This document shows positions 1-52,584 of a stretch of DNA of 52,584 bases, piece by piece. Position 1 is the stretch's first letter. The number at the start of each line of letters is the position of its first letter. This DNA comes from Candidatus Bathyarchaeota archaeon (lineage in GTDB: Archaea > Thermoproteota > Bathyarchaeia > Bathyarchaeales > DTEX01). The position numbers and the translations under genes were made by a program. The stretch is from positions 1 through 52,584 of the forward strand of contig QMXE01000001.1 in the NCBI GenBank assembly GCA_003661975.1. Reading direction: 5' to 3'. Below the pieces are notes generated by a model. It ran no database searches. It had not been told where the DNA came from and saw only the letters and a list, made by a program, of their open reading frames with translations.

Positions 1-303
1 CAGAGATGTAAGTCTCCAGAGGAGATATGCCTTAGACTTCTCTTAGATCCAGTTGAGGTTGAAGGAGCCATCAACAGCCTTATTGGGAAGGGATATCTAG
101 ACAGGAACCTTGAGCCAAAAGAACCTTCATCTAAAGATCTAGTTAAGGAGCCATTTGATAAAGCTGAAGGTTCCACCATCAAGATGGGTGGAGAGACTCA
201 GATTATTCGAGATAAAGAGACAGATGAAAGAACCAGCACACTACAGGACTTAAAGAGAAGCATATCTATGCTCTTAGGAGGAGGAAGAGATAAAGAGGAG
301 TAA
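1..303 (+). CDS. C-terminal fragment of a hypothetical protein (5' end outside the window)
   Basis: Frame 1 is open from base 1 to TAA at 301-303. The sequence ..PEEICLRLLLDPVEVEGAINSLIGKGYLDRNLEP.. resembles the end of a winged-helix domain and is followed by a charged tail. There is no start codon in the window, so it is absent from the ORF track. Confidence 0.35.
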   Translation, partial: QRCKSPEEICLRLLLDPVEVEGAINSLIGKGYLDRNLEPKEPSSKDLVKEPFDKAEGSTIKMGGETQIIRDKETDERTSTLQDLKRSISMLLGGGRDKEE

Positions 304-362
304 ACCTATGCTAAAGGAAGACCCAAGCATTACCAGTGCAATATAAGATTGAGGGATAGGAA

Positions 363-1085
363 ATGAGCTGTCGAAAAAACGGGATTTTGCTGTCAATTCT
401 ACTCCTACTGCTGATATTATCCAGTGCATCACCTTTACTGGCAGATTTCATAACGGTACTGCTCGGAACGGATCCGAGCGGGGATGCACATCCAGCATCA
501 CTAGATATACTAAAGGTTTACATTGCAAATAATGGTACACACTTCAAGTTCATCCTCGAGTGCAGAGGAACTCCAGCACCTTCATTCTTCAGAGCCTATA
601 TTGTCTGGATGGATACGAAGGGCGGGTCATTCTCAGATTACTGCCTAGTCGCTGACGGCTTATCCGGCCTCTATGAGATCAAAGTGGTTGATGGAACCAT
701 AATAATCAGGTATAAGGCTCCGATAGTCGTTACCGTAGAGGACAAGAGGATACATTTGATGGCTAAGCTCAGCGATATCGAATACCCAAGTGGAGTAAAG
801 GAGATAGTGGGTGTGATTGCAACAACATATCAATTCACGCCTAAAGGAAAGAAGGCTCCTACTAGATCTCCATTTGGGGATGGCACAATTCCTAAAGGAC
901 CGGAAGATATACCAAAGATACCTCACTTCAAAATTAAGGATAGAGCTCCGGATACTGGAAGATACACCGTTGCACGGGAAGTAATTCCTGAACTGCCTGG
1001 AATAACCCCCTTCATCTTCATACCATCAGTTATAATAGCAATCTACATAATCTATAAAAAGAAGTTTCAGACAGATGGAAAGTAG
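363..1085 (+). CDS. Secreted / C-terminally membrane-anchored protein of unknown function
   Basis: 240-aa ORF with an N-terminal hydrophobic signal (GILLSILLLLLILSSASPLLA). The C-terminus has a motif-TM-basic tail arrangement (PELPGITPFIFIPSVIIAIYIIYKKK). No catalytic motif recognised. Confidence 0.6.
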   Translation: MSCRKNGILLSILLLLLILSSASPLLADFITVLLGTDPSGDAHPASLDILKVYIANNGTHFKFILECRGTPAPSFFRAYIVWMDTKGGSFSDYCLVADGLSGLYEIKVVDGTIIIRYKAPIVVTVEDKRIHLMAKLSDIEYPSGVKEIVGVIATTYQFTPKGKKAPTRSPFGDGTIPKGPEDIPKIPHFKIKDRAPDTGRYTVAREVIPELPGITPFIFIPSVIIAIYIIYKKKFQTDGK

Positions 1086-1114
1086 CTTTCATTTTTTGGA
1101 ATAGGAGAAGCAGA

Positions 1115-1630
1115 ATGATCACTGAAACCTTAGATTTAGTGATCGGAGGGATCAAGGCTAGACTCTTGAAATATATGGGCCTGGCGGGACTACTCTTCAA
1201 TGCAAACATGATCACCAATAATATTTGGGTTGGAGGTTTAAACTCGCCGAGAACCATCATATCTGAGGGATTCAATACCGTAATAGACCTTCGAGAAGAA
1301 GATGCCGGCAGCTATCAGTCCATCCTAAAGAAGCATGGAATAGAATATTTTAATATAAAGATTCCCGATGGAATGGGAGCGCCCCCCAACGTTCTGTTTG
1401 AGATTACAAAGATAATAATGGAAAGAGTCAATGATGGAAAGAAGATCCTTATACACTGTAATTTGGGACGTGGAAGATCAATACTCGTTGCAGCTGCTTA
1501 TCTGGTCTCAAAGGGACTCAAGCCAAATGAGGCAATAAATAAAATAAAGAGTATAAGGAGCGTCTCTTTTCTTAACACTCAGCAGAGAGAGGCATTATAT
1601 GAATTTGCAAAAGCCATTAAAGAATGTTAA
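1115..1630 (+). CDS. Cys-based dual-specificity / tyrosine protein phosphatase
   Basis: 171-aa ORF with the P-loop signature HCNLGRGRS (H-C-X5-R-S). A candidate general-acid loop (KIPDGMGAP) lies about 30 aa upstream, the spacing typical of DSP/PTP enzymes. Confidence 0.8.
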   Translation: MITETLDLVIGGIKARLLKYMGLAGLLFNANMITNNIWVGGLNSPRTIISEGFNTVIDLREEDAGSYQSILKKHGIEYFNIKIPDGMGAPPNVLFEITKIIMERVNDGKKILIHCNLGRGRSILVAAAYLVSKGLKPNEAINKIKSIRSVSFLNTQQREALYEFAKAIKEC

Positions 1631-1892
1631 TCTCAATATTTCACCATTAGATATGCTATTTTAGCAAATCAATAATTAACGAGAAGTTCGTCCTAGTCAA
1701 AGCATTTCATAAAAGTCTTTAAGATGCGAGATTTTGAAATCTTAAGTTTGCCTCTTTGATGCTGGAGGAGCATTTACGCGTTTCTATTCGATTAGATTAT
1801 TCCATTATGCAGGAATCCTCCAAAGATATTTAGGGAACATTTCCCTCCAAAAAAGACGTAGATTTAGTAAGTCTAGTTAGGTTTGAGATGAT

Positions 1893-2975
1893 ATGAAAAG
1901 GCGACTATCATTTAGAGCTTCCATCATAATTATGCTCCTCGGCCTACTGCTCTTCATATTATACCTATACTTTTTTGTTGGATTCAGGGATATCTTGGAG
2001 ATCCTTAGGAAGATAGATCCACTCGAATATTCCATATATTATTCCCTAACGATCATGGCAATTCTGTTAAGCATAATTTTCTATGCAATGACATGGCATG
2101 ACATACTAAAGACGCTCTCACTGAAATTGAGTTTGAAAAGAGCAATCCTTTATAGTTGGGTTGGAAACTTTGTTGATCTAGTCCTTCCATTAGAGACCAT
2201 AAGCGGAGAATTAACTAGGCTTTATCTAATTCAGCGGGATATTAAAGGCGACTTGGGAAGGATAGTTGCATCTCTAGTCTATCACCGCATAATCTCTATC
2301 TCAACAACGCTATTCGCATTAGCAGCTAGCTCGATCTACTTGATAATTGCTTATAGGATCCAATTGGGCATCACAATATTTCTATTAAGCGTCTTGGCAT
2401 GCACAATCGCCACAATAATACTAATTCTATATCTATCATTTAATAGAAAGTCCGCGGAAAGGATAGCCCACGGAATCATTAAGGTTGCCTCATTTCTCAT
2501 AAAGGATGAAAAGAGACTTGAGAGTCTAAAGGATAGAAGCATGCGTGAACTATCGGTATTCTATGATGCGTCTATAGTCTTAGGCAAGAATCCATGGATG
2601 CTGGCTAAGCCCTTCTTTTACAGTTATCTCTCATGGTTCTCTCAGTTCATCATCTATCTACTCGTCTTTTACGCATTAGGAGTCCCATGTATAATCTATT
2701 ATATTCCACAAATGATCGTTGTTTTCTCGATAACTCTAGCTGTTCAGACGATCCCTGTGGGATTTCCAGTTGGACTTGTAGAGCTCGTAATGACTTATCT
2801 CTACAATATCTTGCTCAAAACGTCTCCGGCGATGAATGGCTTAGCAACCTCACTGATACGTGTAGTCACCTTCTGGTTTCAGATATTAGTTGGCTTCATA
2901 ATCATCCAGTGGATGGGTTTGAGGCATGCAGTGGAATCGGGCTCCTTTATGAATAGAGAAAGAACACTTGAATGA
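1893..2975 (+). CDS. Polytopic membrane protein, UPF0104 / lysyl-phosphatidylglycerol-synthase-TM (flippase-like) family
   Basis: 360-aa ORF with about 8 hydrophobic segments. Its length and layout resemble the flippase-like UPF0104 family. Assigned by overall resemblance only. Confidence 0.55.
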   Translation: MKRRLSFRASIIIMLLGLLLFILYLYFFVGFRDILEILRKIDPLEYSIYYSLTIMAILLSIIFYAMTWHDILKTLSLKLSLKRAILYSWVGNFVDLVLPLETISGELTRLYLIQRDIKGDLGRIVASLVYHRIISISTTLFALAASSIYLIIAYRIQLGITIFLLSVLACTIATIILILYLSFNRKSAERIAHGIIKVASFLIKDEKRLESLKDRSMRELSVFYDASIVLGKNPWMLAKPFFYSYLSWFSQFIIYLLVFYALGVPCIIYYIPQMIVVFSITLAVQTIPVGFPVGLVELVMTYLYNILLKTSPAMNGLATSLIRVVTFWFQILVGFIIIQWMGLRHAVESGSFMNRERTLE

Positions 2976-3013
2976 AAAGGCTTTTTTGTGAATAACGCAT
3001 ACTTCTTGATGAG

Positions 3014-3355
3014 ATGTTACGTGAACCATTAATGAAATTAGCAATTGAATATTTCAGGAGGAGAGGATATAGGATTGAGAGGCCGGGGCAAAAGGGGTCA
3101 TCATCTACATCAGAAAGCTCCAAGATAGACTTTATTGTAGTTAAGCAGAACGAGATGCATCCGGTCCTAGTTAAGGAATGGAACAGAACAGTCGGCGTTA
3201 ACGTCGTAATAAACTTTGATAAGGCATCACAAGATAAGAGATTCTCAAATCCAATATTGATCTCTGAAAAATTCAGTGAGCATGCAAAGGCATATGCGAA
3301 TCGTAGAGGAATAAAACTTATCACGAGATCGGAAATTATAAGAAGTCTAGCATAG
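3014..3355 (+). CDS. Small Mrr-cat / PD-(D/E)xK restriction-endonuclease-like domain protein
   Basis: 113 aa. The pattern EYFRRRGYRIE..SKIDFIVVK..PVLVKEW..V....FSEHAKAYANRRGIKLITRSEI matches the layout of the restriction endonuclease (Mrr_cat) domain: Gly-Tyr helix, acidic ID strand, xK strand, C-terminal 'i.Li.g..l'. Confidence 0.45.
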   Translation: MLREPLMKLAIEYFRRRGYRIERPGQKGSSSTSESSKIDFIVVKQNEMHPVLVKEWNRTVGVNVVINFDKASQDKRFSNPILISEKFSEHAKAYANRRGIKLITRSEIIRSLA

Positions 3356-3381
3356 GATCCGTTACTATAATCAGCCCCTAG

Positions 3382-4479
3382 ATGTTAAAAGTAAAAAATA
3401 GGCAGATCACTATGTGGAAGAGGTGGATACATCCCCTCTGCGAAGAGCTTCAAATAGATAGTAACGGTCCATTTTTGAGGCTGAAAGATGGAAGAATGGC
3501 GACTATAGATCGAAATGGAATAAAATTCAGTAGTAATGATGGTCTTTCATGGAGTGATCCAATACCAGTCTGCGAGGGCATAAATGATAAGGAGCCATCA
3601 TCCCATGGTTTAGTTCAGACAAAGAATGGGACTATAATCCTGCTCTACTTGAACTTCACCACATATAATTTCACGTGGAATGATGAGCTCGGAGAACCGG
3701 GTGACGACTGCAGATTGGAGATATGGTCTATCCGAAGCTTAGATGGCGGCATGACCTGGATCGATAACCAGATGGTTATGGGCGGTTATAACGCGAACTT
3801 CTTCGGTTTTATTGAGACATCCTCCGGACGTATAGTAGCAAGTATAGAGCACTGTGCATCCGATCCAGGCCGTTTCATAGTAGCCTCCATATTCTCAGAT
3901 GATGAGGGAAAAACTTGGCACAGAAGCAATTGGATAGATTTAGGGGGACATGGACATCACGATGGAGCCCTAGAGCCTACACTCGCCGAATTAAGTGATG
4001 GAAGATTATTGATGCTTATCCGCACAAATCTTGATAGGCTTTGGCAGGCGATCTCTGAGGATGGAGGTAGATACTGGCGAATAATTATGCCCTCTCCACT
4101 CGATGCAAGCAGCTCTCCAGCGAAGATGATTAGGCTGAAGAGCGGCCTTCTGGTGGTTGTATGGAATAGGCTTAATCCCAAGGGCTCCGTATACCCCAGG
4201 AGGAAGCCTGGGCCGTGGCATCGTGAAATATCAGCCTCTTGGCATCGTGAAGAGCTCTCAATAGCCTTTTCTGAGGATGATGGAAAAACGTGGACTCCGC
4301 CCGTAGTGATCGCTCGTTACAGAAACGGGATATTATGCTATCCATACGTCTTTGAGGCTCATCCAGGCGAGATATGGGTGACCGCAGGCTTCGCTCTCAA
4401 TGAGAAGAGAGAACCTTGTCCGCTTAGATTGAGGCTCTACGAGGATGATATGCTAAGAGAGAGCAAAAGTAGAGGATGA
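3382..4479 (+). CDS. BNR-repeat (sialidase/neuraminidase-fold) beta-propeller protein
   Basis: Five Asp-box motifs S-x-D-x-G-x-(T/S/Y)-W are present: SNDGLSW, SLDGGMTW, SDDEGKTW, SEDGGRYW, SEDDGKTW. No signal peptide is evident. Confidence 0.75.
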   Translation: MLKVKNRQITMWKRWIHPLCEELQIDSNGPFLRLKDGRMATIDRNGIKFSSNDGLSWSDPIPVCEGINDKEPSSHGLVQTKNGTIILLYLNFTTYNFTWNDELGEPGDDCRLEIWSIRSLDGGMTWIDNQMVMGGYNANFFGFIETSSGRIVASIEHCASDPGRFIVASIFSDDEGKTWHRSNWIDLGGHGHHDGALEPTLAELSDGRLLMLIRTNLDRLWQAISEDGGRYWRIIMPSPLDASSSPAKMIRLKSGLLVVVWNRLNPKGSVYPRRKPGPWHREISASWHREELSIAFSEDDGKTWTPPVVIARYRNGILCYPYVFEAHPGEIWVTAGFALNEKREPCPLRLRLYEDDMLRESKSRG

Positions 4480-4531
4480 AAGGATCCTCTGCAAAAAGGT
4501 TATTAATTGAACTTTGCATTTATGCGCATAT

Positions 4532-5704
4532 ATGGAACCGTTCAACTACGAAAAATATAATAGCCTAATCGAGGAGAACAGGAGAAGGCTGGAGAGAGTT
4601 CAGAAGTTCGAGGAGCCCGATAGAGTTCCCGTTATAATAGGTCTTGGAGGCCCCTATTATGCTAAGATTTTCGGCTACACATTCAAGGAGTATTATGGAA
4701 AATTGAGGGTCATGCTTGATGTGCAGATCAAGGGGATTAAGTGGAGGATAAATTGGCTTAGAGATGATATTTCGTATATAGGCGTGAGTTTCGATGTAGG
4801 CTCGATAGCCGAAGGCATAGTCTTCAACTGCGAGATAAAGATGCCGGATGATGAGAATCCTTGGAGAAGCCCATGGATCATACCGTGCATAAAGAGCCTA
4901 GAGGATATTGATAACCTCGAAGTTCCAGATCCATATGAGCATAAGGGCATAAGGGAATATTATAGAAGATTTGAGGAGTTTAAGAGGCTTGTAAGGGAGA
5001 ATTACGGGGATCTCCCTGTTGGAGGCGGCTTGGGGATTCATCCGCCTGTTTCTGCAGCTGGATCTCTACTTGGAACAAGCAGACTCTACTTCTGGCTTTT
5101 AAAGTATCCAAACGAAATGCATAAGCTCTTCAGAAAGCTTGAAGAGACATTTAAGGTTTTAAGAGAATACTATTATGAGGTTACTGGAGCTGAGAGGGGA
5201 TATTTGGGGCTTGCGGATGATCATTCTGGATATTTAAATAGGAGGATGTATGAGAGGTTCACTCTGCCCTACAACTTAAGTCTATATGAAGCCTTTGGCA
5301 CAAAAGATAGATCCCTCCACATGGACAGCCACATGGAGCACATAGCAGACATAATTACGGATGTTTATAAGGTTAGAAGCGTAGATGTTGGAGTTGAAAA
5401 CGACATAAGAGTTCTAGCTGAGAAATTTAGGGGAAAAGCCATATTCAACGGAAACGCGAATTGGAGAGCTCTCCTAGAGAATTCATTTGAGGCAATCGAG
5501 ATCGAAGTTGAGAGATGCATATATTATGCGGCTCCAGGCGGAGGATACATCTTCGATAATGGCGGAGAGACATACGCAAATATCCCCCCGGAAATGCTGA
5601 AATATGAAGTGGAATATGCAAAGAAAGTTGGTAAGTATCCGATAAAACGTGGGAATTTTAAGCATTTAGATGTAATTGAAAGGGAGAAGAGAAAGCATAG
5701 TTAG
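4532..5704 (+). CDS. Uroporphyrinogen-decarboxylase (URO-D) / MtaA-superfamily protein
   Basis: The ORF track starts at TTG 4514; ATG 4532 (MEPFNYEKY) is the likelier start. The N-terminal PDRVPV block and a roughly 390-aa TIM-barrel-sized length are typical of URO-D-family proteins. No HxC zinc motif of MtaA was seen. Confidence 0.5.
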   Translation: MEPFNYEKYNSLIEENRRRLERVQKFEEPDRVPVIIGLGGPYYAKIFGYTFKEYYGKLRVMLDVQIKGIKWRINWLRDDISYIGVSFDVGSIAEGIVFNCEIKMPDDENPWRSPWIIPCIKSLEDIDNLEVPDPYEHKGIREYYRRFEEFKRLVRENYGDLPVGGGLGIHPPVSAAGSLLGTSRLYFWLLKYPNEMHKLFRKLEETFKVLREYYYEVTGAERGYLGLADDHSGYLNRRMYERFTLPYNLSLYEAFGTKDRSLHMDSHMEHIADIITDVYKVRSVDVGVENDIRVLAEKFRGKAIFNGNANWRALLENSFEAIEIEVERCIYYAAPGGGYIFDNGGETYANIPPEMLKYEVEYAKKVGKYPIKRGNFKHLDVIEREKRKHS

Positions 5705-5735
5705 GCATAAAAAGACTTATGATTTATCAAAGTAG

Positions 5736-6680
5736 ATGTGTGGAGGGAGAAAAGTTTTGTCCGAACAGAAGTATAAGAAGGCATTTATATTCCTTGACAC
5801 TGACAAGCATGCAAGCCCATTTGACATGCTCTTGACATTAGATCTATATCCGGACTCAGCAATCTGGAAATATGAGAATGTAACTGTCGAGGACGCTGAG
5901 AGGCTAATATACGATATTATATTTCCACGCGGACCCAAAGGGATCAAGCATACTAAAATTTTCATTAATGGCAGGGACATGGAACTTACAAATGAGATTC
6001 TAAGGAAGATTAAGAAGTGCATGTTTCCACCCTTCGAGCTAAGCGTAATAATTGATCCCAGAGGCGCATACACGACTGCTTCAGCACTGGTCGCAAAAAC
6101 TTTGGAACTATCAATGAGCAAAAATCTTGGGGACTTAGAGGATAAGAGAGTTACAGTTCTCGCTGGGACAGGGCCAGTTGGCAGAACCGCCGCCATGCTT
6201 TATGCATCCGAGAAGGCTGAGGTTACGATTACATCACGCAGTCTAAAGAGGGCTGAGGGCTTATCTGAGAAGATAAATAGAGAGCTCGATGAGGAGAGGG
6301 TGTTTGCGGCTGAGGCTGACACGCCGGAAAAGATAGGAGAGACGATTAGGAATGCTGAGATCATAGCCTCGACTGGAGCGGCTGGAGTTCAGCTACTCCC
6401 AATAAGCATACTTAAGGAGTATGGAAAGAAGTGTAAGATTGTGGCTGACGTAAATGCTGTTCCGCCGCCTGGAATTGAGGGACTAAAATCATCTGCGGAT
6501 GGAGATGAAGTTCTGCCTGGAATCTTTGGAATAGGAGCATTAGCAATAGGGAAGCTCAAGAATAAGACCGAAGCCGAGCTGATTAGAAGAGCCGCGGAGG
6601 AGCCGAAAGGAATATTCGATTATAAAGTTGCATATAAGATTGCAAAGGAGATTATCATGGAGAAGTCGAGTAAAATATAA
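5736..6680 (+). CDS. NAD(P)-dependent methylene-tetrahydromethanopterin / methylene-tetrahydrofolate dehydrogenase, MtdA-like
   Basis: Resemblance runs end to end with MtdA/MtdB-type dehydrogenases as I recall them. Shared blocks are the N-terminal FIFLDTDKHASPFD, INGRDM, the Rossmann loop VLAGTGPVGR, FGIGALAIGKLK and a C-terminal YKIAKE. An in-frame TTG at 5757 (MSEQKYKK..) may be the true start. Confidence 0.65.
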   Translation: MCGGRKVLSEQKYKKAFIFLDTDKHASPFDMLLTLDLYPDSAIWKYENVTVEDAERLIYDIIFPRGPKGIKHTKIFINGRDMELTNEILRKIKKCMFPPFELSVIIDPRGAYTTASALVAKTLELSMSKNLGDLEDKRVTVLAGTGPVGRTAAMLYASEKAEVTITSRSLKRAEGLSEKINRELDEERVFAAEADTPEKIGETIRNAEIIASTGAAGVQLLPISILKEYGKKCKIVADVNAVPPPGIEGLKSSADGDEVLPGIFGIGALAIGKLKNKTEAELIRRAAEEPKGIFDYKVAYKIAKEIIMEKSSKI

Positions 6681-6707
6681 AATGTAGAAATCAGCGATCT
6701 CCCCGCT

Positions 6708-7331
6708 TCAAAGTTCCTTCAGGTAATCATCGAGTATTCCCTTAGACTCAAGCATCCCAAGCCAATCTACAATTCCAACTTCAGGTTTTCTCTCACCCTT
6801 AATGACTGAGATCATCTCATCCACAACCTCTTCTGGACTCTTAGATGTTGTATCTATCTCGCATAACTTTTCAACTCCGCAGACATCTACGGCGTCAAAT
6901 AGGCATACATCCAGGATCTCAGCTGCCAAGTTCTCTATAACCTTCCTCCGACTATACCCCCTATCCTCCAGAGTCTTCTTAAGATCCCTCGGATCCCTTC
7001 TGAGTACAAAGATCAAATCAACCTTTTCCGGGGGAACTACATGAACCGCGTAGTGCCCCTCGATAATTATGGTTCTTCTTTCGGCATCTATGATTTCGCT
7101 GATCCTCTCAGAAAGTCTATCAGTATCGGCAATTAAAGTCTCCCTCTCCTTATCCCATCCAGTATAGAGGCCCTCCCTCTTAACTAATTCACCGATGGAG
7201 ACAAGTCTAGCCCCTAAAATGGATGCAAGCATCTTCGAAATCGAGGATTTTCCAACACCGGGAGTTCCAGTAACTATGTAGATCCGACGTTCTTGTCTTT
7301 GCCCTTTAAAACTCAAATTCTTCTCCCTCAA
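6708..7331 (-). CDS. Adenylate kinase isoenzyme 6 / Fap7-type nucleoside-triphosphatase
   Basis: Walker A IVTGTPGVGKSS, followed by ..IIIEGHYA.. and VLRRDPRDLKKTLEDRGYSRRKVIENLAAEI. This matches the archaeal/eukaryotic Fap7 (AK6) pattern. Confidence 0.75.
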   Translation of the reverse strand: MREKNLSFKGQRQERRIYIVTGTPGVGKSSISKMLASILGARLVSIGELVKREGLYTGWDKERETLIADTDRLSERISEIIDAERRTIIIEGHYAVHVVPPEKVDLIFVLRRDPRDLKKTLEDRGYSRRKVIENLAAEILDVCLFDAVDVCGVEKLCEIDTTSKSPEEVVDEMISVIKGERKPEVGIVDWLGMLESKGILDDYLKEL

Positions 7332-7510
7332 TATCTAATGGGCATATCAGCCTTAAAACTTTGAATTGCCATCTTATGTAGGAAATAATCGAGAACCCTC
7401 ATTAAGCCTACGAGAGTCGCTGAGCAAGATCCATCCAAATTGCGGATTAGAGAGAAAGTCTATCCGGAGATAGAAAGTCTACTATTCCTCCGAGTATCAG
7501 CCAGAACACA

Positions 7511-7878
7511 TTATGGCAACATAAACTTGTATGTTACATGCCCGAGTGTTAATTCGCCTTCACCATTATAGTAGATGAAGCCAATAATGGCCAATAGAGA
7601 TTCAACTCTAAACCGAGAGGCAATGTGAAGAGCCTTCCATCTAAGTCTCAATTTCAATTTTTGATTATGCTCAGCCAAGAAGCCTACAATAAGGCTCTCA
7701 CATGCCTTAATCACTAATATGCGTAGTTTATCCCGAGATTGGATCAGCCTGCATTGAACCAACTCCGCCAGCGAAATTACCTAGATGTGAACCGAAAAGC
7801 AGAGTCAAGAGGAAGACTATAGATTCCCCAATACTAAAGAATCCCTCAGTTGATGGAATAATATTTTACGCAGGCCAT
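7511..7878 (-). pseudogene. Possible decayed remnant of a small polytopic membrane protein
   Basis: Three short minus-strand reading-frame pieces abut. They are ATG 7878 MACVKYYSIN*, then ..STEGFFSIGESIVFLLTLLFGSHLGNFAGGVGSMQADPISG*, then the 83-aa ORF 7511..7762 (..ILVIKACESLIVGFL..). The G-rich TM motif followed by 'iK..E' recalls ECF-type S components. No single intact ORF exists. Confidence 0.25.
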
Positions 7879-7883
7879 TTATG

Positions 7884-9311
7884 TTAAAGCAGAATTTTTA
7901 TCTCGTCAAGTGCCTTTAAAACTCTTCTTCCTCTATCGGTAATTCTGAAGTATTTCCTTCCGTCTCTCACATAAGATAAGAGCAGGCCTCGATTGCAGAG
8001 TTCATTTAGGTGCTGATAAACCGCGGATCTCGTCATAATCCTACCAAGATCCTTCCAAAGCTCATATCCATATTTATCCCCTCCAGATAACAGTCTGAGT
8101 ATCTTCTCCTTTGTGCTGAATTCCGCTCCAAGAACCGCTGATTTCCTCTTCTTTGAAAGAGCCTGCAGAATATCTGTTGCCTTTAATCCACTTCCAGTTA
8201 TCAAGCATACAACAGATTCATCGCCCTTAATGATCGATTCCGTCTTGGCTTTCTTCAATGCAGCTATCGTCCCGGAGCTTGCGGGTTCAGCAAATATCCC
8301 CTCAAGCCTAGCTATTTCTTGCTCAGCTGCAAATATCTCTTGATCAGAGACTGAAATTGCCATGCCATCCGAGTCTTTGATTGCCTTTAATGCTAGATTC
8401 ATTTGAAGCGGATTTTTAACGAGTATTCCTATTGCATGCGTAAATGTCCCTTCAGATCCAAGATCACTATTAAGGTAAGCATTGACTATGGGCGAGCATC
8501 CCTCAGCTTGAACTCCAAGAATCCGAGGTAAATCATCGATTTTACCAATTTCACAGAACTCCTTAAAGCCCTTCCATATTGAGTAAGCCGTTCCGCCACT
8601 CCCCATAGAGACTACAAACCAGTCTGGAACTCCGAACTGCTCGATAACTTCAAATGCTATAGTCTTTTGAGCCTCTATAACCAGTGGATTTAGCTCCGGG
8701 GTCGCCTGATACCATCCAGTCTCCTCAACAAGGGCCTTGGCTCTTTCGATGGACTCATCAACAGTCTCTCCATGCTCCTCTATAATGGCATCATAAACCA
8801 ACATTTGGGCAAGTTTGCCCATATCTACGATCCTAGGGATTATCGCATGGCAGACTATGCCATATTTTGCACAATATGCCGATAGTGAGGCTCCCATATT
8901 TCCGTTCGTTGCGCATACAGCCGCCTTCATTTTTAAGTCGAGGATATTCGAGACTAACAGTGCAGCGGCTCTGTCTCTGAAGGAATTTGTTGGATTTCGC
9001 GTTTCATCCTTTAAGTATAATGCGGATATCCCAAGCTCCTTTGAGAGCCTCTCAGCTCTATAGAATGGTGTTCCACCCTCTTCCATAGATGCAACATTCT
9101 TAACCTCTGGAAGAAGAGGTCGATATCTCCAGAATGAAAATTCGCCGCTAAGATCTATTCCCTTCAATCTTTCAATATCGACCCTATACTCGACTAGACC
9201 TCCACATTTTGGGCATTTAATCACTGGAGGATAATCAAGAATCGCTCCGCAATCCATGCATTGAAGGTTACCCAAAGAATCTTCGCCCCAGAAGATAAAA
9301 TATAGCCGCAT
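7884..9311 (-). CDS. Threonine-synthase-like fold-type-II PLP-domain protein (Schiff-base Lys replaced by Arg) fused to a C-terminal PadR-like winged-helix domain
   Basis: N-terminal Cys4 ribbon (CMDC..CPKC). ThrC-like blocks are NPTNSFRDRAA (canonical SFKDR), ATNGNMGASLSAY, SMGSGGTAYSIWKGF, LEGIFAEPASS and CLITGSGLK. The last roughly 77 aa read KILRLLSGGDKYGYELWKDL..VYQHLNELCNRGLL..GRKYFRITDRGRRVL. Confidence 0.8.
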   Translation of the reverse strand: MRLYFIFWGEDSLGNLQCMDCGAILDYPPVIKCPKCGGLVEYRVDIERLKGIDLSGEFSFWRYRPLLPEVKNVASMEEGGTPFYRAERLSKELGISALYLKDETRNPTNSFRDRAAALLVSNILDLKMKAAVCATNGNMGASLSAYCAKYGIVCHAIIPRIVDMGKLAQMLVYDAIIEEHGETVDESIERAKALVEETGWYQATPELNPLVIEAQKTIAFEVIEQFGVPDWFVVSMGSGGTAYSIWKGFKEFCEIGKIDDLPRILGVQAEGCSPIVNAYLNSDLGSEGTFTHAIGILVKNPLQMNLALKAIKDSDGMAISVSDQEIFAAEQEIARLEGIFAEPASSGTIAALKKAKTESIIKGDESVVCLITGSGLKATDILQALSKKRKSAVLGAEFSTKEKILRLLSGGDKYGYELWKDLGRIMTRSAVYQHLNELCNRGLLLSYVRDGRKYFRITDRGRRVLKALDEIKILL

Positions 9312-9418
9312 AAATATTTATTTCTGGAATATTCTCGAGGATTTTCTAAGGCAAGGGAAAGCTTATATTTCATCCAGAGAAGATGGAGAAAACTTGAAGA
9401 TTAGAAGCAAGTCCCCTC

Positions 9419-11173
9419 ATGATGGATGAGAAGCCTAAAGGCAGGGAGGAACTCCAGCGGATACTTGAAGGAATAAATGGTAGGGGATACAAGCTTTATC
9501 GCCGCCTTAAAGGATGCTATGCTTGGCTAAAATACTTTTCTACATGGATCACGTTCAAGGCGAAACTTTCGCCCCTCCCAGCAGGCTAAGAGTTAGGATC
9601 CCCCCAGAAAATCGCAGGCTTCCCTAAGGATACATACAATAATAGGAGCAGGGAAATCGCGCTTCGTGGCTTCTTAACTCGCCGATTCCACGAGGCCTGC
9701 AAAATTTTGTGGAGGAAAGCGGGGAACGGGGAACAGCGGCCTCATAACCATAAAGGAGCCAAGTCAGGAAATCCTTGAAAGAAACTCCGTGATAGTTAAT
9801 GAGGACTTTGTAGAGGCGAGATTCACAGCGGGACTTCCAGCCCATGGAAGAAGAATAGACGGCAAAACAGCGAAAAACATGTTTTTTAAGGAAATACCAC
9901 GCATAGTTGAGCGATCACTTATCTTCCAGAATCTAGACGTGAAGAAGCTCTATGAGCATGTGGAGGTCGCCGAAGACGCGGATTATCTGCGAAGCCGCCT
10001 AGAAGAAATGGACTTGATAGCCTTTATAGCTGATGGGTCAATTCTGCCTAGGGCTAGCGGAGTAGACCCTAGACCCATGGATAGGAGGATTGCTGTGCCC
10101 TTCAAGTCACCAAAATCCTTGAGGATAAAGATTAAACTGCCAAACAGAGGCCTAGTTACCGGAATGGGCATACCTGAAGGTGTAACATTAATTGTAGGCG
10201 GAGGCTATCACGGCAAATCCACCCTGCTAAAGCGCTAGAGCTAGGAGTCTATAATCATATTCCAGGCGACGGCAGGGAGCTCGTGGTGACACATCCATCC
10301 GCGGTTAAAGTTAGGGCTGAGGATGGAAGGCGAATTGAGCATGTCAACCTTAAACCTTTCATCTCAAATCTTCCCGCCGTCAACCTTATCTTTGGGAATC
10401 ATATTCCAGTCGACAGAGGCCTTCTCCACGGAGAATGCTAGCGGTAGCACTTCTCAGGCAGCTAACATCATTGAAGCATTAGAGATGGGGACTAAAGTTC
10501 TCCTCATCGACGAGGATTCCTCAGCCACAAACCTCATGTTTAGGGATAGACGCATGCAGGAGCTAGTTCCCAAAGATAAGGAGCCCATCAACACATTAAT
10601 CGACAAGATTCGCCAGCTCTACGTGGAGAAGGATGTTTCATCAGTCATAGTTACGGGGAGCTCAGGCGAATACTTCGATGTGGCTGACTGTATAATCTGC
10701 ATGGTAGAGTATACCCCTCACGATTTGACGGATGAAGCTCGAAAGATCGCTGAAAAATATCCTTCTATGCGCAGATATGAGGGGGAAGGATTCTTTGGCG
10801 AGATCGTCAGCCGCATCCCGTTGCCTCAGAGCTTCCAATTAACGAGACCCGGCAAGAACTTAAGACTTCAATTAGGGGAGTTCATCTGGCAAAGCTTGGA
10901 GATCACATGTTAAATCTTTGGGCTTTAGAGCAACTGGTAGATATTGGGCAAGCAAGGGCCATTATTGACGCAATAATTTATGCTAGGAAATATGCGGATG
11001 GAAAACGTAGTTTACGGGAAATCGTCGAACAAGTTTTAAGGGATATAGATGAAAAAGGACTGGACATTTTAAATCCTAAGATTTCGGGATGCTATGCCGC
11101 CTTTAGAAAATTTGAGTTGGCAGCAGCCATAAATAGGCTTCCAACCCTAAAAGTTAAGCCAAGTAGAAAGTAG
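9419..11173 (+). pseudogene. ABC_ATPase-family gene (predicted ATPase of the ABC class), multiply frameshifted
   Basis: Family blocks are spread over all three + frames. They include GRGYKLYRRLKG, YMDHVQGETFAPPSRLRVRIP, AGFPKDTYNNRSREIALRGFLTRRF, SGLITIKEPSQEILERNSV..ARFTAGLPAHGRRIDG, GVTLIVGGGYHGKSTLL, KALELGVYNHIPGDGRELVV..PFISNLP, FSTENASGSTSQAANIIEALEMG..LLIDEDSSATN, and LEQLVD..Q..AI with a C-terminal AAAINRLP. At least six frame breaks are present. Confidence 0.8.
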
Positions 11174-11185
11174 GATTATTGATCT

Positions 11186-12358
11186 TCATTCTGGTTGTAA
11201 GATAGGTTTAGCCTTAAGCCTTCCATCCCCCTCAACCAATAATTCTGGCGTTAATCTTTGCAGAATCTCCGGGCTAGCCAATATTCTTATTAGCTTCTTC
11301 TCATGGCTTTTTAAGGGCTTCCTTAAGATTCTAGGGTATGCCTTTAGTCTCTCACCAAAAACGTATCTTTGAGGCAGGCTCGAGAAGACCTCCATTATCT
11401 GCCTAATACTTGGATGTTGCCTTCCAGCCTTGAGGTAGAGCTCATACAGTGTAGGGCGCATGGCGCATCCCTTAAGCATGTAAATTCCACAGCAGTCCTC
11501 AGCGGTGTGAAGACTGAATAGGCCCTCCTTGCATGTCGCGAAGGATATTCCATGATCCCTCAGAAGATCTCTGAGAGTTAAATATTCAGGAAGCCTCGCC
11601 TTTAGGTGAGGCTTAAGTAAAGGCGGGATGCCATCTTCAAGCCTAAGAGAGTAAGCTTCCATAGGCGGCCTTTTAAGGCCTAATAGGCTGAAAAAGCCCG
11701 GAGCCTCAGCAGCTTCAATCCTTAAGGGTTCAACAATGACGTGCCTCACGCGAGCCTCAGATAAGGCCTCCACCACTCTCTCCGGGCTTGGTTTTAGGGT
11801 TAAGCCCGGAATATAAGGCGATAACCTTACGGCTACAGGTATATCTTTAGCGGAGAGTTTTTCTAAAGTCTTGAGTCTCGCATTTGGCCGCGGCGCGTAT
11901 GGCTCTATGATCCTTGCAGTCTCATCATTCATACTCGAGAGCGATGCTTGTACAATCACGAGTTTTTCGGAGGCTAGATCCTTAAGCATTCTAAGCCATG
12001 GCTCTTCAGATATTAATGTGCCTTTAGTATTCACAATTATTTGGTAACCTTCCCTAAGCGCTACATTCAAGACTTTAAGGCTTAACTTGAACTTTGCTTC
12101 ATGCGGTTGGAAGGGGTCTGAAAGAGTGCTAAGCCTTGCCGGTATGGGCTTAACCCCGGACAAACGCAACTTTCTCGCTATAATACTAAAAACCTTTATG
12201 GCTTCAGGGCATGGATCAACCTTCTGCGAATTTGGTATACGCCACCTAACATAACAGTATATGCACTTATGACTGCAGGCTGTGTAAGGCTCAACTCTCA
12301 CTAAGGAGTAACAGAAGGCTGAAATAATATTACTGACGTTTATTACGGGCCCAAACAA
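11186..12358 (-). CDS. Radical SAM protein, SplB / 'DNA repair photolyase'-like subgroup
   Basis: CxxxCxxC cluster motif in VEPYTACSHKCIYCYVRW. The N-terminal placement and a length of about 390 aa fit the SplB-like radical SAM group. Confidence 0.75.
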   Translation of the reverse strand: MFGPVINVSNIISAFCYSLVRVEPYTACSHKCIYCYVRWRIPNSQKVDPCPEAIKVFSIIARKLRLSGVKPIPARLSTLSDPFQPHEAKFKLSLKVLNVALREGYQIIVNTKGTLISEEPWLRMLKDLASEKLVIVQASLSSMNDETARIIEPYAPRPNARLKTLEKLSAKDIPVAVRLSPYIPGLTLKPSPERVVEALSEARVRHVIVEPLRIEAAEAPGFFSLLGLKRPPMEAYSLRLEDGIPPLLKPHLKARLPEYLTLRDLLRDHGISFATCKEGLFSLHTAEDCCGIYMLKGCAMRPTLYELYLKAGRQHPSIRQIMEVFSSLPQRYVFGERLKAYPRILRKPLKSHEKKLIRILASPEILQRLTPELLVEGDGRLKAKPILQPE

Positions 12359-12361
12359 ATC

Positions 12362-12826
12362 CTACTCACGGACTAACTGATCTGGAATCATATCTGGGAT
12401 TACAGCCCAAAGTATCATCCATTTCCTAGGCTTTATCCTCTCCAGACAGACTATCCCGCCCATACTAAACTTAATGATTTCATGCTCTGGACTCTTAAGA
12501 GTCAGAAGTGAGACTAACCTGCTTAGATGCGGCAGATGTCCTACAAGCATTAAATCTTCCCCTAACTCTTCAAGCCTCTCAGCCCAGATCTTAGGATCTG
12601 CCAGAGGATCTAAGCCGTCAGCCTCTGAAATTCCATTCTCAGGCTTTAGTGCCTCAGCGAAGACCTCAGCCGTCTGCTCTAAGCTTCCCGCTATGCAATA
12701 TCTTCTTAACGTTAAGTTTAAGAATCCTCGAGGCATAATTTGCCATCTTTCTTGCATCTGCAAGGCCCCTCTCAGATCCTCCTCTTCACTTTTGGCCTCG
12801 CCATGCTAAACAAAGTATACTCTCAA
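12362..12826 (-). pseudogene. SixA-like phosphohistidine phosphatase interrupted by an in-frame TAG at the RHG motif
   Basis: The minus-strand frame reads TTG(12826)-RVYFV-TAG(12808..12806)-HGEAKSEEEDLRG...QTAEVFAEAL...LMLVGHLPHLSRLVSLL.... The RHG Arg codon is a stop. The ORF-track entry 12362..12763 is the in-frame downstream part. Confidence 0.65.
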
Positions 12827-12942
12827 CTTTACAACACCAAGAGGACAAGTGCGTCGGGCACAATTAAAGTTTATCTGAGAATCATTAAGCGTTCATTCAG
12901 CCGAGAAAGTTTGATAGTGAAGCCAGATTCCCTAACTGGCAA

Positions 12943-15690
12943 TTAAGAATCACAGTCTCCTAGAGCAGATTTGATCTTCTTTTGGGCATCTGCAAAGACT
13001 ATTTTGACCGTTACAGTCTCATGAGGATGAATGGTAAACTTGAGATTATCAGCTGGAATTGAAATCCCAGCATCATCCTCAGTGATGCTAACTAATCTGG
13101 CCTCCTCTACCGGGACGAAGGAGTAGAGCCTCACGGTTCCCTCATCTCCCGAGATCTCTTGAAGCCTCACGATGAACTCTCCAGCCTTCCCGAACTCGGC
13201 CATCTTAACTGTAACTATCTGAACGTTCTTTCGGTCTACGTTGAGGAAGCTCATGACGGGCGATTTTAGGGGTCCGCTCTGCCCCTCCAGTACTATGCCA
13301 GCCATTAATGGAACGTTAAATTCCCAGCCTAGACGGCTTGCATTAATCGGGTTGAATGGGCCAGAGTAGCTCCATATCGAGTATTGATAGGTTAATGTTT
13401 CCCCTGCGTCTGGCTCCCAATCGAAGCTTATCCAGCCATGATCAGTCGTGTAGTACTGATCCTTAACCATTAAGAGCGTATTTATCCATGTAGCCTCCGA
13501 TGGCGCCCAATCCCGTACCCATCCGTGAAGACCTGCTTGGACAAACGTGTTCGCGTAAGTCTCCTTTGTGCCTATAGTCACCCCATAGGATTCAGCTTCA
13601 TTAAGATCGAAGCAGTGCTGATTGAGGAAGTGGTTTCGGTATGCTCCGGGCAGGTGATCTTCGCCTGACCATAAGAGAAAATGATTAGCCATCTCAGTTC
13701 TTAGGTAGGTCTTCTCAATCGATAGATTGAATGGGAACGTAACATAATAGTATATGGCGTCTCCGATCCTTGCAGAGCCAAGTGCTGTGCGGTTCAATAC
13801 ATTCTTGATCTTCAGCCTTTTTATCCCAGAGTATAATATGTACTCGCTTCTTAGGAATGGAGATCCCGTGTGCTCCACGATTATTTTTCCCATGACGGGA
13901 CCGGAGACCGCTCTTAACCTAACGTCTCCAGATGAGACTGCTTCGTGCTTCCCGCCTGAGGATGACCAGAGCTGATTAAACCTGTAATTTGACGCCTTGT
14001 TAACGAGCTCTCTTCCCGTCTCCTTATCTACGATGCTGACTATTGATCCATCGTTTGGGTCAACCGTGACTCTGAAGAATTCATTCTCCAGAATATTCCC
14101 AGATGCTGACACTCTATTTGGAAGTGGTGGAGCCTTTACCCATACTATATCGAATTTCTTGTATCCGATTGGGGGAACATTCTCAGCTATGAATGTAACG
14201 GTTGACTCTTGGAGATCTATCTGGCATGGAATGCTGAGGCCCGATGTTGAGTCAATGATCTGGAAATCCCCGGAGAGAAGGCTGTCATTAAGTTTGAGGG
14301 TGACTATGTCGGTCCTCATCCAAGATAGAGGATTAAATACGACGATCGAGGAGCCCGATGCCTCTATGCCTGAGAGAAGCAGCTTAAACCCAGCGTCTAA
14401 GAGGCTCCTAATCCTTCTGTAAGATGAGAGTATGAGTTCATTCCTGGCCGTAATATCCCTTCTCATCTCTTCCTCAGTGAATTTGTGCTTTCCGCTGTGT
14501 GGAGACTCTGTATGGTCGAGCCACGTGAAGAGCAGTCTATATATGTCACTGAATTCTTCTTTGGGGTAAGCTGCATTATAAAGGATTGTGTTGATGCTCC
14601 ATATCTTCTCAGCGACCGTGAGGTGATCCCTCGTCCACCTATAAGCTGCTGTACCCCATGGATAAACTCTCTGCTTATTAAGGTTCCAGTCCGCAGTCCA
14701 ATCTCCCGAATAGACTTTGAAGTTGCCCTTATATTTCTTTTCCATGTAACTGAAGAACTCGCTTGGCGTCGCCACTATTATCTTCGGGTTATTTCCCTCT
14801 TTGTTCCATCTCCTAATATTACGGAGGGCATTAATCGGCCATGAACTATTAGCGTAGTCATGCGCGAACATCACAAGTAAAGCGTCATATGGATAATTGT
14901 GAATATTCTCCCATCTATACACCATCTTACGAACTTGACTTCTCATCTTTTCATACTTTGGATGATTAAGCCACCATTGCGGGGGATCATCTGTGCAGCA
15001 CTCACCCTCCCAGTAGCCCCCGAAGCTTATCCATGTTAAGACTCTACTTCCATCAGGGCCCTCCCAATAAAATGGGAGGTGGCCTCTGGGTATTGACGTT
15101 CCTGACCTCCAATAGTCTTTGAAGTAGTTGATCCCAGTTAGGAAGTACTTTATTCCGCTTCTATTCATAGCTTGTGGAAGCCCCCAACTATATCCAGGCA
15201 AATCGTTCATTATGGCCGTGGACATACTGATGTTGTACATCTTCTGAAGGACCTTGCCGGGGTAGAACAGCCTATTTATATCTTCGTATCCGAGAAGGCC
15301 TGTGTAAACGTCATCCCATGCCGCTCCAACCTCTATTCTTCCATCCCTGATTAAATCGAGGAGTAACTCAACCTTTTTAGGATCCTTAGTTCTCCTCAGC
15401 CAGCTCTCCAGCTCCCAAACATTCTCAATTGTCCACTTGAACTCAGGATATGCCATACATGCATCGATGGCATCATCTATAATCCTTTTGATCCAGTCCT
15501 CAACCTCATCCATTGGATGGACGTAACCCACATCTATATGCGAGGTGAAGATTACATAGACGTATTTGATCCTTTTAGGCCTATATGGGGGCTGAGGTAA
15601 TCTAAGGAGGATAACCATTATGGATGATACAAGTAAGGCGGCAACTACAATAGCTGTTAATCGTTTATCGAATTTGACTGCCATAGGCAA
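12943..15690 (-). CDS. Membrane-anchored large glycoside hydrolase, GH38 (alpha-mannosidase)-like
   Basis: 915 aa with an N-terminal TM anchor (LTAIVVAALLVSSIMVILL). GH38-like N-domain blocks are FTSHIDVGY, WTIENVWELESWL, GRIEVGAAW and DLPGYSWGLPQAMNRSGIKYF, followed by a long beta-rich C-terminal region. The first His of the usual HxHxD motif is not present, so the family call is tentative. The start is TTG 15690 or ATG 15684. Confidence 0.6.
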   Translation of the reverse strand: MPMAVKFDKRLTAIVVAALLVSSIMVILLRLPQPPYRPKRIKYVYVIFTSHIDVGYVHPMDEVEDWIKRIIDDAIDACMAYPEFKWTIENVWELESWLRRTKDPKKVELLLDLIRDGRIEVGAAWDDVYTGLLGYEDINRLFYPGKVLQKMYNISMSTAIMNDLPGYSWGLPQAMNRSGIKYFLTGINYFKDYWRSGTSIPRGHLPFYWEGPDGSRVLTWISFGGYWEGECCTDDPPQWWLNHPKYEKMRSQVRKMVYRWENIHNYPYDALLVMFAHDYANSSWPINALRNIRRWNKEGNNPKIIVATPSEFFSYMEKKYKGNFKVYSGDWTADWNLNKQRVYPWGTAAYRWTRDHLTVAEKIWSINTILYNAAYPKEEFSDIYRLLFTWLDHTESPHSGKHKFTEEEMRRDITARNELILSSYRRIRSLLDAGFKLLLSGIEASGSSIVVFNPLSWMRTDIVTLKLNDSLLSGDFQIIDSTSGLSIPCQIDLQESTVTFIAENVPPIGYKKFDIVWVKAPPLPNRVSASGNILENEFFRVTVDPNDGSIVSIVDKETGRELVNKASNYRFNQLWSSSGGKHEAVSSGDVRLRAVSGPVMGKIIVEHTGSPFLRSEYILYSGIKRLKIKNVLNRTALGSARIGDAIYYYVTFPFNLSIEKTYLRTEMANHFLLWSGEDHLPGAYRNHFLNQHCFDLNEAESYGVTIGTKETYANTFVQAGLHGWVRDWAPSEATWINTLLMVKDQYYTTDHGWISFDWEPDAGETLTYQYSIWSYSGPFNPINASRLGWEFNVPLMAGIVLEGQSGPLKSPVMSFLNVDRKNVQIVTVKMAEFGKAGEFIVRLQEISGDEGTVRLYSFVPVEEARLVSITEDDAGISIPADNLKFTIHPHETVTVKIVFADAQKKIKSALGDCDS

Positions 15691-18235
15691 CTTCAGCCCC
15701 GACTAGAATTATGGATACTTCCTCATCAACGCTGAGGTCTCCGGTCTTGATTAGGACGAGGTCTCTATCTTCATCATAATGCCAGCCTTCATCGAGTGTG
15801 AGGAGGGAATCTACACTTGAAGACATTGCGATTTCCCTGCCTTTTAAGAAGACTTTCACTGGGCGAGATATCGCATTAACCTTGATGATATACGTTCTCT
15901 TATGAGGCTTCCCAGCGTACCATCCTAGGAGAGGGCCAATTTTGAGGGTTATTCCTGACTTTTTCGTTTCACATCTGAATCTCTGAGTCGCATACATTCC
16001 GTTCTTATACTCAAATGTCACGCCGTCATCCTGGTATAAAACGAATTCGGAACTACCCGAAGGAGGAGGATAGACATGCAGAGTTATCGGATCGATGGGT
16101 CTCTCTCCCGTATAGTTCATTAATGGACCCATAGGTATTATAGATCCTGCCTTAACGAATACTGCCTGTCTTCTTCCAGAAGGCAAGTCATACTCAATGT
16201 ATGAAGGCCCAAAGTAGACTTTTCCTGTCCAGTAATCGATCCATATGCCGGGTGGAAGGTAGACGGTTCTGAATCCAGTTGAGACGAGTGGTGCGACGAG
16301 GAAGGCCTCGCCGAACATATATTCCCAGTCAACATTCCAGGCGTCTGCATCATGCTGGTACTCTAGGACTATTGCACGGATTATGGGAAGCCCAGTCTCA
16401 TGTGCGATCCTAGCGTACGTATAGATGTAGGGCGCTAACCTAATATGCAGACGCGCATCCTCTATTATATATCTATTCTTTGGGCTTAAGGGGTATTCCT
16501 GATGTCCATGCCCAATCATGGGTGTCCACACTCCGCATACATGTTCCGGAGCATTCCAGTAGGGGAAACCGGACAATCCCACATTTATTCCAAACCTCAA
16601 TGCGATCTGGGGAGCCGCATCATATCTGTCGCCGACAAAAAGAAGGGATGTGTATCTCTGGCCGCCTATATAATCGGATATAGGCGTCATCACAAATGGT
16701 CTGCGATTCAACGTCTCACTTAGAACATCATATGTTATCTTAGTGTAAAGTATCGGGTAGAGATTGTTCACCTCGGCACCGGAGCCTTCATAATATCTAA
16801 GCTCCTCGCCATCTGGAGTGTTATATCCGGCTGAAAGGGAGTCCAGCTTAACTCCATCAAAGCTGAAATTCAGAATCCATCGTCTCCGTATGCCTTGCCA
16901 CCACTCTGATGCCTTCGGGTTAGTGAAATCCACCATGACGTAATCCTCAGTTAGCTTGCTTGGGTAATAGGTGAATGTGCGGATAGCGGGGTTTTTGCCG
17001 TCTGGCTCCATAACGAAGTATCCCCGCTCCAAGCCTACTCTCCAACTGGGCCAAGGACCCGGAAGCACCCATGACTTTTCCCACCAACAAACCTTATAAC
17101 CCATACTATGCAATTCATTCATTAATGCATGTGGATCCCAGACTCCAGAGGCGAATTTGACTCCTAAAGTTCCGGCTTTTGAGTATGCACCTAAGACTAT
17201 AGCCTCCACCGGGAAGCTCATCATACGAAACCTTTTAGCCAATGCGATAAGCTCCGTCTGGTTTTTAGGCGGTGGGGGATTAGTATGGGCGGTGGTGTAA
17301 ATGTACCCGGCGAATGCCCAATATGGAGGCAGAGGAGGTTTTCCGGCTATCTCAGAGTATTCCATGAGTATATCCTTCAAGCTCGGTCCAAGGATTATAT
17401 AGTAGTCGAGCTGACTCTCCTTCACTAGGAATGAGTACTCCTCAGGATGGGTTGCTGCTAAATCCCAGATGCTTGTGGCAGCCGTGTTGACCATGAGGCC
17501 ATAACCCTTAGAACTCATAAAGAATGGCGAGTAATGGTTTCTGAAGAGCTCAAACCTCTTCCTCTCCCCCTCCATCCTCGAGGCCGTTCTGCGAATATCC
17601 ATACGTTCTCCTCGATGGTTTAGCGGCGCCTCATTTGCTCGATACCTATATCTATAATCGACTCCTTGATCCGCGAATCCTAGGAAAGCCTCGTCTCGAG
17701 GCGAGTGCATAACCTCGAACACTGCCAATTTTGATTTGTGATATCCCATCCCCCAACTTTCTGATTCCTTTAAGATGAGATTTCCGTCTTTATCATAGAT
17801 GGATATTCGGAATGGATCCTTTGAGGCTAGCAACAGGGCCGCCTCGGTCTCAATCGATAATGAGGCGTCATCCTCGCTTACATTAAACTTCGGTTTAGGC
17901 CACTTCGATGTGTCCTCTAAAAAGCCGTATTTTACGAGTCTAGGCTTGTAAAATTTCTTTAGAGGTGTCATCATAATCCTTATTATATTGGGCCTAGTCA
18001 CTTCTATTCTAACGGTCACATTCTCATTCGATGTTGATAAGCATGAGATCTCAACGCATCCACCGTCCAGAGTCCAGGAGAGCATTCTCCTAAGGAGGAT
18101 GAAGTCCTTACGGTTTATCTTTTCGGGTACTTTCTCTCCAACCCTATCTTGTCTGGGAAGCCCAGAGAATATCAAAATAAAAATTAATAATGTGACTGCC
18201 AGAATTGGCGGGATGCCTTTCCTCCAAGCCTTCAA
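15665..18235 (-). CDS. Membrane-anchored GH31 alpha-glucosidase / alpha-xylosidase family enzyme
   Basis: 856 aa with an N-terminal TM anchor (IPPILAVTLLIFILIFSGL). GH31-like blocks are FDGVKLDSLSAG (nucleophile region, compare KTD in YicI-type enzymes), LLFVGDRYDA and EYMFGEAFLVAPLV. The TTG start at 18235 overlaps the TGA of the upstream fragment. Confidence 0.75.
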   Translation of the reverse strand: MKAWRKGIPPILAVTLLIFILIFSGLPRQDRVGEKVPEKINRKDFILLRRMLSWTLDGGCVEISCLSTSNENVTVRIEVTRPNIIRIMMTPLKKFYKPRLVKYGFLEDTSKWPKPKFNVSEDDASLSIETEAALLLASKDPFRISIYDKDGNLILKESESWGMGYHKSKLAVFEVMHSPRDEAFLGFADQGVDYRYRYRANEAPLNHRGERMDIRRTASRMEGERKRFELFRNHYSPFFMSSKGYGLMVNTAATSIWDLAATHPEEYSFLVKESQLDYYIILGPSLKDILMEYSEIAGKPPLPPYWAFAGYIYTTAHTNPPPPKNQTELIALAKRFRMMSFPVEAIVLGAYSKAGTLGVKFASGVWDPHALMNELHSMGYKVCWWEKSWVLPGPWPSWRVGLERGYFVMEPDGKNPAIRTFTYYPSKLTEDYVMVDFTNPKASEWWQGIRRRWILNFSFDGVKLDSLSAGYNTPDGEELRYYEGSGAEVNNLYPILYTKITYDVLSETLNRRPFVMTPISDYIGGQRYTSLLFVGDRYDAAPQIALRFGINVGLSGFPYWNAPEHVCGVWTPMIGHGHQEYPLSPKNRYIIEDARLHIRLAPYIYTYARIAHETGLPIIRAIVLEYQHDADAWNVDWEYMFGEAFLVAPLVSTGFRTVYLPPGIWIDYWTGKVYFGPSYIEYDLPSGRRQAVFVKAGSIIPMGPLMNYTGERPIDPITLHVYPPPSGSSEFVLYQDDGVTFEYKNGMYATQRFRCETKKSGITLKIGPLLGWYAGKPHKRTYIIKVNAISRPVKVFLKGREIAMSSSVDSLLTLDEGWHYDEDRDLVLIKTGDLSVDEEVSIILVGAEVAYGSQIR

Positions 18236-19482
18236 TCAGCCGCCTCCGCTATTGAGCCGTAAAAGATCGGTTGCTCCTTTACTAATTCCTTTATCTGCTC
18301 GTAAGTTTGGAATTCTGGAGCTAAAGCATCATATTTGTAGTAGCTGCCAAAGGCAAGTTTCACAGCGTCTCTTCCGATGAATCCTCCATGAACGGGATAG
18401 ATGAACATTATGCCTTCTCCTTAAAGAATTCATCAAGGCTTCTTATTAACTCTCTCTGCTCTTCTCTGCTTAGTTGCTGGCTAAAGACGCCGAGTGGAAT
18501 ATCCCGTGCTAACGGAGCAGCTGGATATGACCATTCAATAAGCGCGAATATCAGAATCTCACCGTATTTCTCTTTAATCTTGCTTATCATCCTCGTCCAT
18601 CTATCTTCATCAGGCCTCTTTTCCTTGATCTCCGCCACGGTGGGTGAAACAGTTACAAAATTAAGTTTTCGGCGTTGGGTATGGAAGATCGATTTGAGCG
18701 TTTGAGCCAACCCATATCTTCCTGCCCTTTGATTCAGCATATTCCCTAATCTTTAATACTATCTTTTCGGCGGCCTTGAGGGCTCCTTCTATTGCTTTAT
18801 GCTCTCATCCCCCACCAGCCTATAAAAGGCTCCTGCCTGCCAGAATAAGTCATCTAACCAGAGAGCATCAACAACAGCATCAATCTGAGACTTAGCGAAG
18901 CTCAATATTAAATCTTGAAATTTCGGGTTTAGAATGTCCGGGAAGATGTAGTTTTCATCCTCAGGAACCCTCCAGTAACTCTTATGAAACTCGATCCTTG
19001 TCATGTTAAAACCGTATTTTTGGGGTTAAGAGTCATCTGCCAAACCTCCTCTTCGGGGATCATCCTCTTATGATAAGGGTCATATTCAATCCTGTTCAGA
19101 TCTTGCACTGCTAAGCCTCCAACGAATATCAAATCTGGATTCTCCTCCTTGATCTGTTGGATGCATTTCTTAAGCACGCCATAAACATCCGTCTGACGTT
19201 CCACCGTCGCCATTCCCCGCCATCTGAAATAGCCCAAAAAGAGAAGGTCAGCCCCAAGTTCTTTTAGGATTATGTTAATATCATCGATACTTCTCATCTT
19301 GTCTATAACAACTCCATATAAGATGGCCACTTTAACCTCTGATAACTCCGTTTCCTCTATTCTCTCCTTTGCCCTTTTCTCTAAAGCTCCCTTGACGGAC
19401 TAAAGTGTATCCAGAGGAACCCTAGAGCCAAAACGGAAATTACAATCATGGCCAATAAAATTCTTTGGTTAATCTTCCTCAT
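18232..19482 (-). pseudogene. Frameshifted gene for a membrane-anchored, probably TIM-barrel glycosidase-like protein (first gene of the GH31/GH38 operon)
   Basis: ATG 19482 opens a TM-anchor ORF (MRKINQRILLAMIVISVLALGFLWIH) that stops at TAG 19383..19381. A second frame is open from 19399 to 19001 without a proper start. Further pieces follow at 18789..19004, an unlisted frame (AIEGALKAAEKIVLKIREYAESKGRKIWVGS..), 18408..18740, and an unlisted 58-aa ORF at 18232..18408. The motif NPKFQDLILSFAKSQIDAVVDALWLDDLFW resembles the 'vDG.w.DD.f' strand of GH-like TIM barrels. Confidence 0.5.
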
Positions 19483-19832
19483 CTTTACTCCTCTATCTGA
19501 GAGTATTTCAAAACAATTTTAAGGTTTTTAGTATTACATAGGCCCATAAGCCTAAATACTTTTGATTTAAGAAGATTTCTTATGGCGAGTAGGAGCCTTC
19601 TTTGTCCTTTCCTGCCTCCTGAGACCAGTATAAGAGCAAGCCTCATACGATACAAAAGAGATAAGAGAGTATCTTAAGAGGAGATGGATAAAGACGGAGA
19701 AGGGTCGAAACAGGGGAATGAGGCAAAACGAAGGAGCCTATAGACGCATGAGGAACGCCACCGAGAATTTCTTTATGAATGCAAGTTCTGATGCTGACAA
19801 AAAGGTGCCATGAACGGCCATTATCATTTACG

Positions 19833-20984
19833 TCATTTATATCTGTGTTTATCCGCCTCTTCAATAGTCTCTAAATATGCATCTTCGTAGAGCTTTCCAA
19901 CTCTGTCAATGGAGAATCTCTCGACTGCTTTCCTTCTTGCTTGCTTAGACATAACCAACCAATCGTTTGGGGATGACAGGATGCATTTTATTGCTCCTCC
20001 AAGCTCTATTGGATCTCCTGGATTAACTAGGATCCCTTCATTGCCGCATTTTATTATTTCTGGTATGCCTCCTACTCTAGTGGCTACAACAGGGGTTCCC
20101 GAGGACAGAGCCTCCAGTAGCACGACGCCAAAGCTCTCACCTGCGAGGCTTGGGAGAACGAATACTTTGGCCATCGCGTAAATTCGAGGCTTTTCTACCT
20201 CCTTGACTGCGCCCATAAACGTGATATCTTCAATGTTGGAGGCCATTATCTTGAGAAAAGGCTCCATATATCCCTTGCCAGCTATAATGAGACGGGCTCT
20301 TACCCCGCATCTCCTAAGATGTTTCATGGCCCTTATGAGTATGTGAACTCCTTTTCTACGCACAAGTCTGCCCAAGTAAAGGATTGCATCCTCCCTAAGG
20401 TGAAATGGCACATACGGCTTAAATTCATCCGTATCCACGGCGTTCGGAATGACCTTCACTTCGCCCTTCAGATCAAGGAATCTCCTTATGAAATCAGCTG
20501 CAGAGTAACTTACGGCAGTAACAAGTGTTGGTTTAAGTAACCATCTATGTGGGGTTATATAGGAAATCCTCATCCAGTGATTAATATTATTAGTTGGTGG
20601 TAGAGAGTGGTTTGTAAGAATACATGGTATTTTAAGTTTCGATGAGGCTCCAACAGCAATTAATGAGAGAGGAGTAAAAGAGTGATGCACATGCACGATA
20701 TCAGGCTTTATCCTCTTAATAGCACATTTTACCTCTTGAATGGAAGGAGGAACTATATGATAATCGAGGGGGAATACAGCCTTTACTTTTATGGCATTCT
20801 GACATTTGCATTCCCCTTCCTTGAATAATACGCTTACTTCATGTCCCCTGCTAATAAGCCATTTCGAGAGCAGCTTGACTTGTGATGCTACACCCCCATA
20901 TATGCATGGTGACCACTCTGTGACCATAAGTATCCTCAAAGCGACCACCACGAGGAGAGCGTTACTGAGACTACGAATAGGCAA
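19833..20984 (-). CDS. Glycosyltransferase, GT4 family (GT-B fold)
   Basis: C-terminal E-x7-E region ESFGVVLLEALSSGTPVVATRVGGIPEII, N-terminal GG(V/I) loop (YGGVASQV), length 383 aa. Confidence 0.85.
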   Translation of the reverse strand: MPIRSLSNALLVVVALRILMVTEWSPCIYGGVASQVKLLSKWLISRGHEVSVLFKEGECKCQNAIKVKAVFPLDYHIVPPSIQEVKCAIKRIKPDIVHVHHSFTPLSLIAVGASSKLKIPCILTNHSLPPTNNINHWMRISYITPHRWLLKPTLVTAVSYSAADFIRRFLDLKGEVKVIPNAVDTDEFKPYVPFHLREDAILYLGRLVRRKGVHILIRAMKHLRRCGVRARLIIAGKGYMEPFLKIMASNIEDITFMGAVKEVEKPRIYAMAKVFVLPSLAGESFGVVLLEALSSGTPVVATRVGGIPEIIKCGNEGILVNPGDPIELGGAIKCILSSPNDWLVMSKQARRKAVERFSIDRVGKLYEDAYLETIEEADKHRYK

Positions 20985-21736
20985 TCTATGAAACGTTCCC
21001 AGCCAAACTTATATCCCAGAAAGAATGAGACAAGGAAAATTATGGAAGTTAAAGGAATGGCGTATGATAGAAGATGAGAAGACGAGAATGCAGTCAATAA
21101 CAAACCGACGAGTATTAAGGTAAGTCTTGAAGCCTCTGGATGAGCCACTGCCGTCGTATGATCTCCAGCGGTCATATCATATATGCGATCCTCACGTAAA
21201 TTCCTTAGCTGTAAGAAGATCGAATATAATGAGAGAAGTATGGGCTTAGCCCAGCTGAGTAGATGGATCTCTCCTCCCCCTATGAAATATCCATAGAGAT
21301 ATAGTAACCCTCCAAAGAAGAATGCATGCGAAATCACGTCAAAGAATGACCTGCCTTTCAATCTGATTGGAGGGACGCTATAGGCTATTGCCAGGCATGA
21401 CATGAACATATAAAGCATAAACATACCGAGATCGAGCGCATATAAGCAGAGAATGGCCAATATATGATTTGTCAATAAAATTATGACATGTTTTCTGTCA
21501 CATTTACGGGAGCATAGAAGATTATTCTTTGATGGGTTCGATGAGTCAGAATCCACATCGAACAGATCATTCACTGCAAATGCCATTGCCAGATAGGATA
21601 CTATTGTATACGCGAAAAGAGGATTGAAAGTTAAGGATTTTGCTCCATCAATGTAACCGATTATAGCCATCCAGAGGTACGCCTTCCATCCCAAAGGCCT
21701 TGATAATCCGATGATGCACTTCAAGGAGTTTTTCAT
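20936..21736 (-). CDS. UbiA-family prenyltransferase
   Basis: Polytopic 266-aa protein with the first Asp-rich motif NDLFDVDSD (NDxxDxxxD). A second acidic region, LREDRIYDMTAGDHT, is also present. The gene overlaps the GT4 gene by 49 nt. Confidence 0.75.
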   Translation of the reverse strand: MKNSLKCIIGLSRPLGWKAYLWMAIIGYIDGAKSLTFNPLFAYTIVSYLAMAFAVNDLFDVDSDSSNPSKNNLLCSRKCDRKHVIILLTNHILAILCLYALDLGMFMLYMFMSCLAIAYSVPPIRLKGRSFFDVISHAFFFGGLLYLYGYFIGGGEIHLLSWAKPILLSLYSIFLQLRNLREDRIYDMTAGDHTTAVAHPEASRLTLILVGLLLTAFSSSHLLSYAIPLTSIIFLVSFFLGYKFGWERFIDCLFVVSVTLSSWWSL

Positions 21737-21826
21737 TTGCTGCTCATTGCTATAATATGGAGGAGCAATTGATTTATAATTTTCTAAAAATTCATAATTT
21801 ATTGAAAATTATCTTTTAGGGCTTTT

Positions 21827-22417
21827 ATGACATCGATTTTGCCGCAAAATGAATTACTGTTATATTTAACCATGAAAAAACTACTTTCAGGTGATGAGAT
21901 GCGCGTTGAATCATGCATTGCCGAAGATTTCATTTCGATGATCTCAAAATTAATCTCTAAGCTTGGCTTAGGCGAGGCTGTTGGGAAGATATTCACTTCT
22001 CTACTGCTTCATGGAGGATACCTAACGCAGGATGAACTTACCCGGTTGACTGGTTATAGCACAGGTCTCATTAGCAGTAGTCTCTCATTTCTCGAGGCCA
22101 TCGGCTTAGTCACTCATAAGAAGAAAGGAAGAAAAAAGCTGTATAAGGCTGTAAGATCGATTTTAGATGTCCTTGAACGCTTCTTTCAAGAGATAGTTGA
22201 GCGACAATTATCTTCCACAATAAATTATCTCAGGAAGAATATTTCTTGCCTCAGCGAAGAACATAGAAAGAATATGGAGAAGTTACTTCTAGAATGCGAA
22301 AAAGCAAGATTGCTCTTGGAACTAAATATTAAGTGCCTTAGGCAGATGAAGGCTCTTCCCCTTAAAGACTTTGCGGAAAAGATCAGATTTCAAGACATCC
22401 AAGATATTTCAATTTAG
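21827..22417 (+). CDS. Winged-helix transcriptional regulator, GbsR/MarR-like
   Basis: GLGEAVGKIFTSLLLHGGYLTQDELTRLTGYSTGLISSSLSFLEAIGLVTHKKKGRKKLYKA matches the GbsR/MarR-type wHTH pattern. The true start may be an internal ATG (MKKLL at about 21872). It is divergent from the UbiA/GT4 pair. Confidence 0.6.
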   Translation: MTSILPQNELLLYLTMKKLLSGDEMRVESCIAEDFISMISKLISKLGLGEAVGKIFTSLLLHGGYLTQDELTRLTGYSTGLISSSLSFLEAIGLVTHKKKGRKKLYKAVRSILDVLERFFQEIVERQLSSTINYLRKNISCLSEEHRKNMEKLLLECEKARLLLELNIKCLRQMKALPLKDFAEKIRFQDIQDISI

Positions 22418-22558
22418 TATGATGGAAGATGAGAGATCCTTTAAGTCATGTGAGAGTTTTTTACAGGCCAAGATTACTTCATCGATTATTAGCCCAAAAT
22501 TCTTTAAGCAGAGGAGTATTGACTTTGTAGGGGGCTCATTCATTTGGATGGTGAGTTG

Positions 22559-23821
22559 ATGAAGATGTCATTCCATTTGGAGTGTATAGGTTGCGGATCG
22601 AGGTATGATCCCGATCAGGTGATCTATACTTGCAGAAGATGCGGTGATCTTTTGTCAGTTGAATTTGATCTTTCAGATGTTCCGGGGAATATTGAGGATG
22701 CTTGGAGAGGGAGACCTTTATCCGTTTGGCGTTATAGAGAGCTCCTTCCGGTGAGCACGTTTGAGCGTCGAGTGAGCCTAGGCGAGGGTGGAACTTCACT
22801 TAACAGATGCATAAGACTCTCCGATAAAATTGGATTGAAGAATCTTTACGTTAAGAACGAGGGTGAAAATCCGACTGGATCATTCAAGGATAGAGGCATG
22901 ACAGTTGGAGTTACTAAGGCCCTCGAGCTTGGAATGGTTAGGGTTGCATGTGCCTCGACTGGAAATACATCAGCCTCCCTTGCTGCGTATGCGGCAAGGG
23001 CTGGAATAGAATGTATAGTTCTGATTCCATCCGGTAAGATAGCATTCGGAAAATTGACCCAAGCCATAATTCATGGGGCTAAGGTAATACAGGTCAAGGG
23101 AAATTTCGATGAGGCTCTTAGGATAGTCAGAAGGATATGCCACACTCATAGAATATATCTGCTCAATTCAGTTAATCCTTTCCGTCTGGAGGGCCAAAAG
23201 ACGGCGGCCTTCGAGATACGCGACCAGCTATGCGGGAAGGTTCCAGATAAAATCGTGATTCCAGTCGGTAATGCAGGAAACATCAGCGCCTACTGGAAGG
23301 GCTTCATGGAGCTTCACAAGATCGGCTTAATCGATGATCTTCCACAGATGATTGGCATACAAGCTGAGGGTGCAGCGCCAATCGCGAATTCCCTCAAAAA
23401 GGGATTGGACTTCATCGAGTTTGTTGAGAATCCTGAGACGGTTGCAACCGCCATTAGAATAGGCTCTCCGGTTAATTGGAAGAAGGCTGTTAGAGCCATT
23501 AAGGAATCCAGAGGCACAGTGGAGAAGGTCTCTGATAAGGAGATACTAGAGGCTCAAAGGCTTCTAGCTCAGCTAGAGGGAATATTCGTTGAGCCTGCAA
23601 GTGCGGCTTCAATAGCCGGATTGATAAGGCTAGTCAATGAAGGCTTGATAGATAAGGATGAAACCGTCGTTTGCATACTTACTGGGCATGGGCTTAAGGA
23701 TCCAGATATAGTTGTAAGGCAGTTTGCAAGGCCGATCGAGGTTGAGGCGACTGAAGAAGCAGTTATAGATGCGATCATGAGAAAAGAGAAAATAGCTGTA
23801 GGCGTGCACTACTCAATGTAG
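22559..23821 (+). CDS. thrC: Threonine synthase
   Basis: N-terminal Cys4 ribbon (CIGC..CRRC), PLP-lysine motif NPTGSFKDRG, ASTGNTSASLAAYAA, phosphate loop PVGNAGNISAYWKG, LEGIFVEPASA, ILTGHGLKDPD. The ORF track starts at TTG 22544; ATG 22559 is preferred. Confidence 0.9.
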   Translation: MKMSFHLECIGCGSRYDPDQVIYTCRRCGDLLSVEFDLSDVPGNIEDAWRGRPLSVWRYRELLPVSTFERRVSLGEGGTSLNRCIRLSDKIGLKNLYVKNEGENPTGSFKDRGMTVGVTKALELGMVRVACASTGNTSASLAAYAARAGIECIVLIPSGKIAFGKLTQAIIHGAKVIQVKGNFDEALRIVRRICHTHRIYLLNSVNPFRLEGQKTAAFEIRDQLCGKVPDKIVIPVGNAGNISAYWKGFMELHKIGLIDDLPQMIGIQAEGAAPIANSLKKGLDFIEFVENPETVATAIRIGSPVNWKKAVRAIKESRGTVEKVSDKEILEAQRLLAQLEGIFVEPASAASIAGLIRLVNEGLIDKDETVVCILTGHGLKDPDIVVRQFARPIEVEATEEAVIDAIMRKEKIAVGVHYSM

Positions 23822-26697
23822 ATCGCTGGCCTATAGGGCTTCGCCGCTCCAGCCCTATTCTTCGGATCATACCTTTCTGGATCATCCTCGCTGAATATAA
23901 GAACCTCAGCCTTAAATTCTCTTTCGATGAAACTTCTCGCCTCATTTAGTATCTTAAGCTCATCCATCTCTCCCGCCTCAAGTCTCCTACGCCTCTTATC
24001 ATCTGGCAGAGTATTTACTTCCTGAAGGCTCTTCCCAACGTATGCGGATACCTTCTTCGCTAAACGCCTCAGCTCAGGATCTCTCATCAGACTCTTCATC
24101 ACCGAGCCCATATCGACCTTTCCCGAGGTGGATGCCTGAAGCATCTCTAGATACGCTTTCCACTTCCAATCTGAAGATACATAGTAGCATATCCTTTTAG
24201 GCGTTATCTTCGTGACCTCAATGATGTTTGCAGTATCATTTATGAGCTCTCTGATCATGTCTTCAGCCTCTTCAGCCTTCACGTCAACCTTCGACTCATC
24301 GGGTAATGGCCAATCGGCAGTAGATACGAAGCCATCTCTTCCAATCATGTGCCAGAGCTCCTCGCATATGTATGGGATGAAAGGAGCTAAGAGCCTAATC
24401 CAAACATCAACAACCTCCAATAGTATCTTTGGATTTGGATTCTCAGCCCTTCTCAGATACCATCGAATATCATTCCAGATTTCAAAAAGAGCCACTTCAG
24501 CGGCTGTTCTAGTCTTTAAGTTCTCTATAGCATCCGTCACTGTTCTTATTCTTCCCTGAAGAACGGAGATCAACCAGCGATCAATATTTCTAACTTCAGA
24601 TTCACCCTCTAGGCCGATTATCTCACTGACGAATCTATAGAGGGCTCTAAGCCTTAAGTCTATGCTTTTTGCATTCTCGTCACGCCAATCTGGATCGTTC
24701 ATGTCCTCAGCTCCAAGTAGAAGGGTCAGCCTTGTAACGTCAGCCCCAAACCTTTCAACTGCATCGCTTAGCTTAAGGAAGTTCCCCTTAGACTTAGACA
24801 TCTTCTTCCCTTCGATTGAGAGCATGCCGTTAACTCCTATTGCTCTTGGCCATAGTTCCGGCGGAAAGAGAGCTGTATGCTGGAAGATGAAGAATGAAAG
24901 ATGGTTTGGAACGAGCTCCTTCGCTGAGACCCTCAAATCAACCGGATACCAATACAGGAATTCCTCTCTCATCCCCCTTAACACATCAATGTCTATTCTG
25001 GTCTTCTCGGCGAGCCTCTCCGGATCTCCTAAGCCGAAGAATATGTAATCAAAGACCTCATTCGTTAATTGTTCAGCCCTAATATTATACTGCCTAATAT
25101 GCTTCACTATCGTATAGAATGCCATATATATTGTCGAGTCGCTCAGAGTCTCAACGATCCAGTCTGGGCTCCATGGGAGGGGCGTTCCAAGTCCGGTTCT
25201 CCGAGCGCATGCCCAATCTCTAAGCCAATCTATCTTCTCATGGAAGTATGCGCGGGCTGACTCGGGGAATATCTTGGCCCTATCTATTGCTTCATGTGCA
25301 AGCTCCTTCCATTCTGGATCGGAATACTTTAGGAACCATTGATCCGAGAGAACCTTAACTATGCATCTCGTCATGCATCTGCATACAACCTTTTCAGGCA
25401 GATCATACATCGAATCTGCTATTCCATCCCTCTTAAAGTCCTCTATTAATTCGGCCTTAACTTCCCTAACGGTTCTTCCAGCATACTTGCCAGTTATGGG
25501 CTTTAACACTCCAGTGTGAAATTCCTTCTTGTACACGATTGATGTTGCCTCATCAACCTTCGGATCAAACTGATCCTTAATCTTCATCTTCTCAACTATC
25601 TCTATGGCTGGATACTCGCCGAATCCCTCAACCTTAATAAGCGATATAGGCTTTATCTCCTTCACAACCCTCGGATCTATACCAAACTTCTTTAGGAGTT
25701 CAGGTTTCTCCATCAGATCCCTAATCGCTATCCAATCTGCCGGGGCATGCGCTGGAACACTATATACTACTCCAGTAGCCGAGTTTGGATCAACGAACCA
25801 TCCCGGAAGTATGGGAAGTCTTCTCTTGCTTACTGGATCAATAAAGTATTTCCCTATCAGCTCAGTACCCTTAAACTCCCTTAAAATCTCAACTTTTCTG
25901 AGCTGCTCTGAGAGCTTATAGGCCGCCTCTTTACTGATTATCCATTTCTCTCCGTCAACGAGAGCCTCAACATATGTCGCATCTGGATTTAAAAACATAT
26001 TTGTGACTCCATAGATCGTTTCAGGCCTGAAAGTTGCAGCGGGCAGATAGGTATCTTCAAATTGAAACTTTAAGAGCGTATATTCCTCTGCTGACACTCC
26101 CTCGCCTTCCAGGCGATCATGATCTCCAGTTGGGCTTTTACAATGTGGACACCAAACAACCGGATGCGTTCCCTTAACGACGTAACCCTTCTTCCTTAGC
26201 GTTTCATATTGCCACTCGATGAATCGACTATACGTAGGCTCAAGGGATGTTGTGTGAAATTCCCTTCTCCAATCGACTGAGAAACCGATTCTCTTAACGG
26301 TCTCTCTGCCCTCAGCCGTGTAGTATTCAGCCATATAAACTGGATCTGTAAATTTGCTTAATTCTTCCTCTGGGACACCGTCGATCTCCCTCAGCATCCT
26401 AATCATGTCCTTATCTCCCCTTTTAACTCGTAATGCCGCGCCTACTATGGGCTCTCCGGTCCAGTGCCAAGCCCATGGGAAGAGCGTATTGAAGCCTCTC
26501 ATTCTCTTATAACGTGCATAAACATCAACTCTGCAGGCTGTGAATCCATGTCCCAAATGTAGCGGGCCATTCATGTATGGATACGGAAATGTAACAAAGC
26601 ATTTTTTACGTTTAGGGTCGGGATCAGCCTCGAATATTCTAGCTTCCTCCCATCTTCTTCTCCACTTTTCTTCGATCTCTCTCCATTCAAACGACAA
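23809..26697 (-). CDS. leuS: Leucyl-tRNA synthetase (archaeal type)
   Basis: 962 aa. Class I HIGH-type motif PYMNGPLHLGHGF and KMSKS motif KKMSKSKGN, with a CP1 editing-domain-sized insertion. Confidence 0.95.
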   Translation of the reverse strand: MSFEWREIEEKWRRRWEEARIFEADPDPKRKKCFVTFPYPYMNGPLHLGHGFTACRVDVYARYKRMRGFNTLFPWAWHWTGEPIVGAALRVKRGDKDMIRMLREIDGVPEEELSKFTDPVYMAEYYTAEGRETVKRIGFSVDWRREFHTTSLEPTYSRFIEWQYETLRKKGYVVKGTHPVVWCPHCKSPTGDHDRLEGEGVSAEEYTLLKFQFEDTYLPAATFRPETIYGVTNMFLNPDATYVEALVDGEKWIISKEAAYKLSEQLRKVEILREFKGTELIGKYFIDPVSKRRLPILPGWFVDPNSATGVVYSVPAHAPADWIAIRDLMEKPELLKKFGIDPRVVKEIKPISLIKVEGFGEYPAIEIVEKMKIKDQFDPKVDEATSIVYKKEFHTGVLKPITGKYAGRTVREVKAELIEDFKRDGIADSMYDLPEKVVCRCMTRCIVKVLSDQWFLKYSDPEWKELAHEAIDRAKIFPESARAYFHEKIDWLRDWACARRTGLGTPLPWSPDWIVETLSDSTIYMAFYTIVKHIRQYNIRAEQLTNEVFDYIFFGLGDPERLAEKTRIDIDVLRGMREEFLYWYPVDLRVSAKELVPNHLSFFIFQHTALFPPELWPRAIGVNGMLSIEGKKMSKSKGNFLKLSDAVERFGADVTRLTLLLGAEDMNDPDWRDENAKSIDLRLRALYRFVSEIIGLEGESEVRNIDRWLISVLQGRIRTVTDAIENLKTRTAAEVALFEIWNDIRWYLRRAENPNPKILLEVVDVWIRLLAPFIPYICEELWHMIGRDGFVSTADWPLPDESKVDVKAEEAEDMIRELINDTANIIEVTKITPKRICYYVSSDWKWKAYLEMLQASTSGKVDMGSVMKSLMRDPELRRLAKKVSAYVGKSLQEVNTLPDDKRRRRLEAGEMDELKILNEARSFIEREFKAEVLIFSEDDPERYDPKNRAGAAKPYRPAIYIE

Positions 26698-26700
26698 ATT

Positions 26701-29466
26701 TCATCCCTCCAATCTCTTACGAATTATCTCCTTAACTCTCCTTAAGGCCTCATCTGCCATCTCAACCCTTACTCCGCCAGCCTGAGCGAAATTCATCTTT
26801 CCACTACCCCCTCCTCCAAGTATAGAGCCGGCCTCACTCGCGATCTCTCTCGCATCAATCCCGAATCTTAGGGCTTCATCTCCAACATTAACTATGAGCC
26901 GCGCACTTTTATCTACATGCAATAGAGATGCCACGGCTCTCTTATCATGCTTTACTATCTCGGATGATACTTTTATCAGCAGATCAAGATCGGCCTCATC
27001 CGCATTTACGATTTTCGATACAAGCTTGACTCCGGCTACATCCTCGGCCTTTGAAAGATAATCTTCAGCCAAGAACCTCGCTAAGTTTGAGATTAATCTC
27101 TCCCTGTCTCTTCTGAGCGACCTCCATTCAGATACAACATTCTTTACAGTATTCTCGACCTTCTCCGCTGGAACTTCAAGCAAACCTGCGATTCTAAATA
27201 TTTTTTCTTCAATCTCATGTATGGCCTTCACGGCCGGAGTTCCAGCGCAGAATATTAACCTTTCAACCCCATCTTGAACTCTTTCAGTTCTGATTATCTT
27301 TATTAATCCGACCTCGCCCGTAGATGTGCAGTGCGTTCCTCCACAGGCCTCCACATCCCAATCTTCGATCTTGACTATTCTAACCTCTCTGCCGGGGACG
27401 ACTCCTCCCTGATATATTCTAAAACCATATTTTCGCTCAGCATCCTCTCTAAGCATCCATGAAGCCTCAATTTTAAGGTTTCTCATTACTACTTGATTTG
27501 CAAGCTCTTCTATCTTTCTCAATTCATTGATGGTGATTCTTTTCGGATGTGATATGTCAAGTCTGCTTCTTTCAACTCCCTTCTGAGCTCCAGCTTGCCA
27601 TACATGCTCCCCCAGCACCCTTCTAGCCGCCCCGATTAGTATATGAGTTGCAGTATGACTTCTCATTAGGCTGATCCTTCTGTCCCACTCGATCTTACCG
27701 ATAACTTCATCTCCCTCCTTTGGAGCAGGCCCCTCAATAAAGTGTATTATTACTCCGCCTGCCTTCTGAACATTAGTCACTTTAGCCTCTTTCCCATCAA
27801 AAAGGAGGTAACCCCTATCGGATGGTTGACCTCCGCCCTCAGGATAGAAGGCCGTCTTGTCGAGTATAACTCGATTTCCTGAAACCCTGAGAACTTTAGC
27901 TCTAAATTCCCTCAGATATACATCTTCATAATATAGCTTCCTGGTTTCGGGAAGATCGGAGAATTCACCTTTAACGTCTGAGAACCCCTCCGTTAATACT
28001 GATCTTTCGGCTTCTGGAGCGGCCATGTGCCTTTCCGCGACATAACTATAGAAGTTCTCAGGCACGCTTATCTTTACACCCTCAGATTTAGCCATTTCAC
28101 TAACAAATTCGGGAGTTAAACCATGAGAGTCATATAGTTCGATGAGGTTGTTGAGTGAAAGTTTTCCTTGTCCATGTCTTATCATTCTCTTAATTATGCC
28201 CTTTCCACGATCAAGTGTGTGATCATACTTCTCCTTCTCGACTGAGAGGAGCTCTAGAATCTCGTCTCTCATATCTTTAAGGTGCGGGAAGTCTCTAGAC
28301 CACAGCTCTATCTGGTCTTCAACAATATCAAATAGCCTATCTTCAATCGAGAGACTTCGGAGAAGTCTAAGCGTCCTTCTAATGAGCAGTCTTGTCAAGT
28401 ATCCCTCACGCATATTCGACGGAACGATTCCTTCAGCTAAGAGGAAGGTCAAGCATTTCGTATGATCAGCAACAGCATAAACATTAACGATTGGATCTAT
28501 GAGCCTACTTAACTCATCCGGGCTTACTCCAACTCTCTCGGCGACCTTCCTCCAATTCTCAGCCCTACTTGACGTCTTAGATATCGATATTAAACCTGAA
28601 ACTTTAGAGACTTCCATAAGAAATCTTCTATCTGGCATCTCAACTCCTGCCATACTCCGAATCTTATCGAGTAATTCTCCGTAGATCGCTTCAAATCCGC
28701 TTATGCATCCCTGTGAGAGCCAAGTGAATCTTTCAATGCCGTATCCTGTATCAACGGTTCTTATGGGAAGCTCTATGAACTCGCCATTTACAACCTTATA
28801 CTTCATGAAAACTAAAGTTGCGACTTCCAACCCTCGAATTACACTTTCCAAGTCTGGACCGGCGTTTCCACCGCCGATCCATACGCCCTCTTTATATATT
28901 ACTTCCTCATCCTTCACTCCCAAGATCTTAGTTACAAATTCATGATGGTATCTTACTGTCTGATCTTTCCAGTAGATCTGCTTGTCCGGATGATTAAATG
29001 CATGATGTCCGCCCATCTCAAATATTGTTAGATGCCGACCGAATGTTGATCCTACGCTTTCTATGTCTGGAAATCTCACGCATGGCTGAACTATAACAAG
29101 TGGATTTGCTGGCGGCGGAATCATACCCTCAGTCACATAGGGCTGAAAATCTATTATGCTTGCATTAGTGAAGTATAAATCGTCCCTCCACCTCGCAACT
29201 ACGGGATATGGCTGAATGCGTGTATGTCCTCTCTTCTCAAAGAATGAAAGAAATTCCTCTCTCATCTCCCTTAGATTATATGATTTGCGAATTGGAGGAT
29301 CGCCGATAAAAGTGTAATCTGCACAGCCATGGGTCGTGGATTCGCCGCAGAACTTCTGATCATGATTTAACGTCCAAAAGTATTCTCCACACTTTGGACA
29401 AAGCTTCCTAACATACCCATATTCATCAAAGAATGGTAAATGATATTCCTCTTCAGAGAATCTCAT
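26701..29466 (-). CDS. alaS: Alanyl-tRNA synthetase (archaeal type)
   Basis: About 920 aa. N-terminal Zn-ribbon-like CPKCGEYFW, class II core, editing-domain HxxxH motif (HTATHIL) and CGGTHC. The ORF track starts at 29490; ATG 29466 (MRFSEEEY) is preferred. Confidence 0.95.
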   Translation of the reverse strand: MRFSEEEYHLPFFDEYGYVRKLCPKCGEYFWTLNHDQKFCGESTTHGCADYTFIGDPPIRKSYNLREMREEFLSFFEKRGHTRIQPYPVVARWRDDLYFTNASIIDFQPYVTEGMIPPPANPLVIVQPCVRFPDIESVGSTFGRHLTIFEMGGHHAFNHPDKQIYWKDQTVRYHHEFVTKILGVKDEEVIYKEGVWIGGGNAGPDLESVIRGLEVATLVFMKYKVVNGEFIELPIRTVDTGYGIERFTWLSQGCISGFEAIYGELLDKIRSMAGVEMPDRRFLMEVSKVSGLISISKTSSRAENWRKVAERVGVSPDELSRLIDPIVNVYAVADHTKCLTFLLAEGIVPSNMREGYLTRLLIRRTLRLLRSLSIEDRLFDIVEDQIELWSRDFPHLKDMRDEILELLSVEKEKYDHTLDRGKGIIKRMIRHGQGKLSLNNLIELYDSHGLTPEFVSEMAKSEGVKISVPENFYSYVAERHMAAPEAERSVLTEGFSDVKGEFSDLPETRKLYYEDVYLREFRAKVLRVSGNRVILDKTAFYPEGGGQPSDRGYLLFDGKEAKVTNVQKAGGVIIHFIEGPAPKEGDEVIGKIEWDRRISLMRSHTATHILIGAARRVLGEHVWQAGAQKGVERSRLDISHPKRITINELRKIEELANQVVMRNLKIEASWMLREDAERKYGFRIYQGGVVPGREVRIVKIEDWDVEACGGTHCTSTGEVGLIKIIRTERVQDGVERLIFCAGTPAVKAIHEIEEKIFRIAGLLEVPAEKVENTVKNVVSEWRSLRRDRERLISNLARFLAEDYLSKAEDVAGVKLVSKIVNADEADLDLLIKVSSEIVKHDKRAVASLLHVDKSARLIVNVGDEALRFGIDAREIASEAGSILGGGGSGKMNFAQAGGVRVEMADEALRRVKEIIRKRLEG

Positions 29467-29582
29467 TGGATCTCCCGCCGAACAGAACAATTATGAATTT
29501 TAGACTTAAATAAGTGTCGAAGTGATGAATTAATCGCCTCTAATAAATGAGGCAGGCCTTACTTTAAATATGTAGTCGTTGC

Positions 29583-29909
29583 CTAGCCGAAGAGAGCACC
29601 TAGACCCTCCAGAGCCTCCTCCTCTTTCTTCTCTTCCTCTTCAGGCTTTTCCTCTTCTTTCGGCTTCTCCTCAGCTGCTGGAGCTGTCTCCGTTGGCGCG
29701 GTTGCCGGAGCCGCTGCTACGACGGTTGGAGCCGACTTGATAGCCTCGTCGATGTCAACTTCTGATAACGCTGCTACTAGAGCCTTAACCCTCGCCGGGT
29801 CGATCTGTATGCCAGCGGCTTCAAGAACCTTAGTTATGTTATCCTCATCTATTGGCTTGCCAGCCTTATGCAATAGCATAGCAGCATAGATATACTCCAT
29901 CAAGTCCAC
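29583..29909 (-). CDS. rpl12: Ribosomal stalk protein P1 (L12e/L12Ae)
   Basis: [31 protein letters not shown].., an Ala/Pro hinge, an acidic EEKPKEEEK tail and the conserved C-terminal GLGALFG. Confidence 0.9.
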
Positions 29910-30101
29910 CCTCTACAATCTTTCTCCTAACCTTTCAAAGAAAAGAAATCTTATACTTAAATCTGTCGGAAAAGTCATTGGATTATGAGCCGCACTAATT
30001 TACAAGAAGGCAGCCTACAGATTCATGCTGAATATATATCTTCACCCATTTGGCATGCAAAGCCTTTTTTGGTACTTATCATTCTGTCTACATGAGGAAC
30101 C

Positions 30102-30764
30102 ATGATTTTTCCCGTTGAGGATAAATGTTCATTATGCGGAGCTGAATTTCCAAGTTTCCTGCTTAATCGCTGCTCAAGATGTGGTAGGCTCTATTGTAAC
30201 AATTGCATCATTCAAGGGAAAGATGGAGAGCCCATCTGCTTAAACTGTGCAAAGAAGATCATCACGCCTAAGATCTTATGGAGGAGCAAGTATACTTACC
30301 TAAGAGAGTATTTGGCTTCTAAGGCCATTTTTAGCGAACGCATTAGGCTGTCATTCCGCAGGATAGAGGAGATCATAGGTGATAGACTTCCACAATCAGC
30401 ATATAATAATCCGGAATGGTGGTCAAACAGGCCCGGAAGATCTCATAGCGAATCTTGGCTTTCAGTAGGCTGGACGGTAGAGAAGATAAACTTGGAGAAG
30501 AAGGAAGTAATCTTCAGAAGGATTAAGCCCATAGAAAGAAATTCTAAAAGGAAACGGAGACATAAACGCCTATCTGAAGAATTTAAGTTATTAGCCCTAA
30601 AGCGTAAAAAACGAAAAAGGATACGCTCAAAGAGAAAGATCACCGAGGCAATCATACGTATGAAGAACCTAAAAAGAAGATTGCCTCAGGAGAAGCTCAG
30701 ATTGAATAAGCAGAGAAGCGCATACCAGAAGAGGCTATATAGACTTGATGTGAAACCAGAATAG
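30102..30764 (+). CDS. Zinc-ribbon protein with a conserved central domain and a polybasic tail; function unknown
   Basis: The N-terminus carries 8 Cys in CxxC pairs (CSLCG..CSRCGRLYCNNC..CLNC). The central block is YLREYLAS...IRLSFRRIEEIIGDRLPQSAYNNPEWWSN....SW...GW.V..I......V.F.R. The C-terminal 80 aa are very K/R-rich. Confidence 0.55.
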   Translation: MIFPVEDKCSLCGAEFPSFLLNRCSRCGRLYCNNCIIQGKDGEPICLNCAKKIITPKILWRSKYTYLREYLASKAIFSERIRLSFRRIEEIIGDRLPQSAYNNPEWWSNRPGRSHSESWLSVGWTVEKINLEKKEVIFRRIKPIERNSKRKRRHKRLSEEFKLLALKRKKRKRIRSKRKITEAIIRMKNLKRRLPQEKLRLNKQRSAYQKRLYRLDVKPE

Positions 30765-30820
30765 TCTCGAAAATCTTCTTATGAACGTTCCGATCAATAG
30801 GTAAGGGGGTTAAGGTAACG

Positions 30821-32125
30821 ATGCCCATACTTACGAACGTATCATCAATACTATCTGGTAAACATTGTGACGATAGTGTTATAATTAGAGGGTGGCTCCA
30901 CAATATGCGTTCAAGTGGAGGAATACATTTCCTGATCGTTAGAGACGGGACTGGAATAATTCAATGCACAATGAAGAGAGGCACGGTTGACGATGCACTC
31001 TTCGAGAAGACAAAGGATCTAACTCTGGAATCGTCCATTGAGGTAATCGGAAAGGTAGTTGAAGATAAAAGGGCGCCTGGCGGATATGAGATCAGAGTTG
31101 AAGATCTGAAGGTTTTTCATAGAGCAGAGGAAGGTTATCCCATCGCAAAGAAGTATCATGGTCCAGACTTCCTGCTTGACAATCGCCACTTATGGATAAG
31201 AAGTCAAAAGATGCAGACGATACTACATGTTAGGGCAAAATTTCTCGAGGCTGCAAGGGAATGGTTTAAAATGAACGGATACACCGAGTTTCATTCACCC
31301 ACTATAATAACGGCCGCATGCGAGGGCGGGGCAACCCTATTTCCTGTGAAATACTTCGATAGGGAGGCATATTTAACTCAGAGCTGGCAGCTCTACGCGG
31401 AGGCCGCAATAGCAAGTCTAGGAAAGATCTACACAGTAGCTCCATCATTTAGAGCTGAAAAGTCTAGAACTCGCCGTCACCTAACCGAGTATTGGCATTT
31501 AGAGGTTGAGGTTCCATGGTGCGACTTGAACTGCATAATGAAGATTCAAGAGGAACTCTTAGCCTATGTGCTTGATGTCTTATACGATGAAATGTCGAGG
31601 GAGCTTACGTATCTCGGCAGAGAGCCTGACGATCTGAGGAGGATGAAGCCTCCATACGAGAGGATAACGTATGATATGGCAGTTGAGATATTAAATGAGG
31701 AGGGAATCCGATTCAATTGGGGAGATGACATAACATGGACACATGAGAAAATATTAACCAAGAGATTTGATAAGCCATTCTTTATAACGCACTTCCCGAA
31801 GGGAGTTAAGGCATTCTATCATAAACCGGATCCGAAGAGACCGGAAGTTACATTATCAGCTGACCTACTAGCTCCGGAGGGGTACGGTGAGATAACTGGT
31901 GGAGGTCAAAGGATAGATGATGCTGAGGAGCTAATTAGAAGAATTAAAGAGGAAAATCTTAATCCAGAAGATTATAAGTGGTATATTGACCTGAGAAGAT
32001 ACGGTTCGGTTCCTCATTCTGGATTTGGACTGGGAGTTGAACGCGTCATAGCATGGATCTGCAAGTTAGATCACATAAGAGACGCCATTGCCTTTCCAAG
32101 ACTAATAAATAGAGTCTATCCATAA
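30821..32125 (+). CDS. asnS: Asparaginyl-tRNA synthetase
   Basis: Class IIb enzyme with an OB anticodon-binding N-domain (IRGWLHNMRSSGGIHFLIVRDGTG). It also has LDNRHLWIRS, LTQSWQLYAE, motif 2 FRAEKSRTRRHLTEYWHLEVE and motif 3 GFGLGVERV. The RAE-S-T-RHL form favours AsnRS over AspRS. Confidence 0.75.
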   Translation: MPILTNVSSILSGKHCDDSVIIRGWLHNMRSSGGIHFLIVRDGTGIIQCTMKRGTVDDALFEKTKDLTLESSIEVIGKVVEDKRAPGGYEIRVEDLKVFHRAEEGYPIAKKYHGPDFLLDNRHLWIRSQKMQTILHVRAKFLEAAREWFKMNGYTEFHSPTIITAACEGGATLFPVKYFDREAYLTQSWQLYAEAAIASLGKIYTVAPSFRAEKSRTRRHLTEYWHLEVEVPWCDLNCIMKIQEELLAYVLDVLYDEMSRELTYLGREPDDLRRMKPPYERITYDMAVEILNEEGIRFNWGDDITWTHEKILTKRFDKPFFITHFPKGVKAFYHKPDPKRPEVTLSADLLAPEGYGEITGGGQRIDDAEELIRRIKEENLNPEDYKWYIDLRRYGSVPHSGFGLGVERVIAWICKLDHIRDAIAFPRLINRVYP

Positions 32126-32235
32126 ATTTAGTGAATGATTATGGACAAGCCGGACTTCGAGAGGATGAAGCAATTTCTCTCTTCGATAGAGAACCGAATA
32201 GAATTCCATTTTATGATCTTTTGCTGACCTCGAAG

Positions 32236-32898
32236 TTATGGAGTCCCTTCTATCACGCCCTCCTCTTCAGCGACCTTCAAAATGGCCTCTTCATGGGAGA
32301 ATCCTTTAGACTGATACTCTCTCAACTTATATTCCAGAACATTCAAGCTCCCCCAAACTTCCATATGCCTTCTGCAGAGTCTTTTATACAGATCGTCGAT
32401 ATTTACCTCGAATTCACGAAGTCTTTTCCTCTCCCTTAAGATAGATTGATGTTCGAATTCACGTTCCAAGAGTGGAGCTGCCTCGTTGATGAGACTTAAT
32501 AACCTATTAGCCTCGGAGTTAGCCCTATAAATTGCAGGGAAGGCTAGAAGAGCCGCAACTAAGGGAAGAGCCGAGTATAAAGAAAGACTTACGACAGCGG
32601 CTATAATTAAGATGAGAGCCAGTATAAGGATTACTCTTTTATAGCTGAATCTAAACGTTATAAGCGTTACTTCGCCCTCGCTTGATAATTGAACTTTTAG
32701 ATCCACACCTAATAATCCTCCAATCCTCACATTAAAGCCTAAGTTGTTATGCTCGATCTCTTCGCTCCTTAAACCGAAATTCTCCTTGAGAATGTGCATT
32801 ATACATCTATTGGCATACTCGGCTGGAACGCGAATATACTTCTGCCTGAATGATGGAAGTATAGGAGATAAAATTAGGGGATTACACTTAATACTCAT
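32236..32898 (-). CDS. Hypothetical membrane protein (central TM hairpin, charged helical C-terminus)
   Basis: 220-aa ORF 4 nt downstream of 32903..33679. It has two adjacent hydrophobic segments (VILILALILIIAAVVSLSLYSALPLVAALLAFPAIY). No family recognised. Confidence 0.5.
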   Translation of the reverse strand: MSIKCNPLILSPILPSFRQKYIRVPAEYANRCIMHILKENFGLRSEEIEHNNLGFNVRIGGLLGVDLKVQLSSEGEVTLITFRFSYKRVILILALILIIAAVVSLSLYSALPLVAALLAFPAIYRANSEANRLLSLINEAAPLLEREFEHQSILRERKRLREFEVNIDDLYKRLCRRHMEVWGSLNVLEYKLREYQSKGFSHEEAILKVAEEEGVIEGTP

Positions 32899-32902
32899 CC
32901 CG

Positions 32903-33679
32903 TCAACTCCCCGTAAATGACAACTGTATCATAAAACCGTATAGCTGATAGGCTATTAGGATACTTATGAAAGCAACCAACGCGACGAGAATCCACCTTG
33001 AACGCGAGATCATCTCCCTCCTACTTTTGAAGTAAGTATCTATTATGAGAAAGCTGTTCATGTACATCATTAAGCCCAAAACAGCCATGAAGATTGCAAA
33101 GTTAACTGGCGTTGGAAGCTTGATTGAAGAGAAAATGGATGAAGGAGCTGCCATCCTCTCAACTATTAACATTATGTTTATCGTCCACTCACCCATATTC
33201 CGCGAGAGCGGATCCTGAAGTTTGATGAAGAACTTGTTAACTTCAATTCTCTTCCCATAATAGTCACTATAAAAATCATAGTTTCTACTATACACTCCAA
33301 GAAGGTATTCCCAGGTCTGATTACTGAAAAATCTAATGGTTAGGTTGTATATTCCAGGCTTAGTCGGCTGGATCCAAACGGCGGAGACCTCCTTCCTCAT
33401 CACATAGGGATCCAGATACCTCGTTGCTATTGAGAGCGAGTATACTCCATTCTGAGTTATGGGGGTGCATCTAGCGGATAAATTCTCAACTGGAGGACTC
33501 AAATATATGGTTAAAATGTCATTCTCAAGCATTTTCAGTCTATACCGCTCGATATTCCCCTCGCCAATCAAGAAGGAAGCATCCAAAAGGAGAAAATGAA
33601 ATGCCATAACAAGCAGAAGTGAAAATAACAAATACTTCGTAAAGAATGAATAACTTGACATATCCCTCCACAATCTCAA
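32903..33679 (-). CDS. Hypothetical membrane protein (signal anchor, beta-rich ectodomain, C-terminal TM bundle)
   Basis: 258-aa ORF with an N-terminal hydrophobic segment and three C-terminal TM segments. No family recognised. Confidence 0.5.
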   Translation of the reverse strand: MRLWRDMSSYSFFTKYLLFSLLLVMAFHFLLLDASFLIGEGNIERYRLKMLENDILTIYLSPPVENLSARCTPITQNGVYSLSIATRYLDPYVMRKEVSAVWIQPTKPGIYNLTIRFFSNQTWEYLLGVYSRNYDFYSDYYGKRIEVNKFFIKLQDPLSRNMGEWTINIMLIVERMAAPSSIFSSIKLPTPVNFAIFMAVLGLMMYMNSFLIIDTYFKSRREMISRSRWILVALVAFISILIAYQLYGFMIQLSFTGS

Positions 33680-33778
33680 TATGGCCGCTTGTCTATTAAT
33701 ATTTCCCCAGAATAAACCGTTAATATTTTATTCTTCGCATAGAATCTTTTATCCGTTAATGTGGTGGGGGAGTGAATT

Positions 33779-35197
33779 TTGTCTCATAAGAAGAGCTTAG
33801 AAAAGATAAAGGTTGGATTCGTCCCATGCCACAGAGAGCCCTTTGATGAAAAATGGGCAGTTGAGATGAGAAGTAGATGCTTAAGGGCTCTCTCAAAGAT
33901 AGAAGAGATGATAACTGTAGTTCCCGATGAAGAACTAACAAAAAACGGTTTGGTAAGAGATGATTCAGACGCGGAGAAAGTAATCAAGCTCTTTAGAGAA
34001 GAGGGTGTCGACGGGATAATCATAGGCACTATGACGTTCGGAGATGAAGTCTCAGCATTATCCATTGCATCCGCATTCTCAGAAAAACCGATACTACTCT
34101 TCGGAACGAAAGAAGGGGCGTTTACGCCTGATGGTAACAGGAGATCAGATTCCTTCTGCGGAACCATCTCAATCTCATCAGGTCTATATAGAAGGAATAT
34201 ACCGTTCCTCTTCGCTGGGATAATATTCCCCGAAGAGGAAGCATTCTTGGAGGCTGTCAGAAATTTCGTCCGGGTGTGCTCAATAATTAAGGGATTCATC
34301 GGTGCGAGGATAGGTCTAGTAGGCCCAAGGCCAGAGAGATTCCAGACATGTATATGCAATGAGGACGCTATGATAGAAAATTTCGATCAGAGCGTCATAC
34401 CAGTATCTTTACTTGATATAACAGAAGAGGCTAATCGCCTAGACGATGATGATCCAGAGGTCCAAGAGATCATTAATGGAATGAAGGAAGAGGCTGACCT
34501 ATCAGAAGTAAATGAAGAAGCCGTTAAAAAGATGGCGAAGCTCGAACTCGTCTTAAAGAGATTCGCTGAAGAAAGAAACCTCTCTGGAATGGGAATTCAA
34601 TGCTGGACTGCAATGCAGGAGATATATGGGATATCACCATGCTATGTCATGGGCAGACTAACCGACCAGGGAATCATGGCCTCATGCGAAGTAGACATTT
34701 ACGGTGCATTAACCATGCTAATCCAATATTTAGCATCATTAAAGACCACTCCTCCGCACTTTATAGATTGGACCATAAAGCATCAAGAAAAAGATAATGT
34801 ATTCTTGGCATGGCACTGCGGAAACGCTCCTCCATCCCTGGCATGCGAGGGATGCAAAATAAGGATTAGGGAGCACAGCATTATATCGGCGGCAATAGAT
34901 AAGGAGAAATGCATGGGAACAGCGGAGTTTCAATTAAAACCGGGGGTAGTCACGATATGCAGGCTAATCGAGCATGACGGAGAATTCAAGATGCTCATAA
35001 CGAGGGGTGAAATTGAAAAGTCCGATCAGGAGCTTAGAGGTTCATGGAGCTGGGTTAAAGTACAGGATCTAGATCTGCTTTATAGAGTTATAGTTGAGGA
35101 AGGATTCACTCACCATGCGAGCATGATCCACGGAGACTATACGAAGCCAATAGCCGATGCTTGTAAGCTTCTTGGAATAGAAGTCGTTCAGGTTTAA
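33779..35197 (+). CDS. L-fucose / L-arabinose isomerase-family sugar isomerase
   Basis: 472 aa. KVGFVPCH..F at the N-terminus, GIIIGTMTFGDE, the SCEVDIYGALTMLI block and a C-terminal HHASMIHGDY resemble the FucI/AraA-like family. The TTG start is preceded by GGTGGGGGAG. Confidence 0.6.
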   Translation: MSHKKSLEKIKVGFVPCHREPFDEKWAVEMRSRCLRALSKIEEMITVVPDEELTKNGLVRDDSDAEKVIKLFREEGVDGIIIGTMTFGDEVSALSIASAFSEKPILLFGTKEGAFTPDGNRRSDSFCGTISISSGLYRRNIPFLFAGIIFPEEEAFLEAVRNFVRVCSIIKGFIGARIGLVGPRPERFQTCICNEDAMIENFDQSVIPVSLLDITEEANRLDDDDPEVQEIINGMKEEADLSEVNEEAVKKMAKLELVLKRFAEERNLSGMGIQCWTAMQEIYGISPCYVMGRLTDQGIMASCEVDIYGALTMLIQYLASLKTTPPHFIDWTIKHQEKDNVFLAWHCGNAPPSLACEGCKIRIREHSIISAAIDKEKCMGTAEFQLKPGVVTICRLIEHDGEFKMLITRGEIEKSDQELRGSWSWVKVQDLDLLYRVIVEEGFTHHASMIHGDYTKPIADACKLLGIEVVQV

Positions 35198-35207
35198 GGG
35201 AGAGGAT

Positions 35208-36479
35208 ATGACAAGCAGGATCAGCCTGCAAGTAGATTTTGAAGGACGAAAATTCTATCTAACACCTATCTCGATCGAGATAGATCTCAAGGAATACGTA
35301 AAGCGGGGTGATAGAGAGGATTTTGAGATTAAAATGGTTGATGAGGCAACGGGGAGAATAATACCATGCCAATTCTCCCCATCTGAGAATGGAAGCTTAA
35401 ATGGGAATCTTTCATGGATCCATCCCAGTTATGCACATGAGAAGCTCGAGGTGATCATTGGCAGGGATGTGCTTAAGGGCTATAATCTTCCAGAGGGAGT
35501 CAAGATATGGGATAGAGGAGACCATCAGCTCGAAGTATTCGTAAACGGAGTGCACGTAACAAATTATATTTACAATGATGCATATGAGAGGCCATTTCTA
35601 TATCCAGTAATAGGACCAGATGGGATAAATGTGGTTAGGCACATACCCAACTTTGGGGATCACCCACACCAGAAGGGAATAAACATAGCATTAGGAGATG
35701 TCTCCGGGAAAAGGGGAGAGACTGGAATAAACTTTTGGGCTTTAGGAGACATCGGAGATCCGAGGCACGGGAGGGTTATTCATCAAAGATTCAGGAAGAT
35801 AGAAGATGGACCTGTCTTCGGATTGATCGAGGCGGAGAACATCTGGAAACAGAATGATGAGTTAGAGGAGCCTACATACAATAGAAGTAAATGGAAGATT
35901 AAGTCTAAAGGACAGATCTTGATGAAGGAAAGGAGAACTATAACGGTATGGAACGTATCTCCCATGCGCATAATAGACATTCATACAGTGATGGAGCCCA
36001 TCACAGACGAGATAATCTTAAGCGCGGATGTTGAAGGAAAGGAAATGGCTAAGGAGAATGGTCCCCTCGTTATTAGAGTTGCAGATAGCATGCGTGAAAT
36101 ATCTGGAGGAAGAATCGTAAATTCAGAGGGGAAAATGACGGAGAAGGAATGTTGGGGGAGACCCGCAAGATGGGTTGACTATTATGGGCCAGTTAAGAAA
36201 GGAGGGCCAATAAATGGCATAGCAACAATGGATCATCCAGAAAATATTAGACATCCAACTGGGTGGCATGTGAGGGGATACGGATTATTTGCGGCAAATC
36301 CATTCTATGATAAGAAGCCCGAATGGCCTGATCAAGGGCCAATATACCTATCGAAGGCAAGGGGAGACAGATTTGATATGCGATATAGGATTTACATTCA
36401 TAGGGGTGATCCATGGCAGGGAAGAGTTGAGGAGAGATGGCGGGAATGGGCAAACCCGCCACAGGTTGAAATTCAATAG
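35208..36479 (+). CDS. DUF6807 / PmoA-like family protein
   Basis: YERPFLYPVIGPDGINVVRH..FGDHPHQKGINIALGDV.....INFW matches the 'KPyfhP..gp.G..vT....DH.HH.G....w..vng.dFW' signature of the family as I recall it. It lies 10 nt downstream of the isomerase. Confidence 0.6.
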   Translation: MTSRISLQVDFEGRKFYLTPISIEIDLKEYVKRGDREDFEIKMVDEATGRIIPCQFSPSENGSLNGNLSWIHPSYAHEKLEVIIGRDVLKGYNLPEGVKIWDRGDHQLEVFVNGVHVTNYIYNDAYERPFLYPVIGPDGINVVRHIPNFGDHPHQKGINIALGDVSGKRGETGINFWALGDIGDPRHGRVIHQRFRKIEDGPVFGLIEAENIWKQNDELEEPTYNRSKWKIKSKGQILMKERRTITVWNVSPMRIIDIHTVMEPITDEIILSADVEGKEMAKENGPLVIRVADSMREISGGRIVNSEGKMTEKECWGRPARWVDYYGPVKKGGPINGIATMDHPENIRHPTGWHVRGYGLFAANPFYDKKPEWPDQGPIYLSKARGDRFDMRYRIYIHRGDPWQGRVEERWREWANPPQVEIQ

Positions 36480-36864
36480 GTCCAATTAAGCCTTAACGAT
36501 CAGAGTTATGATATGGAGCCTCCAAGCCGAGTATCTTCTAGGAAATCAAGCATAAACTCAGAGGTGCGAATATGAGATTAACCCATTCAATACTCGGTCT
36601 TAAATAGGTCAACTCGAGAATTACATGATCTAAATGATGAAACATGACTCTGAGATGATGGAATATTATGCGCAGATTTAGGCTATACATCTTTATGGGT
36701 CTCCTAGTAAGGTATATATGCATGAAAAACTGGTAGTCGATACGCATAGAAGACCGCGGGGAAAGTTGAGTCTCTACTTGAAGCTATAGCCGAAAGAGGA
36801 AATTGGGTATGCATGATAATTGTTGACTTAACGGTGAAGACTGCTCTTTGGGGAGATAGCATAG

Positions 36865-37743
36865 ATGAGCTTTATAGAACTCTACGTTAGACAGACATTA
36901 GCGTTCGCCGGAAGCGAATGTAGATTTGAAGATGCAGATTACATAATCGTTGGCGTTCCATTCGACAATACAAGCTCATATCGTCCTGGCTCGAGATTCG
37001 CTCCACGTGCAATTAGAGAGGCATCTCTTAATATTGAGGGATTCAGCTTTAGATCAAACAGGAGCATTGACGACTTGAGGATACATGATGCTGGAGACTT
37101 GGATGTCAGTCTGAGAGTCGAAGAGACGCTGAGACGTCTGGAGCTCGTAACGAGAGAGATTATAGAGGCAGGGAAGACTCCTGTTCTCATTGGAGGAGAA
37201 CATACGCTTACAATAGGCTCTGTTAAGGCCATAGATAAGCCCTTCAAGCTTTTATGCTTTGATGCACACTTAGACCTAAGAGATGAGTATTTAGATATGA
37301 AATTCTCTCATGCAACGGTAATCAGAAGGATCTGCGAGACAAACAAGAACTTGGAAGAAGTCATCATTGTTGGAGCCCGCGCAGCATGCAAGGAGGAGAT
37401 CGAATATGCCAAGAAGAAGGGAGTCCATATAATACCCTCTCGTGAAATCCTAGATGGTAGTATTAGGGATTCCTCGTCAAAAGTTAATCGCCTCCTAGGG
37501 GATGCCAAGGCTCTGTATTTATCTCTGGACATGGATGTTCTTGATCCAGCATTCGCTCCAGCTGTTCAAACTCCTGAGCCTGAAGGAATATCAACCCACC
37601 AACTATTGAATATGATTTCAGAGATAGACTTGGATCGGCTGGTTGCATTCGACATAACTGAAATGACACCTCCATATGATTTTGGAGCTACATCGGCCGT
37701 GGCAGCAAAGATAATCTTTGAGGTATTGCTGCAAAAGGGCTGA
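36865..37743 (+). CDS. speB: Agmatinase (arginase/ureohydrolase family)
   Basis: Mn-binding motifs GGEHTLT, DAHLDLRD and SLDMDVLDPAFAP, plus TPEPEG; length 292 aa. Confidence 0.85.
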   Translation: MSFIELYVRQTLAFAGSECRFEDADYIIVGVPFDNTSSYRPGSRFAPRAIREASLNIEGFSFRSNRSIDDLRIHDAGDLDVSLRVEETLRRLELVTREIIEAGKTPVLIGGEHTLTIGSVKAIDKPFKLLCFDAHLDLRDEYLDMKFSHATVIRRICETNKNLEEVIIVGARAACKEEIEYAKKKGVHIIPSREILDGSIRDSSSKVNRLLGDAKALYLSLDMDVLDPAFAPAVQTPEPEGISTHQLLNMISEIDLDRLVAFDITEMTPPYDFGATSAVAAKIIFEVLLQKG

Positions 37744-38958
37744 TTATCCATTCACGATTGAAGACTCATCCTTAAGTAGAATGGCCATCAGAAGAGAGAT
37801 GGAGGTAAGCACGGTTAAGAGATAGAATAGCGTCTGGATATTATAGTTATCCCATAGATATCCGCCGATTAGCGGGCCTATTGTGAGGCCTAAACGGGAT
37901 GATGTAAGTCTTATCCCGATCGCGAGTCCCTTCCTTCCACGAGGGAAGACCTCGGCTATATATGTATTTGAGGCTGGCCATGTTGCGCTCCAGAGGCTGT
38001 AGATACCCATGTAGAGTAGAAGATTAAGCAGATAATCATTTGTGACCATGAAAAGCATGGATAGGAACGGTATTGGGAAGACGCTATAGCATATGGTCTT
38101 TTTCCTTCCAATATTATCCGCCAAGAATCCGCTTGGAGCTTGAGCGATTAAAGTTGCCAATCCCATTCCAACAGAGAAGAATATTCCAACTTCAGTCTTT
38201 GTCTTTCCAAATCTTTCAGTTAAATAGAATGGAAAGATCGTTGAAAGCATGCTGATCGAAGTATTCGCTATTACATGCAATAGGATGAAGAAAGTCAGCG
38301 TTAAAGCTATCTGTCTGATCGAAAAATTGGGCTCTCCAATCTTGCCTCGGCTATATGCCACACTGCCCCTTGGAAGTAAGAAGCTTAAAATAAGATATGA
38401 TGTTGCAATAGAGCATAGAAAGTAAAAGAAGAAGGTCCATCCATACTTATCGACTATTAACCCTCCAAGAAAAGGACCGATTAAACCTCCAATGGGCCAT
38501 GCAGTATTTATCAATCCGAAAATTCCACCAGTTGATCCTCTCCTTGTAAGATCAATTATCATCGCTGATCGCGACGATATGAAAAGGGCTATTGCAATGT
38601 AAATTAGCATCGTGTAAAATGTTGCTTCAAGCCACCCCCTTACTGATGTAAACAGCAGGGAAGCTACAATCTGGATGATCCCGCTTAAAATTATGATCTT
38701 CCATCGACCATACATGTCGGATAGGTATCCACTTATTATCATCATTATCATTGCCGAGGCATTACCGATGAATAAGACTATGCCGACCTCAAAAACAGAG
38801 ACTCCTAGACTCCTAATGAATAAGGGGATGAATATGTATGTCGTGTATAAGATGATGGAGACAAAGATATTAGTTATGAAGAGGAGCGTGAGATCCCTCT
38901 TTAATTTCGGCATATAAATCTCATCCGATACTTTAAAGATCCCATAACGACGCTCCAA
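37744..38958 (-). CDS. MFS transporter
   Basis: 404 aa with about 12 TM segments and a loop 2-3 motif GYLSDMYGRWK (MFS 'G..sDr.GRr'). Confidence 0.8.
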   Translation of the reverse strand: MERRYGIFKVSDEIYMPKLKRDLTLLFITNIFVSIILYTTYIFIPLFIRSLGVSVFEVGIVLFIGNASAMIMMIISGYLSDMYGRWKIIILSGIIQIVASLLFTSVRGWLEATFYTMLIYIAIALFISSRSAMIIDLTRRGSTGGIFGLINTAWPIGGLIGPFLGGLIVDKYGWTFFFYFLCSIATSYLILSFLLPRGSVAYSRGKIGEPNFSIRQIALTLTFFILLHVIANTSISMLSTIFPFYLTERFGKTKTEVGIFFSVGMGLATLIAQAPSGFLADNIGRKKTICYSVFPIPFLSMLFMVTNDYLLNLLLYMGIYSLWSATWPASNTYIAEVFPRGRKGLAIGIRLTSSRLGLTIGPLIGGYLWDNYNIQTLFYLLTVLTSISLLMAILLKDESSIVNG

Positions 38959-39051
38959 ATATAAATCTTAAATCAAACAATTTATTAGGTGGCAAGCAAT
39001 AATTAGCTGAATCTTTCTTGCCCCAGCAAAAAGAGACTAGGAGAGAACGAT

Positions 39052-39795
39052 TTGACTGGAGAATTGCTTGAGATCAACGATCTTACCGTTGAAGTCTCCG
39101 GTAGGATAGTTCTTGAAAACGTCGATCTACGTATTGAAAAGGGAGAGACGCATATACTATTTGGTCCAAACGGCTCTGGAAAGAGCAGCCTAATAATGAC
39201 TATCCTCGGATTTCCAGCCTATAAAGTGATTTCGGGTGAGATAATCTTTAAGGGAAAAAACATAATTGACTTGCCGATTAATGAAAGAGTTAATCTGGGT
39301 ATAAGTGTTGCATTTCAGAATCCCCCTGCAATAAGAGGCGTCAAGCTCGGGGATATATTGAATCATTGGATTAAAGATGAAAGCACGATCGATTCTATCC
39401 TAGAAAGGATTAATTTTCCGCGTGAATTTCTCAGAAGAGACATTAATCTCGGCTTCTCAGGCGGGGAAATGAAGAAATCCGAGATTCTGCAAGCGATAGT
39501 TCAGGGAGGAGATCTGCTATTACTCGATGAGCCAGACTCCGGCGTAGATGTTGAAAACCTGAGGTTACTAGGGGAGTTCATAAATGAGATGCTTAAGGGT
39601 AGAGCCGGATTGATAATAACTCATCAAGGTCACATTCTACGCTTCATCGACGCCGATATAGCTCATGTCATGCTCAAAGGAACCATTGTATGCTCAGGTA
39701 GACCTACGAGAATTCTAAGCCAGATAATGAGTGAGGGCTACGGGTGGTGTATGAAGTGTCCGAGGAGAAAAAGGATAAGGGAGAATATGATTTGA
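39052..39795 (+). CDS. sufC: Fe-S cluster assembly ATPase SufC
   Basis: Walker A GPNGSGKSS, signature FSGGEMKKSEILQ, Walker B LLLLDEPDSGVD and an H-loop ITHQ. TTG start. Confidence 0.9.
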   Translation: MTGELLEINDLTVEVSGRIVLENVDLRIEKGETHILFGPNGSGKSSLIMTILGFPAYKVISGEIIFKGKNIIDLPINERVNLGISVAFQNPPAIRGVKLGDILNHWIKDESTIDSILERINFPREFLRRDINLGFSGGEMKKSEILQAIVQGGDLLLLDEPDSGVDVENLRLLGEFINEMLKGRAGLIITHQGHILRFIDADIAHVMLKGTIVCSGRPTRILSQIMSEGYGWCMKCPRRKRIRENMI

Positions 39796-40955
39796 CGGGT
39801 TCCTTCACTTACGTTAGGAAGGCTGCTAAGTGGAGTTCCTGTCCAATCTCAAATTTACCAGAGGATATTATTAGCCGATCATCCGATGTTGGAGTTATAC
39901 CAGATGAAGATATGAGAGCTGCAACATACTTCCAAATAGATCATTCAGTAATCTCAAAGACAGTTAATGAAAAATTTAGGGATCAAGTTGAAGTTATGAG
40001 CACAAGAGAAGCGATTAAGAAGTATGATTGGTTTAAGAATTATTGGTGGAGGCTGATTAGGAGAGACGCCGATAAATTCACGCATATGGCTTCTTCAATG
40101 TGGGATCACGGATATTTTATAAGGATACTTGAGGATCAGAAGGTAACCCTACCAATCCAGTCATGCCTGTTCGTATCAACGGATAACCTCAACCAGAACG
40201 TTCATAACGTCGTGATCGCCGAGGCTGGATCAGAAGCTCAGGTGATAACTGGATGTGCATCCCACATTAATGTTCATAGAGGCCTACATGTCGGAGTCTC
40301 AGAATTCTACATAAAGGAAGATGCTAAGCTAATGTTCACGATGATTCATGGATGGAGTCAGGGTTTTGATTCACGTCCAAGATCAGCGGCAATAATCGGT
40401 GAGAACGGAGCCTTCATAAGCAATTATCTGTTATTCACGCCTGTTAGAAGCCTTCAGATGTATCCGGTTGCATATTGCAGTGGCGAGAACTCTAAGGTGA
40501 GATTTAACAGCATACTCTACGGCTCTAAAGATTCACACATTGATGTTGGCTCAAAGATAGTGCTCCAAAATGATGGGACTAGAGGAGAGATCATAACTAG
40601 GGCAGTAGCCACTGATAATTCTAAGATATACATGCGCGGATTCCTAGAGGGAAGATGTGAGGATTGCAGAGCTCATCTCGAATGCAGAGGCCTCTTATTA
40701 TCAGATAAGGCTATAATCCACGCCGTCCCTGAACTTTTAGCTAAAGCCCCTGGAGCGGATCTCTCACATGAGGCTGCTGTTGGAAAAATCGCTGAAGAAG
40801 AGATACATTATCTGATGGCGCGTGGATTTTCAGAAAGAGAGGCGGTATCCCTAATTGTTAGGGGATTTATGGATGTGAGAACATTCGATCTACCAGCAGA
40901 GATTGAGAAAAGAATGAAAAGGATTATTAAAGTGATATCTAAAAGATCACTTTAA
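39744..40955 (+). CDS. Fe-S cluster assembly scaffold protein, SufB/SufD family
   Basis: 403 aa directly following and overlapping sufC. The beta-helix-type repeats and C-terminal block HEAAVGKIAEEEIHYLMARGFSEREA are characteristic of SufB/SufD. Confidence 0.8.
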   Translation: MVYEVSEEKKDKGEYDLTGSFTYVRKAAKWSSCPISNLPEDIISRSSDVGVIPDEDMRAATYFQIDHSVISKTVNEKFRDQVEVMSTREAIKKYDWFKNYWWRLIRRDADKFTHMASSMWDHGYFIRILEDQKVTLPIQSCLFVSTDNLNQNVHNVVIAEAGSEAQVITGCASHINVHRGLHVGVSEFYIKEDAKLMFTMIHGWSQGFDSRPRSAAIIGENGAFISNYLLFTPVRSLQMYPVAYCSGENSKVRFNSILYGSKDSHIDVGSKIVLQNDGTRGEIITRAVATDNSKIYMRGFLEGRCEDCRAHLECRGLLLSDKAIIHAVPELLAKAPGADLSHEAAVGKIAEEEIHYLMARGFSEREAVSLIVRGFMDVRTFDLPAEIEKRMKRIIKVISKRSL

Positions 40956-40972
40956 TTTTCGGAGGAACTGAA

Positions 40973-42370
40973 ATGGACGATAGACCAAACATGATATTGG
41001 TAGTAATGGATGTTCAAAGAGCCTCGAACATCCATTGTTATGGACACGATAAGGAGACCACCCCAAACATAGATAGAATAGCGAAGGAGGGAACGGTCTT
41101 CCTCAACTGTATATCTCCAGCAGTCTGGACTTTACCCTCTCACGCATCAATCTTCACTGGAAGATACGTCTACAGTCATGGAGTTGGACAGAGCTACAAT
41201 TATAAGCCGATTGAAAAATATACGCTCACGGAGATCTTGAAGGCGTCAGGTTACAGAACCGCTGGTTTCTGCCTTGGAACACACTGGTGGGCTAGATATG
41301 GAATTAGGGATGATAGGGGATTCGATAAATTCGACCCCGTCTACTATGCATCGTATAATGAATGGATAGAGGTTGGATGCGAAAGGATAATTGCACATGC
41401 CATAGAATGGATTGACAAGAACATATCGGATCAGCCCTTCTTTGTATTCATAAACTGCGTTGAACCTCATCTGCCGTATATTCCGCCATTAAAGTACGCC
41501 AAGCGCTTCTTAGGAGACATCGACATGGAGACTGTCAGGAGGATCCAGCCGGATCCATGGAAGGTTAGGATGGGAATAGAAAAGATCACGGAGGATAGGT
41601 GGAGGAAGCTGAGGGCTCTCTATGATGGTGAAACCGCATGTTTAGATGAGAGATTAGGAAGATTATTCAATTATTTAGAGGAGAAGGACTTACTCGATAA
41701 GACATTATTGATTTTAACAAGCGATCATGGAGATGAGCAGTGTGAACATTACCCGCCTTATATTGCGCATTCGCTGCATCTATATCAGAGCGGCATACAT
41801 GTGCCGCTCATAATTAGGCATCCAGATCTCTTCCCGCAGGGAGAGAAGAGAGACGATCTCGTCCAGACATTAGACATATTCCCGACAATACTTGAGGTAT
41901 TATCTGTTGATGACATTGAGGTTTGGAGGCAGAATCAAGGTATAAGCCTACTACAGATAATCGAGGGGAAAAAGAAGAGATTGTTCGCTCTCTCCGAGCA
42001 TCAGAGACCGCTTCTCTCCATTGAGAGAATGCTCAGGGTAGATCCAAACTATGACTTTAGAAGGTGGGACAGGTGGATTAGGGCGTTAATAATCGACAAT
42101 TACAAGTATATCTGGTCATCTAACGGTGAAGATGAATTATACGACCTCAAAAGAGACCCTATTGAACAGAAGAATCTAATTGAAGAGGAGGATGAAAAGG
42201 CTAAATCGATGAAGGAAAAGCTCTCCTACATCCTAGACATGCTTGAATATCGGGATCTAGGAGATCTAGTCCAAGGCCTCGAAGATAATATAAGGATAAT
42301 GAGGAGATTCGGGTATATCCGGGGGATATTTCCCCAGAGAGAATCTATAATGCAGGGATTGACTCCATAG
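40973..42370 (+). CDS. Sulfatase-fold (alkaline-phosphatase superfamily) hydrolase lacking the Cys/Ser-x-Pro-x-Arg formylglycine motif
   Basis: PNMILVVMDVQRA.., TPNIDRIAKEGTVF, then VWTLPSHASIFTGRY where sulfatases have vC(S)TPSRAslltGRy, and LTSDHGDEQCEH. Confidence 0.7.
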   Translation: MDDRPNMILVVMDVQRASNIHCYGHDKETTPNIDRIAKEGTVFLNCISPAVWTLPSHASIFTGRYVYSHGVGQSYNYKPIEKYTLTEILKASGYRTAGFCLGTHWWARYGIRDDRGFDKFDPVYYASYNEWIEVGCERIIAHAIEWIDKNISDQPFFVFINCVEPHLPYIPPLKYAKRFLGDIDMETVRRIQPDPWKVRMGIEKITEDRWRKLRALYDGETACLDERLGRLFNYLEEKDLLDKTLLILTSDHGDEQCEHYPPYIAHSLHLYQSGIHVPLIIRHPDLFPQGEKRDDLVQTLDIFPTILEVLSVDDIEVWRQNQGISLLQIIEGKKKRLFALSEHQRPLLSIERMLRVDPNYDFRRWDRWIRALIIDNYKYIWSSNGEDELYDLKRDPIEQKNLIEEEDEKAKSMKEKLSYILDMLEYRDLGDLVQGLEDNIRIMRRFGYIRGIFPQRESIMQGLTP

Positions 42371-42373
42371 TTC

Positions 42374-43318
42374 CTAGAAGAAATCAACAAGTCTCTTTTG
42401 CATGCTTCCCTCCCTTAAACCTATAACGTATTCGATTAGATGATCCACGCTTTTGAATCTGAGATTTAAAAGCTTACTAAATCCCCATCCGGTGCATTTT
42501 ATCCCGGAGATTATCGACGCCGCGGTTACCGATTTCACGAGATCCCCAGTTAGCTGAAGCGAAGCGAGAAAAGCACCGCACCATGCATCTCCAGCGCCTG
42601 TGACATCAACTATCCTCTCCAGAGGGAACCTCATCGCTGGAACCATCTGAACCCCGCTCTTCTCTGATGAGATTATAGCCCCAAATTCTCCGAGAGTGAC
42701 TATGAGCGTTCTGGCTCTTAACATTCTAATAGCTATCGAAAGAGAGTTTACCTCGGCCAAAGCCTTAGCCTCAGAATCGTTCAATATAAAGTAATCAACT
42801 TCACGGGATATCTCCCGCAGAATCTCCCTATTTCTCTTAGTCTTCATATATCCAATCCAAGTGTTAAGTGAAATCTTTACTTTAGGCGAGGATTCCTTTA
42901 TCCTCTCAATGATTCTCCGCGTCCTCGTTGGTGGCAGGGGGGATATATGCACCACTCCATTCGGTCGTAAAGCCCTACGCGGTATTATAAGAAATGATAT
43001 TCTCGTTCCAGCGCCGTAATTCGTCTCAAGATACTTAGCTTCCCATTTCTCATCATACGTAATCCTAAACCTAGTGGATGGAAGCCTAGAGAACCTTATT
43101 GATCCCCTTGGAAATAGCCTTAGGATCTCCTTGTATGGATAATCCTCACCTATCACAGATGCGAGTATTACGTCTTCACTTAATGTTCTGGCGGCGACTG
43201 CTGCGTGAAGCGCTGCTCCTCCAGGCTGAACATTCACGCCATTAATGGTCTCAACTTGATCCACTGATACATGGCCAATGAACGTTAAGGTTCCCGTCAA
43301 GGAATCCTTCAGCTCCAA
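42374..43318 (-). CDS. PfkB-family carbohydrate kinase (ribokinase-like)
   Basis: C-terminal signature DVTGAGDAWCGAF (DTxGAGD) and an N-terminal GG-containing lid region (PGGAALHAA). Confidence 0.8.
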   Translation of the reverse strand: MELKDSLTGTLTFIGHVSVDQVETINGVNVQPGGAALHAAVAARTLSEDVILASVIGEDYPYKEILRLFPRGSIRFSRLPSTRFRITYDEKWEAKYLETNYGAGTRISFLIIPRRALRPNGVVHISPLPPTRTRRIIERIKESSPKVKISLNTWIGYMKTKRNREILREISREVDYFILNDSEAKALAEVNSLSIAIRMLRARTLIVTLGEFGAIISSEKSGVQMVPAMRFPLERIVDVTGAGDAWCGAFLASLQLTGDLVKSVTAASIISGIKCTGWGFSKLLNLRFKSVDHLIEYVIGLREGSMQKRLVDFF

Positions 43319-43411
43319 TATTTATGAAGATTAGGTCACCCTAGGTAACAATATGTTATTCCCTAAAGTTATATTTATTAAATTCTTTGTGGATAATTTT
43401 TCTTCAACAGA

Positions 43412-43984
43412 TTGGGAGAAAAAATTATGAATAGGGGGTCCATAAAGAGGGAGGTAAGGCGTAGATTGCCAAGAATACTTACGAATGTGGCAGTGGCATT
43501 TCTCTTTTGGGTGATAGGTCAGATAGGTCCACTCTTCGTTAAGGACTTGCCTCTCCCCGGAATAAATTTGCCTCCGCCATTCAATTCTATCTCCTCAATC
43601 GTCGGCATTACGGCAACATTAATCGCCACGATCTTCATTGTAAAAGCGATCTTAGATGGGCTATTCTTCGTTGATCTCTCAGCTGAGATAATCACGAGAT
43701 TCCTCGGAATCCGAGAGAAGAAGCCTCTTAAAAGGATAGGCAGAGACACAGTATATATTTTGTTGGCTCTTCTCATAACCGCAGCATCATCTCCAATCCT
43801 ATCCTCAATCCCAAATATTGGAGGATACTTAACAACCATTCTCAGCATAGTCGCTCTCGGGATCTTTCTAATCTTGATCTATGATATTGGGAAGGTCATA
43901 CGGGACGTTCTCCGCCGTAAAGCAAGAAGAATGGCCGATTGGATTAGCAACTACGTAGAGGAGAGGGAGAATAGGAGGAGGTGA
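43412..43984 (+). CDS. Hypothetical membrane protein
   Basis: 190-aa ORF with four hydrophobic segments. The likely start is ATG 43427 (MNRGS). Its stop overlaps the start of the next gene (GTGA). Confidence 0.5.
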   Translation: MGEKIMNRGSIKREVRRRLPRILTNVAVAFLFWVIGQIGPLFVKDLPLPGINLPPPFNSISSIVGITATLIATIFIVKAILDGLFFVDLSAEIITRFLGIREKKPLKRIGRDTVYILLALLITAASSPILSSIPNIGGYLTTILSIVALGIFLILIYDIGKVIRDVLRRKARRMADWISNYVEERENRRR

Positions 43985-45258
43985 AAATTGAGGGAATGGA
44001 TACGGTCTCAGCGAGTTTCATCATGATATACTTGCTTACCTTACTTCTCATAGCAACCGATATGGTTCCAATGTCCGTCGCGGCTCTGATTGGAGCTTTA
44101 TTCGCATTATGGATTGGAACTGGATATGGAATCTTCAGCTACGAAGAGGCCTTAGGCTTCGTCGATATTAGGCTTATAGGCCTCCTCATAGGAACTATGG
44201 TCGTAATGGAAGTCGCCTATAGAAGCGGCCTCTTCCGTCTAATAGCACTATATGTGATTAGATTCGCTGGAGGAGACTCATTCAAGCTCTTTATAATATT
44301 ATGTATAGCATCCGCTGCCGTTTCGATGTTTCTCAGCGATTCAACCGCGCTTCTCCTGATAGCTGCTGCCGCCACTACAATAAGCAGGATGATGGACTAT
44401 GATCCAATACCATACATAGTCTCCGCGTCCATAATGATAAATCTAGGAGGGACAAGCACGCTTATAGGCTCTGTTGGAAACATGATTATAGGCTTGTCAG
44501 CAGGCTTAAGCTTTGCGGATTTCATATCATACCTCACGCCGTGCGAGTTAACCCTATGGATATTAACGACCCTAACTCTCTGCTGGTTTTACAGACGGAG
44601 ACTCGGAGAGAAGAAGCCTGTTCCAGAGTTTAATCCATGGGAAGGAATAGAGGATAAAAGGCTTCTATTCTGGTCAGCACTTCTCCTATTCGTCTTTCTC
44701 GGACTCTTCATGCTTCATGATAAACTTAAAATCCCCCCTGAATCTGTTGCTCTTGGATGCGCGATCATAGCATTAGCTATAAGCAGAATCGACTCAGCTG
44801 AGATCTTTAGAAGCATAGATTGGGACACCATCTTCTTTCTCATAGGATTCTTCTTCATTGTGGGGGGATTGGAGAGAACGGGAATCCTCAAAGACGTAGC
44901 TCATATGCTCATAAATATCACTGGTGGAGGAATCCTACTCTCCACGGCTATGCTGTGGGCAAGCGGGCTCATAAGCACGATAGTGAGCAACATAGCGGTT
45001 GCGTTAACATTAACTCCAATAATTAGGGACTTACAATTGAGTAATCCGCTTCCAGTATGGTCCGCGTTAATATTCGGCTCGAATCTTGGAGGAGCCGCGA
45101 CTCCGATAAGCGGGGTTGTCACGGTCATGGCTATTGGCGCTCTGAAAAAAGAAGGCTTCAAAGTCAGCCTCGCAGAATTCACAAAAGCTGGATTGCTAAC
45201 GACTTTCACGCAGCTACTCTTGGCGAATATCTATATTCTTGTGAGATTCGGCCTTTAA
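43981..45258 (+). CDS. ArsB/NhaD-superfamily (SLC13/CitMHS-like) anion permease
   Basis: 425 aa with more than 10 TM segments. Blocks such as AAVSMFLSDSTALLLI and NLGGTSTLIGSVGNMI are typical of this permease superfamily. Confidence 0.6.
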   Translation: MKIEGMDTVSASFIMIYLLTLLLIATDMVPMSVAALIGALFALWIGTGYGIFSYEEALGFVDIRLIGLLIGTMVVMEVAYRSGLFRLIALYVIRFAGGDSFKLFIILCIASAAVSMFLSDSTALLLIAAAATTISRMMDYDPIPYIVSASIMINLGGTSTLIGSVGNMIIGLSAGLSFADFISYLTPCELTLWILTTLTLCWFYRRRLGEKKPVPEFNPWEGIEDKRLLFWSALLLFVFLGLFMLHDKLKIPPESVALGCAIIALAISRIDSAEIFRSIDWDTIFFLIGFFFIVGGLERTGILKDVAHMLINITGGGILLSTAMLWASGLISTIVSNIAVALTLTPIIRDLQLSNPLPVWSALIFGSNLGGAATPISGVVTVMAIGALKKEGFKVSLAEFTKAGLLTTFTQLLLANIYILVRFGL

Positions 45259-45444
45259 CTCTCATGATCCCTTTCATTCTGTATGCAGATCTGCGCTAAG
45301 CTTAAATAGCACATCCTACTTCCTGGAATTAGATGACATCTGCAATGATGAAAATCGGATTTGCCGAGCATACTGTGCCCTCACATCCTGATTTTTATGG
45401 AGTCATTGAGGATTGACAGATGATTTGCGATAGAGGAGGTTTAT

Positions 45445-45732
45445 ATGTCTAAAATTAGGGAGTGGCTCTCCTTCAAGGAGAGGATGATGGAGAAGTATGA
45501 GGAGGCAAAGAAGGAGTTCAGCAGGGTTATTGGAAGGCCTGTAATAACGATTCCGCTTGAACTTCCAGATAGCCTAAGCTTCCTAAGAGATGAGTTTTAT
45601 GCTCTCGAGAACGATGAAGACTTCATAAAGAGGATGCAGAGATCATGCGTGAGATATCTAAAGCGAAGATTTGCATCCAAGATCTCTAAGCATAAGAGTG
45701 AGAAACAGGCCAAGACGCAGCCTAAACATTAA
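45445..45732 (+). CDS. Hypothetical small basic protein
   Basis: 95-aa ORF preceded by a strong GAGGAGG ribosome-binding-like sequence 5 nt upstream of the ATG. No family recognised. Confidence 0.5.
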   Translation: MSKIREWLSFKERMMEKYEEAKKEFSRVIGRPVITIPLELPDSLSFLRDEFYALENDEDFIKRMQRSCVRYLKRRFASKISKHKSEKQAKTQPKH

Positions 45733-45835
45733 ATTGATAGACATGACTAAACGCAATTATGCGCTTAATAAGGAATTTTAGATTACGAAACGGTAGGAGG
45801 GATAATCTATCGGAAACAAGATTGATGAAGAGTAC

Positions 45836-47194
45836 TTGAGTAAGCATCCGGGGTCTAAGATCCTCTATAAGAGAGCATTAAGACTATTTGCAAGAGGAGT
45901 AACACATGACGCAAGATACTTCAAGCCGATGCCAATATACTGCATTAAAGCCAAGGGCTCTAAGAAGTGGGATGTTGATGGAAACGAATATATCGATTAC
46001 TGGATGGGACATGGAGCTTTAATCCTTGGGCATGCCCATCCAATAGTAACTGAGGCCGCCATTGAACAGGCGAGAAAAGGAACACATCTCGGAGCATCGC
46101 ATGAGCTTGAGATAGAGTGGGCTGAGAAGGTTAGGAGGCTTCTCCCATGCGCCCGCAATGGATATGTGGAGTTTACGAGTTCAGGAACAGAGGCAACTCT
46201 GATGGCTCTTCGACTATCAAGGGCATACACCGGAAAGCAGAAAATAATTAAGTTTTTGTCACACTTCCACGGATGGCAAGACTATACGATCATAGATTAC
46301 AATCAGGATTTTTCTCATATACTTGAGGGCGCATATCCGCCGGGAATTCCAGATGGGACATTGCAGAGCGTAATAGCGCTCCCTCCAAATGACATTGAAT
46401 CAGTTGAAGAGACAATAGCAAATGAGGATGTTGCCTGCGTTATATTAGAGCCTGGAGGAGCCTCAATGGGATATCTACCAACATACAAGCCATTCCTGGA
46501 AAAGCTGAGGAAGATTACGAGGGAGAATGATGTCATACTCATATTCGATGAGGTTGTAACTGGATTCAGGGATGCCCCGGGAGGAGCTCAGGAACGATAC
46601 GGTGTAATTCCGGATCTTTCAACCCTCGGTAAGATCTTAGGCGGCGGATACCCGGGAGGAGCAATTGCTGGAAGAAGAGATATTATGGGACTGCTTGATT
46701 TTAGAGATGAGGAGGGATGGGAACTAAGGCGCATACGACACCCCGGAACATTTAATGCAAATCCGCTTTCAGCCGCCGCTGGAAATGCATGTTTAGGCTT
46801 GATATTAAAGGGGGAAGCCCATCCGCAGATAAATCATGCAGGAGAAAGGTTTAGGAGGGCGTTGAATGACGTATTTGAGGACATTCGAATTGATGGATTA
46901 GCCTGGGGAACAACGGATTCGATAGTCTATGTCGGATTTGGATTTTCAGAGGAGGATCTGAAGGTTGAGGATATTGAGGGATACGTTGAGTTTCAGAGGA
47001 AGAAGGCGATGAATAAGGAGCCCATTGAGTATCTGGATAAGGCGATGATAAATCGTGGCGTACATCCGATGGGTGCAAGATTCATATTATCAATAATGCA
47101 TAGTGATGAAGATTTACAGCGCACAGTAGAGTGCTTCGAGGATTCATTAAAGGAGCTTAAGCACGAAGGGATCATCAGCGAATTCGCTGTATAA
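45836..47194 (+). CDS. Class III (HemL-like) PLP aminotransferase / glutamate-1-semialdehyde 2,1-aminomutase family
   Basis: YIDYWMGHGALILGHAHP, SGTEATLMALRLSRAYTGK.KIIKF..HFHGW, FDEVVTGFR and the PLP-Lys block TLGKILGGGYPGGA. TTG start. Confidence 0.75.
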   Translation: MSKHPGSKILYKRALRLFARGVTHDARYFKPMPIYCIKAKGSKKWDVDGNEYIDYWMGHGALILGHAHPIVTEAAIEQARKGTHLGASHELEIEWAEKVRRLLPCARNGYVEFTSSGTEATLMALRLSRAYTGKQKIIKFLSHFHGWQDYTIIDYNQDFSHILEGAYPPGIPDGTLQSVIALPPNDIESVEETIANEDVACVILEPGGASMGYLPTYKPFLEKLRKITRENDVILIFDEVVTGFRDAPGGAQERYGVIPDLSTLGKILGGGYPGGAIAGRRDIMGLLDFRDEEGWELRRIRHPGTFNANPLSAAAGNACLGLILKGEAHPQINHAGERFRRALNDVFEDIRIDGLAWGTTDSIVYVGFGFSEEDLKVEDIEGYVEFQRKKAMNKEPIEYLDKAMINRGVHPMGARFILSIMHSDEDLQRTVECFEDSLKELKHEGIISEFAV

Positions 47195-47403
47195 GAGATA
47201 TTGATGGATACTTAATATTTTTTCTTCAGAAACCATTAATATTTCCCCGGATTATCCATACTCGAGGTTTAGACCTGAAGTTCGGATTCGAGTTCGCTCA
47301 ATAACTTAGTAGCGTAGAAATTATTGGATTCTGTCTGTGTAATCGATATACGCACAAACCGAAATATTACATTCTTCTATGCAAAATTCTCCAGTGAGAA
47401 ATC

Positions 47404-47967
47404 ATGAGGCGACTCTTAAACGAGAGAAGGGCGCTCAGCACAGTGGTCACAACGCTGATAATCCTTGTCGTTTCGGTTCTGTTGGCAGGGGTAGTCGCAC
47501 TCTATGCCGTGAACATAACGTCTACCAGAACACAGCAAGAGAGCCTCCAGATAACTAAACAGAGAATATGGGTCTTCGCTAATGGAACATCATACGCGGC
47601 TTTTGCAATAGATAATGTCGGCGGAAGAGACGTGATAATAGATAAGATTCAAGTGAGGGGAGTTGAGACTTCATGGTCGAGTGTCTACTATCTGAGGAGA
47701 TCCTCCTCATTCTCGACGTCACTAAATCCGCCTGCAACCTCAGGGCATGATTGGTCATCGTTCCAATATACTGACACTCAGACTGGCAGTTTCTCACAGG
47801 CTAGTGCAGATCTACCATTAGCATCTGGAGATACAATGGTGATATATATTAAGAACCCCGGGAGCATAAGTCTAAATGACATTGGAACAACGATTGGAAT
47901 AACAGTCTTCACCGAGAATGCACAATATTACGTTGAATGTAACGTTGAGACCTCAGTAACGGCGTAA
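47404..47967 (+). CDS. Archaeal type IV pilin-like protein (class III signal peptide)
   Basis: The N-terminus MRRLLNERRALSTVVTTLIILVVSVLLAGVVALYAV has a basic stretch, a small residue (RRA|LS) and then about 20 hydrophobic residues. This is the archaeal prepilin/archaellin-type signal. The remainder is Ser/Thr-rich. Confidence 0.7.
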   Translation: MRRLLNERRALSTVVTTLIILVVSVLLAGVVALYAVNITSTRTQQESLQITKQRIWVFANGTSYAAFAIDNVGGRDVIIDKIQVRGVETSWSSVYYLRRSSSFSTSLNPPATSGHDWSSFQYTDTQTGSFSQASADLPLASGDTMVIYIKNPGSISLNDIGTTIGITVFTENAQYYVECNVETSVTA

Positions 47968-48001
47968 GCACTGATCACTCCTGAAATCTCCATTAACCCT
48001 C

Positions 48002-48012
48002 TTTTATTTTTT
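48002..48012 (+). terminator. Oligo-T tract (candidate archaeal terminator) downstream of the pilin gene
   Basis: TTTTATTTTTT lies about 35 nt after the stop codon at 47965-47967. Archaeal RNAP terminates at oligo-T runs. Confidence 0.4.
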
Positions 48013-48170
48013 CAGTTCGCCGAGACCATCCATCTCCTGAATGATACACGCTTTTCTAGGTTCAATGCGATGTGCACAATCAATTCTTTATAAAGTTTTT
48101 AAATGGACGAATCGATTGTAGAGATGGCATTTATAAAGGTTCCCTTTACAAAGATATTTTTGTGGTTGTT

Positions 48171-48782
48171 ATGAAGGGGCTCCTTGAGGATCTGGTTTCG
48201 AGCGGCATGCCAGGTCCGAGGCCTTCATTCTCCATATTCGATATTGTTAAGACATTGATGATATTGGCTGAGTTTGGCTCTATAGGTAGGGGTAAACTCT
48301 CTGAGAAGCTGAGTTTAGGCGGAGGAGCCGTGAGGACATTGCTGTCAAGGCTGTCTGAGGCTGGATTAATATCGACCTCTAGGAGTGGATGTTCACTTAC
48401 GGAGGAGGGTAAACGGCTCTACATGGAGATTAAGAAGGTTATTCCTAAGATCTGTAGGATCGGCCCGAGTGAGTTAACCTTCGCCGAATATAATGTCTTA
48501 GTGCATATTCGAGGAGGAGCCGGGAGGATTAGGAAGGGTATCGAGCAGAGAGATGCTGCAGTAAGGGCTGGAGCGAAGGGAGCCGTCACGCTGATCTACA
48601 GGAACAATAAATTAATTATGCCCGCGATCACGGAGGACGTTTCCAAATCCTATCCGTTGGCATATCAGCAGATAAGAGACATAATAGATTTTGGTGAAGA
48701 AGACGTGGCGATAATTGTCTGCGCTGACGATCCTAGAAGCGCCGAGTATGGAGCATTAGCCGCAGCTTGGACCATAATATAG
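48171..48782 (+). CDS. Winged-helix domain protein (DUF4443-like archaeal family)
   Basis: The ORF track starts at GTG 48072; ATG 48171 (MKGLLEDL) is preferred. The wHTH-like N-terminus is ILAEFGSIGRGKLSEKLSLGGGAVRTLLSRLSEAGLISTSRSGCSLTEEG, followed by a C-terminal alpha/beta domain. Confidence 0.45.
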   Translation: MKGLLEDLVSSGMPGPRPSFSIFDIVKTLMILAEFGSIGRGKLSEKLSLGGGAVRTLLSRLSEAGLISTSRSGCSLTEEGKRLYMEIKKVIPKICRIGPSELTFAEYNVLVHIRGGAGRIRKGIEQRDAAVRAGAKGAVTLIYRNNKLIMPAITEDVSKSYPLAYQQIRDIIDFGEEDVAIIVCADDPRSAEYGALAAAWTII

Positions 48783-48788
48783 ACGAGC

Positions 48789-49553
48789 CTAATATGTTAT
48801 CTTCTCTCCTCCCTTGAAGATCCTCTCAAGCATGCCGCTGAGCTCAATCAATCCCTCATTAGTCTTCGACGAAACAGGTATTAATGGGAAACTCAAACCC
48901 AAAACCTGCAGACTCTGATTTACGTTATGGCTGAGAAGTCGTTTGGTATCATCCAATCTCTCATCTATAGCCGCCTCCAAAGCCTCAGGGCTCTCAGACC
49001 ACTCAAGCATAGCCTCCAACTCAGACTTTGAAACCAAATCGCATTTCGAAAGAACATGGATCTGTGGGAGGAGAAAGCGTATGTAAACGGCTGCCGAAAG
49101 AAACATATTTGAGACGTAATTCAGCGGATTAGAAGAAAAGACTGAATCGAACAGGTATATTATGGCCTTAGGCTCGTCGCTTAATGCATGAACTATAAAT
49201 GGCCCGCTTACCCTAAAGGCGAAGAGTTCCATCTGACCCGGAGTATCCACGATTAGAATATCGGGATCGAGCTCTTCAATCTCGCTCTTAATCTGCTCGA
49301 TCCTGCTCGCTATAAGATCAGCCGCCATTATCAAAGCTCCATTAGGCCCTAAATCATATTCCTCCATGAGATTATCAATCGTTATATGCTCACGAACATC
49401 TATGTCTGGTGAATATGGAAGACTTATTGCTCCTGGATCCAGGTTTAGCGTCGCAACATTTTGCTTTTCCTGCCTCATCTTTTCAACGAGGGCTGAGGTT
49501 AAAAGGGACTTTCCGGAACCTGCAGTTCCGATGATAAATGCCATATAGACCAT
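48789..49553 (-). CDS. GPN-loop GTPase
   Basis: P-loop GTAGSGKS, NLDPG and the eponymous GPNGA loop, plus VDTPGQMELF and LSKCDL (NKxD-like). Confidence 0.85.
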   Translation of the reverse strand: MVYMAFIIGTAGSGKSLLTSALVEKMRQEKQNVATLNLDPGAISLPYSPDIDVREHITIDNLMEEYDLGPNGALIMAADLIASRIEQIKSEIEELDPDILIVDTPGQMELFAFRVSGPFIVHALSDEPKAIIYLFDSVFSSNPLNYVSNMFLSAAVYIRFLLPQIHVLSKCDLVSKSELEAMLEWSESPEALEAAIDERLDDTKRLLSHNVNQSLQVLGLSFPLIPVSSKTNEGLIELSGMLERIFKGGEKITY

Positions 49554-49588
49554 AAGTATACCATCTCTCGAGGAGAGAGTAAATTCTA

Positions 49589-50413
49589 TCAGTCCTTAAC
49601 GGGAGTGATCGCACCGCCCTTCTTTTTGATCATCTCAGAGAGCTGAAGAATCGCCCTTTCAATTCTCTTCTTTGCAACTTTAGAATCGTCAGATGTCGTT
49701 GAAAAGTGCAGTTCAAGATGAGATGTCCCTTCAGATCTCTTCGGATGAGATTTTATGTAGACGTATGGGTTATCATGCATGACCACGTCGAGCATGGGGG
49801 CCAATTCAGATTCAGGCAGATTCCTAACATCCAGGCTCGCCTCATAAAATGTCAGGTTTCCAGATGCCTCACGAATCATTGGAGCGACGGATTCGTCAAA
49901 TATGCTCTTCATCTCCTCCGGAACCCCTGGAAGCATGATCATCTTTATATTCTCATGCTCGAGAAGAACCCCAGGAGCCGTTCCAACAGGATTCGGCAGC
50001 GGCTTTGCTCCTTCGGGCAACCTTCCCATCTTAACCCTATGAGGTGTCATCTCACAACTGTTAATTCTGCCCTCAGCATAATATCTCTCGTACTTCTCCC
50101 TTATCATCCGCATGGCTTCCTCATTCTCCTCAAGCCTCAAATTAAGCCCCAACGCGACTCCCTCAAGGGTCTTATCATCAAATGTCGGGCCTAATCCTCC
50201 AGTCGTTATAATGAAGCGTGGCTTACGGCTGATAGCCTCCCTCACAGCTGAGGCTATCTCATCTAAATCGTCACCCACAACGGTTATCCTTCGAACCTTC
50301 ATTCCCAAAACTGTTATCCTCTTCGCAAGCCAATGGGCATTCGTATTAACAGTCTTTCCGATAAGAAGCTCATTCCCGACACATATTATCTCAACATTAT
50401 TCCCCTCAGACAT
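49589..50413 (-). CDS. CinA-like / MoaB-Mog-fold molybdopterin-binding-domain protein
   Basis: IICVGNELLIGKTVNTNAHWLAKR.. and ITTGGLGPTFDDKT are the hallmark blocks of the CinA N-terminal (MoCF_BD) domain. Confidence 0.8.
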   Translation of the reverse strand: MSEGNNVEIICVGNELLIGKTVNTNAHWLAKRITVLGMKVRRITVVGDDLDEIASAVREAISRKPRFIITTGGLGPTFDDKTLEGVALGLNLRLEENEEAMRMIREKYERYYAEGRINSCEMTPHRVKMGRLPEGAKPLPNPVGTAPGVLLEHENIKMIMLPGVPEEMKSIFDESVAPMIREASGNLTFYEASLDVRNLPESELAPMLDVVMHDNPYVYIKSHPKRSEGTSHLELHFSTTSDDSKVAKKRIERAILQLSEMIKKKGGAITPVKD

Positions 50414-50601
50414 AGGATCACCCTGAACCTTCTCCTCATCGCGATCCTAATTCACCGTCAAATATGAGGCGGCCCTTAAACTTAAAATTATTGCTAAAAG
50501 CTCGAGGCTGATCCCAGTAGTGGTTTATTGAACCTAAATCCTCAACATTGAGGATTCTGCGGAATAGCCGAGAATTCATTAGGAGAAATTATGAGTGTAT
50601 T

Positions 50602-50829
50602 TCACTTCTTCTTTGAAAGCCACCACTTAAGATATTCCTTTTGATATCTCTTTTTCTCATCCTCCTCAGAGTTGATTCTGTTCCTTAAACGCTCACGCAT
50701 CTCCAGAAGCTCCTGATGAGTAAGCATTAAACCGCAACTCTCACAGACGTAACGCCTAACAGAACTTATATAACGCATCTCTCCTCCACATTCTGGACAA
50801 TAGGGCATACCGCAACAACCCCAAATCAA
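50602..50829 (-). CDS. Small zinc-ribbon protein
   Basis: CPECGGEM...CESCG (Cys4 ribbon) followed by a charged helix. The likely start is the internal ATG at 50808 (MPYCPECG). Confidence 0.5.
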   Translation of the reverse strand: MIWGCCGMPYCPECGGEMRYISSVRRYVCESCGLMLTHQELLEMRERLRNRINSEEDEKKRYQKEYLKWWLSKKK

Positions 50830-50922
50830 ATACTCAAATAACCAAAAAATATCTTTTGGTTAGACATCAAAATGTTTTTAGGAAAGAAGATTCATTAAAG
50901 ATCCTGCCGGGAGAAGACCGTT

Positions 50923-51029
50923 GCCAGGCCGATAAGGCCCAACAAGGGGTGGCAGAGTGGAAATGCGCTGGACTCGAGATCCAGTGGCCCTTGCGGGCCT
51001 CATGGGTTCGAATCCCATCCCCGGCGCCA
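50923..51029 (+). tRNA. tRNA-Ser (anticodon CGA) with a 20-nt intron between nucleotides 3 and 4; CCA encoded
   Basis: Exon 1 is GCC (50923-50925). Exon 2 (50946-) reads GGGG-TG-GCA-GAGTGGAAA-TGC-G-CTGGA-CTCGAGA-TCCAG, then a 17-nt variable arm (GGCCC/GGGCC stem), ATGGG-TTCGAAT-CCCAT, CCCCGGC, G and CCA. The 7-bp acceptor stem GCCGGGG/CCCCGGC forms only after intron removal. Confidence 0.8.
50926..50945 (+). other. Non-canonical tRNA intron (position 3/4) within a bulge-helix-bulge-like fold
   Basis: The central 4-bp helix pairs 50920-50923 (GTTG) with 50940-50943 (CAAC). It is flanked by 3-nt bulges at 50924-50926 (CCA) and 50944-50946 (AAG). An inner 4-bp helix pairs 50927-50930 with 50936-50939 (GGCC/GGCC) around the loop GATAA. 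Both exon junctions fall after the second bulged nucleotide. Confidence 0.7.
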
Positions 51030-51197
51030 AATAAAATGGCATTTTCAGGCTTATTTTAGAAGGGAACTCAATTCATGCGGTTTCAATAAGGTTTAAAAGT
51101 CTTTTTGATGCACTATTATGTTCCGAGGTGATGAGGTTCACCTTTAACCGGACCGATAGCTGCTTTTTTCTACGAACTTAAACGAGAATATTAATAG

Positions 51198-51746
51198 TTA
51201 AGTGATAATAGATGTTTTCTCCGAGTTCAGTAGCAATCCCATTTTGATCATGTTATGATACTTACCGTTACTTCCAAAGAATGAGTCTTTACTTACTCCT
51301 TCGATTTCGAAGCCGAATTTTTTGTAGAGATGAATCGCGACTTTATTATCTTCCACGACATATAGTTCTATTTTGTGCATGCCCTCTTTTTGGGCGAGCT
51401 GGAGGAGCCTCTTCATCATCGCCGTTCCCAATCCAACATTATGGAAGTCTTGGTGCACATAAATGGCTAAGTCACCGACTCCCCTTCGTCGCGGATGCGG
51501 AAACTTGTAAATCATTGCATAGCCGACAATCTTACTATTCCACTCCGCAACAAGCGCAATCAAATTCTTAATGTTGCTGATCCATCTCTCAATAACTTCC
51601 ATCGTGTATGGAGCCATGCTCCACTTAAGAGCCTCATTAGACATCGATGAAAACATCTGGAAAAGCCCATCTTTATCCTCTACCGTTAAGGGTCTGACGA
51701 TTACCTCGCGGCCATCCTTCAACGTAAACTTCCACATCTTCATCAT
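51198..51746 (-). CDS. GNAT-family N-acetyltransferase
   Basis: Motif A region RRRGVGDLAIYVHQDFHNVGLGTAMMKRLLQLAQKEG (R/Q-x-x-G-x-G/A) and a C-terminal A..LY.KFGFE block. Confidence 0.85.
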   Translation of the reverse strand: MMKMWKFTLKDGREVIVRPLTVEDKDGLFQMFSSMSNEALKWSMAPYTMEVIERWISNIKNLIALVAEWNSKIVGYAMIYKFPHPRRRGVGDLAIYVHQDFHNVGLGTAMMKRLLQLAQKEGMHKIELYVVEDNKVAIHLYKKFGFEIEGVSKDSFFGSNGKYHNMIKMGLLLNSEKTSIIT

Positions 51747-51971
51747 TCCATTTTAAGGCTATCATTGCAATTATTAATAGTAGCCTCTAAATTATTCAGT
51801 TCAATGATGCAGGATGGTGGCAAAATAGATGATACGCTAACCTTTATGGGCGACCATCTATTCGCAGAGCATCTTCTAAAAAGCCGCACAACATTGTTTG
51901 ATCGCAACTTCTAAACAGATTCTTTCGAAAATGAAAGTTAAAGCTAAAATAAGATTAATACATAAGCTATA

Positions 51972-52511
51972 GTGGTCTTCATGAATGTTCAAATTGTTGA
52001 TATTTCGATGCGAAACTTAGAGGATATACCTTCTCCATGTAGAAGCTGCATATATTGGGAGTTCCCTGACCTTTTTGGTAAAGTAGGCAGTGCTGAAGCC
52101 TTCTTTCACAAGAAAAACTGGTTCATTAAAGCATTAAGCGAGTTTGGCGTCTGTGGAAAGATCCTATATATAGATGAGGAACCATCCGGCTATGCCCAAT
52201 TTGCGCCATATCACATGCTTCCTCAAACAAGAGCATACGGCGACCATCAGGGCAGGGACGACGTGCTCTTTCTCTCATGCCTATTCATCTGCAAAGCCGA
52301 ATATCGTGGAATTGGATTGGGCTCAAAACTCCTTAAGAGTATAATATTCGATCTCAAAGCCCAGGGATTCGGCAGAATTGAGACTATTGCCAGAAGAGAC
52401 TCGGCAAATAATCCTTCAGGACCTCTTGAATTTTACTTAAAGAATGGCTTTGAAATAAAAAGAGAGCTTAATCAAAACTTCGTTTTGACGATACTTGATC
52501 TTAAAGGCTGA
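51972..52511 (+). CDS. GNAT-family N-acetyltransferase (with N-terminal CxxC)
   Basis: Motif A YRGIGLGSKLLKSIIFDLKAQG and a C-terminal FYLKNGFE. The likely start is ATG 51981 (MNVQIVD). Confidence 0.7.
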   Translation: MVFMNVQIVDISMRNLEDIPSPCRSCIYWEFPDLFGKVGSAEAFFHKKNWFIKALSEFGVCGKILYIDEEPSGYAQFAPYHMLPQTRAYGDHQGRDDVLFLSCLFICKAEYRGIGLGSKLLKSIIFDLKAQGFGRIETIARRDSANNPSGPLEFYLKNGFEIKRELNQNFVLTILDLKG

Positions 52512-52584
52512 CTCGAATTATTCGCGGTTCCAATCCATTTTAACATTGACGCCGCAAAGAAATGATCACTCTCATACTGAAGGA

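Follow-up and report, generated by a model that had tools for sequence, protein, structure and literature searches.

In the MocR/PdxR regulators of Bacteria a reused PLP-enzyme fold serves as the sensor and is attached to a winged helix. MocR begins with a GntR-type winged helix-turn-helix (wHTH), followed by a fold-type I (aminotransferase) domain in which the PLP lysine is retained. The archaeal vitamin regulators ThiR and RbkR combine a ThiN domain with a DNA-binding domain and riboflavin kinase with a wHTH, respectively. Canonical PadR proteins are small (~110–180 aa), carry the wHTH at the N-terminal end and use a C-terminal helical domain to detect phenolic acids or drugs. The PdxR regulon covers pdxST and the gene for the B6 transporter PdxU, and MocR is reported absent from Archaea (PMC5320631). 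B6 transporters and alternative kinases are acknowledged gaps in the pathway (PMC9997740). The searchable literature holds no description of an archaeal B6 regulator.

The gene presented here is found in the window, i.e. the whole 52.6-kb stretch of DNA that was analysed. It encodes a threonine synthase (ThrC)-like domain fused to a wHTH, and the comparative evidence makes it likely that the product is a transcription factor that senses vitamin B6 (probably PLP), a predicted repressor and not a threonine synthase. The features of the gene, and the paralogue with which it is compared, are as follows.

7884..9311, minus strand: ThrC-like/wHTH fusion gene (ORF and translation; Pfam PALP and PadR)
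9204..9260, minus strand: N-terminal Cys4 zinc ribbon, C18, C21, C33 and C36 (sequence read)
8193..9089, minus strand: fold-type II PLP (PALP) domain, threonine-synthase subtype (Pfam PF00291)
8976..8978, minus strand: AGA codon, Arg112 at the Schiff-base lysine position (sequence read)
8121..8180, minus strand: flexible linker from the putative sensor domain to the DNA-binding domain (AlphaFold2 pLDDT)
7890..8114, minus strand: C-terminal PadR-type wHTH, H-H-H-wing-H (Pfam PF03551 and model)
22559..23821, plus strand: bona fide thrC paralogue, for comparison, outside the regulon (translation, TIGR00260)

An earlier note on this DNA described a 475-aa minus-strand open reading frame with a ThrC-type PLP domain, a Cys4 ribbon as in the thrC of the window and a PadR-like wHTH at the C-terminal end. 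All three are borne out. The open reading frame has 475 aa from the ATG at 9311; an alternative TTG start at 9275 gives 463 aa and matches the N-terminus of a homologue (P0001) that is 94% identical to the window protein. The Pfam profile search places both domains above threshold, with PALP (PF00291) at residues 75–373 (E-value = 2e-73) and PadR (PF03551) at residues 404–466 (34.8 bits, gathering score 27). The Cys4 ribbon is common to the fusion protein and the window thrC, and its cysteines C18, C21, C33 and C36 are invariant or nearly so across homologues (alignment A1). The AlphaFold2 model (pLDDT 88.4) displays a ThrC fold, a disordered linker (residues 366–385 of the 463-aa model, pLDDT <50) and a C-terminal H-H-H-E-E-H winged helix. 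The best Foldseek matches are the ThrC structures 2d1f, 2zsj, 6cgq and 1v7c (TM 0.82–0.86, target-normalised), and the last 84 aa alone match the PadR-family PDB chains 3l7w, 4ejo and 9qbc. Hundreds of independent contigs contain the fusion, as do complete Thermococcales genomes, and an assembly join is thereby ruled out as its origin.

The wHTH, with its wing and the helix that follows, is homologous to that of the PadR family, and recognition of a palindromic operator is probably shared as well. However, the PadR plan, in which a small protein starts with the wHTH and ends in a dimerisation/effector helix domain, is not found; the wHTH of the fusion protein sits C-terminal to a ~390-aa enzyme-derived PLP-fold sensor. 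The architecture also differs from that of MocR. In the fusion protein a fold-type II ThrC domain follows an N-terminal zinc ribbon and precedes a C-terminal PadR-type wHTH, there is no GntR and no Aminotran_1_2 match, and the lysine kept in MocR is usually absent from the fusion family. The pairing of a vitamin-pathway enzyme fold with a DNA-binding domain is a likeness to ThiR and RbkR, but the folds, vitamins and DNA-binding domains are different and there is no sequence relationship.

The relation to ThrC (EC 4.2.3.1) is seen in the shared fold, the N-terminal zinc ribbon and the best structural matches. The fusion protein and the window thrC share 39% identity. The latter scores 377.6 bits with TIGR00260 against a cut-off of 167, and the fusion protein 189.9 bits, which is above the cut-off (167.1). 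The fusion family is named threonine synthase in all databases. With NCBIfam model NF004170 (PRK05638) the window protein scores 384.8 bits, below the curated cut-off of 421, and the alignment spans model positions 2–441 of 442, the wHTH part included. The model is typed as an equivalog and is built on a Thermococcales fusion that contains Arg; a Thermococcales member, P0137 (799.6 bits), is the same fusion with the same Arg. Since members of NF004170 share the fusion and the Arg, the window protein belongs to the same broad family, as a neighbouring subfamily.

The fusion protein differs from ThrC in the replacement of the Schiff-base lysine, in the replacement of putative substrate-phosphate residues and in the extra DNA-binding domain. 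The Schiff-base motif of the window thrC reads NPTGSFKDRG. In the fusion gene the codon context at 8978..8976 is AAT TCC TTC AGA GAC AGA (N S F R D R), and the lysine of S-F-K-D-R is absent; the codon read thus agrees with the Lys to Arg replacement in an NPTNSFRDRA-type motif that had been pointed out before. The sequence comparison likewise confirms the difference noted in the phosphate loop (GSGGT in the fusion protein vs. GNAGN in thrC). Both the Arg and the fusion are conserved among orthologues: SFRDR is found in 118 of the 120 closest homologues (64–94% identity), and PALP and PadR are both present in 120/120. Thus the Arg codon is not a sequencing error.

A diverse sample of 150 representatives of clusters at 50% identity includes 75 with the wHTH; the lysine is missing from 71 of them. 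When only the wHTH-bearing representatives that have a residue at the site are counted, 71/73 are non-Lys, and the residues there include L (20), R (15), I (14), V (6), T (5), M (4), F (3) and K (2). The lysine is kept in 72/76 representatives without a wHTH. Across the broad family, loss of the catalytic lysine and fusion to the wHTH go closely together, and by parsimony the lysine state has changed at least four times. The other cofactor motifs (NPT, SF-DR, GN, KT, G-G, EP, TG-GLK) are 84–100% conserved in the fused family, in which the contact residues for the phosphate, O3′ and ring nitrogen of PLP are retained.

The putative substrate-phosphate site has changed from NPFRLEG in thrC to NPLVIEA in the fusion protein, and the putative substrate-phosphate loop from ASTGNTSAS to ATNGNMGAS. 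In the Thermus thermophilus ThrC structures the phosphate and carboxylate of O-phosphohomoserine are bound by the S-T-G-N-T loop and by the N-P-F-R arginine; the fusion protein is without the residues that align with this site. The protein could still be an enzyme, either threonine synthase or another PLP-dependent or PLP-independent one, bifunctional like BirA or RbkR and with Arg partly taking the place of Lys. The TIGR00260 score above cut-off, the highly conserved active-site framework, the database name and the lysine retained in some members of the family are all in line with such an activity. But fold-type II catalysis needs the Schiff-base lysine for transaldimination and as acid/base, and most fused clades have L, I, V, M, F or T at this site. 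The replacements in NPFRLEG and in STGNTS (TNGNMG in the fusion protein) and the canonical thrC already encoded in the window also speak against it, and an enzyme is very improbable here.

The genomic context of the fusion family is that of B6 transport and synthesis, and not that of threonine synthesis as in ThrC. The next gene encodes an ECF S-component of the PF07155 family in 60 of the 81 Bathyarchaeia loci. The S-components of loci L045 and L001 match PF07155 with E-values of 5e-32 to 5e-33, and variants of 176 aa and ~306 aa match it as well. The B6 transporters PdxU and PdxU2/HmpT belong to PF07155/COG4720 (PMC9997740). The sole PDB match of the S-component is HmpT (4hzu_S). Glu41 of HmpT aligns with a Glu in the S-component and His84 with a Lys (residue roles as given in PMC4860826). 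An AIRS/ThiL-like gene follows the S-component gene in 107 of 210 loci; it is sometimes preceded by an Amidohydro_2 gene.

A conserved 22-bp palindrome, TAGTATAGTT-NN-AACTATACTA, lies ahead of the S-component gene that adjoins the regulator; TAGTATAGTTATAACTATACTA is a candidate operator sequence of this kind. It is mostly situated directly after a TATA-like AT-rich box, or a few to ~15 bases after it, and in most loci 2–40 nt before the start codon. Sites with four or fewer mismatches number 62 in 795 kb (80 Bathyarchaeia genome loci), compared with 0–2 in shuffles. Its place is always just upstream of an S-component gene, even where this gene is 0.6–4 kb away from the regulator. In metagenome contigs there are 120 perfect copies of the palindrome, 111 of them upstream of S-components; the others consist of three at contig ends beside the regulator, one upstream of pdxS-pdxT and five that are unrelated. 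Riboswitch control of the S-component was considered and rejected, as Rfam found no match in the leaders (13 loci) or in window positions 6500–10000.

The palindrome is also found ahead of pdxS-pdxT in loci L173 and L213 and ahead of pdxJ in L015. Among five further pdxS loci it is present only in L213 and missing from the other four; pdxST is thus part of the regulon only in some lineages. An operator ahead of PF07155 genes, pdxS-pdxT and pdxJ gives a PdxR-like regulon, as a functional analogy.

The same arrangement would suit a protein that responds to hydroxymethylpyrimidine (HMP), HMP-P or thiamine phosphate, with the S-component as an HmpT-type HMP importer. HmpT was by its name first taken as a hydroxymethylpyrimidine carrier, and its substrate, hydroxymethylpyrimidine or B6 forms, is described as unknown in PMC4860826. 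PF07155 includes S-components once predicted to carry HMP. In L088, L092, L095 and L101 the gene after the 306-aa S-component is a bona fide thiL (TIGR01379, 272 bits vs. a cut-off of 184), and the frequent AIRS/ThiL-like neighbour could be read in the same sense. However, the AIRS-like protein, widespread as it is, does not reach the ThiL cut-off, and none of thiC, thiD, thiE or thi4 was seen behind an operator. The operators at pdxS-pdxT and pdxJ, a regulator that abuts pdxST in Baldrarchaeia and the PLP-contact motifs retained in the putative sensor all point away from thiamine, as does the binding of pyridoxamine by HmpT (PMC4860826). A thiamine-pyrimidine effector is therefore unlikely.

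In ~200 loci the operator was never found ahead of an amino-acid biosynthesis gene. This bears on the ligand, for which the earlier note had named an amino acid, phosphohomoserine or PLP. A regulator of amino-acid metabolism, thrC included, might sense threonine, O-phosphohomoserine or serine, either by itself or joined to PLP in an external aldimine. The domain descends from ThrC, and a pocket without the lysine would leave the PLP aldehyde free for an external aldimine, such as GABA forms with PLP in the MocR regulator GabR. Against this stand the absence of amino-acid genes from the operator loci, the window thrC without an upstream operator and the lack of conservation of the residues aligned with O-phosphohomoserine phosphate binders, and the likelihood of such a role is slight. 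Of the ligands named, PLP or another form of B6 is favoured, and O-phosphohomoserine is disfavoured, since other residues stand where ThrC binds the phosphate of this compound.

The fusion family ranges over Bathyarchaeia, Thermococcales, several Asgard lineages and Thermoprotei. In Baldrarchaeia (L-type) the regulator is directly upstream of pdxS-pdxT. A PF07155 gene is adjacent and convergent in Odin (R-type), adjacent and divergent in the I-type, immediately upstream on the same strand in Promethearchaeota (F-type) and 0.6 kb downstream in Loki (K-type). The P0310 clade has a PF07155 gene and ECF ATPase genes ~2 kb downstream. The Loki locus displays tandem TAAGTT-NN-AACTTA palindromes, which share the AGTT-NN-AACT core. 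There are exceptions that count against a B6 function: no B6 gene is found near the Thermococcales orthologues, which follow psmB and aCPSF1, or near the 417-aa 'Methanomicrobia' form. There is also no convincing palindrome around the Thermococcales gene of locus L081.

The lysine is kept despite the wHTH architecture in a Bathyarchaeia subclade, a Lokiarchaeota cluster and Palaeococcus. The first two have a PF07155 S-component nearby, and the Bathyarchaeia subclade carries the same 22-bp palindrome. Judged by these sequences, lysine loss is not obligatory for the regulatory role. Since some members retain the lysine, the label pseudoenzyme is not valid for every member of the family.

In the proposed B6-sensing repressor, the ThrC-type domain without its lysine would form a reversible, non-catalytic pocket for a B6 vitamer, most probably PLP, and this pocket would control the C-terminal PadR-type winged helix through the flexible linker. 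The protein itself is the probable binder of the palindrome, which a dimer would recognise. The regulated genes would be the PdxU-family (PF07155) S-component and, in some lineages, pdxS-pdxT or pdxJ. A repressor role is suggested by the position of the operator, where bound protein would block recruitment of TFB/RNA polymerase. With ample B6 the protein would carry its ligand and switch off both uptake and synthesis of the vitamin; the direction of this co-repressor effect follows from operator position and pathway logic only. The conserved PLP-contact motifs suggest indirectly that PLP or another B6 vitamer is bound.

Control of uptake and synthesis genes through palindromic operators near archaeal promoters is a logic shared with ThiR and RbkR. 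PLP, the presumed effector of PdxR, is also proposed for the fusion protein. PdxR mainly activates pdxST, whereas the operator position in the fusion family points to repression. The fusion protein is best explained as a convergent analogue of bacterial PdxR. The earlier note had put forward a PLP-fold pseudoenzyme with a wHTH as a putative ligand-sensing regulator, parallel in concept to MocR/PdxR; comparison across genomes supports both the candidate and the parallel. It had also known of no characterised member, and no description of the ThrC-like/wHTH fusion family was found in the searchable literature.

A wider reading appears somewhat more probable than its denial: the fusion protein would be the missing archaeal B6 regulator, widespread and derived from another PLP fold independently of PdxR, which senses free PLP in a non-covalent pocket without the lysine and represses PdxU-type, pdxST and pdxJ genes, with two corollaries. 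One would be a systematic error in the name threonine synthase and in the equivalog model NF004170, a misannotation that would inflate the predicted capacity for threonine synthesis in archaeal MAGs. The other is that the AIRS-like protein would be a candidate archaeal B6 salvage enzyme or kinase, beside candidate archaeal B6 transporters. Archaea would then have a protein, a 22-bp operator and a regulon, with orthologues in cultivable Pyrococcus and Thermococcus, and the family would be a clean natural case of a fold-type II PLP enzyme turned sensor.

In the window itself the state of the locus is different, with two further features.

7364..7859, minus strand: decayed PF07155 ECF S-component pseudogene (tblastn and alignment with L001)
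7857..7865, minus strand: deletion junction (pairwise alignment of the window with L001)

The former local target lay downstream of the regulator and is deleted in this genome. By tblastn, aa 39–81 of the S-component are found at 7731–7859 and aa 90–208 in another frame at 7364–7717. Compared with the intact L001 locus, the pseudogene displays two deletions of ~145–149 bp, several small indels and frameshifts. At the junction ~149 bp are missing between TATTCCA direct repeats, and the lost stretch consists of the operator, the start codon and approximately the first 40 codons of the S-component gene. Sequencing error behind the broken gene is rejected in view of the two large deletions, one of them between direct repeats. 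No operator with four or fewer mismatches is present in the whole window, where the best PWM score is 8.2; true sites score 19.7 or more, and shuffles reach 12.6. Binding sites had been proposed at 9312–9418 and upstream of thrC at 22418–22558, but neither contains an operator-like sequence. The window is also without pdxS, pdxT, pdxJ or a second S-component (tblastn). Without an operator or an intact target, the window counts locally against a B6 regulator.

The gene could thus be a functionless orphan in this genome, heading to loss with its sole target and operator destroyed, and the decayed S-component, the lack of an operator-like site in 52.6 kb and a fragmented neighbouring ABC_ATPase gene are in agreement with this. 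The open reading frame is nevertheless intact and, as given above, 94% identical to P0001, and it is under purifying selection, with a dN/dS of 0.10 (dS 0.30) against the L001 orthologue. In other lineages pdxST (L173) and displaced S-components carry the operator at a distance from the regulator, which makes targets outside the window plausible. An orphan is improbable on these grounds, and the putative B6 regulator presumably has its targets in other parts of the genome. The region upstream of the regulator does not align with L001 (42% identity).

The gene for the fusion protein is confirmed as an open reading frame:

7884–9311, minus strand, 475 aa, threonine synthase (ThrC)-like PLP domain with a C-terminal PadR-type winged helix (wHTH)

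Translation may instead begin at the TTG at 9275, which would give 463 aa; the 94% identical homolog P0001 starts likewise. Pfam shows a complete PALP domain at residues 75–373 (E-value = 2e-73) and a PadR winged helix at residues 404–466 (34.8 bits versus a gathering score of 27). An AlphaFold2 model with 50 homologs as input (pLDDT 88.4, pTM 0.81) displays a ThrC fold, then a disordered linker, then a C-terminal helix-helix-helix-wing-helix domain. Its top structural matches in Foldseek are the threonine synthases 2d1f, 2zsj, 6cgq and 1v7c, and the last 84 residues taken alone match PadR-family PDB chains. Thus Pfam and the model both bear out the two-domain architecture proposed in the earlier note. 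The canonical thrC of the window (22559–23821) scores 377.6 bits with TIGR00260, carries the motif NPTGSFKDRG and shares 39% identity with the fusion protein across 381 residues. The fusion gene reads AAT TCC TTC AGA GAC AGA on the minus strand, thus codon 8978..8976 is AGA and Arg is at the Schiff-base (Lys) position, as that note had claimed. The PLP phosphate loop it had singled out does differ, being GSGGT in the fusion protein versus GNAGN in thrC.

Both Pfam domains are found in all 120 closest homologs (64–94% identity, Bathyarchaeia) and the motif SFRDR in 118 of them; an error or an isolated case is therefore rejected for both the Arg and the fusion. Run in full against 1.84 billion cluster representatives, phmmer gave 150 diverse relatives, which were sorted for the wHTH by a purpose-built HMM of the C-terminal domain. 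Relatives bearing the wHTH (n = 75) display L (20), R (15), I (14), V (6), T (5), M (4), F (3) or K (2) at the Lys site, with S, Y, A and N once each and a gap in two. Lys is present in 72 of the 76 relatives without the wHTH; the other four include at least two fragments. Thus a ThrC-derived domain without the catalytic Lys is fused to a PadR wHTH, and throughout a wide family the loss of this Lys accompanies fusion to a DNA-binding domain. For the forms with R, L, I, V, M or F at the Lys site, a residual enzyme activity is very unlikely. By source name, members come from Bathyarchaeota, Lokiarchaeota, Baldrarchaeia, Promethearchaeota, Odinarchaeota, Thermoprotei and Thermococcales, the last including Pyrococcus horikoshii, P. 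abyssi and Thermococcus onnurineus. A rough NJ tree places the fused proteins in a single clade, comprising a hydrophobic-type and an R/K-type group, and requires at least four changes between Lys and non-Lys.

The cofactor-contact motifs N-P-T, S-F-x-D-R, G-N, K-T, the G-x-G phosphate loop, E-P and T-G-x-G-L-K are 84–100% conserved in 72 full-length fused representatives, Lys being the sole position among them that is systematically replaced. In ThrC structures these motifs are assigned to the PLP phosphate, O3′ and N1. The fusion protein also differs at the positions that correspond to the site for the O-phosphohomoserine phosphate in ThrC (STGNT loop, Arg of NPFR). This pattern is as expected of a pocket that would hold PLP non-covalently without turning over the ThrC substrate.

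Open reading frames of the window and of 80 Bathyarchaeia genome loci were clustered. In 60 of the 81 loci, a gene for a ~246 aa membrane protein lies ~74 bp downstream of the regulator on the same strand. It is an ECF S-component (Pfam PF07155, E-value = 5e-32) whose sole PDB match is 4hzu_S, the HmpT component. Both known ECF B6 S-components, PdxU and PdxU2/HmpT, belong to COG4720/PF07155 (PMC9997740), and pyridoxamine binding by HmpT is reported in PMC4860826. The short spacer between regulator and S-component genes contains a conserved palindrome, TAGTATAGTT-NN-AACTATACTA, situated between a TATA-like AT-rich box, which it usually abuts or follows by a few to ~15 nt, and the start codon 2–40 nt away. 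There are 62 copies (≤4 mismatches) in 795 kb of Bathyarchaeia loci versus 0–2 in shuffles. Where the S-component gene is displaced 0.6–4 kb from the regulator, the palindrome stays with the S-component gene. In locus L015, pdxJ (PF03740, E-value = 2e-95; 2353–3078) replaces the S-component after the regulator, with the palindrome at the same place; the locus is on a Bathyarchaeia MAG contig. The PdxS/PdxT route is described as the only one in Archaea (PMC9997740). One Bathyarchaeia subclade (L054–L078) retains Lys with the same palindrome and S-component target, thus Lys is dispensable for the regulatory role but not incompatible with it. Two tandem palindromes, ~27 bp apart in L054, L055, L062 and L064 and ~17 bp apart in L051, are found in the spacer before a short (166 aa) S-component in mostly Lys-keeping lineages; the arrangement suggests cooperative binding by two dimers.

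A search of metagenome contigs for the perfect palindrome gave at least 120 sites. Of the 120 listed, 111 are directly upstream of PF07155-type genes (three length variants, representatives of each checked by Pfam), three are at contig ends adjoining the regulator gene, five are unrelated matches outside an archaeal context, and one, in L173, precedes pdxS-pdxT (SOR_SNZ 2e-102, SNO 6e-52) by 18 bp. The regulator gene is within 400 bp of 88 of the palindromes listed. Among newly fetched pdxS loci, L213 shows the order R-type regulator, TATA-like box, palindrome (1 mismatch), pdxS, pdxT, but the palindrome is absent from the four others, thus pdxST belongs to the regulon only in some lineages. 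L173 and L213 share the synteny ABC_tran, ABC-2 membrane protein, palindrome, pdxS, pdxT; the regulator gene is inserted before the palindrome only in L213, thus the operator persists without an adjacent regulator. The genes behind the palindrome are, by their domains, B6 uptake and synthesis genes. Of the ligands proposed in the earlier note, PLP is favored; amino acid sensing finds no support in this regulon. Rfam gave no riboswitch in 13 loci or in 6500–10000 of the window, and riboswitch control was rejected.

It is very probable that the fusion protein is the transcription factor for the palindrome-bearing genes. ThrC enzymes and PadR proteins are dimers, thus the palindrome would be bound by a dimer of the fusion protein. 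Once bound, this would obstruct recruitment of TFB/RNA polymerase, the usual mode of archaeal repressors whose sites are between TATA box and transcription start. The remodelled pocket would take up PLP or a different B6 vitamer, which would act as co-repressor. That the signal is a B6 vitamer is likely; that the ligand-bound form is the repressor is favored more mildly.

Thiamine or HMP is also suggested as the effector by the history of the HmpT name and, as the main argument, by a bona fide thiL (TIGR01379, 272 bits versus a cut-off of 184) after one S-component variant. This variant (~306 aa, PF07155 with an N-terminal extension) is preceded by a perfect palindrome and followed by thiL in L092 (7387–8379), L088, L095 and L101. 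Pointing the same way, 107 of 210 loci carry an AIRS/ThiL-like gene. However, a thiamine or HMP effector leaves unexplained both the operators at pdxST and pdxJ and the conserved PLP motifs; thiL behind the S-component may represent a B6/thiamine cross-link. The AIRS-like protein (~341 aa, AIRS/AIRS_C, PurM superfamily) follows the palindrome-controlled S-component in those loci (L001–L210), e.g. L036 8228–9253 and L089 6840–7865, sometimes with an Amidohydro_2 gene preceding. It scores 135 bits for HypE and 104 bits for ThiL, in each case short of the NCBIfam cut-off. As alternative B6 kinases are still to be found (PMC9997740), this protein is a candidate for the archaeal B6 salvage enzyme or kinase.

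The association with B6 genes recurs in other phyla with differing residues at the Lys site:

Baldrarchaeia P0289 (L206), L; pdxS-pdxT 44 bp downstream, same strand
Odinarchaeota P0392 (L205), R; PF07155 gene adjacent, convergent
P0293 (L207), I; PF07155 gene divergent, 72 bp away
Promethearchaeota P0144 (L208), F; PF07155 gene immediately upstream
Lokiarchaeota P0285 (L209), K; PF07155 gene 0.6 kb away
P0310 (L210), Y in cluster representative P0135; PF07155 and ECF ATPase genes ~2 kb downstream

Tandem TAAGTT-NN-AACTTA palindromes precede the Lokiarchaeota S-component, with AGTT-NN-AACT as the common core. Thermococcales orthologs show no B6 gene nearby. Their genes follow psmB (proteasome beta subunit) and, by 5 nt, aCPSF1 (KH plus beta-CASP; the termination factor FttA); this looks like one transcription unit (P. 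horikoshii L081/L082, 4410–8323; T. onnurineus L083, 4427–8335). In T. onnurineus a ribose-5-phosphate isomerase gene is two genes after the fusion gene.

The NCBIfam 'equivalog' model NF004170 (PRK05638), named threonine synthase, also covers the wHTH. Its true members are the Thermococcales fusion proteins, nearly all with Arg at the Schiff-base site, as in the best scorers examined (P0137, 799.6 bits; P0314, P0316, P0341). Archaeal genomes are thus systematically given a doubtful threonine synthase, and the protein so annotated is probably not one. Cultivable Thermococcales carry the fusion, and the database-wide annotation is probably wrong.

The fusion protein lacks the defining catalytic features of threonine synthase, and its likeness to the PadR family is confined to the DNA-binding domain. 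Its proposed working resembles that of bacterial PdxR (MocR family), whose regulon contains pdxST, pdxK and pdxU, MocR being 'not present in Archaea' (PMC5320631). The MocR/PdxR parallel drawn earlier holds, with a different PLP fold, a C-terminal HTH and B6 genes shared between regulons. However, the fusion protein is not a member of that family: the PLP fold is type II rather than type I, the wHTH is PadR rather than GntR, the domain order is opposite, and Lys is mostly absent. It would be an enzyme-derived vitamin-sensing regulator. No description of it was found in the searchable, freely accessible literature, in agreement with the earlier statement that no member is characterised.

In the window itself the S-component gene is decayed. 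Alignment with the 93% identical locus L001 shows a ~149 bp deletion between TATTCCA repeats, which took away the operator, the start codon and about 40 codons from the beginning of the gene; additional small indels shift the frame, and near the 3′ end a further ~145 bp have been lost. A split gene of the ABC_ATPase family (PF20446/PF09818) is also found beside the regulator, in at least four consecutive open reading frames of differing frames (9419–11173):

7364–7859, sole S-component remnants
9419–9589, plus strand, ABC_ATPase fragment
9789–10238, plus strand, ABC_ATPase fragment
10323–10913, plus strand, ABC_ATPase fragment
10907–11173, plus strand, ABC_ATPase fragment

The split represents either a second pseudogene or assembly frameshifts. 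The whole 52.6 kb contains neither a site resembling the operator nor a pdx gene or further S-component, and so the target sites once proposed at 9312–9418 and 22418–22558 fall away. The regulator is intact and constrained (dN/dS 0.10, dS 0.30 versus L001) and probably acts elsewhere in the genome; it is possible that it was recently orphaned. The gene that immediately precedes the real thrC (21827–22417, plus strand like thrC) encodes a 196 aa protein whose TrmB-like and DUF7343 winged-helix matches are weak and do not reach the gathering scores. For any regulation linked to thrC, this protein is a more plausible candidate locally than the fusion.
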